A stretch of 64,000 bases of DNA from a virus, in the IMG/VR virus record IMGVR_UViG_3300009506_000003, positions 1-64,000 of that record; one strand, given 5' to 3'. Position numbers and translations under genes: made by a program. Numbering within the stretch: position 1 is the first letter of the stretch; every line of letters starts with the position of its first letter. Under the pieces are notes generated by a model that saw only the letters and a list, made by a program, of their open reading frames with translations, ran no database searches and was not told where the DNA came from. Positions 1 to 64,000 of this stretch are shown here, in pieces.

Positions 1-1347
1 GTACAAAGCGCTGCGCTGCAAGTCATCGGCCATCTTGAACCGTTTGTAGTGAACGGGGACGACCTCCCAGTCCATGAATGCCCCGATGGCAGGCATGATG
101 AAGTCGGTCACGAGCTGCTTGCGCTGGGTCTTTTGATCGAGGAAGTGGTTCTCCAAGATCCGCATTGAGACGTTGGACCCAGAGTATTGCATGCCGCCAT
201 AGACAAACTCGATGGGTACTCCCATGCCGGCGACGATCTGCTCGGACCACACTCGGTATTCCTGAGCAAGCATGAGCGCGCGGCCATCCCCGCCCAAAGT
301 CTGTTGCCCGACTGGGATGGGGAGAAGCGGTATGTAGTTGTTGTCGAGTCTCCAGCGAATGATCTCCTGCTCGATCTTGTCACGCCACTGGGTGAGGTTG
401 ACCGTGGAGTAGACGCTGGCTTCTGGGGAAGCGGTCTGCGGGAAGAGCAACCGGAGCGGAACAATATGCTCGACGGCGATGGCTTCCTGCGCCTTGCGGA
501 GAACCTGCAGGTAGAAGGTGTCCTTCAACACCGGCAGGATCATCGGCATGCCCCAGCCCTTGTCCTTCTGGGCAATGGTAGGCCGCTTCATGTGGTAGAT
601 GTTGTCACGACTGAAGAGCAGCGCTTTGTTCTTGCGCAGCGCCTCAATGAATACCTGAGGTACGCGCTCGATGATGTGCCGCTTCGACATCCGAATGTCG
701 TTCGCCATCGACGGAGGAATCGAGTAGTAGTACCGACTCTCTCCCGTGGCCTCGTTGTGCTGGATGGTGATGTACTCAGGGTTCCAGCGCACGAGTCGGA
801 TGTCTCTGATGGACCGGATGTAGTGGTCCCTCACCTTGAACTCGCCGTGGTGGCCACACTTCTGGCATTCACCGATGAACTTGTACTCTCGGAAGATGTA
901 CTTCTGCTTCTCGATGCGAGCGTGGTGATTGCAGCTCTTGCAGATGAGGAGCTTCTGAAACGGGAACGAGAGGGAGATGAATGCGTTCCCGTAGGTGTTG
1001 TAGTCCAAGCCCGCCTCGACCTCGAACTTCTTGAAGTTGAGGACGGCGCTGAAGAAACCCTCCCACTGCTGCCGCAGCGGGTCGTTTTCCGTGTCGAAGA
1101 TGAGATCAGTGACCGGGTACTCCGCCATCTTGGTGCAGACTGCGTTGATGAGCGGGTTGGTCATGAAGTAGTACCGGCACCACCGAAGCATCGTCTTGAA
1201 GCTGGTAGGCAAGTACGTGTGGGCGATGTCGAAGAACGGGGAGGGGTAACGGATGGCTCCGAGCGCCTCACTCGTCAGAGACCGGCCAGTGTTCCGCGAG
1301 AAGCGAAGCCCGCCGGCGGGCCCGTATGTCAGCGCATCCATTGTCAT
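1..1347 (-). CDS. Phage portal protein with Zn-ribbon insertion (runs off the window edge; not in the ORF track)
   Basis: Manual translation from ATG 1347 is open to base 1: MTMDALTYG...RWCRYYFMTNPLINAVCTKMAEYPV...LDYNTYGNAFI...CKSC...CQKC...IYHMKRP...GWGMPMI...IVAGMGVPIEFVYGGMQYSGSNVSMRILENHF. These are portal-type blocks. Confidence 0.8.
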   Translation of the reverse strand, partial: MTMDALTYGPAGGLRFSRNTGRSLTSEALGAIRYPSPFFDIAHTYLPTSFKTMLRWCRYYFMTNPLINAVCTKMAEYPVTDLIFDTENDPLRQQWEGFFSAVLNFKKFEVEAGLDYNTYGNAFISLSFPFQKLLICKSCNHHARIEKQKYIFREYKFIGECQKCGHHGEFKVRDHYIRSIRDIRLVRWNPEYITIQHNEATGESRYYYSIPPSMANDIRMSKRHIIERVPQVFIEALRKNKALLFSRDNIYHMKRPTIAQKDKGWGMPMILPVLKDTFYLQVLRKAQEAIAVEHIVPLRLLFPQTASPEASVYSTVNLTQWRDKIEQEIIRWRLDNNYIPLLPIPVGQQTLGGDGRALMLAQEYRVWSEQIVAGMGVPIEFVYGGMQYSGSNVSMRILENHFLDQKTQRKQLVTDFIMPAIGAFMDWEVVPVHYKRFKMADDLQRSALY

Positions 1348-1350
1348 GAT

Positions 1351-2298
1351 CTACCCGTAGTTTTTCTGGATCGCTGCCATCTGAGACGCAGCCTCCTCCG
1401 GAGACGGAGCGGACACCGCGGTAGGGACGTCTGCTCCAGCCCTGATTCTGTCAAGCACGCGACCCAGCCGGGACCCACCCTTCTCTGCCGCGTACCAAAG
1501 TCCCATCGCCGGCAAGAAACCCAGCCCGCCTCCTAGCACCATTCCCCCTGTGCTGCCTAGAAGTCCGAGACCACGCTCGAGCCCTGCCCCCTCGCCCGTG
1601 GGAGTGGCTTTCTGCGCCTCGAGGACGTGGGGGATCCCCATCGCGCCGAAGCCCACGGTCATACCCTTCTGACCCACAGGAAGGTATTTTGTGGCTCCCC
1701 CTAGACTCATGACTCCTGAGCCTCCGGCACCTGTCCATCCACGACGAGACAGCTCCTCAGCAATGGCTCTGGACTTGTTGATCAGTCCAGGAGTCTTTGC
1801 AGCTTCAGCCAGTGACATTCCGGGTTGAAGAATGTGCTGTCCCCCGGGATTCAACTTGCCGAGTGACTTTTCCACCTCACCGAGCTGCTTCTTGAGACTG
1901 CCAAGCTGAGCTTTGTTGCCTTGAGTCTTGGCGGCCTCCATCATCTTTTGAATGGTGCCCTTCTGTTTGGTGAGGGTTTGCACCCCTTCTGCGGCAGACG
2001 CGAATCCCATCGTGCCCGCATGGTGAGCCGCAGACTCCGCAGGAGAAGACAGCATCCAGCCTTTCTTTAGCCCTGCGAACGGATTGAAGAACCGCTCTCC
2101 TGCTTCACCTGTCTCTTTCAGAACACCAGTCGTGCCTCGTCCCACTTTGAGAGCGGCGTCGAGACCCAGTCGGGTAGGAGGCCGTAGCTTGCTCGCAACG
2201 AAAGATCCGATCTGCCCGATTCGCCCCCAGTTGACAGCCTCCTTGAGGAGCTCCTCCCCAAAGGCATCGAACATCTCGGGAGCTAGTGCGTCACCCAT
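1351..2298 (-). CDS. Gly/Ala-rich putative virion (internal or ejection) protein
   Basis: 315 aa next to the portal; N-terminal AFGEELLKEA motif and C-terminal glycine-zipper hydrophobic segment. Confidence 0.55.
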   Translation of the reverse strand: MGDALAPEMFDAFGEELLKEAVNWGRIGQIGSFVASKLRPPTRLGLDAALKVGRGTTGVLKETGEAGERFFNPFAGLKKGWMLSSPAESAAHHAGTMGFASAAEGVQTLTKQKGTIQKMMEAAKTQGNKAQLGSLKKQLGEVEKSLGKLNPGGQHILQPGMSLAEAAKTPGLINKSRAIAEELSRRGWTGAGGSGVMSLGGATKYLPVGQKGMTVGFGAMGIPHVLEAQKATPTGEGAGLERGLGLLGSTGGMVLGGGLGFLPAMGLWYAAEKGGSRLGRVLDRIRAGADVPTAVSAPSPEEAASQMAAIQKNYG

Positions 2299-3158
2299 GA
2301 CTTCAGCTCCTCAAGTTGGTCTGCGAGTTGTTGGTTTCTCAACAGCATGTACTCGTACGCTACCATGAGCTTGGACGCCTGAACATCCTCCGTGCGATCC
2401 TCGTCCAGGTCCATCTCGTTCTGGTCTTTGACCTTGAGCTCCTGGAACTTCTTCTTCACAGGCTCCGGGTCAAAGCGCAAGAACTTGTCGACGTTCCTAC
2501 CTGCGTCCTTCGGTACATGCTTCGAGGGCTTCTGGTTCAGCGGGTGCTCGTCGAGGTACCGCGCCGTGCAGAAATCACACCGACCATCAAGGTCGTCCGT
2601 GTCGATGTTCCCGCAGATGTTGCATCGGTACATCGGCTGCGACAACACTCTTTGGGCAAAATCCAATGGAGGAGGGAGGTAGGTAACTCCCTCGTCGAGT
2701 GAACACGCTGCAATGTATCGCTGGATTTCATCGCCAAACTCCTCCCTACGAACCGTGTTGGCGATGTCCACTCCTGCCATGAGCTGCGCCATAGTACAGC
2801 GCTGAGTGATGTCGAACCTCGGTACGTTATTGTTGAGCGCCTGAACGATCTTCTCGAAGATAGGCCACTCGGTCCAAAAGCCCACCGTCGTGGTCAGAGA
2901 TCGTATGGCTTGTATCTTCTGCCAGTTGTGCTCGCTGACTGAGGTCGCCTTGAACGTCCTGAGGATCTCAGTCTTGAGCGTGTCCGCTTCCCACTCCAAC
3001 CATTCAATGCCGAACTTCTCCATCAGCACGAACATCAAAGCGATGGGGTGGGCATCGTGGTAGCTGAAGAACCGAATGATCGGTTCGAGAGACGCTTGGA
3101 CGGGAGCGGGTGCCTTCGTCACGTCCAAGCCCCATTTTACGAGGCTTGGTTCCATCAA
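2283..3158 (-). CDS. Hypothetical phage protein with CxxC...CxxC Zn ribbon
   Basis: 291-aa ORF coupled to its neighbours; CNIC...CDFC. Confidence 0.7.
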   Translation of the reverse strand: MMEPSLVKWGLDVTKAPAPVQASLEPIIRFFSYHDAHPIALMFVLMEKFGIEWLEWEADTLKTEILRTFKATSVSEHNWQKIQAIRSLTTTVGFWTEWPIFEKIVQALNNNVPRFDITQRCTMAQLMAGVDIANTVRREEFGDEIQRYIAACSLDEGVTYLPPPLDFAQRVLSQPMYRCNICGNIDTDDLDGRCDFCTARYLDEHPLNQKPSKHVPKDAGRNVDKFLRFDPEPVKKKFQELKVKDQNEMDLDEDRTEDVQASKLMVAYEYMLLRNQQLADQLEELKSWVTH

Positions 3159-5212
3159 AGCGCCGCCTTCTGCTCCTCGTAACCGGACTCAGATTGGCCG
3201 AGCGAGTCAGAGTCGTTTGCCATGCGAGCCAGAATCTTCTTCATCGGATCCGGCATCGACTTAAAGATGCCCACCGGGTCCTTCTTGAACTCGTGGGCCA
3301 TGTCATCCGTGAACTCCGCGGTGACCTTGTCGGTGTGGTTCTCGGCCAAGTTCTTGAGTGACCTGTCGGTCACTCGGTCAGCCCCGTGCTCCCACACCAC
3401 CTCGGCAGTCTTGTCGATGCCGAACGTGGACGCCCAGGGATCCAAGATCACCCGGTCCCACCCTCGGTCGAGACCCTGCTCCACATCGAAGCGGCGCAGG
3501 CACTCAGCATAAGTGCTCGGCTCGAGGCTGGCGTGCTTCTCGAAGAGCTCGTCGAGGAACTCGCGCGCCTGGCCAGGAGCACACGCCGTCTTTCGCATCT
3601 CCACCGCTGCTTTCAAGTGCCCGGAAGCGGCGTAGGTCACCGCGCCTGCCTCGAAGATGTCCGCGTCCAGTGGATAGCCAATGGTGTACGCCTTGGCTGC
3701 GAGCTTGGTGGCGAACTGCCGACGAATCTCCGGCTGCATCCGGATGCCTTCCTCGTTGTAGTAGACTTCAGCCTTCTTCACGAGGTCCCACGAACTGATC
3801 GGGTAGTGACGGCTGCCATCAGGGAGGACCACCGCGTAGTCATCGTTGCTGAGCGGACGGGCTACCTTGACTTTGGGTGCCGGTCTTTGACCTGTGATGT
3901 CGACCATGGATTTCTTCTCCTTGTTTCCAAAAGACCTGAGAGCATCCCCAAGTCCTCGGCCGGTGAGACCTCCTGTGCCCCCACCAATAGCACTACCGAT
4001 CATGGTACCCAAAAGAGCACCTCCTGCTACCTGCTGGACAGTCTTCTCGGTCACTGCTTCCGCGGCAGGAGTACCCGTCAGAACCTTCTTGAGGACAGGG
4101 GCTGCCCGTGCAGCGCTGCCTGCTACAGCTCCTGCCGCGCCTCCCATCAGACCTGCTGCCGCCCCAAACATCATGCCCTTGCCCCGATCCTTGTCGCCGG
4201 CGGCCATCCCGCCGACCCCAGCACCGATCAATCCAGCACCGAGGGGCACTAGGGCCAACGCCTTTGCAGTCGACAAGGCCACCTTCTCGAGAATGGCTGG
4301 AGGGGTGATCTCGAATCGACGACATGCGTCGACGAGATTCGAAGCTGCCAGTTTCTGAGCTCCCTCAGGGAGCTTGTCCCCATGCTCGAGGAAGTAGATA
4401 ACCGACATGGCCGTGGTCCCCGGGTTGTGACAGGCGAACTTCCGAAGGACGTTTCCACTGTCGACGGCTACCAGGGCGAAGTCTTCGTGGGCCAGCTTCT
4501 CCTTCGGCAGGATGCGGGCCTCTTTGATGATCGCCGGGAGCACCGCTGGGGTTGGGAACTTGCCCTTCAGGGTCTCGCCCTTGTCATCGTACCAGTCGAG
4601 AACAACGCCGGCGTACTTGTTGAGGACAGGAGAAGCGGCCTTCTTCAAAGCCTTGGTTGCTGGCTTCTGCTCACGCTTGTCCTTGCCGAACAGTGCACCT
4701 GCCCCAAGACCAAGAGCTGCACCACCTCCAATGGATTTCAAGTAGCCTGGCCCCAAAGCTCGTCCACCCAACCCTCCAAGAGCTCCAGCAAGCATGCCGC
4801 GACCAGCTCCGAGTCGAGGGTCGTCGTGGGTAGCGCCACCAAGGGCACCTGTTGCCGCACCGGCAGCCATGCCAGGGGCAACCTGTTTGGCGAAGCTGGT
4901 GAGATGACGGATGCCCTCTTGCTTCCCGAGCTCACTGAAAGCTCTCGCTTCCTCTTGAGCCTTGCTGCTGAGATTGCCCAGCTCAGCCTGAGCCTGAGAG
5001 CTGAGGTTCTTCAGCTCCTGTTTCGCACCGGCTCCCGCCTCACCGATGCCAGACTTGACGTTCTGACCTACCCAACGACCTGGGGCAGTGCTCACACTGT
5101 GAAGCACGTCCTTGGCTTTCTGCCCGACGGCTCCGCCTTTGGCTCTCAACATGGTGAGGAGCTCTTGGATCTTCTGCCCTGCGGCGGCCTGCTTGAGTTG
5201 TTCCTCGGTCAT
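3155..5212 (-). CDS. Large putative virion/head protein with two glycine-zipper regions and repeated KxA motifs
   Basis: 685 aa with GAGGTG RBS; GxxxG arrays; motifs KQAA, KKAAS, KYAG, EKVAL, KTAC, EKHAS, DKTAE. Confidence 0.6.
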   Translation of the reverse strand: MTEEQLKQAAAGQKIQELLTMLRAKGGAVGQKAKDVLHSVSTAPGRWVGQNVKSGIGEAGAGAKQELKNLSSQAQAELGNLSSKAQEEARAFSELGKQEGIRHLTSFAKQVAPGMAAGAATGALGGATHDDPRLGAGRGMLAGALGGLGGRALGPGYLKSIGGGAALGLGAGALFGKDKREQKPATKALKKAASPVLNKYAGVVLDWYDDKGETLKGKFPTPAVLPAIIKEARILPKEKLAHEDFALVAVDSGNVLRKFACHNPGTTAMSVIYFLEHGDKLPEGAQKLAASNLVDACRRFEITPPAILEKVALSTAKALALVPLGAGLIGAGVGGMAAGDKDRGKGMMFGAAAGLMGGAAGAVAGSAARAAPVLKKVLTGTPAAEAVTEKTVQQVAGGALLGTMIGSAIGGGTGGLTGRGLGDALRSFGNKEKKSMVDITGQRPAPKVKVARPLSNDDYAVVLPDGSRHYPISSWDLVKKAEVYYNEEGIRMQPEIRRQFATKLAAKAYTIGYPLDADIFEAGAVTYAASGHLKAAVEMRKTACAPGQAREFLDELFEKHASLEPSTYAECLRRFDVEQGLDRGWDRVILDPWASTFGIDKTAEVVWEHGADRVTDRSLKNLAENHTDKVTAEFTDDMAHEFKKDPVGIFKSMPDPMKKILARMANDSDSLGQSESGYEEQKAAL

Positions 5213-5328
5213 CGTGTCACCTCATGGAATACGTAACGATGCTGGCCTCCTAGAGTCAACCGAAAATCCTTCTGATTCCCCGTCATAAGAGTCTCGAACA
5301 AAAACCCTGAGACTCCGGAGGTTAGCCC
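5213..5328. promoter_or_regulatory. Divergent intergenic control region between the head and replication modules
   Basis: Non-coding gap between divergent blocks. It contains the inverted repeat GAGTCTC...GAGACTC just before the GGAGG RBS of 5329, and TTGACT on the minus strand. Confidence 0.5.
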
Positions 5329-5823
5329 ATGAACGAAAATGAAGACAGCTTGATCAGCCAATGTCTGAACGGCGAGCGCACGCCTGATTGCGACTACTGC
5401 CCTGCGCAGCCGCAGAAAGGAGGAGGATGTTGTTTTGGTCTTCGCCATGAGTACAACGATTCTGACTGCCTTGCCTGTCACCTCGAAGATGAATGCCGTC
5501 CTCTAACACACGGGTACGCAAGAAGCGACCCGCGCGTGTCTACTCCTCGCATCATATACCCTGGGAGACGCCCAGCGAATACCCAAGGTAGTCCGAGGAT
5601 CCGCGTCAACACGGGAGCACAAAGACCATCTCGTCCACTCCACGAAGCTGGTCCTCTTCCTGGTGAGCCACTACTTGCTCAGCAACCCGTCGAGCCAGAG
5701 CCCATCGTCCTGAATCCCAAAGACAACCTCTTCACCCGCTTCTTGAAGGTCGGTGCATGGGGAGCTGGAGAGGGATTCTTCGAGATGGGTCTCAACTTTT
5801 TCAGAAAACGTAGACCGGAGTGA
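5329..5823 (+). CDS. Cys-rich (metal-binding) hypothetical protein, first gene of the replication operon
   Basis: GGAGG RBS; CDYC...CCFG...CLAC...EC; C-terminal amphipathic segment. Confidence 0.7.
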   Translation: MNENEDSLISQCLNGERTPDCDYCPAQPQKGGGCCFGLRHEYNDSDCLACHLEDECRPLTHGYARSDPRVSTPRIIYPGRRPANTQGSPRIRVNTGAQRPSRPLHEAGPLPGEPLLAQQPVEPEPIVLNPKDNLFTRFLKVGAWGAGEGFFEMGLNFFRKRRPE

Positions 5824-5848
5824 CCTACATAGATTATATGGGGTAGCG

Positions 5849-6265
5849 ATGGCAGTGCATCTATTCCACCTGAAGCTGACCGAGCTGCGGCAGCGGTCCC
5901 GTTGGCCTGACCAAGATGACTTCGCAGACGCAGCAGGGCTCAGCTATGGGGGCTACAAGAAGTACGAGAACGGGACACGCATCCCCAGCGCTGATGTCCT
6001 TCAAACGATCTGTCTGGTGCTGAAGCTCAACGAGGCTGACGCCGAGGAGCTCTGGTCCTTGAGAGACGATGCGAAGGCTAAGCAGGTGGGAATCTCACGC
6101 CCGTTCGGACTTGGTCCATCGGTTGACTCCGAAGCGCTGGCAAAGAAGATCCAGAACGAGGTCACCTACATTCTCAAACAGGATGGCCTTGTGGTGCCGA
6201 CTCGCCTATCGAGTGTTCTCGAAAAGCGCATCGGGATGATCCTCAAGTCAGCCCTCGGAGCATGA
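5849..6265 (+). CDS. XRE-family helix-turn-helix regulator
   Basis: LTELRQRSRWPDQDDFADAAGLSYGGYKKYENGTRIPSADVLQTICLVL is an HTH_3/XRE pattern; start placed at ATG 5849. Confidence 0.85.
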   Translation: MAVHLFHLKLTELRQRSRWPDQDDFADAAGLSYGGYKKYENGTRIPSADVLQTICLVLKLNEADAEELWSLRDDAKAKQVGISRPFGLGPSVDSEALAKKIQNEVTYILKQDGLVVPTRLSSVLEKRIGMILKSALGA

Positions 6266-6266
6266 G

Positions 6267-7676
6267 ATGAAGACGCTCAAGTACTTCCCCAAAGAAGATG
6301 ACAAGGCGTACGTGACGAACAACCTGCTTCTCCCGAAGCGGTTCATCAACTCCGCAGTCATCAAAGCGGCCCTCACGTTTCAGTTGAACGATGAGGAGCC
6401 GGTCATCGACGAGGATACTGGCGAAGTAGTCGGCGTCAGGCCGAAGATGCTTCGAATGTGGGATGAGAACCAGACGCACCTCATCGTGCCTCTCCGGTTC
6501 ATCCACCATGACCAGTACCCAGATTTCAGATGCGAGTTCGTCCACGTGCCAACTCCCAGGTACGAGAACGTTCGCATCGACGACCACATCATCCTTCGGG
6601 ACGAGGAGCAACAGGCAGCCTACGACGCCTTGCTGAGCCACACCTGCGGCACGCTGAACCTCTCCTGCGGGAAGGGGAAGACCGTCATCGCTCTCAAAGC
6701 AGCGGCGGCGTTCAAGGTGCCCACCATCATCGTAGTCAACACGACTGCTCTGCTAGAGCAGTGGAAAGAGGAGATCGCTCGCCACCTCGGGGTGGATAGC
6801 GTAGGAGTCTTGCAGGGTACGAATCACGACTGGCGATTCCATCCCATTGTGTTGGCCATGGTCCACACCCTCTCAAACAGGAGGGACTCTTGGCCCATGG
6901 ACTTCAGAAGAAGGTTCGGTCTGGTTCTGTACGACGAGGGGCACCACATGAGCGCCCCCGTCTTCGTCCAGAGCGCCGACCTCTTCTACGGCAAGCGGTT
7001 CTCCTTGACCGCCACTGCTCAGCGGACTGACGGCCTCGAGGTGGTCTACCAGTACCACCTGGGGCGCGTCATTCACTCGAACCTGTCTCAAGACCTGATA
7101 CCCCGCACGGTCTTCCACGTCCTGAAATGGACGATGCCGTATGGGGATAAGGGACAGGTCACAGACCGTAACGGGGACGTTAACACCCCGAAGGTACGGA
7201 CGTACTTGGGTCGGCTTGCCTGGCGCAACCGTCTCATATACGACCATCTGCTCTCTGACCTACAGGAGGGGCGGCAGATTCTGGTACTCAGCCACAGCGT
7301 CGAGCATGTCGAGAACTTGCAGGAGTACCTGAGCGGAATGGGAGCCGGGATGATCACGGGTGCCACACCGCAGGAAAGCCGAATGGCAATCTTGAGGAAC
7401 AGCAACCCGATCTTCGGCACCTTCCAGCTCGCGCGTGAAGGGCTGAACAAGCCCTCTCTCGACACTCTTTACGTCGTCACTCCGTTTAGCAATTCGAACG
7501 ACTTGCAGCAGTCGTGGGGACGTATCCAACGACAGTACGAGAACAAGATGCCACCTTTGGTGCGGGTCTTTGAAGACACCGCGTTCTCGTGCTGCACAAA
7601 ATCATGCAGCAGCCTTCGCCGCGTGCTGCGAGAGTTCAACTACCCGTTCGACCGGGAGATCACACTGGAGGAATAA
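6267..7676 (+). CDS. Superfamily 2 (DExH, SSL2/UvsW-like) helicase
   Basis: Walker A SCGKGKT, DEGH, TAT motif III, REGLN motif V, QSWGRIQR motif VI. Confidence 0.92.
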   Translation: MKTLKYFPKEDDKAYVTNNLLLPKRFINSAVIKAALTFQLNDEEPVIDEDTGEVVGVRPKMLRMWDENQTHLIVPLRFIHHDQYPDFRCEFVHVPTPRYENVRIDDHIILRDEEQQAAYDALLSHTCGTLNLSCGKGKTVIALKAAAAFKVPTIIVVNTTALLEQWKEEIARHLGVDSVGVLQGTNHDWRFHPIVLAMVHTLSNRRDSWPMDFRRRFGLVLYDEGHHMSAPVFVQSADLFYGKRFSLTATAQRTDGLEVVYQYHLGRVIHSNLSQDLIPRTVFHVLKWTMPYGDKGQVTDRNGDVNTPKVRTYLGRLAWRNRLIYDHLLSDLQEGRQILVLSHSVEHVENLQEYLSGMGAGMITGATPQESRMAILRNSNPIFGTFQLAREGLNKPSLDTLYVVTPFSNSNDLQQSWGRIQRQYENKMPPLVRVFEDTAFSCCTKSCSSLRRVLREFNYPFDREITLEE

Positions 7677-8102
7677 ATGGAAGACCTGAACTGGGACCGC
7701 ATGGTGGTAGTTACCGCCGTGCATGGAGAGAGATTCCACGGGTGGGTCCCAATGAGCAAAGGTGACCCACACGAGTACCTCGCGGACTGCGCCAGCAAAG
7801 GCAGACCCGCCGAGATCCACAACGTCCGGAACCTGATTGGCCACAAAGAGCCAAAGTTGGACGCGATGGGGAACTTCGTCGGAATGGCAAGCATGATGTC
7901 GCTCATGGCCATCGACATGTTCCCTGAAGCCATGCCCACGTACCACATCATCCCTTCCTGTTGGTACTTCCCAACGGAGAACGATGGGGCCAAGAAGCCA
8001 ATGAAGGCTCTCATCGACAACGCCGAACAGAACGAGGTGAGGAACAGGGCCATCGCCGCCGGCATCACTCCTGCAGGGCCAGTGCCCAGAGGTGGACACT
8101 GA
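7677..8102 (+). CDS. Hypothetical protein
   Basis: GGAGG RBS; 141 aa, coupled to both neighbours. Confidence 0.7.
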   Translation: MEDLNWDRMVVVTAVHGERFHGWVPMSKGDPHEYLADCASKGRPAEIHNVRNLIGHKEPKLDAMGNFVGMASMMSLMAIDMFPEAMPTYHIIPSCWYFPTENDGAKKPMKALIDNAEQNEVRNRAIAAGITPAGPVPRGGH

Positions 8103-8857
8103 TGGATTTGTGGTCCAGGGAAGGGAAGGAGGAACAGCTACAAGTACTGGCAGAGAAGTGGAAAGACTGTCCAAGATGCGCGCTCGGGGAAGGGAGAGAG
8201 CACGTCGTCTTTGGGCAGGGAAACCCTGACGCCAGGCTCCTGTTCATAGGGGAAGCCCCCGGGGAAGATGAGGACAAGACCGGACTCGCGTTCATCGGAG
8301 AGTCGGGAAACCTCCTCAAGGCCTTGGTCAACAAAGCCGGCCTGGATTGGAACGACATCTACATCACCAACATCGTAGGCTGTCGACCTCCAAAGAACAG
8401 GGATCCAAATACGACCGAACGTGATGCGTGCCTGGAACGTGTTCACACCATCATTTACATCGTGGATCCCTGGATTGTGGTTCCTGTCGGGAAGTTCGCG
8501 TTGAAGTCCCTGGCTCGTGGGAGAGACTGGGCGATCACGGACAACCACGGAGTCGTGTTCAGTAGTCCACACCCAAGCGCCAAGCATTCCGGGGACCGGA
8601 ATAGCGTCGAGGTCATTGGGCACGTGTTCCCTCGAACAGGGGACGACAAAAAGAAGCACATCCTGGAGTACGAGATGATCCCCATCTTGCACCCCGCCTT
8701 CCTGCTCAGAGAGGATGGCTTCGACATTGAGAAGCAAAAGAAGTTCCAAGCTGGGGGTTGGACCAAGCAAACGCTGACCGACCTCCTCAACATCAAAACG
8801 TACCTCAACGCGCTCGAAAAAGAGTACGCGGCGGTGCCTCAGCTCACAGGGAGATAG
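8102..8857 (+). CDS. udg: Uracil-DNA glycosylase family 4 (Fe-S)
   Basis: CPRCAL, VFGQGNPDARLLFIGEAPGEDED, ITNIVGCRPP..RDP..E..AC, ILHPAFLLR. Confidence 0.93.
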   Translation: MDLWSREGKEEQLQVLAEKWKDCPRCALGEGREHVVFGQGNPDARLLFIGEAPGEDEDKTGLAFIGESGNLLKALVNKAGLDWNDIYITNIVGCRPPKNRDPNTTERDACLERVHTIIYIVDPWIVVPVGKFALKSLARGRDWAITDNHGVVFSSPHPSAKHSGDRNSVEVIGHVFPRTGDDKKKHILEYEMIPILHPAFLLREDGFDIEKQKKFQAGGWTKQTLTDLLNIKTYLNALEKEYAAVPQLTGR

Positions 8858-8859
8858 AC

Positions 8860-9417
8860 ATGCCAAGACCAACCATCAAGACGGGTGGTGCCCCACAGAA
8901 GGAAAAGCCGAAGCCTGCGGGGCTTCCCAAGCCCAGGGCGAAGCCGAAGCCTGACGTGAATGCAGACCTGGCCTCCGCCCAGCGCGCAGTCCAAGAGTTC
9001 GAGACCCAGCACAGGATGCTGGTGGAGATGAAGCAGGATTGGGACAACAACTTCCCAGAAGCCCGACTGGCTCTCGAGGACATCCGTCGTCAAGAGGACA
9101 TGGTCCAAGACGCCATCAAGAAGGCGAAGCCTCTGGTCGCCAAGTGCAAAGAGACTGTTGGGGACTTCAAAGCCCAACGGAAGTTCAGCAAGCCGCACTA
9201 CGACCCGGAAGAGGTCACTCGTCTGGTCACCGAGCTCGAGAACGGGCTGGTCATCTTCGAGGAGATGCTCGACAGTGGCATCGTCAAGGTCATCGACCTG
9301 GACAAGGACGCCGCCCTGGCCTGGTTCGCCCAACGTCCGGACTACTCCGAGGCGTTCAACTCGGCGTTCAAGCCAGAAGAGGAAATGACCACGGCCGTCA
9401 CGGTCCCCAAGGTCTAA
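8860..9417 (+). CDS. Hypothetical coiled-coil protein with basic N-terminal tail (possibly Gam/Gp157-like)
   Basis: GGAGA RBS and ATG 8860; Lys/Pro-rich N-terminus followed by a coiled coil. The family assignment is weak. Confidence 0.6.
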   Translation: MPRPTIKTGGAPQKEKPKPAGLPKPRAKPKPDVNADLASAQRAVQEFETQHRMLVEMKQDWDNNFPEARLALEDIRRQEDMVQDAIKKAKPLVAKCKETVGDFKAQRKFSKPHYDPEEVTRLVTELENGLVIFEEMLDSGIVKVIDLDKDAALAWFAQRPDYSEAFNSAFKPEEEMTTAVTVPKV

Positions 9418-9427
9418 GGGGGCTGAC

Positions 9428-9949
9428 ATGACGGAGCCGGTCCTGGAATCAGTCGACGTGACCGGCCTCGACAAAGTCATCCGCTTCAGAGGATGGGAGT
9501 TCGAGGAAGACGGAGTCGGTCACGTCACTACAAGGAACCAAACCAAGCAGGAAGAACTACCGGAGGATTTGATGTCAGCATTAGCAGATACCATTGGCGA
9601 CGGCATGGCGAAGGTCACTGTCGGCGCCGAGCTCGGGCACAGCAAAGAGTACGGCTGTAAGGCCCAAGCATTTGTGAGCATCTCTGTTCACTGCAACAAC
9701 GACGACGGGACCATCGACGAGGTGCAACGGCTCCTCCACGACAAGGCCCGAGCGTTCGCCAACCAAGACCTCGAAGACATGATCGCAGACAGGGATGCCT
9801 TCATGTTGAGAGACAAAAGCCAAGAAGAGAAGCCCGCAGGTAAGCTGGCCCGAACCGGGGATGCAACAAAGCCGCCGGCCAAGGCCAGCCCCAAACCGGG
9901 AGCAAACTCCAAAGGCAAAGTACGGGCCAGACCGAACTTCCGGAGGTGA
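9428..9949 (+). CDS. Hypothetical protein with basic C-terminal tail
   Basis: 173-aa ORF in the operon; Lys/Pro/Ala-rich C-terminus. Confidence 0.7.
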   Translation: MTEPVLESVDVTGLDKVIRFRGWEFEEDGVGHVTTRNQTKQEELPEDLMSALADTIGDGMAKVTVGAELGHSKEYGCKAQAFVSISVHCNNDDGTIDEVQRLLHDKARAFANQDLEDMIADRDAFMLRDKSQEEKPAGKLARTGDATKPPAKASPKPGANSKGKVRARPNFRR

Positions 9950-9950
9950 C

Positions 9951-10292
9951 ATGTACGTCCGGAGTGAAGGAAGGAACAGCGCCTTCGACGGCGTGATGGC
10001 TGTCGAAGGCAAGTTCACGTTCAGACCTGACGTGGACAAGGTGCCGAACATCGAAGTGCTCTTGTGCTATCTGAACAGCGCAACGCACACGACGTACGGT
10101 ACTTGCCCGTTCACAACCCCGAGCCCGAAGACCATTGAGGCATTCTTGGAGTTTCTCAAGTGCATCGAGCAGGACTTCGGTGAGGTTGTGTTTGAGGGAG
10201 GCGTGCTGACCCCATTTGGGCCTGCCACGTCCCTCACATCGAGTAGAGCAGAGTCAGGCGAGGGTCTTCCCTCTGGCCTGGGAGAGGGGTGA
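9951..10292 (+). CDS. Hypothetical protein
   Basis: GGAGGTG RBS before ATG 9951; fills the gap to dnaB. Confidence 0.65.
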   Translation: MYVRSEGRNSAFDGVMAVEGKFTFRPDVDKVPNIEVLLCYLNSATHTTYGTCPFTTPSPKTIEAFLEFLKCIEQDFGEVVFEGGVLTPFGPATSLTSSRAESGEGLPSGLGEG

Positions 10293-10295
10293 CAC

Positions 10296-11933
10296 ATGGC
10301 TTCGCTGGAAGACCGGATTCTGTCGCAGATATTGGACTCCGGTACGATGGCGGAGGCCCTTCGGTGCGGACTCAACGAGAAGCTATTCCTCAGCGCAGAA
10401 CCGAGGATGATCTACCGCTTCATTTCTCAGTACTGGTTCAACCCAGCTACGCACGGTACCGTTCCAACCTACGACCGAGTCAGGCGCAGGTGGCCGGGGT
10501 TTGAGCTTGCCCTCCCACCAGAGGGAAAAGATGACCCCATCAAAGTCCTGATTGACGACCTGAAGTTCAGGTCCCTGGAATCTGATGCCAGGGGCATGGT
10601 GGATCTCTTTCAAGAGCTCGTCGAGGATGACCCGGTTGAAGCTGTCAGGACGATGAAAGCCTCACTCGACTCCCTCGACATCGAGCTCAGGTCAGGCGGG
10701 CTCAGTAGGGGTATGGGTCTCGACGACATCCTGGCCATGGCAGAAGAACACTACGAGGGCGCTCAAACAGGTGCCATCTACGGGGTTCCTTGGCCATGGC
10801 AGTGTCTGACGGAGGACACCTTGGGTAAGCGAGGTGGGGATTTCGTGGTCTTCTATGGACGAATGAAGTCCATGAAGACCTGGATCCTGCTGTACTGTGC
10901 TGCGGTAGACTTCTTGAACCACAACAAGCGTGTGCTGGTGTGGTCCAGAGAGATGTCCAAACCAAAGCTGGGCTTGCGCATGGCTACACTGTTGGCGCAA
11001 GTGGACTACCAGCTTTTCAAGAAGGGTCTCCTACCACCCAAGGTACGGGACCGTTGTTTTGATGTTCTCCGGACTCTGGTTCGAAAAGTGTCTATCCGAG
11101 AGATGAGGGAGGGGGCGGGAAGAGGAACCCGCGACCTACTTCTTCTGGCCGGAAAGGATGCCCCCAGAAACCTGGAGGACTTGAAGCGCAAGGTGAATGA
11201 GTTCGAGCCGGACGTCATCTACCTCGACAGCTTCTACCACATGGACACCGCGCGTTCGATGAACGTGAACGTAAGGTGGCAGAGAGTTGCCTGCGTGGCC
11301 GAGGACGTCAAGGCGTACGCTGAAGACGACCACGTGCCTGTCGTTGCAGTTCACCAAGCGAACAGGCTTGGAGAGAAAACGTACGGCAACACCTTGGCGG
11401 ACCTCGCAGACGCGGACGTGATTGCCCGAGAGGCAGACCTCATCATTCGAGTGCTCAAGAGCCCTGGCTACAACGAGCTGGATGAGGAGGAGTACGAAGG
11501 CGAGCTGCAGCGGTTGGTGCGAGATTTGAAGCGCAAGGCTCCCGGCAGACAAAACAGCCGCCTACCCAGCATCAAGCTGGGCAAGAGCGACAAAAGGGCC
11601 GCCAACAAGAAATTGATGGAGCGGCTCACGGCTCAGCTAGATGTCCCCCGAGTCGGTGGGGAGTTGGCTATGGTCCTGGGTGGAAACCGTGAGGGAGTCC
11701 TCGAGGCATTCACCATGAAGGCCATCCCGTCCTACAACTTCGGCATTATCTCAGACCGCCCAGACATGAAGATCATTCGGGATTGGATGAAGGAAGACGA
11801 CAAGTCCAACGACGATGATCCTCCTCGAAAGGCGAAGCCGAAGAAGGAAAAAGAGCGGACGTCAGTGGCGCAGTTTGACGAAGCCCTGACGGACATGGAC
11901 CCGTCAGAGAAAAAGAAGAAGAAGAAAGGATGA
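10296..11933 (+). CDS. dnaB: DnaB-like (SF4) replicative helicase
   Basis: Variant Walker A GRMKSMKT, WSREM, Walker B IYLDSF, HQANR, READLII; adjacent to the primase. Confidence 0.88.
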   Translation: MASLEDRILSQILDSGTMAEALRCGLNEKLFLSAEPRMIYRFISQYWFNPATHGTVPTYDRVRRRWPGFELALPPEGKDDPIKVLIDDLKFRSLESDARGMVDLFQELVEDDPVEAVRTMKASLDSLDIELRSGGLSRGMGLDDILAMAEEHYEGAQTGAIYGVPWPWQCLTEDTLGKRGGDFVVFYGRMKSMKTWILLYCAAVDFLNHNKRVLVWSREMSKPKLGLRMATLLAQVDYQLFKKGLLPPKVRDRCFDVLRTLVRKVSIREMREGAGRGTRDLLLLAGKDAPRNLEDLKRKVNEFEPDVIYLDSFYHMDTARSMNVNVRWQRVACVAEDVKAYAEDDHVPVVAVHQANRLGEKTYGNTLADLADADVIAREADLIIRVLKSPGYNELDEEEYEGELQRLVRDLKRKAPGRQNSRLPSIKLGKSDKRAANKKLMERLTAQLDVPRVGGELAMVLGGNREGVLEAFTMKAIPSYNFGIISDRPDMKIIRDWMKEDDKSNDDDPPRKAKPKKEKERTSVAQFDEALTDMDPSEKKKKKKG

Positions 11934-12988
11934 TTGGATTAGCAGACCAGATTGCCGAGGAGCACCTACGTCGAGTCAGAATCAAGAGCGACTTCATCTC
12001 CGCAGCCTGCCCGTTCCACAAGGGAGGCCAGGAGTCGAACCCGTCGTTCTGGATCAACCGTCACGTAGGCAACTGGGGCTGTTTTACCTGTGATGCTCAC
12101 GGGGGCGGTCTCAAGTGGCTCCTCAAAGAACTTGGAGTCAGCAGCAGAAAGATAGAGGCACAGCTCGATGAGGCTGAGCGGCAGGCGGAGAAGTACCGGA
12201 AGCTGGATGAAGTCAAAAAGAAGAAGAAGTCCCGCAAGGATTTCAAAGGCGACTTCATCCTTCCGGATGCACTGCTCGGCGTCTACGACTGGATGCCAAT
12301 AGACCTGGTAGAAGAAGGCTTCAAGAAAGAGCTCCTTCGGGAGCACGATGTCGGCTTCGACAGGAATAACAACCGCATCACCTGGCCCATCCGCGACCTG
12401 TACGGGAACCTGGTCGGCATCTCTGGGAGGGCTACCCTCATCGGTGAGGAACCCAAGTACCGGATGTACTCTGGGAAGAGGATCCTCGACGACAAAGAGG
12501 TGCTAGGAGAGCTGGGAGAGTGGTACCCAACGTACTCCAACGAAGGCGTGAGAGACCACTTGTGGCGGCTCGACAAGTGCTGGAATCGCCTGTTGGAGAA
12601 CAAGGATGGAGACGAGCAACTCATCATCGTCGAGGGCTTCAAAGCCGCCCTGTGGATGGTCCAGAACGGTTGGACCAACACGGTAGCCCTGATGGGTGCG
12701 AACATGTCTCCTGCCCAAGAGCGGATTGTCCGCAAGCTCGGGCTGGAAACGTTCGTTTTGCTCGACAACAACAGACCCGGACGGAAAGGAAGCTATCGGA
12801 TCTGTCAGAGGTTGGCTGTAAGCTCGTTCCCAGTTTATGAGGTCTCATATCCGGGGTACCTGGACGATGACGTCCAGCCGGATGACCTCGAGGAAGATGA
12901 GCTCGAAGAAGCTCTGTGTTCAGCTAGACGCATTGGAGGAAAGAAAAATGTCTTACGACGCATGGGACGACAGTCTCGAAGAGGATAG
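11930..12988 (+). CDS. dnaG: DnaG-type primase (CHC2 Zn finger plus TOPRIM)
   Basis: CPFH...CFTC; RITWPI..LYGNLVGISGR; PKY; IIVEGFKA; LLDNN; QPDD. Confidence 0.92.
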   Translation: MIGLADQIAEEHLRRVRIKSDFISAACPFHKGGQESNPSFWINRHVGNWGCFTCDAHGGGLKWLLKELGVSSRKIEAQLDEAERQAEKYRKLDEVKKKKKSRKDFKGDFILPDALLGVYDWMPIDLVEEGFKKELLREHDVGFDRNNNRITWPIRDLYGNLVGISGRATLIGEEPKYRMYSGKRILDDKEVLGELGEWYPTYSNEGVRDHLWRLDKCWNRLLENKDGDEQLIIVEGFKAALWMVQNGWTNTVALMGANMSPAQERIVRKLGLETFVLLDNNRPGRKGSYRICQRLAVSSFPVYEVSYPGYLDDDVQPDDLEEDELEEALCSARRIGGKKNVLRRMGRQSRRG

Positions 12989-14153
12989 GAAGAGTACACG
13001 TCGCAGCAGCGGCAAGAAGTGGGGGTACCTGTTCCGGTTCACGGATGCCCCGACCAAGATTCACCTGAGCCACCCGGAGCAGCCCTACACCCACCCGAAG
13101 ACGGGCAAGGAGCTTCCGTTCCGTTCTGGCAAGCGGCACTACCTGCCGGGCCGGGGCAAGCGGAAGAAGGGCATGTTTGCCGAGTGCGGGGTAGACGCAG
13201 GAGAGCCCTGCGTGGTTTGCGCCTACAGCAATCCGACCGCCTTCGGTCTGGAGAACGTGGCGCCGGATGCGAGCCTCGCCCAGCATGACGCCAAGGTGTA
13301 CTACGCCGTGGCCGGCTGGATCGAGGAGTGGTACCACCTGGTCGAGTACTACAAGGACGAGAATGACCACAACGCGGGAACGTACACCCAGCGTGAGCGT
13401 TGTCTCGGCCGTGGTTGCGAGTACTGCCAGGATGAGCTCCCCAAGGTCTTCGGCAAGAAGTTCTACACCGAGATCTCCCCGGGGCAGTGGCGCCACAGCA
13501 TCCATGACCTCCACAAGAAGATCGAGAATCGTTACTGCAAGTGCGGTGGGGACATCTTCGTCACCAGCTTCACCTGTGCCGGCTGTGACAAGCTGGTGCT
13601 CGACGTGGCGACCTACTGTGACTGCGGCAGCGACGACGTCTCCATCGACGTGGAGAAGGGAGAGGCACACTGCGGGAAGTGCAACTCCGTGTGGTCCGCA
13701 TTCTACACGGACCACCAGAAGCTCTACGAGGAAAGCCGCGAGGTCTACAAGTGCAAGTGTGGGCACCGCGGGTTCCTGGTTCCCCAGCGCATCTGCTCCA
13801 CCGAGGGCTGTGAGGTCGACCCGTTTGGCGTCTTTGACTGCCAACTCACGGTTCGTACCACCGGCACCAAGAAGGAGAAGCGCCTGGTCATCGACGACTA
13901 CCAAATCCAACCCCCGGATCCGATGCTCTTCGACGAGCAGGCTCAGGGTGGGGATGAGTGGGCGCCGAAGATCGTCGAGGCGTTCAAGAAGCCGCTGGAC
14001 CTCGAGTACTTGCTGCGCCCAGCGAGCACGGCCGAGCAGGCGAAGGAGATCGGGAAACCTGATCCCTTCAACTCTGCCGCCAGGGGCTCCGACAGGTACG
14101 CGCAGTACGACGGGGACGCGGGGGACAGTGACGACGAGGCGTTGACCTCGTAG
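12948..14153 (+). CDS. Putative ssDNA-binding protein with multiple Zn ribbons
   Basis: Lies between primase and polymerase; GGAGG RBS; acidic tail YDGDAGDSDDEALTS; 19 Cys. Confidence 0.55.
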   Translation: MSYDAWDDSLEEDRKSTRRSSGKKWGYLFRFTDAPTKIHLSHPEQPYTHPKTGKELPFRSGKRHYLPGRGKRKKGMFAECGVDAGEPCVVCAYSNPTAFGLENVAPDASLAQHDAKVYYAVAGWIEEWYHLVEYYKDENDHNAGTYTQRERCLGRGCEYCQDELPKVFGKKFYTEISPGQWRHSIHDLHKKIENRYCKCGGDIFVTSFTCAGCDKLVLDVATYCDCGSDDVSIDVEKGEAHCGKCNSVWSAFYTDHQKLYEESREVYKCKCGHRGFLVPQRICSTEGCEVDPFGVFDCQLTVRTTGTKKEKRLVIDDYQIQPPDPMLFDEQAQGGDEWAPKIVEAFKKPLDLEYLLRPASTAEQAKEIGKPDPFNSAARGSDRYAQYDGDAGDSDDEALTS

Positions 14154-14158
14154 TCGCC

Positions 14159-14449
14159 ATGGGCTGGACCAAACACCCTGACGCCGTGCAGGCGTATCAG
14201 AGTGGGCGGAAGGAGGCGCTCTCGAGCGTCAGGAAGCTGACCAAAGCGATAAGGCTGGAGCTGCAAAGCCCCGGCGATCTCTACGGCCAGAACCTCCTGG
14301 AGCTCGGGCGCGCTCTCCATACCGACCTCCGAAGATTCATTGCATTCAGGCGTGGGGTGGGCGGCGACGAGGACGTCGACACGCAACCCTACGTCGACCT
14401 CCTCCTGGAGGTTTTCACTCAATTCAAATGGAGCGTGCATGTCCGGTAG
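14159..14449 (+). CDS. Hypothetical protein
   Basis: 96-aa ORF filling the gap to the polymerase. Confidence 0.55.
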   Translation: MGWTKHPDAVQAYQSGRKEALSSVRKLTKAIRLELQSPGDLYGQNLLELGRALHTDLRRFIAFRRGVGGDEDVDTQPYVDLLLEVFTQFKWSVHVR

Positions 14450-16787
14450 GACGTTGAACATAGGCCTCGACGGCCGAGTGGGCGTGCCACTTCCAGAATA
14501 CATCAAGACGGATGAGCAAGCTCAGGACCTCCTGCATCTGACTTTGAGGAAGGTGCAGGAGGACCCTGGCGACCTGATCGGGTGGGACACTGAAACGACC
14601 GGCAAGAAGATGCCATTCAAGGTCGGCAACAGGAACCCGCTCGATTGGATGTCCGACACGATCACATTCTGGTCGATGGCCTTCCGCGACCGTGGGGAGT
14701 ACCGAAGGTTCTGCCTGCGGGGTGAGCACTTCCAGTACTTCGCACCACTGCTGGAGAATCCAGACGCATGGTTTGCATGCTGGAACGCCAAGTACGATGC
14801 CCACATCGCGTGGAACATGGGCATCAACATCTGGAATGCCCATATCGTTGACGGTCTGGCTCTAGCTGGACTGCACGACGAGAACAAGCTGCAGCGCGGC
14901 TTGAAGGTCTGTGCACTCCACTGGTGTGGGCTGCCAATGACCAAGTACGCAGACCTGTTCCCGGAGAAGGACATACACGGCAAAAAGATAAAGGAGTTCG
15001 AGACGAGTCTGTACGACCTCCCGCTTGAGCCGGTAGTCGACTACGCCTCGTACGACGCCTTCTGCCACCTGGTCACTGTGGAGTGGGTACGAGACAAGCT
15101 CAAGCAGACGATGATTCAAGAGGGCTACAGCCTCTGGGATTATTTCCTCCGCATGGAGATGAAGATGACCGAGGTGCTCTGGAGGATGGAGCGCCGAGGG
15201 ATGTACCTGGACGAGGAGTACCTGAGGGCAAAGATTCCTGTCATCGAGAAGGAAGTCGAAGCCATCAACAGAGAGATCGCGCGTGTCTCTGGACGTCCCG
15301 ACATCAACATCAACTCAACTCCCCAGCTCACTGACTTCTTTTTCGGGAAGGGCAAGGGTTGCATGGGGTTGAAGCCCGTGAAGATGACCAAAGGTGGGAA
15401 GCCTTCCGTTGACAAGGAAGTGCTCGACCTCCTGGCCAGCTCAGGGATAGACCTGGCGAAGAAGATCGTCCGCCACCGTAGCATCAGCAAAACGAAGAGC
15501 ACCTACCTCGACACGCTGCTGAACTTGTCCGCCTACTACGGGGACAATCGAATCCACCCAGGGTTCAACCAGTTCGGTGCCAAGACAGGTCGGTTCTCTA
15601 CGGACGTTCCCAATTCGCAAAACTTTCCTCGTCCTGACACTGACGAGTTTGGAATACGGAAAGCCTTCATTGCTCCTCCGGGCTACAAGCTCATCGTAGC
15701 CGACTACGAGCAGTTGGAAATGCGGATCATGGCACACATGTCTGGCGACCGCGCCATGATCAAAGCCATCCTGGATGGAATGGACCTTCACTCCTTCACG
15801 GTGTCTCGAATGGTTCCGGGAGTCACCTACGAAGAAGTGGTAGAAGCCAAGAAGGCAAAGGAGCGCACCGACAAGCAGAAGTGGTTGGTGGGTCTTCGGC
15901 AGGACTCCAAAGCCATTGGGTTCGGCATCATCTACGGTGCTGGTCCGCCTCGTATCGCTGAGGCCATCGAGATCTCGGACGAGGACATCCAAGCTCGCAT
16001 CGAGCGTCTCACTCGCGAAGAGATGAAGCTGGACATGATGGTAGAGGAGCACGGGTATCTGTGGCAGGACCCGAAGTGGAAGCGTGACAAGGCTCGAGCC
16101 CTGAGTGGTCGGGTCAAGAGAATGCGACAGCGCAATTCACTTCTGGACGAAGAGGCCGCCGTGATACTGGCTGCTCGTCAGTCAATAGCCAGTGAGAAAA
16201 TCCAAGCGTACTTCGCCACGTTCCCTGGCGTGAAGCAGTACATGCAGGACGTCCCAGAAGAGTGCCGTCAGTCTATGGAGTGGACCGAAGACGGACAGCC
16301 TCGCTTTCCACCCAAGAAGAGCTCGGACCCGGTCACCGCATCGGGAGAGTACGATTGGGACATGGAAGAGTGGCTGCCGGCATCCAAGTTACTCACCCGC
16401 ACTGGTCATCACAAGCCGTTCGGTTTTGTGAAGACACTCTGCGGCCGGTACCGACGGTTGGAGGACATCAACCACACCAACTACGTGTTCAAGTCTGAGG
16501 CCGAACGCCAGGCTGTGAACACGACCATTCAGGGATCCGCTTCTGACATCACTAAGGGTGCCATGCTACGCATCGAACGCGACCGTCGATTGAACATGAT
16601 GGGCGTGGAGATGCTGAACCAAGTCCACGACGAGCTCATCTTGGCAGTTCCGGAAGAGTACGCAGAACAAGCATTGCCTATCGTTGAAGAGTGCATGATG
16701 CACCCCTTCAGAAAAGGCGAGGACCCTCTGCGTGTCCCTATCCCTACAGAGGGCAAAATCGTAGACTCATGGGCCGAAGGCAAATGA
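14439..16787 (+). CDS. polA: Family A DNA polymerase (3'-5' exonuclease plus polymerase, no 5'-3' exonuclease)
   Basis: WDTET, WNAKYD, YASYDA; KTGRFS; motif A ADYEQLEMRIMAH; motif B RQDSKAIGFGIIYG; NTTIQGSASDI; motif C QVHDEL. Confidence 0.97.
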   Translation: MSGRTLNIGLDGRVGVPLPEYIKTDEQAQDLLHLTLRKVQEDPGDLIGWDTETTGKKMPFKVGNRNPLDWMSDTITFWSMAFRDRGEYRRFCLRGEHFQYFAPLLENPDAWFACWNAKYDAHIAWNMGINIWNAHIVDGLALAGLHDENKLQRGLKVCALHWCGLPMTKYADLFPEKDIHGKKIKEFETSLYDLPLEPVVDYASYDAFCHLVTVEWVRDKLKQTMIQEGYSLWDYFLRMEMKMTEVLWRMERRGMYLDEEYLRAKIPVIEKEVEAINREIARVSGRPDININSTPQLTDFFFGKGKGCMGLKPVKMTKGGKPSVDKEVLDLLASSGIDLAKKIVRHRSISKTKSTYLDTLLNLSAYYGDNRIHPGFNQFGAKTGRFSTDVPNSQNFPRPDTDEFGIRKAFIAPPGYKLIVADYEQLEMRIMAHMSGDRAMIKAILDGMDLHSFTVSRMVPGVTYEEVVEAKKAKERTDKQKWLVGLRQDSKAIGFGIIYGAGPPRIAEAIEISDEDIQARIERLTREEMKLDMMVEEHGYLWQDPKWKRDKARALSGRVKRMRQRNSLLDEEAAVILAARQSIASEKIQAYFATFPGVKQYMQDVPEECRQSMEWTEDGQPRFPPKKSSDPVTASGEYDWDMEEWLPASKLLTRTGHHKPFGFVKTLCGRYRRLEDINHTNYVFKSEAERQAVNTTIQGSASDITKGAMLRIERDRRLNMMGVEMLNQVHDELILAVPEEYAEQALPIVEECMMHPFRKGEDPLRVPIPTEGKIVDSWAEGK

Positions 16788-17221
16788 CGTTAGCGGAGAT
16801 CATAGAACGAGTAGCCCAACGCCAGGAGGTTTCGACCACCCTGGTGAAGGGCTTCGTTCATGAGACCATAGAGGAAGTCGTCCGGGTACTCGACCGAGGC
16901 GAGGACGTAAAAATCCGAGGTCTCGGTACGATGTGCTGGAGACGATCTCGTAGCAGAGTCGTCCCTGGAGGCGGCCATGTACCGGAAGGTTGGAAACTGA
17001 AGTTCGTGCCTTCCACCAAACTCAGAACACGGAGGACTGAGATGCCAGACCAAGATGAAGGAATGAACAAGTATGGAGTAGAGCTCGATGACGACAAAAC
17101 CAAACAGGCTTCTGAAGGACCTGACCAAGTGGGCCGTTGTCCCACTTGTCAGCGCCAGCTCGACGATGCTGGAGCGTGCCCTGTCCACGGTACTGAACCT
17201 CTTGAACCGTCTGGACGATGA
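16784..17221 (+). CDS. HU/IHF-like DNA-binding protein continuing in frame into a Zn-ribbon module
   Basis: MTLAEIIERVAQ...LDRGEDVKIRGLGT...KLKFVPSTKLR is an HU fold; no stop before CPTC...CPVH. Confidence 0.82.
   Translation: MTLAEIIERVAQRQEVSTTLVKGFVHETIEEVVRVLDRGEDVKIRGLGTMCWRRSRSRVVPGGGHVPEGWKLKFVPSTKLRTRRTEMPDQDEGMNKYGVELDDDKTKQASEGPDQVGRCPTCQRQLDDAGACPVHGTEPLEPSGR
17042..17221 (+). CDS. Small Zn-ribbon protein from a probable internal in-frame start in the HU ORF
   Basis: GGAGG at 17031-17035, 6 nt before the in-frame ATG 17042; 59 aa with KQAS and CPTC...CPVH. Confidence 0.55.
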   Translation: MPDQDEGMNKYGVELDDDKTKQASEGPDQVGRCPTCQRQLDDAGACPVHGTEPLEPSGR

Positions 17222-17627
17222 GCACGCAGACCCAGCTCCCGAAGTTTTCGGTTGCAGAGCTTGCGGCCTGATCTACGACCCAAGCGTGTACCGGCACTCA
17301 GGACAGGACGGTACGAGACGGAACGAAACGGCACGGCCGTGGAACTTTTGTCCTGAATGTGGTGAGCAGGGGGTTGAACTCCTCGGCCCCTTGCCCCACT
17401 CAGTAGAAAACGCCGACGGCTTCTTCCTCATTGCAGAAGATGGGGAGAGCCAAGGCCCGTACCCATCCGAGTCCGGTGCCAGCGACGCACTATGGGACTG
17501 GTTCAACAGGAGACAGCATGCCAAAGAAGAAGGTAGCAAAGAAACCAGCCGTGAAGGCCAAGTCATCCGCCTCGTCAAAGGAGGCAGTCAAGAAAGCCTC
17601 CCCGAAGAAGGCCGCTCAGAAGAGTGA
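17166..17627 (+). CDS. Zn-ribbon hypothetical protein (start uncertain)
   Basis: CRACG...CPECG; the only plausible frame between the HU and recA genes. Confidence 0.55.
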   Translation: MLERALSTVLNLLNRLDDEHADPAPEVFGCRACGLIYDPSVYRHSGQDGTRRNETARPWNFCPECGEQGVELLGPLPHSVENADGFFLIAEDGESQGPYPSESGASDALWDWFNRRQHAKEEGSKETSREGQVIRLVKGGSQESLPEEGRSEE

Positions 17628-18858
17628 GCCGAAGATCACTGCTCGAGAGCGGGCAGACGCTTTCGTGGAGCGTATGCGTACTGACCCTGCCTTCAGAGGC
17701 AAAGTCCAAGTGCGCAGCGCCAGGAGCTACCAGACACCGTACAACCTGCGGAGACCCACGGGTGTACTGGGCTTGGACCTGGCCCTACGTGGAGGGTTCC
17801 CCGCCGGCGGAGCGTCCCAAATCTACGGGCCGCGCTCCACCGGCAAGACCCACCTGGCGTTCCGAGTAGCTGGGGAGGTCCAGAAGAACTACGGCAACAA
17901 CGCCATCGTCGCCTTGGGGATGAGCGAAGGTCGGGCTGACGTAGGCTTCGCCAGGAGCGCGGGCTTCTGCATGGCCTACTCCGAAGAGAAGATCAAAGAG
18001 CTCGAGGGCATTCGTGTCAACAAGGGGCTGCCAAAGTTCACCGCAGAAGAGAGAGCCGACTTGCGCATGCAAATCGGGGAGGTGCTCTTCCTGCACGGCT
18101 CCACTGGTGGGGATATGCTTCAGAGCACTATCGAAGTCCTGACGGACATGGGTAGTGCCTGCCAGCTCATCCTCATCGACTCCCTTGGCTCCCTGCTGAC
18201 TCCAGACCAGGACAAGGGCAAGGTCAGTGACCGGCAGTACGGCGGAAGCTCAGGTATCATCACGACCTGGCAGACCAAAGTGCAGCCGCTCTACATCAAC
18301 GACCAGCCTGACGGGTCGTGTCTCGAGACCACCATCCTTGGCATCAACCAGGTGCGTGCCCTCATTGGGGGCCCTTCCCCGAACATGACGAGACCTGCCG
18401 CCGGTGCCAAGTCCTGGGAGCATGCTCAGCTCAACAGCATCGAGCTCAAGCGCGGAGAACCACTGTGGGCTGACACAAAGCACACCAAGCAGGCGGGCCA
18501 CATCGTGAAGTGGTCCATCAAGAAGGGGAAGGCCGGAACCCATGACGGGTTGAAAGGGGAGTACGACTGGCGGCACATCCTCGATTCGGAGCCCATCTTT
18601 TGGAAGGACGTGCTCGAGGTAGGCAAGTCGTACGCCATCGACGTTGTGCAGGACCTGGTGGAATCGGCTATCTCGGTCGGTGTCATCTCCCGCGCGGGGT
18701 CATGGCTGACTTGGGCAGACGAAGAAAACCGTGTCATCGCCAAGGCACAAGGTGCGGACAAGATGGCCGACATCATCCAGGATGAGGACGAGGAGCTCGA
18801 GGAGCGCCTTCGGAAAGCCTGCCTGGATGCTGCTGACCTGACGGTGCGGTACAACTGA
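17518..18858 (+). CDS. recA: RecA/UvsX-like recombinase
   Basis: PTGVLGLDLALRGGFPAG, Walker A GPRSTGKT, Walker B ILIDSL, INQVR, GVISRAGSWL; AGGAG RBS. Confidence 0.92.
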   Translation: MPKKKVAKKPAVKAKSSASSKEAVKKASPKKAAQKSEPKITARERADAFVERMRTDPAFRGKVQVRSARSYQTPYNLRRPTGVLGLDLALRGGFPAGGASQIYGPRSTGKTHLAFRVAGEVQKNYGNNAIVALGMSEGRADVGFARSAGFCMAYSEEKIKELEGIRVNKGLPKFTAEERADLRMQIGEVLFLHGSTGGDMLQSTIEVLTDMGSACQLILIDSLGSLLTPDQDKGKVSDRQYGGSSGIITTWQTKVQPLYINDQPDGSCLETTILGINQVRALIGGPSPNMTRPAAGAKSWEHAQLNSIELKRGEPLWADTKHTKQAGHIVKWSIKKGKAGTHDGLKGEYDWRHILDSEPIFWKDVLEVGKSYAIDVVQDLVESAISVGVISRAGSWLTWADEENRVIAKAQGADKMADIIQDEDEELEERLRKACLDAADLTVRYN

Positions 18859-19364
18859 TGCCGGTCAACACCCAACTGCTCTGCAAAGAGTGTGACCACA
18901 CGACCTCCATCAACCTCACTGTCTACCGTCAAAGGAAGAAAGCGGGGCTGGAGATCCTGTGCTCCCACTGCGGAGCAGAACTTTCCCTGAGAAGGGATAA
19001 GCCCCGGCTAGGGGCTACTGACAGTCAAAAGCGGAGTCGGAACCAGGAGAAGCGGGTGGCCTCTCGTGAGGGCGGCCGTCGCCAACCTGGATCCGGAGCC
19101 GTCGATGGCTTCGAGGGTGACGTCCGTGTCACCGGGAAGTACCGAGGCGAGTGCAAGTTCACCAGAGCCAAGTCGTTCAGCCTGAAGCTCTCCGAGCTCC
19201 TCAAGCTCGAGCGGCAAGCTGGCTCTGGTGAGCTGCCTGCCTTTGACATCGAGTTCCAAGGGGTCAGCCCCCACAAGCGGTATGTCGTTCTCCCTGAATG
19301 GGTCTTCGACACACTGATGGAGGAGTCCGGAAGGAGAACGGATGCAGATACTGACAATCGCTGA
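18858..19364 (+). CDS. Hjc-like PD-(D/E)XK nuclease/resolvase with N-terminal Zn ribbon
   Basis: CKEC...CSHC; QEKRVA...RQPGSGA...GDV...ECK. Confidence 0.78.
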   Translation: MPVNTQLLCKECDHTTSINLTVYRQRKKAGLEILCSHCGAELSLRRDKPRLGATDSQKRSRNQEKRVASREGGRRQPGSGAVDGFEGDVRVTGKYRGECKFTRAKSFSLKLSELLKLERQAGSGELPAFDIEFQGVSPHKRYVVLPEWVFDTLMEESGRRTDADTDNR

Positions 19365-20151
19365 GCTCAACGAAGCCCTCGAGAAGGACTTCAAAGGGGT
19401 CCAGCACTACATGAAGCAGGTCACCGTCGAGGAAGACCTGTCCAACTATCTCAAGTGGCTAGCCGACAATGAAGTGGTCACTGAGGTGCATGCCCGGCTG
19501 GAGAGGTACAAGCGCCGCAGCAAAGGTATTCACCCAAGCTCCGCTTCGAAGTCCAAGCCGTGCTTGCTCAAGCTCTACTACGAATGCACGTTCGAGGTGG
19601 AGCCCCTGGCAGCATACGACGAGAAGATGCAGCTCACATGGGACGTGGGCACCTTGCTCCACGAGACCTACCAAACGTGGTTCCGGGACATGTACGGGGA
19701 CCAGTTTCAAGCTGAGGTTCCTCTGAAGAGCGAGGACGGCTACATCAAAAGCCGCACCGACGGGATCTTCTCGTTCTCCCACTACGGGTTCATCCTCGAA
19801 GCCAAAAGCATCAAGGAGGGTGGCAACTACGGGTGGGAAACCATCCAAGCAAAGCCGATGGATGACCACGTTCGCCAGGCGCACTTCTACATGTGGCTGG
19901 CAGACGTTCCCTTCGCCATCATCTTCTACATGAACAAGAATGCAGGCGAGTTCAAAGAGCACGCCGTCATGTTCAACCAGAAGCTCTGGGACGAGATGAT
20001 GGACAATGTGATTGCCCCTGTGGTCGAAGCGGCCTATCTGGGCGGGGGCAAAGAGCTCGTACCCGCAAACCCGCAATGGTCATGTCGGTGGTGCGCGTTC
20101 AGTCATTCATGCCCAGAGAAAGGAGGAAAGGAAGAAGATGTCGACTGGTAG
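19342..20151 (+). CDS. Cas4-like/RecB-family PD-(D/E)XK exonuclease with Fe-S Cys motif
   Basis: HPSS...PC...GTLLHE...RTDGI...LEAKS...QAHFYM...CRWCAFSHSC. Confidence 0.85.
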   Translation: MQILTIAELNEALEKDFKGVQHYMKQVTVEEDLSNYLKWLADNEVVTEVHARLERYKRRSKGIHPSSASKSKPCLLKLYYECTFEVEPLAAYDEKMQLTWDVGTLLHETYQTWFRDMYGDQFQAEVPLKSEDGYIKSRTDGIFSFSHYGFILEAKSIKEGGNYGWETIQAKPMDDHVRQAHFYMWLADVPFAIIFYMNKNAGEFKEHAVMFNQKLWDEMMDNVIAPVVEAAYLGGGKELVPANPQWSCRWCAFSHSCPEKGGKEEDVDW

Positions 20152-20911
20152 GCCGGCAGAGATTGAAATGGACTTCGAGGCCAGTGAGAACGACGGCATC
20201 GAAGCCTACACCTTCGCGGAGAAGGTGAAGCAGCGAGTGTCCATGCTGGGAGTCGGGAACCACAAGCGCCCAAAGCTCGCAGAGGACCACGTGAGCATCT
20301 ACCCAGGAGAGAAAGCCGGGAACTATTTTGAGGGCAAGCTGCCCTCCGTCATCCGGAAGCTCGACCTGGATCAGCTATCTGCTCTCTACTCGCTCTACTC
20401 CAACTGGTATGGGTATCTGACCACCCAAACCATGTTGGTTGCAGCAGAGAGGTCCGAGGCCATCCGGCAACGGGACTTTCTCAAGCGCCACCTGAAGAAC
20501 CACTACCGCAACCGCATCAATCCGGAGACGAACAAGAAGTTCCCGGAGGCGTCCATCTTGGACTTCGCTGAGGCGGACAAGAGGTTCATCCAGGCCAACG
20601 CCACGTACGAGCAGCACAACGCTCTGTACGAGATCCTCGACGCCATGCGAAAGGTGGCTGACCAGGACATGAAGGTGATCAGTCGGGAGGTCACCATCCA
20701 GCAGGAGAAGCTGCGCAAGGAACTCTTCCTGCAGGGCTTCGGTAAACGCGGTCAGGACACTGAGTTCGAGGCTGCACTAGGAGACGAGGACTATGGCTCG
20801 ACCAACGATCAAGCTCAGCGCCCACCGCCCAGTAGGCCGAAGCGTGAGGTCAAGCGATACGCCGGCGGTCCGGGCAAGCCCAGAGTTCAGGGCAAACCCC
20901 GAGGGCGCTAG
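20138..20911 (+). CDS. Putative UvsY-like recombination mediator (helical)
   Basis: Helical pattern KKFPEASILDFAEADKRFIQA...ILDAMRK...ISREVT within the recombination cluster; GGAGG RBS. Confidence 0.5.
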   Translation: MSTGRPAEIEMDFEASENDGIEAYTFAEKVKQRVSMLGVGNHKRPKLAEDHVSIYPGEKAGNYFEGKLPSVIRKLDLDQLSALYSLYSNWYGYLTTQTMLVAAERSEAIRQRDFLKRHLKNHYRNRINPETNKKFPEASILDFAEADKRFIQANATYEQHNALYEILDAMRKVADQDMKVISREVTIQQEKLRKELFLQGFGKRGQDTEFEAALGDEDYGSTNDQAQRPPPSRPKREVKRYAGGPGKPRVQGKPRGR

Positions 20912-21440
20912 GCTAGAGCTGACGACAGAGCTCCCTCCCTCCACCAACCAGCTATACCAACGCCGGCGTGGGGGGCAAATTGCTCTGACAGAGGAAGCCC
21001 AAAGGCTTCGCATCCGGGTGAAGCACGTTGTGGTAGAGCAGCTCGGAAAGGTGATGTCATTCCCGACTGACCCCGAGCTCATCTACCGCTTCGACATGAT
21101 CGCCTACTTCGACTCCCTGGAGAACCCTGGGTGGTTCGAGTTCTACGAGAAGGACACCTACTACACCAAGGCCTCCAAGGACGGAAAGCACAAGAAAGGA
21201 GAGCTGAAGAACCGCAAGGGAGAAAGAAAGGCAAAGACTCGGTATAAGCGTATCGACGTCGACAATAGGGTGAAGTTCATCCAGGACTGTGTGTCGAAGT
21301 CGGTAGGCATCCCTGATGATGCCCAAATCTTCATTGGGTCTCAGGAGAAACGTGAAGACCCGGACAACCCAAGGGTGGAAGTCACCGTGAGCGTAGTGAC
21401 CGACACTGACCGGTTCTTCCCACAGAAAAGGAGGCGATGA
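20793..21440 (+). CDS. rusA: RusA-family Holliday junction resolvase
   Basis: LPPSTNQLY...DVDNRVKFIQDCV...DDAQI...PRVEVTV. Confidence 0.85.
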   Translation: MARPTIKLSAHRPVGRSVRSSDTPAVRASPEFRANPEGARLELTTELPPSTNQLYQRRRGGQIALTEEAQRLRIRVKHVVVEQLGKVMSFPTDPELIYRFDMIAYFDSLENPGWFEFYEKDTYYTKASKDGKHKKGELKNRKGERKAKTRYKRIDVDNRVKFIQDCVSKSVGIPDDAQIFIGSQEKREDPDNPRVEVTVSVVTDTDRFFPQKRRR

Positions 21441-21775
21441 TGCCAAAGATTCCCGTGGTTGACATCGACCTCTCCGAACTCAACCACTCAGAGCTCGTGT
21501 TGTTGGCCAAGTGGTGTGACCTTCCAGCGTCCAGGGCCCTTCCTCGAGAAGTCCTCATTGAGTCCCTCCAGTCATTCCAGCCCGTTGACATCCCCATCCC
21601 GTTCGACAAGAAACGGCAGGAGATGTCCAACTGGCTCAAGCGCTGGTGGGACGTAGTGCGGATGCAAGTGTCCAAGAAAGTCTGCCCGAGGTGTGACCTG
21701 TGCAAGGACTTGCAAGTGCTGGACTGCTACACGAAGAACGAGGCCAACATCAACCCCAAGAGGGCCCGCCGCTGA
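21437..21775 (+). CDS. Hypothetical Cys-containing protein
   Basis: AGGAGG RBS; CPRCDLC...DCY. Confidence 0.65.
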   Translation: MMPKIPVVDIDLSELNHSELVLLAKWCDLPASRALPREVLIESLQSFQPVDIPIPFDKKRQEMSNWLKRWWDVVRMQVSKKVCPRCDLCKDLQVLDCYTKNEANINPKRARR

Positions 21776-22971
21776 TGGAACGCACATGCCAGTACTGCAA
21801 GAACATACTGGGATGCCCGCACCTCGGTGACGAGCACGGCCGATTCGTGGCCGAGAAAGTGATCACGGCCGACAACCCCCGCGACTGCCGAGGCTTCGCA
21901 GAGATCGGAGACCGTGAGAAACAGGGCGTCAGAGAGCGGTTGTATGGGCTGTCCGGATTGGGGTACTTGCGTACGCTCCACGAGTTACCCAACATTTTGA
22001 TGGACGGCCTCAGACAAGGAGAGAAGGATGAGCTGATGTACGAAGAAAAACCGGACTTTCAAAACCCGAAGTTGCTCTACGAGGGCATGCCTGTATCTGA
22101 GCGCGAGGAGGTGCTCAGGTACGAAACCGACGAGGAAGGGCAAGTCATTGTCGAGACGGACAGCGAAGGGAACGAGGTCAAGCGTGCGCGCCCCTCGTAC
22201 CACCTGAAGCAGTACGCCATCGACGAAGAAGGCCCCATTCGTCTCAACCACAGTGTGTGTTGGTTCTGGACAACCAACCAGCTCGTTGACTACATCCTGA
22301 AGGCGGAGCTCGAAGCGGGCATCCTCTTCAAGGAGAAGAAATCCCGGGCCGCCAACGATAGGGCGACCCCCAAACTACCTCCTGCAACGCAGGAACGGGA
22401 GACCAAGATGACAGACGGCAAGCGAGTACGTGTTACCAGAGGCGGCGGCAGCAAGGGCGCGGCGAAGCCCGCGGCGGGCAGAGTGAACCCGAAGCGCGCC
22501 ACCCCCAAGCCCGCGGCGGGCAATACCTCCACGGGGGGAGGCGGAGGTGGAGGAGGCCGGGTTGCCCGCCCGGCTCGAGGAAAGACCGCGGCGGCCCCTC
22601 AGACTGAGGCTGAAGCCCCCGCCGGCGCCCCCACCGGGGACCTCGGAGACGTCAAAGAGATGTTGGCAGAGCTCAAGGAGATGGTGACCGAGCTCAAGGC
22701 GGAGAATGCCGAGCTCAAGGCTCAGATCACGGACCTTCGGGAGACCGTCATCGACACCATCACCATCTTCCACGACATCATGGCCCAGACTGCGGGCACC
22801 CTGCAGTACCCGGCCGAGGATGAGGAAGGCAACGACGTCTTTGACGAGGACGGCAACCAGGTCATGAACAATGGCCCCGAGCTGTACCCCAAGGCGTCCA
22901 AGATCTTCGCGTACCTCGACGGCACTGCCTTCGAGGCCGATGAGGACGAGGGAGGCGAGGGGGAAGAGTAG
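21775..22971 (+). CDS. Multi-module hypothetical protein (Cys-rich N-terminus, basic disordered region, coiled coil, acidic tail)
   Basis: TGATG-coupled ATG 21775; CQYC..GCPH...DC; probable internal start at 22408. Confidence 0.7.
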   Translation: MERTCQYCKNILGCPHLGDEHGRFVAEKVITADNPRDCRGFAEIGDREKQGVRERLYGLSGLGYLRTLHELPNILMDGLRQGEKDELMYEEKPDFQNPKLLYEGMPVSEREEVLRYETDEEGQVIVETDSEGNEVKRARPSYHLKQYAIDEEGPIRLNHSVCWFWTTNQLVDYILKAELEAGILFKEKKSRAANDRATPKLPPATQERETKMTDGKRVRVTRGGGSKGAAKPAAGRVNPKRATPKPAAGNTSTGGGGGGGGRVARPARGKTAAAPQTEAEAPAGAPTGDLGDVKEMLAELKEMVTELKAENAELKAQITDLRETVIDTITIFHDIMAQTAGTLQYPAEDEEGNDVFDEDGNQVMNNGPELYPKASKIFAYLDGTAFEADEDEGGEGEE

Positions 22972-23009
22972 AGGCGCCTGCTGACGGCGAGCAGGTGCCC
23001 GAGATTGTC
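22959..23009 (+). promoter_or_regulatory. Putative -1 programmed ribosomal frameshift signal
   Basis: G GGG GAA at 22959-22965, one codon before the TAG; 7-nt spacer; stem GGCGCCTGCT (22973-22982) / AGCAGGTGCC (22990-22999); loop GACGG can pair with TTGTC (23005-23009). Confidence 0.7.
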
Positions 23010-23147
23010 ATCCCCTCCCAATACCTGAGGGCGATGGGGCTCGAGCAGCTCCAGGAGATAGCGTCTCAGGTTGGTATCGGGTATGCCGGCCTCGGGGAAG
23101 CGGCCCTTCGGGAAAAGCTGATCCTGGAAGGCACGCCTGAGGACTGA
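22965..23147 (+). CDS. -1 frame extension encoding a Rho_N/HeH-like helical domain (not in the ORF track)
   Basis: RVEAPADGEQVPEIVIPSQYLRAMGLEQLQEIASQVGIGYAGLGEAALREKLILEGTPED-stop; ends 5 nt before the terminator. Confidence 0.65.
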   Translation, partial: RVEAPADGEQVPEIVIPSQYLRAMGLEQLQEIASQVGIGYAGLGEAALREKLILEGTPED

Positions 23148-23152
23148 ACAAG

Positions 23153-23191
23153 AGCCCTCCCCTGGTGCAAGCTGGGGGAGGGCTTCTTTTT
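23153..23191 (+). terminator. Rho-independent terminator
   Basis: Perfect 10-bp stem AGCCCTCCCC/GGGGAGGGCT followed by TCTTTTT. Confidence 0.8.
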
Positions 23192-23201
23192 GGAGGACAT
23201 C

Positions 23202-23528
23202 ATGGAACACGACATGCTCGACGACGAGTTCGAAGAGCGAAGGTCCCAAGACCTGTCCCCACAGAGGCTGGCGCTGAACACGGTCCTGAAGGAGCGTGAC
23301 AAGCAGCGTGGGCAGTGGGGGCCAGAGCACGACCGGGAGCACGATGTGACCGATTGGCACACCATCCTGTCGGTCTACCTGGGGAAGTTGGGTTACGAGA
23401 CACCCCTGTACCAGCAAGCCGGCTTCGACAAGGAGAAAGCCAAGAAGAGGTTGGTGCAGATCTCTGCGATTGCCCTGGCCGCCGTAGAGGCGCTCAGCGT
23501 TGTGCCAGAGTCGACAGGTACAGAGTAG
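23202..23528 (+). CDS. MazG-like all-alpha protein, apparently lacking the catalytic acidic residues
   Basis: VLKERDKQRGQWG...WHTILSVYLGK...RLVQISAIALAAVEAL resembles the phage MazG-like pattern ER.RQ..KWG...W..IL.EE.GE...EL.Q.AA; GGAGG RBS. Confidence 0.55.
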   Translation: MEHDMLDDEFEERRSQDLSPQRLALNTVLKERDKQRGQWGPEHDREHDVTDWHTILSVYLGKLGYETPLYQQAGFDKEKAKKRLVQISAIALAAVEALSVVPESTGTE

Positions 23529-23937
23529 CCCCAACGATGCCAACGACCGCGCCGACGGCTCCCACGACGTAAGGCCAGATGGGACCGCCGGCGTTGTCGA
23601 TGGCTTCTTGCTCTGCATCGTGCCACAAACCTTCGACTCTTTTTATCCGTTCGTCCTTGATCACGATGTCATCCTGCAGAGTCTGGATGATGGCATCCTT
23701 CTGCTGGATGATGCCGGCGTACTTGAGATCGATGTCTTTGTAGATCTCCAGACGCTGGCTCGCGTCCCAGAGCTTCCCATCCATCTGCAGCAGGAGCTTG
23801 TACTCGGTGAAGGTGAAGTACTGCACTCGGGTCATCTGCCCCTCGAGCTTGAGCTCAAGAGGAGTGCCCAGGGGCATGTAGTGGACCTCCGCCTCCACAG
23901 GAGCGGACAGGGTCACCATCAACATCAAGGCCAGCAC
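23494..23937 (-). CDS. Membrane protein (signal or anchor, coiled coil, C-terminal TM), spanin-like
   Basis: Hydrophobic N-terminus, heptad region, and C-terminal TM IWPYVVGAVGAVVGIVGATLYL. Confidence 0.55.
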   Translation of the reverse strand: MLALMLMVTLSAPVEAEVHYMPLGTPLELKLEGQMTRVQYFTFTEYKLLLQMDGKLWDASQRLEIYKDIDLKYAGIIQQKDAIIQTLQDDIVIKDERIKRVEGLWHDAEQEAIDNAGGPIWPYVVGAVGAVVGIVGATLYLSTLAQR

Positions 23938-23940
23938 AAG

Positions 23941-24273
23941 CTACTCCACGGTGCCGTCGTACTGTTCGACGTTCACTTCCAGCCAAGTGAGGATCTGCCG
24001 CTCGAGCTCGTCGACGTACACCTCGTCGTTCGCAGCAGACACCGCAGCGATGATGGTGTTGTAGTCCTCACCCTGAATGAGATGCTTGTTGACGGGGGAT
24101 GCAGAGCCAGGTTGGGGCCGGTCGCCTTCGAGCGACCCGAGGCCGACGAGGGCGGTGATGATTCTGGTTCTGCGATTGACGGTGTACTCCAAGAGTACGG
24201 CTTTGGGGTACGTGTTCCCGCTGTCCAATGACCCAGGATTCCATGCAGATGTCAGAGTGATTGCCAAGGGCAT
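23941..24273 (-). CDS. Hypothetical protein
   Basis: AGGAGA RBS; 110 aa. Confidence 0.65.
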   Translation of the reverse strand: MPLAITLTSAWNPGSLDSGNTYPKAVLLEYTVNRRTRIITALVGLGSLEGDRPQPGSASPVNKHLIQGEDYNTIIAAVSAANDEVYVDELERQILTWLEVNVEQYDGTVE

Positions 24274-24274
24274 G

Positions 24275-24724
24275 TCAGTCTCTCCTATCCACGACCACCA
24301 AATCGTCCCACGACGTGGCGTCCGAGATTGCTTTGCTGCGCGCGTTGGCCAGGGCGGTTTGCTCTTCGAGCTTTTTCTTTAGCTCGTCAATGTCATTCTG
24401 CAACGCCTTGACCTTCTTGTGCGCCTCATTTCTTTTCTGACCGTTCTCCGCCAGCTTGTGATCCTCTGCTGCCTGCTTTTGCTCCTCTTCCTTCTTGCGG
24501 AGCTCGTAGGCCAGCTTGGCTGCCTCCCTACGAGATCGGACCAGCAGGAAGCCCATGATGGAGAACCCAAGGACAGCAATGCCAATGAGGATGAGGTAGA
24601 CGACGAACGAGGAGCCCGAAGGACTTCCGCCCTCCGAGCTCCCCTTCCTTTCCGTCGCGGCCTTGACCAGATCGACGAGGAGGTGGGGCTTTTCAGCCTC
24701 CTTCACCTTCTCTTCGTCAGGCAT
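24275..24724 (-). CDS. Single-TM coiled-coil protein (i-spanin-like)
   Basis: TM FVVYLILIGIAVLGFSIMGFLLV followed by a long charged coiled coil. Confidence 0.55.
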   Translation of the reverse strand: MPDEEKVKEAEKPHLLVDLVKAATERKGSSEGGSPSGSSFVVYLILIGIAVLGFSIMGFLLVRSRREAAKLAYELRKKEEEQKQAAEDHKLAENGQKRNEAHKKVKALQNDIDELKKKLEEQTALANARSKAISDATSWDDLVVVDRRD

Positions 24725-25262
24725 CTGCCTTGGCCTCTTCGGGAGGAGGATCTTTGGAGTCCGACGTGTACTCGTGGATGGCGACCGCCAACGGGCCGCT
24801 CAGCACGATTTGGATGGCCTCGATCCAGTGCATACCGAACGCCAAGTTGGCGACCAAGCCTGCCGCTGCTCCGAGACCGAGAGTGCTGTACTTGATGACG
24901 CGCTTACCGTCCTTCGTCTTGAACCAGGCGATGTTCTTGCCCAGGACTTTGATCAGGCTCAGCAAGAGCTTGAACGCGACGCCCAGAATCACCAGGATCA
25001 TGGTGCCCAAAGGCATCTTGTTTTCCTTCTCACCGACGAGATCCTTGATGATCTTCGCTGCGTCCGCACCATCGGCTACGACATCTGCGACGCCGGCGTC
25101 AGCTTCCGTGGCGGCAGCCATCTCCTTCTCATCGACCTTGCCATCCTTGTTGGTATCGAGGTCGGAGCTCACCACTGGGGTCGCGGGGGCCGGGGGCTCC
25201 TGCGCATTCGCTGGGATGGATACCAGAAAGACTCCGAAAAGCAGTGCTCGTAGCAGGTTCAT
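24717..25262 (-). CDS. Membrane protein with signal peptide, EF-hand-like loop and 2-3 TM segments (holin-like)
   Basis: MNLLRALLFGVFLVSIPANA; DTNKDGKVDEKE; hydrophobic helices. Confidence 0.6.
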   Translation of the reverse strand: MNLLRALLFGVFLVSIPANAQEPPAPATPVVSSDLDTNKDGKVDEKEMAAATEADAGVADVVADGADAAKIIKDLVGEKENKMPLGTMILVILGVAFKLLLSLIKVLGKNIAWFKTKDGKRVIKYSTLGLGAAAGLVANLAFGMHWIEAIQIVLSGPLAVAIHEYTSDSKDPPPEEAKADA

Positions 25263-25271
25263 GGTCTTCTC

Positions 25272-25727
25272 CTATGCCGCCGACGATTCTGCCGGCTCGT
25301 TGTTGTTTTCCACTTCTTCGGCCTGTGGCTCTTCACCCTTTGGCTCTTCGCCTTTTGCTTCCTCGCCTTTTTCCTCTTCGGCTGGAGCGGGCTCTGGAGG
25401 TCTTTTTTTGAGAAGCTCTGGGGGAGGAGGGCCAGGGCTCTCCGCAGCGTCTCTTTCCTCCAGGAGCTCCTCCACCAACGTGTTGGCTGAGCCTTGGATG
25501 TTCTCAGACTGCAGCTCCAAGGATCGAATCCTCGCCTGGGCCTGCTCCACCTGGTTCTTCAGTCCGTTCAGGTCGTCGAAGCATCTCTTCAAACGGTTGG
25601 TGGTTTCTTTGTACTTGATGGCAAGCCGAGCTGTTCTCCGGTCGAGTTGATCGGGGTGCTTCTCGAGGGTGTTCATCACCGCCCGGATGTAGTCTCGGAC
25701 TTCCCGAGGATCAGATTCCATTTCCAT
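25272..25727 (-). CDS. Coiled-coil protein with acidic Pro-rich tail (possible fibre chaperone)
   Basis: Directly downstream of the tail fibre; AAGGGAGA RBS. Confidence 0.6.
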   Translation of the reverse strand: MEMESDPREVRDYIRAVMNTLEKHPDQLDRRTARLAIKYKETTNRLKRCFDDLNGLKNQVEQAQARIRSLELQSENIQGSANTLVEELLEERDAAESPGPPPPELLKKRPPEPAPAEEEKGEEAKGEEPKGEEPQAEEVENNNEPAESSAA

Positions 25728-25759
25728 GTTGTTGGTCTCCCTTGGTTGTGACTGAGAAC

Positions 25760-28700
25760 CTAAACGATTTCACAGTCGAAAGTAAAGTGGCCTCCAGTTT
25801 GAGCCGTAGCTGAAGGAGTGACCGCACCTCCCGTGTTGTTCCTGATCCGGAACCCGTAGATGTCCGTGGTCGTGCTGCTGTTTCTCACAACCCCGCCTAT
25901 CGTCCAGGCGTCAGGCGTTCCATCCAATGCCCAGATTTGAACTGTCGGGTTGATGTTGGGCGTGTCCGCAAACTCATGCTTTCCTCCTTGACCGAGCCGG
26001 CTACCTTGAGTTGCGATACCCGCAGGCGGGCGAGGTTGCAGCCCCAACGGCCAGTCGGTACCGTTGGGCACCGACACGTCGACGCAGTTGGTCAACCATG
26101 CTCCGAAGTACTGCGTGGGGGACCCAGGAACAATCTCTGCCGCGTTGGTCTTGTAGAAGAACCGCTGGCACAGTTTGAACTCTCCCTGCCATGAGCCGCC
26201 AGCCAACTTCCAGATAGACCTCTTGGGGGTGGAGTCGTAGGTGACTGCATCCACATGATGCTCTGGGACGATAGTGAGCTCCGCAAAACGGAAGTAATCG
26301 GAGGCCCCTGCCGTACCAGTAGGGTTCCAAGTGAACTGCACGCACAGCCCCATGCTGTTGTTGTGAGTACCCGTCGATGGAATAGTGACCCACGTCCTAC
26401 TGGAGCTCACCGTGATGACTTCATTGATGAGCACGGTGGTCCCGTAAGAAGCCCACCCACCCGAGCTAGTCACCGCCGGGGCGAGAGATGTAGCGCCCGC
26501 ATTCGCGGAGATGAGCTTCACCCGAATCTCTCTCGAGCCGCCCTCACTTCCAGAGAAGTCTGCACCTCCCCAGAGCTTCATCTGTAGAGTGGTGTTGCGC
26601 CCAGCGTAGCCCCTGCTGCCCACGAAGTACGAGTATGAGCGCGGGAGCTCTTGGGTCACCCACACTGTGCTGGTGGTGGTACTCGAAGCCGCGCGACGAA
26701 CAACGATTTCCCCGAAGGCGTTGTCGTCCACACAGTCAACAGTGATGTCCCCAGAGTTTCCAGCATCCCAGCACCGCCACCTGTCGAGCGTGTACTGCGG
26801 AGTGGAAGTCAGCGTGTAGGGGGAGCCCCCTCTTTGATCGATGAGCCCGTTCCCGTTGAGAACCATATTGGGGATAGGCTGGGTCCTGCTCACCACGAAC
26901 CGGCGCGTCGCCACGTCACTGTCGTTGTCAGGCAGAGGCTCACCAACATTCTCGATCCGGTTGGTGAACATGTCGAGGATGTCACCGAAGTGAACCTTAC
27001 CGAGGTTGGTGTAGATGGCGTAGTTGTTGGAGGCCCCGTCAAAGTCGTCGATGTAGAGCGCCGCATGATTGGTGAGTGACCCACCTGTCATGCTTCCTTC
27101 AACGATGCGCAGCGCCCTTTGCCACCCGGAGTTGCTGTACGCAGAGTTGCGTCGTGACCGAATGATGAAGGCGTTCATATCGAACGAGCCATTCCACTCA
27201 GTCGACTCCAGGTAGTCGAAGTAGTACCCCACGGAACCGCCCGTTGGGTTGACGTAGTCGTCCTGGACCACCGCGTGGACTCCGTAGCCTGTAGTGGTGC
27301 TGTTCAGGCCAGAGCCTACCCGGTTGATCTCCACTCCACCTTGGAACAAAGCGGACCCAGAGGTAGCGGTTCGGATAGCGTAGCCACCGGGGATGCTCCC
27401 AATGTCGACGCCAACCCGAGTTGAGGGGATCGGGCTGAATGTCGGGAAGTCCTCGATCCGGATGCCGTAGGCTTCCGAGATTGAGGTGTAACTGGTGCCC
27501 TCTCCGAGAGAGAAGTACCCCGCCATCATGGCAGTGGCAGAGCCAGTGCTCATGTAGGCGTGGCCCCAGACACCAATTATCTGACCGACCGTATGGCTCC
27601 CAGCACCTCCGGCATACCAGGCCTCACCGTGCATGCCGACGACGCCAGACTTCGCACCGACCGTATCTCCCATGTCAAAGATTCGACTGACGCTGCCGAA
27701 GATGTAGCTGCTACCGGCAAAGGTCCACCCGTCGTCGTCAACGAGTGTCCGCACAAACATTCCAGAGGTGCGGTAGGACGAGTCAGTGATGGGGTCGTTG
27801 TAGGGGTTGGTGACCTCCGTGTTGAAACACCCACGGTGTCGCACCTTCCCACCGCTCGTGTAGATGGCCCAGTTCTGCTTTGAGGGCTGGTCGGTTGTCT
27901 GGTCTGCAATGTAGAGGCCGTAGGTCGTGTGGCCGCTACCTGCAGGCCATGAGTGGTCATAGTGAATGCCGTAGGTGGTGTACCCGTTGACCGAAGCGAG
28001 ACCGTCAGTACCCGTCAGGTGGAGGAACCGCCTGGTGACAGCGTGTCCGTCATCCTTCACCATGCCAATGCGAGCGCCGGTCCAGTTGGTGAAAGAGCCT
28101 CCACCAACGTTCGAGATCAGCATGTCCGTGCCTAGCCCGAGCAAGCTCGAACTATTCAGGTTGGCGACGGTCCACTCAAGACCGAACTTCGCAAGTGCAG
28201 ACTCCACACCGTTCGAGTGCTTCAAAGTCGTGCGGCTATCCCCCTCCGTGTAGTAGAGGTTGAGGCCGACGTGATCGTTCGGGGAGGTGCCATTCGCGTT
28301 GTCGATGTGGCCACGCGCGGTGAAGCGCAGAGTGATCTGCTCGTTCAGGTTCTCCACTTGAGCAACGATGTCATCATCGTAGCCAGACGAGTGACCTAGC
28401 ACACCGATACCCCGAAGGGTGGTACGAGGAGTGGTGTCATCCCCAGTGTACCAAGGCCACATGTTGATCGTGTCTGGGCGGATGTCTTTGTGCTTGCCGT
28501 AGTTGCGTTCGAGGTCTCCCTCGTTCATCGCCGGCCAGTACGTAGAATCCTTGAGCGACTCGTCCCAGTCGTAGTGCTCAAACGAAATCCTTGTCCTGAC
28601 ACCCTGGATGGACTGGCGTAGGTCGCCGTAGAGCACGTCGTCGAAGCTGTCCGTGTTGCCCCACAGGTTCATGATGGCGCGTTGGACACTTGCCTCGAGC

Positions 28701-30316
28701 ACACCTTCGTTGGCTGCCCCTCCGATAGACGCTGTCGGGTCGTCAGCAATCCCTCGAAGCGTAGACGCTTCCAGCATCTTGATGGCCACCGCGTCACCGG
28801 GGTCCGGAGGTAGCTGGTCGCCAGAGGTATCGAATCGAAGGAATGGGTCCAACACCCACTGACCGTCTGTCTGAATGGTAACGGTGCCCGGACTGCCCGA
28901 TGTCAAATCGGAGTTCAAGTAGACCGGACCGAAGTCCGAAGCGACGAGCTTCAAGGTCTCCTTGTCAATGATGCGATCCACTCGGTAGGAGCCGTTGTTG
29001 CTGAACGGCTCAGAGACGGTAGACCCGGCCCAGGTTACCTCATCCCCCTCCAGGATGGCATTCGTGGTGAGGAAATCCTCCCCAACAAACACGACCCGGT
29101 TCCCTTGCTCTACTCGAGTGGGGGAGATACCGCTGCGCTTGACGACAGGAACATTCTCCAGCCTGTTGGTCCCAGCCGCCGCGTCGGTCACGTTGGCGTA
29201 CACCCCGTCCACCAGAACAGGGTTGAACACGATCAGCCCACGCTGAGCTGAGATGTTCTGGTTCTCGAAGCTGCCCTCGTTGTAGATCCGGTAGCGCTGC
29301 CCTGTAGCTGGGTCGACATTGTCTATGGCGATCCGGTCCCCTGTGGGGTCCTCGAACACTTCGAGGATCTTCATCGGGATGCCATTGAGAGCCGCGCCCT
29401 CACCCGTGAAGTTCGTGGACATCACGTGGGCATTCTTCTCCAACAACGACTCTGGATTGCCCCAGTTGGTGTCGCCCTTCGCAATCTGACGACCTTGGTC
29501 GTCGATATAGAAGTTGGTCACCGCGTTCGTGTACGACGGCACGAACGTCTTCTTGGCGAGCTCTCTGCCGTCTCCACTCTGGACAGAGAAGAGCTTCTTC
29601 AGTTGTGCTGTAGTGGGGGCGGTGACATCTCCTACATAGACCAGCTTCCCGCCGGACAACTGGACGCCTTCTGCCGCTCCCGGTGAAGAGTAGACGCCAT
29701 CGTAGCCGAAGGACTTTTTGGCCACCCTCTTTTTGCTGATGATGCCTTCGTTTCGGTCGTTGTTGACTGCGAGCTGGTAGATGGCCCGGTTGACGATCTT
29801 GGAGTTGAAGCTCTCGCCTTCAGCCATGGTCATCTGACCAGGCGTGGCGACTTGCCGGTCTGGGTCTACGTGCGCGGCCTGAACGATGTCTCCGGAGTAG
29901 GACTCTGTCTCAGCGAAAAGGCCAAGGTTGAAGAACACGTCGGTGGGGGAAGATGCCGGGTCGGTCTCAAGACGGAGAGAGCTGCCGTCGCCTGTCGTGG
30001 TGCTGGTGAGTCGAAGGAACCCGTTGTCCCTGCTGGCAACAGAGGCCCCTACTTGAGTGTTGATCTGGCTGACAACCTCATCCAAAGGGAGCTTGGCCCC
30101 GTAGGTAAAGCTGATCGTGTGCAGGACACTGTCGACATACAGGTTGAACGCGCGGCCGTCGACGTCATACCCGTCCACGGGCTCCCTGACCACACCGAGG
30201 ATGGTAGCCTTGGTGAGCATGGTGTTTGGGAGAAGGTTGGGGGTAGACCCAATCTTCAAAATGGGCCACGACCCAATGAGGGTCCCCAAATCTGAATGTC
30301 GTGTCATCTGCGGCAT
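25760..30316 (-). CDS. Tail fibre / receptor-binding protein
   Basis: 1518 aa, beta-rich. Fibre-type motifs RIENVGEP...DVATRRFV, NMVLNGNGLIDQRG...YTLDRW and C-terminal CQRFFYK. Confidence 0.8.
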   Translation of the reverse strand: MPQMTRHSDLGTLIGSWPILKIGSTPNLLPNTMLTKATILGVVREPVDGYDVDGRAFNLYVDSVLHTISFTYGAKLPLDEVVSQINTQVGASVASRDNGFLRLTSTTTGDGSSLRLETDPASSPTDVFFNLGLFAETESYSGDIVQAAHVDPDRQVATPGQMTMAEGESFNSKIVNRAIYQLAVNNDRNEGIISKKRVAKKSFGYDGVYSSPGAAEGVQLSGGKLVYVGDVTAPTTAQLKKLFSVQSGDGRELAKKTFVPSYTNAVTNFYIDDQGRQIAKGDTNWGNPESLLEKNAHVMSTNFTGEGAALNGIPMKILEVFEDPTGDRIAIDNVDPATGQRYRIYNEGSFENQNISAQRGLIVFNPVLVDGVYANVTDAAAGTNRLENVPVVKRSGISPTRVEQGNRVVFVGEDFLTTNAILEGDEVTWAGSTVSEPFSNNGSYRVDRIIDKETLKLVASDFGPVYLNSDLTSGSPGTVTIQTDGQWVLDPFLRFDTSGDQLPPDPGDAVAIKMLEASTLRGIADDPTASIGGAANEGVLEASVQRAIMNLWGNTDSFDDVLYGDLRQSIQGVRTRISFEHYDWDESLKDSTYWPAMNEGDLERNYGKHKDIRPDTINMWPWYTGDDTTPRTTLRGIGVLGHSSGYDDDIVAQVENLNEQITLRFTARGHIDNANGTSPNDHVGLNLYYTEGDSRTTLKHSNGVESALAKFGLEWTVANLNSSSLLGLGTDMLISNVGGGSFTNWTGARIGMVKDDGHAVTRRFLHLTGTDGLASVNGYTTYGIHYDHSWPAGSGHTTYGLYIADQTTDQPSKQNWAIYTSGGKVRHRGCFNTEVTNPYNDPITDSSYRTSGMFVRTLVDDDGWTFAGSSYIFGSVSRIFDMGDTVGAKSGVVGMHGEAWYAGGAGSHTVGQIIGVWGHAYMSTGSATAMMAGYFSLGEGTSYTSISEAYGIRIEDFPTFSPIPSTRVGVDIGSIPGGYAIRTATSGSALFQGGVEINRVGSGLNSTTTGYGVHAVVQDDYVNPTGGSVGYYFDYLESTEWNGSFDMNAFIIRSRRNSAYSNSGWQRALRIVEGSMTGGSLTNHAALYIDDFDGASNNYAIYTNLGKVHFGDILDMFTNRIENVGEPLPDNDSDVATRRFVVSRTQPIPNMVLNGNGLIDQRGGSPYTLTSTPQYTLDRWRCWDAGNSGDITVDCVDDNAFGEIVVRRAASSTTTSTVWVTQELPRSYSYFVGSRGYAGRNTTLQMKLWGGADFSGSEGGSREIRVKLISANAGATSLAPAVTSSGGWASYGTTVLINEVITVSSSRTWVTIPSTGTHNNSMGLCVQFTWNPTGTAGASDYFRFAELTIVPEHHVDAVTYDSTPKRSIWKLAGGSWQGEFKLCQRFFYKTNAAEIVPGSPTQYFGAWLTNCVDVSVPNGTDWPLGLQPRPPAGIATQGSRLGQGGKHEFADTPNINPTVQIWALDGTPDAWTIGGVVRNSSTTTDIYGFRIRNNTGGAVTPSATAQTGGHFTFDCEIV

Positions 30317-30326
30317 GCCGACCTCG

Positions 30327-30932
30327 CTACTCGAACCGGAAGTCCCAACGCACTTCCAGCGTGAAGTCTATCGTTTTGGTCAAAGGCTCGAAAGCCTTAT
30401 AGGCCACCGGCGGGTTGGTACCTACCGATGGGTTCAACGTGGTGTCCACATTCCCCGGGTCCTGAGCAGCGTCCTCTGAGCCGTCGTTGGGCAGCCCAGC
30501 ATTGGCAGGATTGACGTCCGCAAACAGACCAGCCTCCGTGATCACCACCGGAGTAGCAGAGAGAGTGATCTCATTCAGCAAGAACTCCTTGATGAACCGC
30601 ACAGACGTCGCAGTGGGAAACTCAACCGCCTGGATCGGGACCATGTACTGCGTCGTCGTAGCCAGAACAGGGATGGCCAAAGATGCCACCGTAGTGGCCT
30701 CGATCTGCGAGCCCCTTCCCATACCCAGCCAGCGTACCCTCCGATTGGTAAAGGGCACGTCAGTGGACGCAGTAGCATACCAGGAGACGAGCTTGGCCAG
30801 CCAGTTGCGGCCATTCGTCGTGAAGATGTTGTGCCCTTCCCGACGCGAGCCGGGCACGATCTTCCCGCCTTCGCGCAGGTGAGCATAGAAGTTGCCTATT
30901 GCGCGAATGTCTTCTGGAAATCGCATGCCCAT
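30327..30932 (-). CDS. Tail-fibre collar/baseplate-associated protein (paralog A)
   Basis: GHNIFTTNGRNWLA...GRGSQ...ITEAGLF...AYKAFEPLTKT..FTLEVRWDFRF. Confidence 0.65.
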   Translation of the reverse strand: MGMRFPEDIRAIGNFYAHLREGGKIVPGSRREGHNIFTTNGRNWLAKLVSWYATASTDVPFTNRRVRWLGMGRGSQIEATTVASLAIPVLATTTQYMVPIQAVEFPTATSVRFIKEFLLNEITLSATPVVITEAGLFADVNPANAGLPNDGSEDAAQDPGNVDTTLNPSVGTNPPVAYKAFEPLTKTIDFTLEVRWDFRFE

Positions 30933-30941
30933 CTCTGCCTC

Positions 30942-31430
30942 CTAGAACTTCAGCTCCCAAAACGTCTCGAGCTCGAATCCGGACATCTTGAGAATCGGCT
31001 CGAACGTCTTGTAGAACGCCAGCCTATTCTCCAACGAACCCGCCCCAGCTCGCAACTGGAGACCTGTCTCCGAGATGTAATAGCCGTTGAGGGTTCCCGT
31101 GCCTAGAGTGTGGTGGATTCGAACGACGGTAGACGTAGGGAACGTTGTCTCATCTCGTGCGTTCACGTCAAAGCCGGCGATGTAGTTGTTCAACCACGTC
31201 ACGGCCATCGAAGCAGGCTGAGTACCTTGTCCGTAGACGAATCGTTTCAGCCTCCTATCTTCCAAAGGGACGTCCGTGCCGGCGATGGTGTCCCAGACAA
31301 TCAGGTTCCGAAGCCATTCCCGGCCGTACAGAGTGAAGACGTTGTGGCCCTCCCGAACAGAACTCTGCACGATGCACCCGTCAGGGTCGCGCAGGTACGT
31401 GAGGAAGTTGCAGCCCGGTGACATCATCAC
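30942..31430 (-). CDS. Tail-fibre collar/baseplate-associated protein (paralog B)
   Basis: GHNVFTLYGREWLR...ISETGL...FYKTFEPILKM..FELETFWELKF; colinear with 30327. Confidence 0.65.
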   Translation of the reverse strand: MMMSPGCNFLTYLRDPDGCIVQSSVREGHNVFTLYGREWLRNLIVWDTIAGTDVPLEDRRLKRFVYGQGTQPASMAVTWLNNYIAGFDVNARDETTFPTSTVVRIHHTLGTGTLNGYYISETGLQLRAGAGSLENRLAFYKTFEPILKMSGFELETFWELKF

Positions 31431-32587
31431 TCGACACTCCTGAAGACCAAGAACTGGTACCATTCCGTGTCGGTTGGGTCGACAGACTCAAACACCCCAA
31501 AAGTGTCCGGGTCCTGCAAGGTGAACACCATGCCATGCTGCGGCTCCGTGCCCACGCTTCCAATCAATCTGATTCGGTCTCCCTTTCGGAAGCCCAGCCT
31601 CTTTGGTGACACAGCGTCGTTCGCAGGTCCTCCCAAAACGTAGTTGAGCCCGCTGTAGGCGGGGTTGCGTTCAAAGTTGGCCGACCCCAAAGACCTGATG
31701 GTGTTGTTCAAAGACACAGAGCTCAGGCACCCAGGCTCCAGTCGGTCGGTGGGACTCAAATCATCCAGAGCGGCCCACGGGGTCCGGATGCCCGGCGCTG
31801 CAGAAGAGAAAGCCTCAGTGGCCTCTGCCTCTGCCGTGAACTCGATGTCCGCTTCCGCCCCAGATCCCAGCGTTCGAATGGCAGTGACGTCGGAGACTAG
31901 ACCTTGGCCCTGAATGTCTTCCGTCTCGCCGCCTGTCTTTCTGAATGGGCTGGTGTCAAACGCCAATCCCTGCCCTTGAATCGGGTCAGCGTTGGCGAGC
32001 CGTATGATGCCACCAGTAGCGGTGGTCCATGACGTTCCTTGAAGAACTGACTCCGTGTTGACGATGACCCGCAGCACCCCAGACTTGGGAACCAGACTGT
32101 CCAGAGTTGGAGTCTCAACCGCTATCAACCCATCCAGGTCGGCTTCCATGCCGACTGCAGTGACCCCGTCTGCGGTCACCATCGGGGCCCACTTCTTCCT
32201 GTACGTCTTGATGCTGACTGGTGGGAGCCACGACACGTCTCCGTCGCAGTCCATAGCTCCGTCTTCGTCGTAGTTGTTCTTCGGCGCTAAGTACTGCTCC
32301 CTGGTGTACGGAGCGCCGGATACTCCACGTGGGTAGACGGCACACCCCATCTCCTGAGCTTCAGGAGTCGAAGGGTCCCACACGAGCATGCCATCTTGAT
32401 CTACGCCCTGGGTTGTACCGTCCCAATACACACCCGTGAGCCGCTTCTTCGCAATCTTTCGGAACGAAGAGGCCACAAAAGGCTGAATGGAGAGGTCAGC
32501 CTCGTAGGCCAAGCAGCCATCCAAGTCCGCCCCAAAGGACGAACCGTCCGTGTAGACGGGTGCTGCAATCAGGGCGTGGTCAGCCAC
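31427..32587 (-). CDS. Putative virion structural protein with short DxDG repeats
   Basis: 386 aa; ADLDG, VDQDG, MDCDG, ADLDG and two IQGQGL repeats. Confidence 0.6.
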   Translation of the reverse strand: MADHALIAAPVYTDGSSFGADLDGCLAYEADLSIQPFVASSFRKIAKKRLTGVYWDGTTQGVDQDGMLVWDPSTPEAQEMGCAVYPRGVSGAPYTREQYLAPKNNYDEDGAMDCDGDVSWLPPVSIKTYRKKWAPMVTADGVTAVGMEADLDGLIAVETPTLDSLVPKSGVLRVIVNTESVLQGTSWTTATGGIIRLANADPIQGQGLAFDTSPFRKTGGETEDIQGQGLVSDVTAIRTLGSGAEADIEFTAEAEATEAFSSAAPGIRTPWAALDDLSPTDRLEPGCLSSVSLNNTIRSLGSANFERNPAYSGLNYVLGGPANDAVSPKRLGFRKGDRIRLIGSVGTEPQHGMVFTLQDPDTFGVFESVDPTDTEWYQFLVFRSVE

Positions 32588-32597
32588 TCAAACGCTC

Positions 32598-33641
32598 CTA
32601 CAGCGGCCCAAGAAGGATAGACGCAGTGGTGCTGGTCACCAGGGCAAGATAGGCGTTGACGCCATCAGTGACATTGTCCCCTTTGATGACACCCTGACCA
32701 TCGCAGCTCTCCATGTTGTAGCAGTACCCCACAAAACCTGTGAGACCTGACACGGAGATGGACACCGACATCACCCCTCCAGCAAGCTCTCCACTCCATT
32801 CTGATGGGTCGTTGTACGAAGCGTCAGAGAGCAGAGTGTAGTAGGCTCTGTTCTGATGCGCTGTGGAGCCGTTGTAGACCCCATTCGGGCACAGTCCCGT
32901 GTACCCGTAGAAGTAGTAGTAGTCGTTGCTGAAGTTGGTCATGTAGCACGCCATGGCAGGATGGGGGTTCTCCCCAATGACCGCCCCGGCGTCGAAGCCT
33001 GACCCCAGCGTCGACTGGAAGGTGATGGACCCAGCGGCGATGGACTGGATCGTGTGCCACTCAGCATTCCCCCAGTTGGCACTCCCCGAGTTGTGCCCGT
33101 GGTTGTAGATCAAAACCTTCTGACCCACGATCAGCTTCGTCGTCATGTCCGACGCCACGTTCACCGTCTGAACGCCTGCAGCGTACGCCGCTGTCGTGCG
33201 AGTCAAGCCCGCTTTGCTCGGGTGGAGACCACGACGGAGGAACCCCTCATAGAACTTGTACCAGGTTCCGTTGTAGATGAAGACGCCGGCGACCGCGAAC
33301 TGGTTGACCCGGAAGTGGTACTGCAAGTTGGACCAGCCGGACATGTACGATTGGTTGCCTGACGAGCTGTTCTCGTGCGTCCCGGTGTGCGAAGTGGTGT
33401 CCCAGTCCGTGTAGGTGTTCCACGAGAAGTAGTTGGCGCTGGAAACGCCCCACCTCATTCGCAGGTAGCAGTAGTTCAAAGCCGTGGCGTCGATGGGAGT
33501 GCTTCGGAACACAATGTCTCTGCTGCCGGCGCTGTCGCTCAAGATGTCGTGAGCAGTCCACCCGTTTGCCAGAAGACCGGTGCGGATAGCCTGGTACAGA
33601 GCATCTCCGTCGGCCGCAGTTCCTGTGTAGTATTGTGCCAT
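32598..33641 (-). CDS. Putative virion structural protein
   Basis: GGAGG RBS; Ser/Thr/Gly/Tyr-rich; located in the tail cluster. Confidence 0.65.
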   Translation of the reverse strand: MAQYYTGTAADGDALYQAIRTGLLANGWTAHDILSDSAGSRDIVFRSTPIDATALNYCYLRMRWGVSSANYFSWNTYTDWDTTSHTGTHENSSSGNQSYMSGWSNLQYHFRVNQFAVAGVFIYNGTWYKFYEGFLRRGLHPSKAGLTRTTAAYAAGVQTVNVASDMTTKLIVGQKVLIYNHGHNSGSANWGNAEWHTIQSIAAGSITFQSTLGSGFDAGAVIGENPHPAMACYMTNFSNDYYYFYGYTGLCPNGVYNGSTAHQNRAYYTLLSDASYNDPSEWSGELAGGVMSVSISVSGLTGFVGYCYNMESCDGQGVIKGDNVTDGVNAYLALVTSTTASILLGPL

Positions 33642-33653
33642 GGTCCTGTCCTC

Positions 33654-34043
33654 CTACAATTCTTGAACTTGAAGATCCCCGATGGGGAACTCCAAGATGT
33701 CGTCAAGGCCGATTGTTTTGGGCGCCGTGAGGTTGCCGTAGTAGAGCATGTTCCCTACCGTCAACGCATCCATGATGGCGTAGTGCCCAATGGTCCCCCA
33801 CGACCCGGTGGCTGTGGGGAAAGTGATCGCCGCCGAGTTCGTGACGATGCCACCAGAAGCCGCACCGAACGTAATCAGCTTCCTAGCGTACCCAGCCCCA
33901 GAGACCTCAGTACCGCCGCCTGCCTCACCTGGACCGGATCCGTCGATGAACAGGGCCATGTAGGGTTGGACAGCGGACTGAGCATTGTTGCGCAGAAAAT
34001 GCTCGAGCACCACGTTCTCGAACCAGTTTGTTTTTGCCGTCAT
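33654..34043 (-). CDS. Conserved small tail structural protein (paralog A)
   Basis: TEVSGAGYAR..ITFGAASGG..TNSAAITFPTATGSWGTIGHYAIMDA...LTAPKTI, a widespread phage tail family. Confidence 0.75.
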   Translation of the reverse strand: MTAKTNWFENVVLEHFLRNNAQSAVQPYMALFIDGSGPGEAGGGTEVSGAGYARKLITFGAASGGIVTNSAAITFPTATGSWGTIGHYAIMDALTVGNMLYYGNLTAPKTIGLDDILEFPIGDLQVQEL

Positions 34044-34072
34044 GCTTCAGTCCTCCTTCAGACTCTCATACC

Positions 34073-34495
34073 TCAATTCGCCGTGATAAGCATTCCCCCG
34101 CTCGGGATTCGGAAGATGTCCCCAGCTTCGACCGCCTTTGGTGAAGCCAGATCTCCGTGCACCACGTACCTCGCGTTCGTGGCGTCATACAGGAACCAGT
34201 AGGCAACCGTGCCCCAGCTCCCAGTAGCGGCAGGCGTCCACGTGAAAGAGACACCGTTGGTCTTGGTTGTCACGCCACCCCCGTCAGTGGAGGCAGCGGG
34301 GAATGTCGTGGCGTTGTTGGTTACGGTCAGGCGCCCGTAGCCTCCGCCTGAAGGCTCGGTGATTCCCGTACCGTCATCGCTGATCGGCGTAGTAGACAAC
34401 CCAAGCTGATAGCTGGCAGGGGTGTACCCTGCAATGGCTCCCGCCCCGAATACGAGGTCCAGTACCGTACGTTCGCCTACGTCGAATAGACTCAT
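34073..34495 (-). CDS. Conserved small tail structural protein (paralog B)
   Basis: TEPSGGGYGR...ATGSWGTVAYWFLYDA...LASPKAVEAGD; same family as 33654. Confidence 0.75.
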   Translation of the reverse strand: MSLFDVGERTVLDLVFGAGAIAGYTPASYQLGLSTTPISDDGTGITEPSGGGYGRLTVTNNATTFPAASTDGGGVTTKTNGVSFTWTPAATGSWGTVAYWFLYDATNARYVVHGDLASPKAVEAGDIFRIPSGGMLITAN

Positions 34496-37400
34496 GGCTG
34501 CGCTCCAAATGTCAAAGTGACGGGGGTGTTTGACGTCTCTGTGAACGCGGCATCGATGGCGATTCTGCCGGGGTCAACGTACCCCTTGATGTAGAAGGTT
34601 TGGTTGCGAGTCGGGTCCGGGTGGCCAGAGACTGACACAAACTGCCCGACCATCCCAGGCGTGAAGATGTCTCGCACTGGGGGAGCCCAGTCCCAGTTCA
34701 TCGCCAGCCCCACAACGTCCATGTAGATTGCTCGCAGTAGCTGCTCGGTAATCCCGGAGTTGTATTCGAAGGACGCCGCCAGGACCTGCTGCTTCAAATG
34801 AACAGGCCGTACAATCCTGTAGGCCAGATCACTGTCCGTACCGAAGACGGGGTCGGTACCGTCTGCAAGGCGAACCACCAGACTGGTAGGATCGAGAGTG
34901 GGAGGCAGCGGAGCAATGTGCCAGCGCTCGTTGCTTCTCGTAGCGGTGGCTCCGCTGTCGTTGCGAACCTCCACAGAGGTCGGATCGACGTAGGACGTGA
35001 TGATGGCGGACTTCTGCTCGGCATACGCCCAGAAGTCATCGAACACGATAGTGCGGCCCACCATGGAAGGGGACATCCCAGTCAGCCCCGTCACTACCCC
35101 AGTGGTCCAATTCACCGTACAGTTCAAACCTCGAAGGTTTGAGTCGCGATGCACAATAACATACTCGCCCTGGCTGGCTGGCAAGGTGGGGTTCGCGCGG
35201 TCTTTCTCGATGACTACGTGGTCTCCTACTCTCACGCTGGCTTTGACGAAGTCCGCTGCAGCAGAGGACACCACGTTGTCAGCAACTACCAAGTCGGTGC
35301 CGCGGTAGAGGGTTGGGGCTTCTCGTCGGAGAATGGTGCAGATGAGGTTGCTGCCGAACTGAAACTGCTTCGTCACGAGGTGATGCTTCGGGGTCCCCAT
35401 GCGAGTCACAGGTAGGGTGTAGTACGTGTAGTCGTCTGGGTCTGGGCCAAACGCTGACCACCCAAGATGAAGAGTGTTCTCGTCGATAACCTCTTCGATC
35501 TCGTACATCCCGGGCTGCGTAGGCGTAGAGCCCTCCTGGCCTTGCAAGATCACCAGGATGTCTCCTTCGATGGGAGACCATGGCCGAAGGGTAGCGGACT
35601 CCCCACCGTACTGCCTGCCGCGGACCATGTCCAAGTCCCAGCCCGTCGCAGACGATGCAAGGATGTTGGTGCCTACGATCTCGTAGCTGACTCCAGATTG
35701 AAGAGCGGTGAACGGGGTCCCTACGACTTTGACAATCGTGTAGTCTGACGTGTCCAGAATGTCGACTGAGAGGATCTCGTAGTCCCCCACGTAGGAACCA
35801 CTCAGCACTCGAAGAGTGTCTCCCGCCCGGGGAGGGTGAGGGATCATCGTGGTGATGTAGCCACTCATTCTGAAGAGAGAAGGATTGCCCAGAGCTCCGG
35901 CCTGCCCTCCAGTTCCGGACGTTCTCGGTTGGGATGTCGATTCCGAAGTGACGACATCCTGAAGCATACGAGGCGTGCGTGTATTAAACGGCGCCGAACC
36001 AGCGTTCCACAGCAACCCGCCCTGCTGATTGTAGTCGTTGGACCGCGCGGTGGCTTCCAGTCCCCAGATGTTGTCGTAGAACTTCATCACCTCCCGGCCG
36101 CCAAGAACGTCCGTCAGCTCGATGTCGTCCACGAGCTCGAGGAGGGTAGAGGTCACGACTTTTGTGTAGGCAGGTTTGATCTGCCTCACAAAGTCTACTG
36201 CGAACTGCACGTCGTCTGCGTTGAAGGTGCGGCTGTCGATAAAGACCTTGAACGTGAAGTACTTCAAGATCTCCAATCCCTGGAAGGTGCGCTGCCACCA
36301 GAGAGGGTCCTTCACATAGTCGACGACATCCACACCCTTGGAGATGGGCGCGAAGCGGACAATCTTGTCTCCGATGGCGTAGGGCCGCTGGGTGGCCGGA
36401 TTGGTCTCCAACCCCACTGCTGTCGAGTAGAAGTAGACCCTACGGAACCCCAACCTCTTTCCGGTTACCTCGTCCGTATCTTCAATCAGGATGCGGCCGA
36501 GAGGGTTCCCTTCCGTGTCTACGGTGAAGCTGTCCTGCACTTCAAGGACCACACCGGTCTCTTCGGAGAATGGAAGGCCCAAAAGAATCTGCAGCCCCAA
36601 CCGGATGTTCGAGATGGTAGGGCCGTTCGTGTAGGCGAAGAAGAGACCTTTCACTGCACTGAGGTAAGGAGCTCGAGTTCTACTCTCAGTGAGGTCATCC
36701 TTCAACAACCCGACCAGCCTGCCAAAGTTGCCTTCAACCACAGCCGAGTTGTCGAAGATGGCGCACTCCATCCAGAACTTCTCAGGGGAAGGCTCAGAGA
36801 TCGAGAAGAGATCACTGACAAACGTCAGCATCCCGTCCTCAATGACATAGTCGAGGTTCTCACGAAGAGCTACAGGGGGATCGATGACGCTCTCTTGCAG
36901 GACGGGCGCACTGACCAGCTCGTCTGGCACCCTCGCCTTTTGGTTGTGGATGATCTCTTTCGCTTTGAAGGTGACGCCATACTGAGAGAACGGACGGGTG
37001 TTGAGGTTGATGCCTGTGGGCATGAAGCTGATGAGAGTCTCAGCCGCCGCAGCGATGTCCTCATTGCTCGCCTGACCAGGGACAATCCTCAAGTCCAGAA
37101 CGATCTTCCTGAAGAGGGCCCGGTCGAAGTTCCCTCCGGTCTTGCCTCTCTCAACCCATTCGATTCCAGGATTGGCTGAGTCCGCCCCAGACGCGAGACG
37201 GTTCTCAATCGTGACCGCGTCTTCTGAAAGGAAACCTCGAATGCGATAGACCCCGGGATTATCCCCGTTGAGAATCTCGAGCCAGCCACCCACAGAAGTG
37301 GGGCGTATATTCTTCAATCCGCTGACTGTGACTAGCCCTCCAGACTCCACCAACGTAGCGTCGGAGCCGCTGTTCACCACCGGGTCGAGAACAGCGCCTG

Positions 37401-38952
37401 AAAACTCGAAGCCGATCCTGTCTCGGTCTGCCCCCACCACCTGGCCGTACACGTCTGTGGTCAGCCCAAGGTCTGCCCGAGAGACTTCAAACACCACCAG
37501 GTCTCCTGGGCTGACCCCCGCGTCCTCGAACCCAGATCCTGGAACATGCAGAAGATGCGGGATCCTCCACGACGCCCCAACCACACCTTCAGGCATGGCT
37601 TCTTCGTCTGTGATGATGAGGGAGTAGTCCCTCCCTACCGTGATACTCACAGTTGACCCGCCGGTGAAGGCAGGCACGGGCCCGCCCGGCGGGTCGGCCG
37701 GGTACGCAACAGTCAGGTCGTAGGACCCAATCGCCTTCAGGAGATAGTCACCTGCATCGTCCCCATCGTTGATGGTCAGTTTGTCCCCTACCTGAGACGC
37801 TCCGAAGTCCACGCCTGTAGGGTCGATGATCACGTACGAGAGACCAGTCTCCGCGGTAGGGAAGACAGTCCCACTGAGGACGAGGGCGGTCTCCAACATC
37901 GCGTTCAGGATTTGATAGTCACCAGCGTAGGTGCCGGAAAGGATTCGAAGGATGTGAGACGAAGTCACGCCATCCGTTTGGAAGGTGGCATTGGCATCAT
38001 CGAACCGCGCGGTGGCGGCCAGCGTTTCGCCGTCGGTCTGGTCTCCAGAAAGAGGAAGCAGTTTGGCAATGGTATTGCTGGAAGGAACTGCGCTGAGACC
38101 AGTGAGGTTCTCTACTACCAGCGTCTCGTTCGCCACTCGACTGATCGTGTGGGCTTCCCCATTGACCACCACCACGCGGCCCTTAGCCCCGTAGTTGCCG
38201 CCCAGGTTGGTGAAGTCGGTCTTGTCTCCGTCTCCTACTCGGCCTTTTCGAACCCGGAAAACGGAAGTCATGCCTGTGCCGGGGACGGTACCGAGTGGGC
38301 CTGTCTCTCCTCCCACGCCTGCATCGGTTTTGCCCGCGATGATTCTCTGATCGAGGGCAGTGCTCACGTCGGTACGCATGCTGACGCTTTGCCAGCGCCG
38401 CTGGAACGTTGGCTGGATCGTGTCCAAAGACTTGTTGAGGTTCACACCCCAGATCTTCATCAGGTCGGTACCGATGACCTGAATAGCTGACGACCAGATA
38501 GAAGTGATCTTTTCCCGGTCCTCGACGAGCTTCCAAAAGTCGGAGATGTAGCTCCACAAGAAGTGGGCGTCGGGAATGATGTTCTCCCCGCAAGGAACTC
38601 GGGAGATCTGAATGTTGACGGTACAGGTGATCGGGTCGCTGTCGAGCTCTCCGTCGTTGACGATGAGCTGAACAACGTACACGCCTGTCTTGTCAGGAAC
38701 GAAAGAGACCGCAGTGGAGTTCGGACGGATGTCTTTGAAGCCCGCCCCTTCGACCTCGCTACCAATGGGTACTTGGGTGAACTTCCAATGGTGCGTTACG
38801 GTCTCCCCATCCGGGTCGTAGCTCTTGCGACCGTCGAGCTGGATGATGGACCCGACCAACGTGTCAATCTTGGTTGTCGCCAATACGGCTACCGGCTTGG
38901 CGTTGGAGCTGCCAGTTACGCTCGTAGCGAATCTTCTAGTCGGGGTACTCAC
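34492..38952 (-). CDS. Large baseplate/tail protein with N-terminal PKD-like Ig domain
   Basis: LDGRKSYDPDG...WKF...GVYVVQLIVNDG; wedge-like GPTISNIRLGLQILLGLPF and VRQIKPAYT; repeated beta modules. Confidence 0.7.
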   Translation of the reverse strand: MSTPTRRFATSVTGSSNAKPVAVLATTKIDTLVGSIIQLDGRKSYDPDGETVTHHWKFTQVPIGSEVEGAGFKDIRPNSTAVSFVPDKTGVYVVQLIVNDGELDSDPITCTVNIQISRVPCGENIIPDAHFLWSYISDFWKLVEDREKITSIWSSAIQVIGTDLMKIWGVNLNKSLDTIQPTFQRRWQSVSMRTDVSTALDQRIIAGKTDAGVGGETGPLGTVPGTGMTSVFRVRKGRVGDGDKTDFTNLGGNYGAKGRVVVVNGEAHTISRVANETLVVENLTGLSAVPSSNTIAKLLPLSGDQTDGETLAATARFDDANATFQTDGVTSSHILRILSGTYAGDYQILNAMLETALVLSGTVFPTAETGLSYVIIDPTGVDFGASQVGDKLTINDGDDAGDYLLKAIGSYDLTVAYPADPPGGPVPAFTGGSTVSITVGRDYSLIITDEEAMPEGVVGASWRIPHLLHVPGSGFEDAGVSPGDLVVFEVSRADLGLTTDVYGQVVGADRDRIGFEFSGAVLDPVVNSGSDATLVESGGLVTVSGLKNIRPTSVGGWLEILNGDNPGVYRIRGFLSEDAVTIENRLASGADSANPGIEWVERGKTGGNFDRALFRKIVLDLRIVPGQASNEDIAAAAETLISFMPTGINLNTRPFSQYGVTFKAKEIIHNQKARVPDELVSAPVLQESVIDPPVALRENLDYVIEDGMLTFVSDLFSISEPSPEKFWMECAIFDNSAVVEGNFGRLVGLLKDDLTESRTRAPYLSAVKGLFFAYTNGPTISNIRLGLQILLGLPFSEETGVVLEVQDSFTVDTEGNPLGRILIEDTDEVTGKRLGFRRVYFYSTAVGLETNPATQRPYAIGDKIVRFAPISKGVDVVDYVKDPLWWQRTFQGLEILKYFTFKVFIDSRTFNADDVQFAVDFVRQIKPAYTKVVTSTLLELVDDIELTDVLGGREVMKFYDNIWGLEATARSNDYNQQGGLLWNAGSAPFNTRTPRMLQDVVTSESTSQPRTSGTGGQAGALGNPSLFRMSGYITTMIPHPPRAGDTLRVLSGSYVGDYEILSVDILDTSDYTIVKVVGTPFTALQSGVSYEIVGTNILASSATGWDLDMVRGRQYGGESATLRPWSPIEGDILVILQGQEGSTPTQPGMYEIEEVIDENTLHLGWSAFGPDPDDYTYYTLPVTRMGTPKHHLVTKQFQFGSNLICTILRREAPTLYRGTDLVVADNVVSSAAADFVKASVRVGDHVVIEKDRANPTLPASQGEYVIVHRDSNLRGLNCTVNWTTGVVTGLTGMSPSMVGRTIVFDDFWAYAEQKSAIITSYVDPTSVEVRNDSGATATRSNERWHIAPLPPTLDPTSLVVRLADGTDPVFGTDSDLAYRIVRPVHLKQQVLAASFEYNSGITEQLLRAIYMDVVGLAMNWDWAPPVRDIFTPGMVGQFVSVSGHPDPTRNQTFYIKGYVDPGRIAIDAAFTETSNTPVTLTFGAQP

Positions 38953-41900
38953 TACACATCCTCAGCTTCTATGATGACGTTGAATGCTTGGTCGAACTGG
39001 CTCAGTGCCTCCTCCTCGTCCAAAACCCTCCTGACGTCTAACTCGAACCCGTCGGAGATCCCGTACTTCAAGAGGTCCCAGTGAGAGACGCTCAACACCT
39101 CCGAGTCCACGTGCCCAATCCGTATCCTAGCATTGGTGCTTGAGGTTGTGGGCTCGAAACCCGGCTCGTCTATCTCAAGAATCACGTCCTCATCGATTCT
39201 CAAGACCACCTTGCCGCCCACCGTCTTCTCAAAACGATAGAGATGGAACTTGGTCCAGTCGACCTGGGCGTAGGTGCCCGCCACATCCTCATCCCCAGCT
39301 CTGATGGCATCAAGGTTCTCTTTGAATCCATCGGCAGTGGAGTCGAACTTCTTGTGCTGGAGTGCCACGATCTTGCCCAAGGGGGGACCGGCCTCAGCAA
39401 AGTTGATGCTCCACAAGAAAGTGCCATCGAAGATCTGGACTACCACACCCGTGAACGCGCGAATCGGGTTCACCCCCTCCGTCCAGCGGGTCGACCCTTC
39501 ACTGACCGTGTACGATGCAACTCGAGATCTCCACTCGACGTGCCATCCTGAGTCAGACTGAAGAACGCCAATCAACTCCCTATCGAACCTCTGGTTGAGG
39601 AGTCCCACGTCCGAGATAATCGCGAACGTCGGGTCGACTATCTCCTCCCACTCGATCTCGGGGTTTCCACTGTCGGCCCCAGATGCGGAGGGATTCTCGA
39701 TGGTGACCTCGTACCCAGTGATGTACCCGCTGATCCGGTAGATGCCTGGATGGTCCCCATTGAGGATTCGAAGGTAGTTGCCCACTGACTCAGCAGACAT
39801 GCCCGTCAGTCCAGATACGGAGACTACCCCGGCTGCTTCTTCGATACTCGCATCGGCCCCCTGGTTGGACTCTTGAGAATCCGTCCCAGGCACCACGGTG
39901 CCACCAACACTGGGGGCCCACGATGGTGTAGCAGACACCAGGTCTCTCCAGTCCGTCACCTGCCCCAAGTAGGAATAGCGGATCCTCCGAACGAACATCT
40001 CAGCTTCAGCGTCCACCGCATTCGCGTTGTGCAAGAACCCGATTCCGGGACCCGGAAGAGCTGCGGCTGGAAGGTCTATCGCTAGCACCTCCACCACGAG
40101 ATCCTCCGTCAAGCCCTCGTCCGTCTCGATGATGTTGTAGAGCTTCACCCGGTCTCCGGGCTGGTAGATGAGACGGTACTGGCGCTCAGTGCCGAAGGAC
40201 TGTTGCCCGCCTTCATAGGATGACAAGAGCTCAGGGTTCGCAGAGTCTGTCAGGATGCCGACGTACTGCGTCCCAGCACTGTCCTGCAGCAAGGCAAACC
40301 GGACGTCATTTGTCCCGTCGCTGATGTAGACCTCGATGCCAGTAGAGGCTGCTCCCTCTTCTTGCCTGACCACGGAGCCAGAAAGCCAGAAGTCCAAAAC
40401 GATGGGCCCTGTGACTCGAGGCTCTATGCGGTGGTAGCCAATGCTCTCCGCGCCTTGGCGACGGGTGAGCTGCAAACCGAGAGGGCACACCCGTTGGTAC
40501 CCACCCCAGGTGCCAAACGAAGCCGGCAAGGGTAACCACGGGCTCGAGGCGTCCAGTGGAGCGCTCTCAGTGCCATCGTACTCTATCTGGTTGTTCGTTC
40601 TGATGATGGAGACGTGCCCGCCTGCGGGGATACCATTGGCAACAGCTCGACTCACCTCGTTGTGAAGGAAGACACCCTTCCAGCGGCTGACACTGGTGGC
40701 GGCCGTTTCAACACCATGCCCGAAAATGACCCACGGTTGAGGTGTGCGAATCTCCCAAGAGGGGACAGAACCGAAAGCGGATACGGTAGTCTCGATGAGC
40801 AGGCGGTCACTGTCCGCGAACTCATCTTTCACATACAGCTTCACCAAGTCGAGCTGGGGGTGCCACAGCAGCTTGAAGGTGTTCGAGCCATCAGGATTCA
40901 AAGCAGCGCCCACGTCCCAGTCAAAGGCTGTACTTGGAACCACTACCTGGGGCCCTGTGAGGCCCGCATCGTACAGCGCTACCGTGCGCCCGCCATCGTC
41001 GATGAACTTGACCACAACTCCAGAGTCGTTTGCATACAACCCGACCTGCACCCCGCTGAGGATGCCAGAGTAGGCCACCTCTGAAGCATTCAGCTTCAGG
41101 GTGAACTCGATCATCATGGGAGCGTCCGGATTGGCCGGTGCCTCGAGCCCACCCATACGGAGTACGGCCTCCTGATTGCTGCCGCCGGCGAGCTTGGAGA
41201 TCTTCAGGTAGTCCCCATCGAGCTCGAGCTCAGCCGGGTTGTTGGGGTGCCCAGACAGTGCTTCGAAGTGCATCGTGGGAAAGTCGAGGTCCTGTGGAAG
41301 CTCATCTCCCAGGTAGAACACCGGGCCGTTTCCCAGGTAGACGTTGACCTTTCCGCGGTCAACCTCAGAGTCCGGGTCCCGAAGACTGCACCGAAGGCTA
41401 GACCCAACCTTTGCAGTGGAGTTGTGCAAGGGAACGATGTTGGTGACAATGGCTGCTTCACTGAAAACAGAGAAGCTCCACACCACACTTGAACCCTCGC
41501 CTCCTGGCCCAGAGGTCTCCACCCTCCAGTAGTAGAGCGACCCCGCGGACAGTGTTCCTGGATCATATGTCAGGCCGGTCTGGAATCCCTTGAACGTTCC
41601 ACCGACGCCGGCGAGGACATCAGCTTCCACCTGCCCGAAGTACACGTTGTACCCGTCGATGTGAGGGTCGCCTCCGACCGGAGCCGCCCATTCCAGTTGC
41701 TGCGTGGACGGGATTCCTGTGGACCCGTTCGGGGGGTCCACGATAGTTGGCGGGTCCGGAGCGGCCGGGGTCAACACGGTGAAGCTCCAGATGGCTCCCT
41801 TGGTGGTACCACCTTCCCCGACAGTATCGATTCTCCAATAGTGCGTCAGGCCGAAGCTCAGCGTGCCTGGATCGTAGGTTGTTCCTGCTTGATTCCCTTT

Positions 41901-42779
41901 GAAGGTTCCGCCCACTCCGGCGTCGACGTTGGCGTAGGACGTTCCGAAGTAGACATCGTAGCTGGATACAGGAGAGCCTCCAGATGGAGGATCCCACTCG
42001 AGCTGTTGTGTCTCCGGCCTCCCAGTGGCTCCATTGAGCGGATCAACGATCACCGCCTGATTGGGAGGCGGTGTAGGCATGAGAGAGACGATAGCTCCTG
42101 TGACGAAGTCGATGATGGTGCCAAAGCCCGTTATGTCGGAGTACGTGCTCCTTCCAGGGACGATGCTGGCGTCAATGCGGTCTCCGACTATGAGGCGCTG
42201 CTGGTCATTGTGAACCTGCCCACCACCTGTGTAGTTGAAGTACCTCTTGCCGACGAGGCTGAAGCTGTTGCCCGGATCTGTTGCGGAGCTCCAGGCATCC
42301 GTGCCGTCGTTGTGGGCCATAGCCGCGACGTACAGCTCTCCAGCCATAGATGGAGTGCCCGCTGTACCCGACACAACCGTGGCGGGGTTAGACCCAGGGT
42401 TGCCTACATAGCTGGCAGTCAGATCGGCTCCTCCTGCCGCCCAGACGCCTGAGTACTGAGCGAAGCATGCTGCTAAAGGAGCTCCGACGTCTTTGTAGAG
42501 GTACGCCGAAGAAGACACCCCTGGTCCAACAACCTCACCAATCCAAATCTCTACGGTTGGCTTTCTCTCCCCAGATCCGGCATAGGGGTTGTTGACCTCA
42601 ATGAGCTTCGACCAGTTGACCCCGGTCTGACTGATGCTGGAGAGGCCACAGTTGTGCCAGCTCGTGATGCACGTGATGATGGTCCGACCCACTACTGGCG
42701 TGAAGCCCATGCCCACAAACCAGGAGGTGGCCGTGGAGTTGTGGGCCGCGTTCGTCTGATGTGTCCGAACTATTGCCAC
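38952..42779 (-). CDS. Large virion protein with two FN3-like repeats and lectin-like beta domains
   Basis: 1275 aa, GTG start with AGGAGG RBS; tandem YDVYFG...YYWR...WSF repeats. Confidence 0.7.
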   Translation of the reverse strand: MAIVRTHQTNAAHNSTATSWFVGMGFTPVVGRTIITCITSWHNCGLSSISQTGVNWSKLIEVNNPYAGSGERKPTVEIWIGEVVGPGVSSSAYLYKDVGAPLAACFAQYSGVWAAGGADLTASYVGNPGSNPATVVSGTAGTPSMAGELYVAAMAHNDGTDAWSSATDPGNSFSLVGKRYFNYTGGGQVHNDQQRLIVGDRIDASIVPGRSTYSDITGFGTIIDFVTGAIVSLMPTPPPNQAVIVDPLNGATGRPETQQLEWDPPSGGSPVSSYDVYFGTSYANVDAGVGGTFKGNQAGTTYDPGTLSFGLTHYWRIDTVGEGGTTKGAIWSFTVLTPAAPDPPTIVDPPNGSTGIPSTQQLEWAAPVGGDPHIDGYNVYFGQVEADVLAGVGGTFKGFQTGLTYDPGTLSAGSLYYWRVETSGPGGEGSSVVWSFSVFSEAAIVTNIVPLHNSTAKVGSSLRCSLRDPDSEVDRGKVNVYLGNGPVFYLGDELPQDLDFPTMHFEALSGHPNNPAELELDGDYLKISKLAGGSNQEAVLRMGGLEAPANPDAPMMIEFTLKLNASEVAYSGILSGVQVGLYANDSGVVVKFIDDGGRTVALYDAGLTGPQVVVPSTAFDWDVGAALNPDGSNTFKLLWHPQLDLVKLYVKDEFADSDRLLIETTVSAFGSVPSWEIRTPQPWVIFGHGVETAATSVSRWKGVFLHNEVSRAVANGIPAGGHVSIIRTNNQIEYDGTESAPLDASSPWLPLPASFGTWGGYQRVCPLGLQLTRRQGAESIGYHRIEPRVTGPIVLDFWLSGSVVRQEEGAASTGIEVYISDGTNDVRFALLQDSAGTQYVGILTDSANPELLSSYEGGQQSFGTERQYRLIYQPGDRVKLYNIIETDEGLTEDLVVEVLAIDLPAAALPGPGIGFLHNANAVDAEAEMFVRRIRYSYLGQVTDWRDLVSATPSWAPSVGGTVVPGTDSQESNQGADASIEEAAGVVSVSGLTGMSAESVGNYLRILNGDHPGIYRISGYITGYEVTIENPSASGADSGNPEIEWEEIVDPTFAIISDVGLLNQRFDRELIGVLQSDSGWHVEWRSRVASYTVSEGSTRWTEGVNPIRAFTGVVVQIFDGTFLWSINFAEAGPPLGKIVALQHKKFDSTADGFKENLDAIRAGDEDVAGTYAQVDWTKFHLYRFEKTVGGKVVLRIDEDVILEIDEPGFEPTTSSTNARIRIGHVDSEVLSVSHWDLLKYGISDGFELDVRRVLDEEEALSQFDQAFNVIIEAEDV
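41465..42070 (-). repeat. Two tandem ~100-aa FN3-like repeats
   Basis: Shared IVDP.NG.TG.P.TQQLEW, Y.VYFG, AGVGGTFKG.Q.G.TYDPGTLS.G, YWR, WSF. Confidence 0.85.
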
Positions 42780-42792
42780 CTACCAGCCCTCC

Positions 42793-42809
42793 TGTGGTAG
42801 GGTTTGAGC
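42793..42809 (+). promoter_or_regulatory. Putative extended -10 promoter for a leaderless transcript
   Basis: TGTGG-TAGGGT (hexamer 42798-42803) ends 6 nt before ATG 42810; no Shine-Dalgarno. Confidence 0.4.
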
Positions 42810-43196
42810 ATGTTCAAACCCATGGACCAAGAGCTCTGCCGCGCGCTCATTGAGGGGCAACCAGATCTCCTGTCCGAAGAGGCCAAGGCAGAGGAAGAGC
42901 TCTACCAAAACCTCTCCTGCCCAATGTGCAACGCCGGCGGGTGCGAGAAGAGAATAGAAGCCCCTCGGGTGCTGCCCGGACCAAATGGAGAGCCCGTCAT
43001 CGTGGCTTCCCCGTTCGTTGAGGGAAGGAATCTTCCCCAGGGCTATGCTCACTGCACTCATTGTGGCACCGATTTCAATCCTCGTTCTGGAGTCATCCGT
43101 AAAACGGAGGCCTCCCAAATCCTCCCTGTCGACGCAGCCGACACGGACCCTGCCTCTACGATTGTTTTTGCACAATCAATCCCTCGCCCAAAGTAG
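42810..43196 (+). CDS. Zn-finger protein counter-oriented within the tail operon
   Basis: CPMC...C...CTHC; occupies the gap between two minus-strand genes. Confidence 0.7.
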   Translation: MFKPMDQELCRALIEGQPDLLSEEAKAEEELYQNLSCPMCNAGGCEKRIEAPRVLPGPNGEPVIVASPFVEGRNLPQGYAHCTHCGTDFNPRSGVIRKTEASQILPVDAADTDPASTIVFAQSIPRPK

Positions 43197-46100
43197 CGAA
43201 AAAGGCAGAAATCCTGCCGGTTCCGTTATACGGCACTTCAAGTGTGCCGCCTAGCCTGTTTTCGGTCCGATTCACCACCAGGTTCCTGTCGATGTCGTGC
43301 GTGATGACTGCGATGGTGATGGGGTGCTCGATAGAGGTCGCGTCACGACGCGCGATGAACGCCTCCAAATCTGACACCTCGAGCTCGCCTTCGGCTCCCA
43401 GGTTGTTGATGTAGTTCTCGATGAGCGGCCCCACGTCGGACTCCGAAGGACCTCCTCGATAGAGTAGCTGTGTGAACACGTAGGACGGCAAGAAGTGCCT
43501 GCCCAGCGGGTTCGCGTTGATGGGGCGCTCCTGGTCAGACCGGAGTAGATCGTGGACCAGCTTGGCCGTGGTTGAGGTCTCGTAGACCACCTTGAGGTTG
43601 CGACCACTGACTTCGGTCATGTTCTCTGGGCTGTCACTGTTGCCGACTGGCAAGAACCTCCGGTCGAAGCTGAGCGACACGCGCTCGAACGGAGAGAACG
43701 TCAGGTTGTTGTTGTCCACGACGTATGTGTAGCCGTCGACATCCAACCCCGACTTCACCACCAGGCGGGTGAGCCTCCCCAAGTTGAACTCATCTCCCGA
43801 CCCGAGAGACTCCACGTTGATGTCGACGTAGTAGAATGACCCGTCGAAGTTGTCTTCCATCTCCGTCGAGCTCACACGGAAGACCCCTGGACGCAGGATG
43901 CGGAAGGGGGCCATGTCTCCAGGGTTCAGCAGGCCGTTGTCACTTTCGAACGGGCCTACCGTAAGCATCGTTCTGGACCCGTGCAGCCCTCCCCATATCT
44001 TGTAGGGGTGGTTGGACCCTGTAGCAGGGAAACGGTTCTGCGAGTTGTTCACGATGGTGACCACGTTCGCGGCCACGCTCGCGATAGGGTACACGCCGGC
44101 AGACGGGCCTGCAGCGATCTCAACCTGGTCTCCGGGTTGCACCCCCAGAGAGAGGAAGTTCACCGTGAGGTCTTGGAGCTGCGTGAAGCTGATGATTCCA
44201 CCCACGCCGGCAAGATCGATGTCCTCCCTACGGGTAGCCACTTCTGTGACAGCAGCCTGCTTCGGGACGGTCTTGTAGATCTTGAAAGCGTGACCAACGT
44301 TCTCTTCACCCACCGTGTTGATCCACGAGAACAGGCCAGTGCCGAAGGGGATGATGTCCCCGCCCACATAGTCCACCTGCTCGTAGGTGCCGGGGTCCAT
44401 GTCGATCTCGACTTGGTTTGCTGCCGGCGTCGACTTGATCTCGTAGGTGCCATCGATGTCACCGCGAGTCGACTCGAAGATGGTGATGTAGTTGCCTATC
44501 TGAGTGCCAGGGTTGTCCGTGGCATCTTCCAGCGTGACGGAAGATGTCCCTGGAGTCAGGGTCGCATCTCGCAAAGGAGTGGCGAGCTCCTGATGGATGA
44601 TCGACTCCGTGCTCCCAGTCATCAGCGCGTTCAGCCGAAGAGTGTTTGGGCCAATGACCTCCTCGATGACGTACTCTCCCTCGTCCGGACCCTCATCGAT
44701 GTAGAGAAGCTGACCCGCAAGAGGAAACGCCTCATCCATTGCTTCAAAGTCGATGAGAGAGTTCGAAGGAACTGACACTCGGTTGGACCCAGCCACTGTT
44801 CTCAGCCCAGCGGGCTTGCCGTAGATGCCAATGCTCTCGAAAGTTTCCCCGGTTGTGCGCCGGAAGGGGAGCTGTTCATTCACCTCGAGGAGGTCTCCAG
44901 GTTGAATCTCCAGCTCATACACGCCAGGACCAGTGGGATCCGTGAGCTCAATGATGGACTCGTACTCCCCTGCCACTGCTCCGGGTTTGCTCCGTGCCAA
45001 ACGTATGTCCCTACTCCTGCTTGAGGACTCACCAGCAGACGGGAAGATCGAGTACCCGTCCACCTCAGAGAAGTGGTACTCCTTCGGGGTACCAGATTCC
45101 TCCTCGTTGAGTCTCCCACCCTGCAACCCGGTGGCCACCGTGACAGTGGTGGGCTCCTGGAAGTAGAGCCGAGCCACGCCAGAAGAAGGCAGACCAACAG
45201 AGTAGTGAACCGCCGAGGCGAGCTCGGTGAAGTGGGTACCTCCGTTGTTCTCGGTAGCAACCTCGATGTAGTGGTTGGATGGGAGACCATCCCCCGTACC
45301 CACTCTGGTGACAGTGTATCGACCAGCGTTGTCGGTGTTGAAAATGTTGAGTCTGAATCCTGGAACAACTCCCTCTGACAAGAAGTTCACGTTGTCGTCG
45401 AACAGCCGGATGTAGTACCCGCCTGTTCCAACCTGCGTCTCCCCCGTGAAGCTCTCTTGTTGAGACCCTTCTGCTCTGTTGGAGAAGACTCCCAGCGCGC
45501 GGGCGTCGATATTGTCCCCGTAGGGGATCTTGATTCCGGTCGGTTGAGAGCTGGAGTCGAGAAGCTCGATCTCCTTCACCCGCACCATCGGGCGCTCCAC
45601 GCCAGAGAACGCACGGTACACCGTGAAATCCAGCGAAGTGGCAGTGTTCAAGGGAGGATTGTCGAGCGTCACGGAAGTACCAGACACTGCCACGATAGTG
45701 AACTGACCTGCATCGTCTCCTTCCAGGATCTCAAGGGTGTCACCAGCCTCGACTCCTGCGAGCAGGAAGTTTGTGGACCCGCTGACGGACACAAACTCGA
45801 GGCCTGCCACAGTGGAAAGATCGTCGCCGGCGAAGATAGAACCCAGAGGGATCTTGACTACCCGAGGGGTCACCAGGTCGACGTCGAGCTCGTCTGCGAT
45901 GCGGTATCGAAGGCCGCTTCCATCCCCCAAACCTGAAGGAGAGTGGGTCTTGGTCAAGTCTCGATCCAAAACGAGAGTGTCACCTGTGTCCAACCAATCC
46001 AGAATCCTACGGATGGTGTAGATGCCCGCGTCGTCTCCTGTCTCGATGACAACAGAGTCTCCAACGCTGGCTCCCTTGACTCTGAGGTCGGCCCCGGATT

Positions 46101-48390
46101 TGAAGCCTGCTGCTATAACTCGGCTCCCGTCCCGATCTCGTATTCTGTCCTTGATCGAGGTCTTCTCCACGATCCGGAAGTCCGTATCGAAGCTGGTTGG
46201 GTTGCTGCCCAACACGTAGGCGACGAGCGGATTCTCCTGGTTCGTCAAGTCAACCTTGACCCGAGTGACGGGTATAGGGATGGCAGCCCCTGCTCCGGTG
46301 TAGTACTCCTCCCCGAGAATCTCCAAGATCTCGAGAAGACCCTGGCTTCCTCCTCCACTAGGAAGGATTTGGATGAACCGTCCTACATCTTCGTCCGTGG
46401 GCACCCACGGTGCGAACAGAGTGTAGATCGTGTAGACCAGTCCGGTACCGCCAACAAATGAAGCGGCGATCTTCAGCTCGGTCTCAGACACGACGTCGAG
46501 GATCTCATAGAGGCCTTCATCCCCTGCCGCGGGATTGATCAGTAAGGTCATTCCAGGATGCACGCCATCCGTCTCGAACGTGGCGTCCAAGTCGGTGAAC
46601 GTCCCAGTGCCGGCAGAGGTCACTCCATCATTCTGGTCTCCTGACAAAGCCAGAAGATCACCCTCTATTTTCTTGACCAGGATGTGGTCTGTGACGGCTC
46701 CACCAAACCTGTCAACACCAGGCCGGCAGGCTTCGAGCGTCACAGCTTCAGTGACCTGAACGAACTCGTCCTCTCGTTCCCCAAAGGATTCGAGGTCTAC
46801 TCCGAAATGCAGAGGCTCAGCGTCCAACACACCTTCGAGCACCGTATCCCGCTCGATGGGAGGTCCCGCGCGGACGAAGACATCCACGGTACCGCCCAAG
46901 TGAACCTCACTTGAGTCGACTGTGATCGTGCCCGCCGAAGTGGTGGGCTGAAGGATACCTCCAGGAATGTCCGAGATCGTGATACCGGACACCGGGTTTG
47001 ACAACAAGAAGGTCTTGCTCACAAGAGAGCCGGAGATCTTTGGCTCGACCTCGATCCACTGGGTCCCCGTTCGAGTAATGATGTGCTCCGAAACAGTTCC
47101 GGTGCCCACATCAGCGTAGAGCACCTTGTCCCCAATCTTGACTCCGGTCTCCGTGAAGGTGTTCTTCACCACCCCTGCCGCCGTCATGATGGCGTCGGTC
47201 AGGGCGGCCAGATCTATCTGAACACTGTCATTAAGAGGGTCGATGATTTGGTAGTCCAGATCTGACCCCAGAGTCGAGAACGTTCCAGAGACCAACAACT
47301 GGTAGTTGGCCACCGTCGTGATCGGATAGTCACCTGCGTCCGGCCCTTCTTTGACCCGAAGGATCATGGAGGTGGTGACACCATCGTCAGAAAATCGAGC
47401 CGTGGCGTCGTCGAAGATGTTGGTAGCCGGAGTCGTTGCTCCATGGGTCGTAGCTACCGAGAGGGGAAAGTTGCCCGTGCTCCCCAGGAAGAATGCGTAG
47501 GGGGCTGGGGTCTCAGTTTCACCCTTCAGGATGTCCCGGTTCATCTCTGGGTCGCCGTACCCGATGACCTGAATGAGTCGGATGCTCTCGAACACGTCCA
47601 GCATGCGAGCGGTAATGCCGCGCAGAGTGACCAGAGACTTCTCCGTCAGACTGTTCTCGACTCGCTCGATGAACTCCTCTGTGGTCTCTTTGTCATCCCC
47701 CTCGTCAAAGGGTGCTTTGTTGGTCACCTTGACCACGGAAGACATCTCTTCGATGCCTACCAGGGTGTTCGGATCGATGTTGTAGCTATCACCCTCCTCT
47801 TCTGCTCTGACAATGATGTCGAAGTAGTAGAGGTTGTTCTCCAGGTTGAAGAGCATGTTGTCGGCCGAGATGGCTTGGTTCTCGACCGGGAAGAACCGGT
47901 GACCAGCTCCGTCAAATACGGCGTTGTTGGGTGTAACGGAGGCACCTTGAGGAGCAGAGTAGTAGAGACGAGCGACTCCCACCGCAACCCCACCTTGTCG
48001 CCGGCGCACGAAGAAGTTGGCGCCCAGAGCGTCAGCTTCTCGCTCGTTCAGGATGGAAGGATCTTGAAGAGACTGGTTGTTTGAGACTTGCTGTATCTGC
48101 CGGCGGAACGCCTCGAGCAGAATCTGCATGATCTTGACGGCGTAGTCATCGATTGGCTCCCCGTCCTGCAAGACCATCTGCGGGAACTCGACTGCGAGCC
48201 TCCCAATGATGAACTCCCGAATGGGAGTGTTGTAGGGGTCCGGGCCAAGACGAGAAAGCAACGGCTTGATGACGTTGTTGTAGAAGGAGGACCCGCTGGT
48301 GGTGTCGACGGTGTAGTCAAAGATCTGCATCCTCTCCTGGATGAAGAGGGTCAGGTCTTCAGTCTCTGTGATTCCAGTCAAACTCGACAT
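43156..48390 (-). CDS. Baseplate J / T4 gp6-like wedge protein with very large modular insertion
   Basis: N-terminal LGANFFVRR..G..AVG..RLY...VRAEEEGDSYNI...VTNKAPFDEGDDKETTEEFIERV...SLVTLRGI; HLGGTVDVFVR; 1744 aa. Confidence 0.82.
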   Translation of the reverse strand: MSSLTGITETEDLTLFIQERMQIFDYTVDTTSGSSFYNNVIKPLLSRLGPDPYNTPIREFIIGRLAVEFPQMVLQDGEPIDDYAVKIMQILLEAFRRQIQQVSNNQSLQDPSILNEREADALGANFFVRRRQGGVAVGVARLYYSAPQGASVTPNNAVFDGAGHRFFPVENQAISADNMLFNLENNLYYFDIIVRAEEEGDSYNIDPNTLVGIEEMSSVVKVTNKAPFDEGDDKETTEEFIERVENSLTEKSLVTLRGITARMLDVFESIRLIQVIGYGDPEMNRDILKGETETPAPYAFFLGSTGNFPLSVATTHGATTPATNIFDDATARFSDDGVTTSMILRVKEGPDAGDYPITTVANYQLLVSGTFSTLGSDLDYQIIDPLNDSVQIDLAALTDAIMTAAGVVKNTFTETGVKIGDKVLYADVGTGTVSEHIITRTGTQWIEVEPKISGSLVSKTFLLSNPVSGITISDIPGGILQPTTSAGTITVDSSEVHLGGTVDVFVRAGPPIERDTVLEGVLDAEPLHFGVDLESFGEREDEFVQVTEAVTLEACRPGVDRFGGAVTDHILVKKIEGDLLALSGDQNDGVTSAGTGTFTDLDATFETDGVHPGMTLLINPAAGDEGLYEILDVVSETELKIAASFVGGTGLVYTIYTLFAPWVPTDEDVGRFIQILPSGGGSQGLLEILEILGEEYYTGAGAAIPIPVTRVKVDLTNQENPLVAYVLGSNPTSFDTDFRIVEKTSIKDRIRDRDGSRVIAAGFKSGADLRVKGASVGDSVVIETGDDAGIYTIRRILDWLDTGDTLVLDRDLTKTHSPSGLGDGSGLRYRIADELDVDLVTPRVVKIPLGSIFAGDDLSTVAGLEFVSVSGSTNFLLAGVEAGDTLEILEGDDAGQFTIVAVSGTSVTLDNPPLNTATSLDFTVYRAFSGVERPMVRVKEIELLDSSSQPTGIKIPYGDNIDARALGVFSNRAEGSQQESFTGETQVGTGGYYIRLFDDNVNFLSEGVVPGFRLNIFNTDNAGRYTVTRVGTGDGLPSNHYIEVATENNGGTHFTELASAVHYSVGLPSSGVARLYFQEPTTVTVATGLQGGRLNEEESGTPKEYHFSEVDGYSIFPSAGESSSRSRDIRLARSKPGAVAGEYESIIELTDPTGPGVYELEIQPGDLLEVNEQLPFRRTTGETFESIGIYGKPAGLRTVAGSNRVSVPSNSLIDFEAMDEAFPLAGQLLYIDEGPDEGEYVIEEVIGPNTLRLNALMTGSTESIIHQELATPLRDATLTPGTSSVTLEDATDNPGTQIGNYITIFESTRGDIDGTYEIKSTPAANQVEIDMDPGTYEQVDYVGGDIIPFGTGLFSWINTVGEENVGHAFKIYKTVPKQAAVTEVATRREDIDLAGVGGIISFTQLQDLTVNFLSLGVQPGDQVEIAAGPSAGVYPIASVAANVVTIVNNSQNRFPATGSNHPYKIWGGLHGSRTMLTVGPFESDNGLLNPGDMAPFRILRPGVFRVSSTEMEDNFDGSFYYVDINVESLGSGDEFNLGRLTRLVVKSGLDVDGYTYVVDNNNLTFSPFERVSLSFDRRFLPVGNSDSPENMTEVSGRNLKVVYETSTTAKLVHDLLRSDQERPINANPLGRHFLPSYVFTQLLYRGGPSESDVGPLIENYINNLGAEGELEVSDLEAFIARRDATSIEHPITIAVITHDIDRNLVVNRTENRLGGTLEVPYNGTGRISAFFATLGEGLIVQKQS

Positions 48391-48398
48391 AGCTCACC

Positions 48399-49058
48399 TC
48401 ATAGCACCAAAGCCGATACGGCGTCTGCTCCCGCGAGACTCTGGATGAGCACCCGAGCTCGAGCCTGCATCTGCGCTTCAAAGATGTCCAGGTCCACCAA
48501 GCTGGCGCTCAAAAGGCGCTCGCTCAGAGGTAGTGCTGGAACGTTTATTTGGGCCGCCCGAATCTGCGCCGAGGTTGTATCTATTGCTCGGGTGATGGAC
48601 GCCACGACCGGCTGCATGTCCCTGCTCGTGGAGATTTGACCTACGATGTTTTGCAGCCCTCCACCGCGCTGGGGGTTGAAGATGTCGCTCTGGGGAGACT
48701 GAAGGATCCATTTCATGAAGAGCTGAACCAGCTTCAGGACTCCATCGACCTTCCTCGTCTTGTCTCCCAGGGAGAACTCTACCTTGGAAGACTCGATGGT
48801 GCGCGTGAACCGGCTGCTCAGCACCTCTATCGTAGACATGCGACTGGTGCCTTCGGGGAGCTGAGCCCAGATCGTGCTCTTGTTGACGATCATGAACTCA
48901 GGGGAGGGCACCTGGTTGATGAGAACCGTCTCAGCAGTAGAGAGGTCTTCACCCTTCACGATGATGGTGGGCGGACTGATGCCCTCCACAAATCCAGGGA
49001 TCCCCAACACCGGCAGGATGTCACGAAAACGGATGACTTGTAGCTGATACGACATCAC
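48399..49058 (-). CDS. gp25-like baseplate wedge subunit with N-terminal Ig-like domain
   Basis: KVDGVLKLVQLFMKWILQSPQSDIFNPQRGGGL...ERLLS; directly upstream of the baseplate J-like gene. Confidence 0.72.
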   Translation of the reverse strand: MMSYQLQVIRFRDILPVLGIPGFVEGISPPTIIVKGEDLSTAETVLINQVPSPEFMIVNKSTIWAQLPEGTSRMSTIEVLSSRFTRTIESSKVEFSLGDKTRKVDGVLKLVQLFMKWILQSPQSDIFNPQRGGGLQNIVGQISTSRDMQPVVASITRAIDTTSAQIRAAQINVPALPLSERLLSASLVDLDIFEAQMQARARVLIQSLAGADAVSALVL

Positions 49059-49498
49059 TTCTCCTCCGGTGCGGCAATGTCAGCTTTGTCAACGTATTCG
49101 TCCATCTCCGCTACCTCAAGAGGTTTCAGCGCCTTTATCTCCTCTATGACACCGTCCAGGGTGTTCACGATGGCCAGTACTCGGTCCAGCTTCGTAGGCC
49201 GCTGAGTGTCCACCCCACTAGGGAGCGTAGCCCTTTTGATAGGCTCTTTGCCCGCCTCCTCGTCCTGCTCTGGGTTGTAGGAGTACGGGTCAAACTTGGC
49301 CTTGTTGGACCGCTCGCTTTCCCCGTTGCGTTCAATCTGGTCCCCCATCAACTGCTCGAGCGTGACGGTGGCCATGGCGGCGTTGGCTTCCGCGCTCCGG
49401 ATGAACGAGAAAGCGTCTGCCACGGCGGCCCGCAATCGCTTCCCTGGAGTCGGCTCCAGGTTCTCGTCAGCGGTTATTTGGAGGTCGTCTTCACTCAT
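49055..49498 (-). CDS. Hypothetical protein
   Basis: 147 aa, coupled to its neighbours. Confidence 0.6.
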   Translation of the reverse strand: MSEDDLQITADENLEPTPGKRLRAAVADAFSFIRSAEANAAMATVTLEQLMGDQIERNGESERSNKAKFDPYSYNPEQDEEAGKEPIKRATLPSGVDTQRPTKLDRVLAIVNTLDGVIEEIKALKPLEVAEMDEYVDKADIAAPEEK

Positions 49499-52491
49499 TC
49501 AAAGGGCATCTCCGGTTCGTCATCAATGTCACTGTAATCGAAATCGGCATCGGTTGTCGTTATCCGATCAGTGGCAATGTCTCTTTGGTCCAGAATGGCC
49601 GCACGAGTACGTGAGGGACGCGGCAAGTCGTTGACCACGTTTCTCGATGCAGACATGACCGCTCCACCGTAAGAGGCAGTCTCTTCGTTGGTGGCGAAGA
49701 ACTCGACCACCTTTCCCTGCTGCAGGAGCTCCATCGCCCTGTCGTACTTTCGCTCCCGTAGAGCGTCCAAAAAGCTGTCTACTGCAACGACGTCGGGCGC
49801 CTCATACCCAGACAGGATGCTCGCCAGGTCATCGGCGGCGTTGGGTATCTGGTATTCGTACTCGTTGGTCCTGCTGTAGTTGGTGGTCAAGATCGACAGC
49901 AGGTCTCCAACCATTCTTCGTGCTTGGTTCCGAGACGCAAGGAAGTTCCTGCCCGGTAGCACAGCCAGCGTCACTGCGTTGCTGATGGCATCGATACCCT
50001 CGTCGAACTTGTTCTTGCGAAGCAGGTTCGGGGAGGACACAAACGTCTTGAGTCGCGCATTCAGCGCTTCGTACGACTTGGCCGCCGCACTCTTGATCTC
50101 AAATCCAGCATGCTCGACGTTGGAGGGGACACCAGTCTCTAAGATCAACCTGGTGGAATCCTGTACCTCTTCGATGACGTACTCAGTGGGGTTTCCCACC
50201 ACTCTCAGCAAGTCGGTAGGAACCACGCCTTTGAACTGCAGCTTCGACCCGAGCTTGTCTACCGCCTCAAACTGAGGAATCGAGCTGTAGACGACCCCCG
50301 AGGGAAGACCGAGCTCAGAAGGAGAAGAGGTCACTTCAAGAGAGGTTCCTGGCCCGGAGTCCGTCAAGGAGATCTTCACCTGCTCCCGGAAGATCCGAAA
50401 CGGAATGTTCTCCAGTTTGGAAGGGAAAGCCCCCTCTTCCACCTCAACTACCTCAGAGCTGATCACGGAAGTGATATGGTAGAGGCCTGCCCACGGACCT
50501 GACAGCAACTCTACCTGGTCTCCAGGCTGAACTCCGGCTTCCACGACATCCTCCCCCACCAACGCAATCCTGGAGACGGCTGTGGAGGTCTGAGCGCTGT
50601 TCCCGATCAGGAGCTCAGTGGTCACTACCTCACCCACGAGCCCAGAGATCGAACCTATCCTGCCAGCAAGCTCGGAAGCGGAGAGCGTGTCTGCGTCGTC
50701 GGTGTCGCCCTCGTAGAACCCCAGAACGATGTGAGCTGATGCTTCAACTAGGCCTGCAGAGCCCACTGGATCTGGGATGTTCAGAAACCGTCCTGTGATT
50801 TGGGCGAAAGGGTTCACCCTAGACCTGATGCGCAAGGCTATCTTCCCGTTGAACGTCGTTGGGAAGAGGTGCCAGTTCAAAGTGGCTCCGGGATTTGTTG
50901 CAGGGAACGGACCGGTCTCCGCCTCGATGTCTCCAACAATAGCGCTGGCGCTCCTGACACCCAAGCTGAGCTCGGCTGTCTTGACCGCCGGCCCCACTTG
51001 CACTCTGTGACCTGCCGCCGGGGCGTTGGTCAAAGCAGGCAGCACGTCAAACACTGCGTTTGATATGTTGCCGTATAGTGTAGGGGAGCCCCCAAACGAA
51101 GGTGTCATCCCACGAGGGTCGATAGTGGCGTAGTCGGAGCTCTCCACCGAAAGGATCTCGAACCTGTTGCCTGCGCCGTCTTTGATGTACCCGCCCACGT
51201 GGTCCGAAGTGAACCCAACAGCTAGCTGACCCCCTGCTCCCCATGTGGGGCAATAGACCTGACTCGTAGCAGGCACCCAAGACCCCGCCAGTAGGTACTG
51301 CAGCAGGTACAAGTCGGTGATGAATCTCCCCTGAAAGTCTGACGGGGCTGTCACCAAAGAGTCTGGGAAAAAGACGGGGCATCCGACATGCTTGAAGCTC
51401 AGCTCGGGCAACGTGGTCACAATGTGAGTCGCAGTAGAAGTGCCCAAAGCAGTGCCGTCGTAGGTGCTTGGATCGACACAGACGTGCAGGTACTTGTTGT
51501 CGGTCGTGATGGGAAATGATTCCGGCGCGCGGCCCGCGATGAATGACCCTATGATGCCTGCCAAATCCAAAGAGGATGGGGATCCTCCGCTGACGGAGAT
51601 GTCCAAAGACCCAGAGACGGGAAACTTCCACGGGGCCGGACCTGTCAAAACCGACGCAGGAGTACCCGTACCAACTACCCTACCATAGTGCTTCATGGTG
51701 GAGGGGATAGGACGAGTAGGCCCTCGGAACTTGAACTCCGATGGGTCCTTGAAGGTGCCCAAGAGCTTCACAGCCACCTTGTTCGCCAGGGTCTGCAAGA
51801 AGAGGTCCCTGCTACCCTCCAGGTTTTCCGTATCGGTGGAGTCGGCCACCTGGTCTGAGGCATCTTTGAGACGCTGGCTGATTGAGGCCAGTACGGAGCT
51901 CGACACTCTCGACGGGATGTCCAACGAGAGAAAGCTGGTGAGAACGTCCTTCAAAGCCGTAGTCTGAGACAGGAGTCGAGCATGGACCGCGGTCAGCGTC
52001 TGCAGGTTCTTCTGGATGACCGTCCGAGCCTCCTCTCGAGGACGGACCATGATGTTCCCTCGCTCCCTGGAGACGACGTTCTTCTTCACCTTGGCGGCGA
52101 AAATGTCCATCTGGCGGATGAACCGCTCGGTCTCTGGTCTGTCTGACACGGAGGAGGCCGCGTCCAAGGATAGGATGGTTGTGCGCGCGTTGTTGAGAGT
52201 GGTCTCGTCCCGAATCGGGGAGCCTATTTTGCCCAAGTCCTCGAGCAGGACCATGATGTCTTCGAGGATCCTCACCTCCTCGTTGGTGATCGAGTTCAGG
52301 CGATTCCGAGCCATCTTGGCCAGGTAGAACACCGAATCCGTACTGAAGAGGAACGTGGTAGAGGCGAGCTCGAGGAGCTGATTGTACTCGGTCTGGGTGT
52401 TGAGCGTGCCACCTTCGACGCCAGGATTGATGCCGGCTCGAAAGAGCTTGGAGACTTCATTGAGGAGGTCTGCGTTGGTGTACTCTGCCAT
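49495..52491 (-). CDS. Large putative tail/baseplate protein
   Basis: TGATG-coupled ATG 52491; helical ends flank a beta-rich centre carrying the GVQPGDQVELLSGPWAGLYHI module. Confidence 0.65.
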   Translation of the reverse strand: MAEYTNADLLNEVSKLFRAGINPGVEGGTLNTQTEYNQLLELASTTFLFSTDSVFYLAKMARNRLNSITNEEVRILEDIMVLLEDLGKIGSPIRDETTLNNARTTILSLDAASSVSDRPETERFIRQMDIFAAKVKKNVVSRERGNIMVRPREEARTVIQKNLQTLTAVHARLLSQTTALKDVLTSFLSLDIPSRVSSSVLASISQRLKDASDQVADSTDTENLEGSRDLFLQTLANKVAVKLLGTFKDPSEFKFRGPTRPIPSTMKHYGRVVGTGTPASVLTGPAPWKFPVSGSLDISVSGGSPSSLDLAGIIGSFIAGRAPESFPITTDNKYLHVCVDPSTYDGTALGTSTATHIVTTLPELSFKHVGCPVFFPDSLVTAPSDFQGRFITDLYLLQYLLAGSWVPATSQVYCPTWGAGGQLAVGFTSDHVGGYIKDGAGNRFEILSVESSDYATIDPRGMTPSFGGSPTLYGNISNAVFDVLPALTNAPAAGHRVQVGPAVKTAELSLGVRSASAIVGDIEAETGPFPATNPGATLNWHLFPTTFNGKIALRIRSRVNPFAQITGRFLNIPDPVGSAGLVEASAHIVLGFYEGDTDDADTLSASELAGRIGSISGLVGEVVTTELLIGNSAQTSTAVSRIALVGEDVVEAGVQPGDQVELLSGPWAGLYHITSVISSEVVEVEEGAFPSKLENIPFRIFREQVKISLTDSGPGTSLEVTSSPSELGLPSGVVYSSIPQFEAVDKLGSKLQFKGVVPTDLLRVVGNPTEYVIEEVQDSTRLILETGVPSNVEHAGFEIKSAAAKSYEALNARLKTFVSSPNLLRKNKFDEGIDAISNAVTLAVLPGRNFLASRNQARRMVGDLLSILTTNYSRTNEYEYQIPNAADDLASILSGYEAPDVVAVDSFLDALRERKYDRAMELLQQGKVVEFFATNEETASYGGAVMSASRNVVNDLPRPSRTRAAILDQRDIATDRITTTDADFDYSDIDDEPEMPFE

Positions 52492-52982
52492 CACATAGCC
52501 GCCGCGACTTGCCACTGAACCATCGGTATCGATGAGCTCAGGAACGTTTCCCTACTGATAACACGAGGTCGGAACTTCTCGCGATGCTCTTCGTTGAACC
52601 GGTAGAGAGGCAAGAACGGCGTGGCAAAGTTGGATGTCTTCCACTTCTCCGTGTTTTCTACGGTCACCTTCACGATGTCGTAGACAAAGTCTTCTCGGAA
52701 TTGGGTCGTCTCCATCTTCTTGATGTCCGAGCGCGTTAGCTTGGTGGTGAGCCTGCGGAGATAGTCAGGGTTCCAACCAAACAGATCGCAGACTTCCTCA
52801 AAGCTCACTCCGTTCTCATAGCGTAGCCCCTCCGTGAAGATGTACTGGAACGACTTCTTCCACTCGATGGACCGAGACCTGACACCCTTGTAGAGCACGT
52901 AGTCGAACACGGCCCTGCGGAGGACGGCTGCCCAGAGCATCTTGTCGCCAAATGGCAGCTCGTTCTTGTTCGCCCAAGTCAT
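52491..52982 (-). CDS. Conserved hypothetical helical protein, possibly a regulator
   Basis: LWAAVLRRAVFDY...SFEEVCDLFGWNPDYLRR. Confidence 0.55.
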   Translation of the reverse strand: MTWANKNELPFGDKMLWAAVLRRAVFDYVLYKGVRSRSIEWKKSFQYIFTEGLRYENGVSFEEVCDLFGWNPDYLRRLTTKLTRSDIKKMETTQFREDFVYDIVKVTVENTEKWKTSNFATPFLPLYRFNEEHREKFRPRVISRETFLSSSIPMVQWQVAAAM

Positions 52983-54265
52983 CAGCTCACCGTGATTACG
53001 GGAGCCGATGGTAGCACCTGAAGGTCTGCCAGCTCCGGGCTGTAGGGTGGGACCGTTCCAGTTTTCCGGGTAACGGAAAGATTGGCCACCCCTGCTGAGA
53101 GTCCAGTCACCACCAGGTTGCCGTCTTCCACCAGAATCTCAGCTACAGAGTCGTCGTCGAGCTCGAAGGTGAGCATTCCGCCCAGGATGAGCTGGCTGGC
53201 TTCCAGGAGGTTCGAAGTATAGATCGTCAGTCCCACTGTCGTCGTCCCGTCCACGGCCACAGCTATGGCGGCCGTGTCAAACACGATGGCTTCGACGTAC
53301 GGGTAGAGGACTTTCTCGATTTCGATGCCGGCCACATCAGGAACGTAGATGGCAGCCAGCAACAGGTTGTCAGGGGCGTCCATCCCCTGAATGTAGACGT
53401 CGAAGACGCCCTTCCTGGGAAGGTCGAAGTTCACGTACCCGTCCTTGTCCGTATTGACTCTACGCTCCGACGCGATGATACGGCCTCCCACCACAGAAGG
53501 CTGACCGCTATAGGGTGCGCCTCCAAGCGGGTACGGGTAGTCCGGGTATCCTTCCCTCGGGTGAAAGATGAGGGAGAGGTTCTTGATGGGGCGCTTGGAC
53601 GGATCGGTGAAGTACCCGGACAGCCTGCACATGTCGGGGTCAGGAGAGACCTCTGCCGTGGGCTGCTCCACCGCTACGAAATCGAAGGTGTTGGTTTCAG
53701 GAGGGGCCACAGGGTCCAGCACTGCTACGGTCTGCGTTGCCCCGTTCTGGATGAGATACCCCGTTGGGGGCACCAGGCGCACGATGTAGGCCTTTCCAGG
53801 ACTGGCTGCTCCCTCGAGAAGCAAGGAGGCTTCTCCTGCTGCGTCGGTGTCGAGCTCGGTGAGGTAGATGTCCGACTCGTCGAACAGGCGTACCTTGACG
53901 TTCTCCAAGGGCTGTGGGGCAGGCTGATCGTCCTTGACGGAGAAGATCACCACCACGTCGTCCAGGCCGGCATGAGCCACAAACTGGAACAGATTTGACG
54001 GCGCTGGTGGGTCATGCACCGTGATGGACTTCTGAGGCGCCGGCGGGAAGGACACTCCGCTCTTGGAGAGGAAGAGAGTGTAGGCTACCCCAGCAACGTT
54101 TCCAAAAAGGGTGAAGGCCACCTCGCCAGGTGTCACCGTCCCAGTGATGCCCTCTGTGATGTAGACGTCTGCATCATCATCGAACACCCGCACCAGGACG
54201 TTGTCCACAGGCTGTGGAGACGGCTGGTCGTCAACGACCCGGACTGTGACCGTCACATTTGCCAT
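52982..54265 (-). CDS. Virion protein with tandem carboxypeptidase-regulatory-like (Ig/prealbumin) domains
   Basis: Two repeats V.DDQP.PQP..NV.VR.FD...YLT; C-terminal Ig-like (Big_2) segment. Confidence 0.7.
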   Translation of the reverse strand: MANVTVTVRVVDDQPSPQPVDNVLVRVFDDDADVYITEGITGTVTPGEVAFTLFGNVAGVAYTLFLSKSGVSFPPAPQKSITVHDPPAPSNLFQFVAHAGLDDVVVIFSVKDDQPAPQPLENVKVRLFDESDIYLTELDTDAAGEASLLLEGAASPGKAYIVRLVPPTGYLIQNGATQTVAVLDPVAPPETNTFDFVAVEQPTAEVSPDPDMCRLSGYFTDPSKRPIKNLSLIFHPREGYPDYPYPLGGAPYSGQPSVVGGRIIASERRVNTDKDGYVNFDLPRKGVFDVYIQGMDAPDNLLLAAIYVPDVAGIEIEKVLYPYVEAIVFDTAAIAVAVDGTTTVGLTIYTSNLLEASQLILGGMLTFELDDDSVAEILVEDGNLVVTGLSAGVANLSVTRKTGTVPPYSPELADLQVLPSAPVITVS

Positions 54266-55227
54266 CAGAGCGTCCTACGCAGGGCTGCGGGGAATTGGGT
54301 CTCGACTATCTTGAACGGGTCAGGAGCGGCGCCCAGAAGGCTCAGGAGGTCAAAATCTGGCGCGTCTGGCACCACGAACTCCCGGATGAACGACGTTCCT
54401 TCGAAGATCACTTTCCACCTCGTGCCAATCACCAGCGGTGTCTCCGCATGCCCTGTCGTGTCCGTCACGATGGTGATTGGTCTCCGAGTGAGTGCTATCT
54501 GAAATCCGTCCACAGCGAAAGACTGGTCGACGCCGTAGAAGGTGATCTCCTGCTCGGGCAGGGCTACACCCCGACCGTCTATGAGGTCCACCTTGGCCAC
54601 TGACAAGTTGGCAGGGTCGACAACGGTTCCAGCATCTCCCTGAAACGGAGCGGATGGTGCGCTCTCGAGGTTGTTCGCCGTGTTGAGGTACTGGGCTACG
54701 TAGTAGTAGGTGGACTCGCCATCATCGTCGGTGAAGCTGTAAAGGCTCTGCCCTGCCACCAACTGGATGTGAGCTTCCTCTCCCACATCACGGTCTCCAG
54801 CCACCCATCCGAACTCCACCGCGGCCCCACCACCTACGATCTTCACTTGGGAGGCTAGCCCAGTATCGTTTGACGTCAGGCGGAGAGTGCCTGCATCGTC
54901 GTAGGCTACAGTGTCCCCCACCGCCGAGTTGATCTGGTCAGCCACCTGCTGGGCTGTGAGAGGAGCTCCGGGGGCTGCAGGAACGGGGGGATCCACAAAG
55001 ATGAGGTTGATCTGTGGGTCGCGGTCGATGACGAACTGGAGGGTCTTGCTGACGACGTCGTAGTTGCCTGCACTGGGGGCAACGAGCTCGGCGGCCACCG
55101 GGGTGAGCGCGGTGATTTCCTTGTAGACGCCTGCGACTCCCGTGGTCGAACGCTTGAGCTTGATGACGTTGAAAGAGGCGAGGGCGGACTCGATGTTCCC
55201 TACGTTGATTGTGAGTGTGACCGCCAT
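54265..55227 (-). CDS. Putative virion structural protein
   Basis: GGAGG RBS; TAQQVADQINSAV...LRLTS motif, also seen near the fibre N-terminus. Confidence 0.65.
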   Translation of the reverse strand: MAVTLTINVGNIESALASFNVIKLKRSTTGVAGVYKEITALTPVAAELVAPSAGNYDVVSKTLQFVIDRDPQINLIFVDPPVPAAPGAPLTAQQVADQINSAVGDTVAYDDAGTLRLTSNDTGLASQVKIVGGGAAVEFGWVAGDRDVGEEAHIQLVAGQSLYSFTDDDGESTYYYVAQYLNTANNLESAPSAPFQGDAGTVVDPANLSVAKVDLIDGRGVALPEQEITFYGVDQSFAVDGFQIALTRRPITIVTDTTGHAETPLVIGTRWKVIFEGTSFIREFVVPDAPDFDLLSLLGAAPDPFKIVETQFPAALRRTL

Positions 55228-55236
55228 ACAGACCTC

Positions 55237-55497
55237 CTACCCTATCTTCGGCTTGTTGCCACCTGAAATCGTTGGAGCTTCTGGCTCTACTGCCACCTGC
55301 TTCCCGCCACCGCCAATGGAAGGTCCTGGGGTAACGCTGCCCGATATGGTCGGACCTTCCTCTGCCACCCTCACACCGCCATCGATGACCGGGCTGAGAG
55401 TCTTTTGACCGACGATGGACGGACCTTCCCCCACTTGAACAATCAGGTCACCGAGCCGAGGGTAGATGTACCCCCGCGTTGCGAGAGCTATCGTCAT
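55237..55497 (-). CDS. Small hypothetical structural protein
   Basis: ATGA-coupled; short GP(S/T)I.G repeats. Confidence 0.6.
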   Translation of the reverse strand: MTIALATRGYIYPRLGDLIVQVGEGPSIVGQKTLSPVIDGGVRVAEEGPTISGSVTPGPSIGGGGKQVAVEPEAPTISGGNKPKIG

Positions 55498-56231
55498 AGG
55501 ATCTGCTTGAGGGTGAACTTCCTCACGATGTTCACCCCGTCATACTCCGTTTCGATCTCGTACTTGTGCAGCAACCCCACTGTCTCGTTTCCTCCTGGCA
55601 TCGTCGGAACATTCGCCGGTGAATCGAACACCCGTAATCTAGCAAATGTGAGCTGAGAGTTGCCATCGTAAACCTGCTCATCGAGGATCGCGTTCCGATG
55701 TAGCAAGCCAAGAACTCGAGTGAGGTCCGTCTTGATGGCACCGAGCTCCACACCAATAGAGACATTGCCGGCAGCGATGGCCCCTGCGATGGCTTCTAGG
55801 CTGTGCAGGGAGCGGTCGTACGTCTGACTCGCGTCCTTGTTGGCCAAGCGGTCCAGCACGCTGCCAATGGTTGGCGGCCATGTCGTAGCGAGAAGGTCGA
55901 GCTTCTGCGCCTGGCTCCGCGCGCCGGCGGCGATGTCTCTGGTGAGCTCGGACACGGACTCGTATCGCGCGAAGCGGATGTCGCCGCTGAAGATGATGTG
56001 AACATGGAGCTCGTAGAATCCGTCTGCACTGGGGGTGAAGACCGTCTTGTACTCGCCAGGGTCTCCTGTGGCGGGGGTGATGGTGACAGGAAGAGCTACT
56101 ACGGCACCGTCTCGGTACACCTTCGAGCTGAAGTCCCCAGGCAAAAGACCAGAGCGTTTCGATATTCCGTCATCCTCAAACGCCGGGAACTGGTCAATGA
56201 CTGGGGCTCCTGTTTCAACCTCACGAGTCAC
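55494..56231 (-). CDS. Hypothetical structural protein
   Basis: 245 aa; Ig-like N-terminus PGEYKTVFTPSADGFYEL. Confidence 0.6.
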   Translation of the reverse strand: MTREVETGAPVIDQFPAFEDDGISKRSGLLPGDFSSKVYRDGAVVALPVTITPATGDPGEYKTVFTPSADGFYELHVHIIFSGDIRFARYESVSELTRDIAAGARSQAQKLDLLATTWPPTIGSVLDRLANKDASQTYDRSLHSLEAIAGAIAAGNVSIGVELGAIKTDLTRVLGLLHRNAILDEQVYDGNSQLTFARLRVFDSPANVPTMPGGNETVGLLHKYEIETEYDGVNIVRKFTLKQIL

Positions 56232-56587
56232 TTCGCTTGATTCACCTTTGCCAGGGCCAGAGTCGTGTCACTCACAAAACCGTCCACGCAGTCCGTCAGG
56301 CTCTGCGAGGTTCGTTGAGCGATGGCTATGGCCTGTTTCACATGCTGTGTTTCCACTCCTCCGTTCCTTGCTGCTGCCTGCCGTATGAGCAACAGCTCGA
56401 GCTTCTCCTCCGTGATGACCCCCTTCTTCACCAAGAACTGCCCCAGCAGCTCCTCGACTTTCAGCTCTTGGAACTCTGAAAGCAGTCCTACGAGCTCGTC
56501 GTGGCGAAGAATCCCTTCTTTCAAAATGAGGTTCCCGAGACTGGTCTCGTCGCGGGAGGCTTGGGCTAGTACCTTGAGAGGCGGCAT
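56228..56587 (-). CDS. Stand-alone MshEN-like (c-di-GMP-receptor fold) protein
   Basis: AGGAG RBS and ATG 56587; tandem SLGNLILKEGILRHDELVGLLSEFQ and LLGQFLVKKGVITEEKLELLLIRQ. Confidence 0.75.
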   Translation of the reverse strand: MPPLKVLAQASRDETSLGNLILKEGILRHDELVGLLSEFQELKVEELLGQFLVKKGVITEEKLELLLIRQAAARNGGVETQHVKQAIAIAQRTSQSLTDCVDGFVSDTTLALAKVNQAK

Positions 56588-56595
56588 CTGAGCTC

Positions 56596-56856
56596 CTACA
56601 TCTTCTCGATCAGCTTCTCTACGACCGCCTTCAACGATTTGAATGCGTTCGCGTGAGTGAGGTCGGCTTCTATTCTTTTCTCTACGACTCGGAGCATCTC
56701 CTCGTTGACCCCCTTCTGGTCCTGGAGACGTTCGGCGTTGAGCTTCATGATGTGCTTCGCCAACCAGATGATCACCACTGTGTCGAGAGCGCTCAGGCCC
56801 CAACCTCCGTACTGTTGCAGGAGGTCTGCTATGCTTGTAACTGCTTCCATCGTCAC
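56596..56856 (-). CDS. Small TM plus coiled-coil protein (holin-like)
   Basis: LLQQYGGWGLSALDTVVIIWLA followed by a coiled coil. Confidence 0.55.
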   Translation of the reverse strand: MTMEAVTSIADLLQQYGGWGLSALDTVVIIWLAKHIMKLNAERLQDQKGVNEEMLRVVEKRIEADLTHANAFKSLKAVVEKLIEKM

Positions 56857-57252
56857 TCATCTTTTCCACACCACCAGTGGGTGTCCTTGAGGCCAGCTTT
56901 GGGGCCACAACAACCTCCCCAGAGGTACCCCAAGAACTGCCGGAAGAATAGGGAGAACGTCATATAAATCAACAACGTCCAGGACGATGGCAGCCGCAGC
57001 CACAGCAAACAGGATGGCAATGCGAATCCACATCCACTCGATTTTATCACGAGTGACCCAGAAAAGATGCCCCGTCAGAACTCCCCAAGCCAAGGGAATA
57101 GTCGCCCAGTCGAACGACCAGGTCTTGCCCCCAATACAGGATATGGTTGAGCACCCCTTTCCCCAAATGGCGGCAATGATGTCCCAAGCGATGATGACCG
57201 TCAGCGCAACGACCATGAACACCTGAGTAATGAGTGCGATTTTTTCCTTCAT
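56857..57252 (-). CDS. Multi-pass membrane protein
   Basis: About 4 hydrophobic helices; duplicated motif GVLTGHLFW / GVPLGRLLW. Confidence 0.65.
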   Translation of the reverse strand: MKEKIALITQVFMVVALTVIIAWDIIAAIWGKGCSTISCIGGKTWSFDWATIPLAWGVLTGHLFWVTRDKIEWMWIRIAILFAVAAAAIVLDVVDLYDVLPILPAVLGVPLGRLLWPQSWPQGHPLVVWKR

Positions 57253-57686
57253 CAGTGTCTCATCCTCAAAGTTGCGTAGACCTCCCTCGTCTCACCTCCG
57301 GCCTCTGCATGGTACTTCAATCGGAACTTGAACCCGGCCGGAAACGACACGGTGCTCTCAGAGATGATTGGGTCAATCTTCCCGCTGGGTGGGATGTAGA
57401 CCGTCTCTCCAAACGTTCCCAGAACGGCACCCTCGTAGGGAGATCCCTCTGGAGCTACGACTTGGAGCTCGATGTAGTCCCCCTTTGCGTTGTTTTTCAC
57501 TTCCACTGCTGCACCCTGCAGCTCTCTGGTCTCAGGAAGCACATGGTCTTCCGGCGTGTCTTGACCCGCAGGAGCGTCGAACTGGAGCCCCTTCACTAGC
57601 ATCTGCCGGCCACTCTTACCGGGGAGTTGAGTGACGTACTGGACACCCTCGTCTGTCTTCGGACAATCTCGGAGGTCTATGCTCAT
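57252..57686 (-). CDS. Hypothetical beta-rich structural protein
   Basis: GAGGAGGTG RBS; 144 aa. Confidence 0.6.
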   Translation of the reverse strand: MSIDLRDCPKTDEGVQYVTQLPGKSGRQMLVKGLQFDAPAGQDTPEDHVLPETRELQGAAVEVKNNAKGDYIELQVVAPEGSPYEGAVLGTFGETVYIPPSGKIDPIISESTVSFPAGFKFRLKYHAEAGGETREVYATLRMRH

Positions 57687-58702
57687 GCGCTTTCCACCTC
57701 CTCAACCCCGTAGTGGACAAACGCTCGAGCAGAGGCGAGTCCACTGAGATCGTCCTGGACCACAATCTCCAAAACGTCGTCATCTGTGATGACCACTGAG
57801 GCCAAACCAGGCTTGATCATGAACCCAATCAGGAGAGTGCTGTCGTTGAAAGTGACATCATCTTGGGGATGAAATCTGCCAAACAGGTCTGTGTTGTCTT
57901 TGCTGGTGATGGCCCACAAAACCTCACTCGTGGATAGTCTCCGATGGCGAAGAGTGAGTCCGTTCACCAGCGCCGAGACATTGGCGAAGCTGGTAGAGGT
58001 CCACCCGCCAGAGGCCCCGGAAAGTAGAAGCACGATCATCGAGACGTGTTGCTTCGTGTTGGCTGGGGCATCCACCTGAAAGATGTAGGGTCCACCACCG
58101 GCGCCGGCAGGGTTGATCTCGATGTCGTCCACGTAGAACCGCTCATACTTCGGGCCGTTCGATTGATACTGAATCTGGAGCTGGTCGACCAGTTGGCTTC
58201 CTGGAAGAGCGAAGTCGGATAGTGGAACCGTGATCTTCTGCCACACGTCGAGGTCCCAGTTGGGGACGTAGTTGTCGAGGATGACCAGTGTCCCTACGTT
58301 GGTTCCTCCATTGAACCAACGAAGACGTACCGTTGTTCCGGAGTCTTTCCTCTGAGGGTTTATCCACAAGGAGATCGAGTCGTAAGCCGCCTGGATGTCG
58401 AATGCAGTCCCGGTGACGAACGTCGTGGCATCACCGTTGGTGCGCTCTCCTGTATCCAAGCCGTTGGTGCCGCTATGCGCCGCATCAGTAGACTCCCCGT
58501 CGTTGTCCCCTCCCAGAGTCCAGTCTCCACCCGTGTCTCCTGCTCCAGTGCCGTTCCACACGATCAATGGAGTTCCACCTGGAAGACCATTGATGTTCAT
58601 CAGAGCAGTACCGTCGTCGGTTCTCAAGAACCGTGACTGGCCCAAAGTCCAGCCTGGCGGGGCGCTGAGAGGTATGCCTCCTGCTGATTTTGGAAATCCC
58701 AT
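57683..58702 (-). CDS. Virion protein with carbohydrate-binding-module-like domain
   Basis: TAATG-coupled start; YDSISLWIN...WQKITVPLSDF...FYVDDIEI. Confidence 0.65.
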   Translation of the reverse strand: MGFPKSAGGIPLSAPPGWTLGQSRFLRTDDGTALMNINGLPGGTPLIVWNGTGAGDTGGDWTLGGDNDGESTDAAHSGTNGLDTGERTNGDATTFVTGTAFDIQAAYDSISLWINPQRKDSGTTVRLRWFNGGTNVGTLVILDNYVPNWDLDVWQKITVPLSDFALPGSQLVDQLQIQYQSNGPKYERFYVDDIEINPAGAGGGPYIFQVDAPANTKQHVSMIVLLLSGASGGWTSTSFANVSALVNGLTLRHRRLSTSEVLWAITSKDNTDLFGRFHPQDDVTFNDSTLLIGFMIKPGLASVVITDDDVLEIVVQDDLSGLASARAFVHYGVEEVESA

Positions 58703-59592
58703 TAGGTCGGCTCCAAGATACCGAGGGCCGCAGCCTTCAGGTAGTAGCAACGATTGCTGGCAGAGAGGTCATCGCGCACTGTGATCCGGATCTTGTCTAC
58801 AGACCCGGCTCCCAACCGAATGACTCCTCCAAACTTCAAAGCGGCCTGGACGTAGTCCTTCGGGCCAGCGATCTCTATGGTCATGTCGGCAAAGGGGATC
58901 AAGAACCAGTCCTCGTTGGTGAGGAGGTTGCTGAGCTCGGTCTCGCTGCCCCCTGCGGTGATGGCAATCCTCAGGCCGTTTGTCAGCGGTGTCGTGGACC
59001 CAAAGTGATCGTCTCCCAGCGTCCAATCGGAGGCGGTCATGGTGAGGCGCAGCTCATAGAGCAGGATGTCGTCGTCAGGGTCAGCGTTGAAGTCAAAGTG
59101 AACTGGGGTGGTGGACCCATCCACTCGCATGGACGTGATGTCCCCTGGCCCCTTCAGGAAATCTCTTATGAGGGTGCCAAGGTCATCGGGAGCCCATGAG
59201 TCTAGGGCGTCCACCGACAGTCGGTTGTATCCGGCTATCTGCTTGGCAGAGATCATCCGGGCGTAGCCGTCTTTGTCCTTGCCGTGCGCAAGCAGACCTC
59301 GGGTATTGGCCGGTACCGCCAGCCCGTCTTCGACGGCCATGGCCTTGTCGTTGACGTCGTCGTAGAGGATGACGTGGTTGCCGTCCTCAGTCTCTCCAGG
59401 AGTGAGCTTCGCTTCGACCTTCAACCGGTGGACGGTACCGTCGTCGGCTATCTCAAACGTACGAGCATCGCCCGAGTCGTCCACACCGTGAGAGAGCACG
59501 CCTCGCGTATTGGCGGGGACTGCAACACCGTCCTGCACTTCCAGGGCTTTCCCAGAAGAGTCGTACAGTATGACCGCCGGAGATCGACTCAT
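58702..59592 (-). CDS. Virion protein with internal repeat; C-domain paralogous to 57683
   Basis: Two copies of VILYD...V.DG.AVPANTRG.L.HG; LTNGL...VRDDLS matches LVNGL...VQDDLS. Confidence 0.65.
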   Translation of the reverse strand: MSRSPAVILYDSSGKALEVQDGVAVPANTRGVLSHGVDDSGDARTFEIADDGTVHRLKVEAKLTPGETEDGNHVILYDDVNDKAMAVEDGLAVPANTRGLLAHGKDKDGYARMISAKQIAGYNRLSVDALDSWAPDDLGTLIRDFLKGPGDITSMRVDGSTTPVHFDFNADPDDDILLYELRLTMTASDWTLGDDHFGSTTPLTNGLRIAITAGGSETELSNLLTNEDWFLIPFADMTIEIAGPKDYVQAALKFGGVIRLGAGSVDKIRITVRDDLSASNRCYYLKAAALGILEPT

Positions 59593-60152
59593 GCCCATGT
59601 CCTCGTACGCGAGCTTTCGAACACGTTGCTCGTGTAGGTAATAGCATCAGTCAGCGTCACGAGGACAGTCGAACCATCCGTGTCGTACATCTTCCATACT
59701 TCTGTGGTGGGCATCTGGGCAGAGTTACGGGTGAGCGTTAGCTCGACGATCTTCTTCGCCTTCGTAGCGTCCTCATACCAGATGTAGCTGGTAGGGAATG
59801 GCCCCGCCGGCGTCGTCTCTTTGTACGAACCGCTCAAGACCCCGTCTGCGGGACCATCGTCGATGAAGTGGATGAGTTGACGAAGAGCTCTGTGCGCTGC
59901 CTCACTGATGCCCGAGCTGGCAGAGAGAAGCTCTGTTAGGGTGTACGCACCAGCGGCTGAATCCCAGAGCTTGAGCTCGCTATTGGTGCGCTCGAGGCCT
60001 ACGGCCTCATCGTTGCTGGTTGCGTTTTGAAGGACAATGCCACGGGCGTCTACGAAGTCCTCGTTAGGATTCAAAGACGTAGGGAAGTCATCTAGCTGGG
60101 TGCCAGGACCCGGCTTCTCCATTTTGAGAGGATGAACACGATCCCTAGCCAC
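59589..60152 (-). CDS. Putative structural protein
   Basis: GTG start with GAGGTG RBS; 187 aa. Confidence 0.6.
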   Translation of the reverse strand: MARDRVHPLKMEKPGPGTQLDDFPTSLNPNEDFVDARGIVLQNATSNDEAVGLERTNSELKLWDSAAGAYTLTELLSASSGISEAAHRALRQLIHFIDDGPADGVLSGSYKETTPAGPFPTSYIWYEDATKAKKIVELTLTRNSAQMPTTEVWKMYDTDGSTVLVTLTDAITYTSNVFESSRTRTWA

Positions 60153-60156
60153 AGTG

Positions 60157-60215
60157 GCACCTCACACCGGGGGGTAGCCGAAGCTACCCCCCAGCCGAAG
60201 AATCGGAGGAGGTGC
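60157..60215 (-). promoter_or_regulatory. Intergenic three-way-junction RNA that would sequester the downstream RBS
   Basis: mRNA reads GCACCTC-CT-CCGA(TTCT)TCGG-CT-GGGGGGTAGC(TTCG)GCTACCCCCC-GGTGT-GAGGTGC-CACT-GTG. Confidence 0.6.
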
Positions 60216-61892
60216 TTACGCCACTCGACCGAAGTCCTGAATCTCGACCCAGAGGTCAGACGCATTCTTGGCAAAGCCCATCTGGATGACGCGGTTACCG
60301 GAACCGGCCGGACGGGTGTTGGTCAGTCCACCGCCAGACGCCAGGTAGTACCTGTCCCCAGGAGTAGCCGATGACAAGACACCGGCTGCCACACCGATTG
60401 CCACCGTGGTGGCCGGGCTTCCAGGAGTGGCCTGGGCAGTGGTAGCCACCGCGAACGGCTTGGTCGTGGACAGCGTTGCAGCATCAGCCTTGGCGATCCG
60501 GTCGCCAGTCCCGGTCCAGTAAACCGGGTCACCGACTGCCACCGCCGAGTCGACGTCCCAGTCATCCTCGAACGACCCACCGAGACCAGAGTGCGTGTGC
60601 AGAGCATCAGCATTGCTGGCCGACCCAGCAGTCAAGGTGTTGAGGTTGGTAGCGGTGACGTTGGCACTGACTGCCACGTCGTTGATCTTGAAGAGCGACG
60701 GCAGCCCCACCACCTTGAGACCGTCGGCGTCGACGTCCAAAGTATCCGGGGTGTCATCGATCTCGATGGCCAAACCAGACGCGGTACGAATGATGCCTTG
60801 GGTTCCACTGACCAGAATTGCCAAGTCCCCAGACTCGAAGGTGAGCCCTGGGTTGGTGGTGGCCAAGTCCACCGCTACGCCGCTCGAAGTGAGCTCGATA
60901 CCAGCCGTGGTGTCCACATTGACCTGCAGGTCTCCGGACCCGTCGAACTCGAGGCCACCAACACCAGCGCCGGCGGCAGCGATGTCGACTCGGAGCACGC
61001 CACTGACGATGACGAGACCGTAGTCCTCATCCGCAGTGACCTTGCCCTTGATCCCACCACCGGAAGCGGACGTGGCGTCGGGTACCGTGCCCGCGCCGGA
61101 CATCTGTTGCCAGACGTTGTCAGAGTCATCCCACGAGTAGAGGATGTCCTGAATCCGGACGTAGTGGATCTCGCCGTCGATGAGGCTCGCAGCCTGACGC
61201 TGGATGCCGACACGGCCGTTTCCGGGATCCGAAGTGGTCGCCGTGCTCGACGTGTTGTTCGCGTAGTCGTAGTTCGGCGTGGTGCCATCACTGTACTCGA
61301 CCAACTGCAAGTTGGCCTGAGTAGTGAAGGTACCGTAGATACGCAGTGGGTACTGCGCTGCGGCCGTGGAGGCATCGGCGTAGATCATCACCACACCAGA
61401 GGTATTGATCTCGTCGAGCTCTTGGGTAGCGGTGGCTCCCCAAGCTGCAGAACCATCACCGTTCACCGCTGAAGCGAAGTTCTGCATGGTGTCCCAGACG
61501 GTAGCACCGATGGAGAACTGGACGTCGCCACCAGTCGCTGCACCGTAGGTGCGCGTCGTGGTCCCATCCGTGATGGAAATGGTGTCGCCACTCACGGGCT
61601 GATTGGCGAAGAAGAGAGCCATGGCAGCCAGGATGCCCTGGGAGTTGCTGAGCTGTGCGGCCCCCAACACCACTTCCTTCACGGTGCCGCCCGAAATGAC
61701 CGCGTCGTTGAGCTGCTGCAGAGTGACCGCGTCGGAAGGGTTTGTACCCGTTCCCATCCCGGTCACCTTGTTGGTCCCCATGGCGATGTTGCCGCCCATC
61801 GTGAGGCCGGCTAGCGTCATGGAGTCAGCGGTTGGGTCCATCTCCTGAGAGAACCCGTCCGACGACATGAAAAGCGGTTTACGTTCTGCCAT
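60216..61892 (-). CDS. Head/tail fibre-like protein with C-terminal DUF2190/capsid-cement-like domain
   Basis: MGTNKVTGMGTGTNPSDAVTLQQL; beta-spiral-like repeats; AVAVGDPVY...KADA...TPGDRYYL...IQMGFA. Confidence 0.65.
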   Translation of the reverse strand: MAERKPLFMSSDGFSQEMDPTADSMTLAGLTMGGNIAMGTNKVTGMGTGTNPSDAVTLQQLNDAVISGGTVKEVVLGAAQLSNSQGILAAMALFFANQPVSGDTISITDGTTTRTYGAATGGDVQFSIGATVWDTMQNFASAVNGDGSAAWGATATQELDEINTSGVVMIYADASTAAAQYPLRIYGTFTTQANLQLVEYSDGTTPNYDYANNTSSTATTSDPGNGRVGIQRQAASLIDGEIHYVRIQDILYSWDDSDNVWQQMSGAGTVPDATSASGGGIKGKVTADEDYGLVIVSGVLRVDIAAAGAGVGGLEFDGSGDLQVNVDTTAGIELTSSGVAVDLATTNPGLTFESGDLAILVSGTQGIIRTASGLAIEIDDTPDTLDVDADGLKVVGLPSLFKINDVAVSANVTATNLNTLTAGSASNADALHTHSGLGGSFEDDWDVDSAVAVGDPVYWTGTGDRIAKADAATLSTTKPFAVATTAQATPGSPATTVAIGVAAGVLSSATPGDRYYLASGGGLTNTRPAGSGNRVIQMGFAKNASDLWVEIQDFGRVA

Positions 61893-61907
61893 GGGTCACA
61901 CTCCTTG

Positions 61908-62342
61908 TTACGCCACTGGCTGCGAACCCGCAGCGTCGTCTGGCGGTTCAGTTATCCTGCCCGTCTCATCGTCGTAGGTGACCTTGTCGAGGTCCTCGAT
62001 TCCGTAGACGGACTGAATTGCGGATCTCACTTTGATGAGCTCAGACTTCCTCTCCGCAGTGAGATCGTCGAGCTGCTTCTTCTTCAACTGCATCTGAGCC
62101 AGCTTCTCATTGGCCTTGCGCTGGTACTCGGTAGCGTCGTGCCCCATGAGACGGGCTGCTTGCTCCGCGTTGACGAACTTGAACTGGGCGAGCTCGAGCA
62201 CCTGCATGTCCTGCTTGGAGAAGTGCTTCATCCCGTCGACCATGATGGGTCCTTTGAGCTCCACTCCACAGACAACGGAAACTGCTGGGTCTTTGGACCC
62301 GTTGCTCTTCGCTGCCACCTTCTTTTTTCGTCCTCTTGTCAT
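61908..62342 (-). CDS. Coiled-coil protein with basic N-terminus
   Basis: AAAGGGAGA RBS; 144 aa. Confidence 0.65.
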   Translation of the reverse strand: MTRGRKKKVAAKSNGSKDPAVSVVCGVELKGPIMVDGMKHFSKQDMQVLELAQFKFVNAEQAARLMGHDATEYQRKANEKLAQMQLKKKQLDDLTAERKSELIKVRSAIQSVYGIEDLDKVTYDDETGRITEPPDDAAGSQPVA

Positions 62343-62388
62343 TTTGGTCTCCCTTTAGGTTACCCCTGCTGAGTCAGCAAGGGAAGAT

Positions 62389-62823
62389 TTAGCCAAGCCT
62401 CTTGATGATCGAGTAGTCTGGGTTGACTAACACCCGGTCCGTGCTGATGGCAATCCCCATAGATTGTATGTATGCGAGCTCCCCAACCCCAGGCATGACC
62501 GGCAAATGGTTCAGTGTCCCATCCGAGTAGACGAACACCACCTTGCCTGGAGTGAGCCCCGACACGACGCCGATCATTTCTCCGCTGGCCTGAACGCGGC
62601 AGGTGGTCGGTGTTGGTTTCTCGATGATGATGCCCATGGCCGGCATCTTGAGCGCACCGTTCAAAGGGTCCGCAGTGCTCACCTGGTAGACGTCCCCACT
62701 TGCAGGGCCCGTAATGTAGACGCAGTTCCCGACTGCGTCGGAGGACAGACAGGTGGCGGCGAATCTTGTCCTGGGAAAGAGCTGGAACGCTCTCGCTATG
62801 GACAGTTGGTTCAGTAGATCCAT
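62389..62823 (-). CDS. DUF2190/capsid-cement-like small structural protein
   Basis: AVGNCVYI...AD...PAMGII...GLTPGKVVFV..DG...IQSMGIA; similar to the C-terminus of 60216. Confidence 0.6.
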   Translation of the reverse strand: MDLLNQLSIARAFQLFPRTRFAATCLSSDAVGNCVYITGPASGDVYQVSTADPLNGALKMPAMGIIIEKPTPTTCRVQASGEMIGVVSGLTPGKVVFVYSDGTLNHLPVMPGVGELAYIQSMGIAISTDRVLVNPDYSIIKRLG

Positions 62824-62839
62824 GGCCGCCTACCATCGC

Positions 62840-63091
62840 TCATCGCTCTTCGTCCGGACCAAACGCGATGAACTCATCGATCTCTGTCTGCAACAAAGAG
62901 GCGGCCTCGTCCAGAGCTGTTGTGCCAGCTTTGTCGGAGCCGGTGCGACCCTTGAGAACCGCTCGCATGAACTTGACCTCGTTCTCGAGGCGATCCTGCT
63001 CCTTCTTGCCCCAGTCCTTCACTGCATCGGACAGCGCCTGTAGGTTCTCGTCGCGTTCGTCCTTGGTGGGTGGTCTCTTTGAGCCTGCCAT
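62840..63091 (-). CDS. Small hypothetical protein
   Basis: GAGGA RBS; 83 aa, helical. Confidence 0.6.
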   Translation of the reverse strand: MAGSKRPPTKDERDENLQALSDAVKDWGKKEQDRLENEVKFMRAVLKGRTGSDKAGTTALDEAASLLQTEIDEFIAFGPDEER

Positions 63092-63098
63092 GCCGTCC

Positions 63099-63848
63099 TC
63101 AGTAGTACTTCTTGATCTTGTCAGTGATGGAGTTGCGCAGGCGAGACACCTTTGACGGGCTCATGTTCAACTGGCGGGCTATCTCTCCAGGGCGTAGTTG
63201 CTGCTTTCCTCCTTCTCCCGTCGTGTACTCCCATACCAAGAGCTCTTCCGGGGAGAGCTCGGGCTTGATGAACCGGGCAACCTCTGTTGCCCGAGACGGC
63301 ATGTTGGTAGCCGGGTCCAGCCCGAACGGTGTTGATGATGTGTAGAGTGCCTTCCTCGACTCAGACTGCGCGCGTTCTATCTCCGGTACCGACCACCCCA
63401 AGTACTCGGAGAGTTCCTGAGAAGTAGGCTCTCGACCATACTGGTCATCGAGCGTGGCGACAGCATTGTCGAACTTGCCCTTCTGAGCGCCCGTTCTGGT
63501 CTCTACGATTCGGGCAGGGTTCTGGTAAGTGGTCAGGAAGCGCTGTGGGGCTTTCTTCAAGTGGTTGCCCACCCAGGTGCCCAACTTCCCTTTGTCCGGG
63601 TCGAACGTTCGGAGAGCTCGAAGGAACTGTTTGTTGTGCTCCGCCTTGATGACCGCAGGCGGCATGTCGATACCCGACCACCGCCCAGTGTTCTGACGAA
63701 TCATCCCCCGGAACTGGTGCAGAAGAGGCCTCAGCTTATCGGGGTCCTCTTCGCTGTCCCTCCACTCGTTCCAGAGCTGGAGATCTTGGAGTTCACGCTC
63801 CTGTTTGGAGGCCTCCTTCTCCAGGTCAATGCTTGCAAGGCTCGACAA
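63099..63848 (-). CDS. Phage sigma-70-family factor (FliA/SigB/F-like architecture)
   Basis: Region 2 ALRTFDPDKGKLGTWV; region 3 GREPTSQELSEYLGWSVPEI; region 4 EIARQLNMSPSKVSRLR; TTG start with GGAGG RBS. Confidence 0.88.
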   Translation of the reverse strand: MSSLASIDLEKEASKQERELQDLQLWNEWRDSEEDPDKLRPLLHQFRGMIRQNTGRWSGIDMPPAVIKAEHNKQFLRALRTFDPDKGKLGTWVGNHLKKAPQRFLTTYQNPARIVETRTGAQKGKFDNAVATLDDQYGREPTSQELSEYLGWSVPEIERAQSESRKALYTSSTPFGLDPATNMPSRATEVARFIKPELSPEELLVWEYTTGEGGKQQLRPGEIARQLNMSPSKVSRLRNSITDKIKKYY

Positions 63849-63870
63849 GATGCCACCTCCGTAGCCCCTG

Positions 63871-63999
63871 CTACAAGCCGAGCACGCGGTCTACAACACC
63901 CGGGTCGTAGGTGTGGTCCTTCTCGGTGTGCTTCTTCCGAACGCCCTCAGTGTTGTCGAAGTGGGACTTCGTCTCTGCGTGCATGAGACCCCGAACTTT
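63871..63999 (-). CDS. C-terminal end of an upstream gene (partial)
   Basis: Frame open from the window edge: KVRGLMHAETKSHFDN...DRVLGL-stop. Confidence 0.4.
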   Translation of the reverse strand, partial: KVRGLMHAETKSHFDNTEGVRKKHTEKDHTYDPGVVDRVLGL

Positions 64000-64000
64000 G

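Follow-up and report, generated by a model that had tools for sequence, protein, structure and literature searches.

The 398-codon gene and its surroundings

The window analysed here, a 64,000-nt stretch of viral DNA (positions 1 to 64,000 of IMG/VR record IMGVR_UViG_3300009506_000003), contains an open reading frame of 398 codons at 21775..22971, for which 19 homologues were found. All features described below lie, like this gene, on the plus strand. The upstream TGA and the ATG at 21775 share one base. The last codons of the gene are GAG GGG GAA GAG TAG, with the zero-frame stop at 22969..22971. The genes before it encode PolA, a UvsX/RecA-like protein, two resolvases and a Cas4-like nuclease, and RusA is also present among the neighbours. 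The gene is the last of this phage replication/recombination block and does not lie among structural genes, in agreement with a preliminary description of the locus that had called its product non-structural.

The 398-aa protein is Cys-rich at its N-terminus and continues with an alpha/beta domain, a basic, disordered linker and a long helix (residues 291-338); a small beta domain then precedes the tail, which is acidic. Its AF2 model has a mean pLDDT of 60.5. Comparison with the Pfam and PHROG families gave weak coiled-coil matches alone, a PDB sequence profile search gave nothing below E 0.03, Foldseek found no match to the model at E <= 0.001 and the ESM Atlas yielded no usable match. VIA-align returned mainly single-helix matches; among its results is a weak Rho N-domain match for residues 109-184 (Z 5.4), which may serve as a lead only. 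A two-copy complex prediction for residues 286-390 scored 0.14 against a mark of 0.42, a result that speaks neither for nor against self-association. The protein matched no family of the tail assembly chaperones G/GT in Pfam or PHROGs, and the position of its gene is also unlike theirs. Neither the main protein nor the extension described below had a tblastn match in phage GenBank records. A scan of IMG/VR with the homologue P0010 and one of GTDB genomes with A2 detected no relative, and therefore gave no clue to the host and no prophage copy. RNA sequencing runs containing the stretch are not listed.

From 22944 the -1 frame stays open as far as 23147. A ribosome entering it at the site discussed below would read the 60 codons 22965-23144 up to the TGA at 23145-23147 (extension at 22965..23147), and the predicted trans-frame product comprises residues 1-397 plus 60 aa, i.e. 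457 aa. The length of this open frame had been given correctly before. GC content by codon position in the extension is 0.77/0.41/0.73, which is coding-like. The operon ends with an intrinsic terminator at 23152..23191, composed of a stem-loop with a 15-pair stem (23152-23185) and a T run. As had been noticed, the extension stops just ahead of it, the gap being about 4-5 nt. In the four other loci compared below, hairpin and T-run sequences likewise lie 3' of the extension stop.

Residues 18-55 of the extension (23016..23129) are predicted to form a helix-extended loop-helix domain of the Rho_N/SAP/HeH type. The AF2 model (pLDDT 82) has helices at residues 18-23, 26-36 and 45-55. In a structural search of 48,161 chains the best match was the Rho N-terminal domain 1a62_A (rmsd 2.0, 45 aligned residues), with a Z of 5.7 that is modest but expected for 45 residues; SAP, LEM and Ku70 domains came next, with Z 4-5. 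Foldseek gave nothing for this model at E <= 0.001. The extension of the window matched Pfam PF07498 (Rho_N) with 16.3 bits and E 0.0096, below the gathering cut-off of 24.9 bits, and Rho_N was matched at E <= 1 by five of eight members of the extension family (best E 1.2e-4). A profile of this family (A3) found 13 long proteins at E <= 0.001; ten of these 13 were scanned for Rho_N repeats, and all ten possessed them above the cut-off. On this profile link and the superposition with 1a62_A the extension is assigned to the Rho_N/SAP/HeH-type fold, as had been suggested from its sequence, and the fold class alone makes it a putative nucleic-acid-binding domain.

The frame junction in five loci

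The proposed site of the -1 shift, the heptamer G GGG GAA, occupies 22959..22965 and lies one codon ahead of the zero-frame stop. Register and coordinates agree in every respect with the preliminary description. The heptamer is not of the canonical form X XXY YYZ. On re-pairing in the -1 frame, the GGG codon moves perfectly to GGG and GAA to GGA, the latter at the cost of one G-U pair. PMC10885494 describes GGGGGAA as the 'fivetwo' motif, annotated at about 1000 tail-chaperone frameshifts of actinophages, and reports that its second tRNA re-pairs with GGA through a G-U pair. The tail-chaperone support for GGGGGAA is mostly annotation. By itself the heptamer is not rare: within the window, 56 greedy ORFs contain three in-register copies. 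What exceeds chance, to judge from the comparison of sequences, is its conservation across loci rather than its mere occurrence.

DNA was compared for five loci: the window, L002, L003, L005 and L006 (L004 is a duplicate of L002). Their main proteins are 41-62% identical in pairwise comparison, and their GC content ranges from 0.48 to 0.61. GAG GGG GAR is invariant in all five, while the acidic tail around it is unalignable. G GGG GAR occurs in register exactly once per gene, always within the last 2-5 codons, and the zero-frame stop is TAG in every locus, at 0, 3 or 6 nt past the heptamer. Given the residues E-G, the chance of GAG GGG from the codon use of the gene concerned is 0.07-0.21 per locus, with a product of about 3e-4 for the four other loci, although these probabilities overstate independence because the five loci share ancestry. 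The small domain is encoded in the -1 frame in all five loci; both the heptamer and the -1 ORF are kept in these homologous loci. The distance from the heptamer to a conserved Met of the extension is 69, 66, 63, 66 and 66 nt, the differences being whole codons only; a diverged relative in run X1 has 104 nt in place of the 110-nt junction.

The wider set of protein homologues shows the same ending. Among P0002-P0019, 15 of 18 have G-E within the last three residues, and the other three end with GGN, EGK and AEG. Two called proteins, P0026 and P0034, continue across the site in the -1 frame, where they read ..GGRIG.. and ..GGIGK.. respectively; by back-translation this would correspond to G GGG GAA (GAA) TAG. 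An in-frame fusion of main protein and extension was present in none of the 19 homologues. A search with the A3 profile, which covered proteins of 108-2000 aa, also gave no fused form, but this is weak evidence. The absence of fusions counts against a joint protein, of which they would have been direct proof.

Downstream of the heptamer lies a hairpin, a candidate stimulator of the shift (22973..22999). Its arms, GGCGCCUGCU and AGCAGGUGCC, pair 22973-22982 with 22990-22999 and enclose the loop GACGGCG. The 10-bp G+C-rich stem and the 7-nt spacer are as originally described, and the loop has 7 nt. The 76-nt fold of the hairpin region has an energy of -32.6 kcal/mol (z -2.73), matched by one of 200 shuffles, and the 42 nt past the heptamer fold with -20.1 kcal/mol, which is equalled by 1.5% of 523 local 42-nt windows. 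A hairpin is situated 5-7 nt 3' of the heptamer in four of the five loci, with unrelated stem sequences. For the window, L002, L003, L005 and L006 the 42-nt fold energies are -20.1, -18.5, -21.2, -15.3 and -11.1 kcal/mol, and the fractions of local 42-nt windows folding equally well are 0.015, 0.009, 0.008, 0.15 and 0.42; the hairpin of L005 is moderate and that of L006 weak. When the five junctions were aligned with MAFFT, RNAalifold detected neither a stem common to them nor a compensatory pair; this alignment is not structural, as the hairpins vary in length and sequence. It is the position of the hairpin that is conserved. Covariation of its arms, which the preliminary description had proposed to look for, was not observed.

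A further element of the preliminary description, an H-type pseudoknot, is not supported. The candidate pairing of the loop bases GACGG with TTGTC at 23005-23009 consists of three Watson-Crick and two G-U pairs and is at chance level: when the 25 nt downstream were shuffled 1000 times, 176 of the shuffled sequences paired equally well. Only one of the four other loci has a better-than-chance equivalent.

Proposed synthesis of the extension

The arrangement is likely to represent a programmed -1 ribosomal frameshift, in which slippage at G GGG GAA would give the protein a Rho_N/SAP-type domain. Most ribosomes would translate 21775-22968 and stop at the TAG at 22969, giving the 398-aa protein. 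A fraction would be held up by the hairpin 7 nt ahead while the P site contains GGG and the A site GAA, and both tRNAs would move back one base onto GGG GGA. There tRNA-Gly would re-pair perfectly and tRNA-Glu with a G-U in the middle position. Reading would then continue in the -1 frame from AGA at 22965 for 60 codons, giving a 457-aa protein with a C-terminal Rho_N/SAP-type domain. Readthrough of the TAG in the zero frame was also considered and rejected; it would yield RRLLTASRCPRLSSPPNT and then a stop, not the domain.

It might be thought that the second frame is simply a separate small gene. Its product would be a 50-aa protein starting at the GTG at 22995..22997 or a 37-aa protein starting at the ATG at 23034, perhaps by translational coupling. 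The GTG is in the -1 frame and is located in the 3' arm of the hairpin, a position within a stem that is also seen in known coupled genes; in a variant of this explanation ribosomes reaching the TAG at 22969 would melt the 5' arm and thereby free the GTG. In the clade of the window GTG or ATG directly precedes a conserved P-E, and gene callers use this M/V-P-E start for a 50-51-aa protein in all four close relatives, so that an independent or coupled start is conceivable in this clade. L002 has TTG at the place of the GTG. Moreover, a peptide beginning at the conserved Met would still span the Rho_N-like helix pair, and seven of 41 called proteins begin there. The earlier statement that there is no convincing start is mostly right: a GTG exists at 22995 and its equivalent is used by gene callers in relatives, but no start is conserved and the Shine-Dalgarno (SD) matches are weak.

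Between the preceding stop and the heptamer none of the five loci has an ATG, GTG or TTG in the -1 frame. The codon at the place of the GTG is GAG in L003 and CTA in L005 and L006, and the last two possess no start before the internal Met, which lies 13 codons into the conserved sequence and has an SD energy of +0.4 kcal/mol. A conserved start belonging to the extension itself, which had been sought as a possible refutation, is absent across the five loci. SD energies are weak at every candidate start: the GTG at 22995 has -2.8 kcal/mol, compared with -9.3 for the next gene, and the conserved Met has +0.4 to -6.1 kcal/mol, compared with -9.3 to -10.2 for next or neighbouring genes. The N-termini of 41 small proteins called by gene finders fall at 16 different alignment positions. 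In the Met column, M is found in 30 of 46 sequences and about 15 of 46 are without Met, yet the residues preceding it are conserved, L21 for instance being L in 29 of the 37 sequences that reach this position. Finally, a separate gene leaves unexplained why GAG GGG GAR is invariant at synonymous sites, why the domain is always in the -1 frame and why the spacing varies by whole codons only. We consider this explanation improbable, though the least unlikely of the alternatives.

Far less probable is transcriptional slippage, in which RNA polymerase would add one G in the G5 run so that the extension would be in frame in some of the mRNAs. A homopolymer run is indeed conserved at the junction of all five loci, and one extra base would fuse the frames. 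However, the known bacterial and viral slippage sites are longer runs of A or T, in comparison with which five G are short. Slippage by the polymerase would also need no GAR codon, no nearby stop and no hairpin 5-7 nt downstream. An artefact or decay, in which a gene of one frame was split by an assembly error of 1 bp in the G run or by a frameshift mutation of recent date, is scarcely credible. Homopolymer runs are error-prone and both parts lie on one transcript, but the five loci, which come from different samples and were assembled separately, have the same -1 arrangement, and an in-frame fusion is present in no homologue. A comparison of contigs revealed no indel at the G run either in an independent 42,203-nt Logan contig (depth 17.3; no differences over 22500-23400) or in a 93%-identical relative (a 151-nt contig from another study that covers 22951-23078 and shows 9 substitutions but no gap).

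The programmed frameshift put forward in the preliminary description, which would add a Rho_N/HeH-like domain to a non-structural protein, came through every comparative test that the same description had set for its refutation. Very probably two proteins are made from one message by a -1 slip before the stop. Slippage of ribosomes at this site, and its frequency, are inferred. By analogy with lambda gpG/gpGT the short and the long form may co-assemble via the long helix, and only some subunits would then carry the nucleic-acid-binding-type domain. The neighbouring genes alone suggest that its target may be DNA in replication or recombination.

It is possible, though rather doubtful, that large uncultured phages share a recurrent design in which the last gene of the replication/recombination operon encodes a scaffold-like oligomer and a -1 frameshift provides a fixed minority of its subunits with a Rho_N/SAP-type nucleic-acid anchor, the heptamer being interchangeable between lineages. 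If true, recoding would here set the proportion of DNA-tethering subunits, in parallel to lambda G/GT but outside the structural genes. In such a reading the homologues P0007 (ending with G-G-N) and P0008 (E-G-K) would fit the heptamers G GGA AAC and G GGA AAG.

Significance and relation to known systems

The mechanism itself is textbook; what is new is its location in this phage gene family. Nearly all programmed frameshifts annotated in tailed phages are, to our knowledge, in genes for tail chaperones and capsid proteins. Literature searches for phage frameshifts with Rho_N or HeH domains brought up no report of the 398-aa gene family; the PRFect supplements may list predictions outside chaperone genes that are relevant to its novelty. 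A case in a replication module, conserved across lineages with 41-62% identity, suggests that recoding is under-annotated elsewhere. The extension domain is mis-annotated in metagenomic protein sets because gene callers either drop it or call an orphan mini-protein with arbitrary starts. The locus also offers a compact cassette (approximately 22945-23020) for asking whether G GGG GAA and a simple hairpin suffice for frameshifting, and a protein family whose two predicted forms differ solely by a nucleic-acid-binding-type module.

[quoted passage not shown] In about 1000 annotated chaperone genes of SEA-PHAGES actinophages, as covered in the relevant part of PMC10885494, the heptamer is identical to the GGGGGAA of the window. 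The chaperones and the 457-/398-aa pair probably share a purpose, namely to set the ratio of two co-assembling forms. However, tail chaperone genes lie between the genes for tail tube and tape measure, whereas the gene of the window is part of a replication/recombination block. Its protein is unlike the chaperones in sequence and the added part is of the Rho_N/SAP type; furthermore, its proposed shift site is one codon from the stop and the frames overlap by only 28 nt.

In E. coli dnaX, which encodes tau and gamma, the -1 frameshift takes place at A AAA AAG, with additional stimulation from an SD element upstream. Like the gene described here, dnaX is replication-associated and has a heptamer with a downstream stem-loop, and its message gives two products, as predicted for the window; but its shift truncates the protein, whereas the shift in the window would extend it. 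Extension at the C-terminus by a -1 frameshift is known for the capsid proteins of T7 (10A/10B) and Lactobacillus phage A2. There, as proposed for the window, a shift not far from the stop equips some subunits of an oligomer with a small accessory domain. The proteins of T7 and A2, however, are virion proteins, whereas the gene of the window is non-structural and its predicted added domain is of the nucleic-acid-binding type.

The main reading frame and its junction

The main ORF (plus strand, 398 aa) begins with an ATG at 21775 that shares one base with the upstream TGA, and ends with the TAG at 22969-22971. Its final codons are GAG GGG GAA GAG TAG, so that the heptamer G GGG GAA lies in slippery register at 22959-22965, exactly as the preliminary description had placed it. 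The -1 frame is closed up to 22943, opens at 22944 and stays open as far as 23147. The two frames therefore share just 28 nt, a stretch that includes the G run. Read in the -1 frame after a tandem slip, the sequence from 22965 does give the 60 codons previously described, with a TGA stop at 23145-23147. As had also been noted, an intrinsic terminator follows on the same strand (stem-loop 23152-23185 plus a T run). The window contains two more in-register G GGG GAR sites, both on the minus strand deep within ORFs of 1007 and 1745 aa and distant from any stop codon.

The 10-bp hairpin proposed downstream of the heptamer was recovered by folding: it starts after a 7-nt spacer and pairs 22973-82 with 22990-99, and the 76-nt junction folds at -32.6 kcal/mol (z -2.73). 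The H-type pseudoknot was not supported: the pairing is possible on paper yet was matched by 176 of 1000 shuffles.

Conservation of the junction among related loci

Among 5.8 billion proteins the main protein had 19 relatives besides the query, of 258-469 aa and 29-70% identity, the longer of which possess an extended Ala/Pro-rich linker and an extended acidic tail. None of the 19 carries the small domain of the extension fused in frame. Gly-Glu is found within the last three residues of 15 of 18 relatives (P0002-P0019); the other three end in GGN, EGK and AEG, of which the first two would suit the heptamers G GGA AAC and G GGA AAG. DNA was compared for five loci, namely the window, L002 (a 192-kb IMG/VR contig, which L004 duplicates), L003, L005 and L006. 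Their main proteins are 41-62% identical in pairwise comparison and locus GC ranges from 48 to 61%.

All five genes end in GAG GGG GAR followed by zero, one or two codons and TAG, so the heptamer is kept in homologous loci as anticipated. The surrounding acidic tails cannot be aligned among the five, and, judged by the codon use of each gene, E-G would be encoded as GAG GGG with a chance of 0.07-0.21 per locus. Each main gene contains one in-register G GGG GAR, always at this place at the 3' end. The zero-frame TAG (22969-22971 in the window, 4327 in L002, 2310 in L003, 3905 in L005 and 1463 in L006) stands 0, 3 or 6 nt past the heptamer; TAG ends 18 of the 56 greedy ORFs of the window. A homologue of the extension is present in the -1 frame of every locus, which confirms the expected conservation of this reading frame. 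By codon position, the GC content of the extension follows the pattern of a coding region. The distance from the heptamer to a conserved Met is 69, 66, 63, 66 and 66 nt (window, L002, L003, L005, L006). Because these distances differ by whole codons only, they fit translated sequence rather than an intergenic spacer.

Hairpins were compared by folding the 42 nt after the heptamer and ranking the energy against local 42-nt windows of the same locus. The window hairpin (-20.1 kcal/mol) is equalled by a fraction of 0.015 of local windows. The corresponding fraction is 0.009 in L002 (spacer 5 nt, 11 bp, -18.5 kcal/mol), 0.008 in L003 (6 nt, 10 bp with one bulge, -21.2 kcal/mol), 0.15 in L005 (5 nt, 9 bp, -15.3 kcal/mol) and 0.42 in L006 (12 nt, 6 bp, with a weak outer helix beginning earlier, -11.1 kcal/mol). 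The loop GACGGCG is common to the window and L005, whose stems differ at three positions in both arms. Stem sequences are unrelated between the five loci and RNAalifold did not recover a common stem from the sequence alignment of the junctions; our claim is accordingly limited to a hairpin at a conserved position, one that is clear in four of the five loci, and does not extend to the formal covariation that had been looked for.

It might be thought that the extension is a separate small gene with an independent or coupled start. We consider this unlikely. Upstream of the heptamer, the -1 frame has no ATG, GTG or TTG in any of the five loci. The candidate starts after it are GTG at +30 in the window, TTG at +27 in L002 and GTG at +42 in L003, within conserved sequence, and L005 and L006 have none before the Met at +66. 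Shine-Dalgarno-type pairing at the candidate starts is weak (+0.4 to -6.1 kcal/mol, against -9.3 to -10.2 for the genes beyond the terminator). These points agree with the claim that a convincing independent start is lacking; the GTG or ATG codons of the window's clade weaken it and speak for a small gene. Against such a gene stand the loci devoid of any start and the conservation of the heptamer at synonymous sites.

The extension and the protein that would carry it

A profile of the extension matched 52 of 1.84 billion cluster representatives at E <= 0.001, 39 of them proteins of 34-75 aa and 13 long. We aligned 41 small called proteins, chosen by profile and not by neighbouring gene, with the five loci. 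Their called N-termini spread over 16 alignment positions, and in the conserved-Met column 30 of 46 sequences have M (A 7, L 6, K 1, V 1, gap 1). Residues upstream of this column are conserved among the sequences that reach them (P12 in 18/21, L21 in 29/37). Two called proteins with a more upstream start have ..GGRIG.. and ..GGIGK.. where the site would be expected; back-translated, these would match G GGG GAA (GAA) TAG read in the -1 frame.

Pfam Rho_N matched the window extension below its cut-off (E 0.0096) and 5 of 8 family members (best E 1.2e-4). Ten of the 13 long proteins were scanned; all ten have tandem Rho_N above the Pfam cut-off and several have secondary SAP or HeH matches. P0038, P0039, P0047, P0058 and others found by the extension profile (172-559 aa) contain 3-5 tandem Rho_N-type repeats. 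The AF2 model of the extension (pLDDT 82) contains helices at residues 18-23, 26-36 and 45-55. The chain that matched it best, out of 48,161, was the Rho N-terminal domain 1a62_A (Z 5.7, rmsd 2.0, 45 residues), followed by SAP, LEM, Ku70 and SLX4 SAP domains at Z 4-5; Foldseek alone gave nothing significant. Profile and fold matches together place the modelled extension in the helix-extended loop-helix class, in keeping with the Rho_N/HeH-like domain first suggested. Such domains often bind nucleic acid, and the extension is by class a putative nucleic-acid binder.

Pfam, PHROGs and a PDB sequence profile assigned the main protein to no family. Its AF2 model, confident only at residues ~90-190 and 290-380, shows a helix of 48 residues (291-338) and a basic, disordered linker; fold searches with it gave nothing clear. 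A confident domain at residues 109-184 (about 22099-22326) has 1a62_A as its best VIA-align match (Z 5.4, rmsd 1.4, 48 residues), with a further match to the C-terminal part of T4 endonuclease VII. The main protein may, on this weak match, already contain one HeH-like element. An in-frame ATG (22408-22410, Met 212) right before a conserved basic motif, G-K/R-R-V-R-V, is kept in all five loci (L002 3598, L003 1656, L005 3125, L006 668), each time after a purine-rich Shine-Dalgarno-like sequence (-4.9 to -8.5 kcal/mol); it could start a shorter C-terminal isoform.

The window covers the opening 64 kb of an IMG/VR virus record of 132,593 bp (estimated completeness 69%), in which no end repeats were found. 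The main ORF is the last gene of a plus-strand block encoding a family-A DNA polymerase (14340-16784), a UvsX/RecA-like recombinase (17431-18855), a Holliday-junction resolvase (18858-19361), a Cas4-like PD-(D/E)XK nuclease (19342-20148), RusA (20793-21437) and a 112-aa protein (21437-21772). Since the genes from polymerase to RusA serve replication and recombination, the context agrees with the initial view of a non-structural protein. A role as 'scaffold' or 'DNA organiser' is a conjecture drawn from the long helix, basic linker, acidic tail and neighbouring genes. The 112-aa gene (21437-21775; L002 2650-2988) is conserved and overlaps the main ORF start by one base. The N-terminus of its product (..LSELNHSELVLLAKWCDLPAS..) resembles another helix-extended-helix motif, the C-terminus has CPRC..C..C, and the sole Pfam match is a weak one to DUF1660. 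Beyond the terminator the minus strand (~23494-25262) encodes small membrane or coiled-coil proteins for which no family match was found; a homologue of the first of these genes also lies downstream of the L002 locus (4545-4985).

Probable frameshifting compared with known systems

The best reading of the junction, and in our judgement a probable one from sequence comparison, is that the hairpin stimulates a tandem -1 slip at G GGG GAA. Ribosomes would slip by -1 on the heptamer and decoding would resume at AGA 22965. Transcriptional slippage is very improbable. An artefact or decay is less credible still: a 42,203-nt Logan contig (run X1, depth 17.3) has zero differences over 22500-23400, counting as a second assembly and not a second sample because X1 may be the source; a 151-nt contig of another study (X4) over 22951-23078 differs by 9 substitutions and is ungapped; none of the four runs lists an insertion or deletion; and five separately assembled loci share the arrangement, so the suspected 1-bp error in the G run is excluded.

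In the literature searched we found no report of this gene family with its added domain. The mechanism of frameshifting itself is already known. The same heptamer is the 'fivetwo' motif of about a thousand chaperone frameshifts annotated in actinophages, where the A-site tRNA re-pairs via G-U (PMC10885494). A stop codon near the shift site can affect efficiency in other systems, as described for pea enation mosaic virus (PMC5009743).
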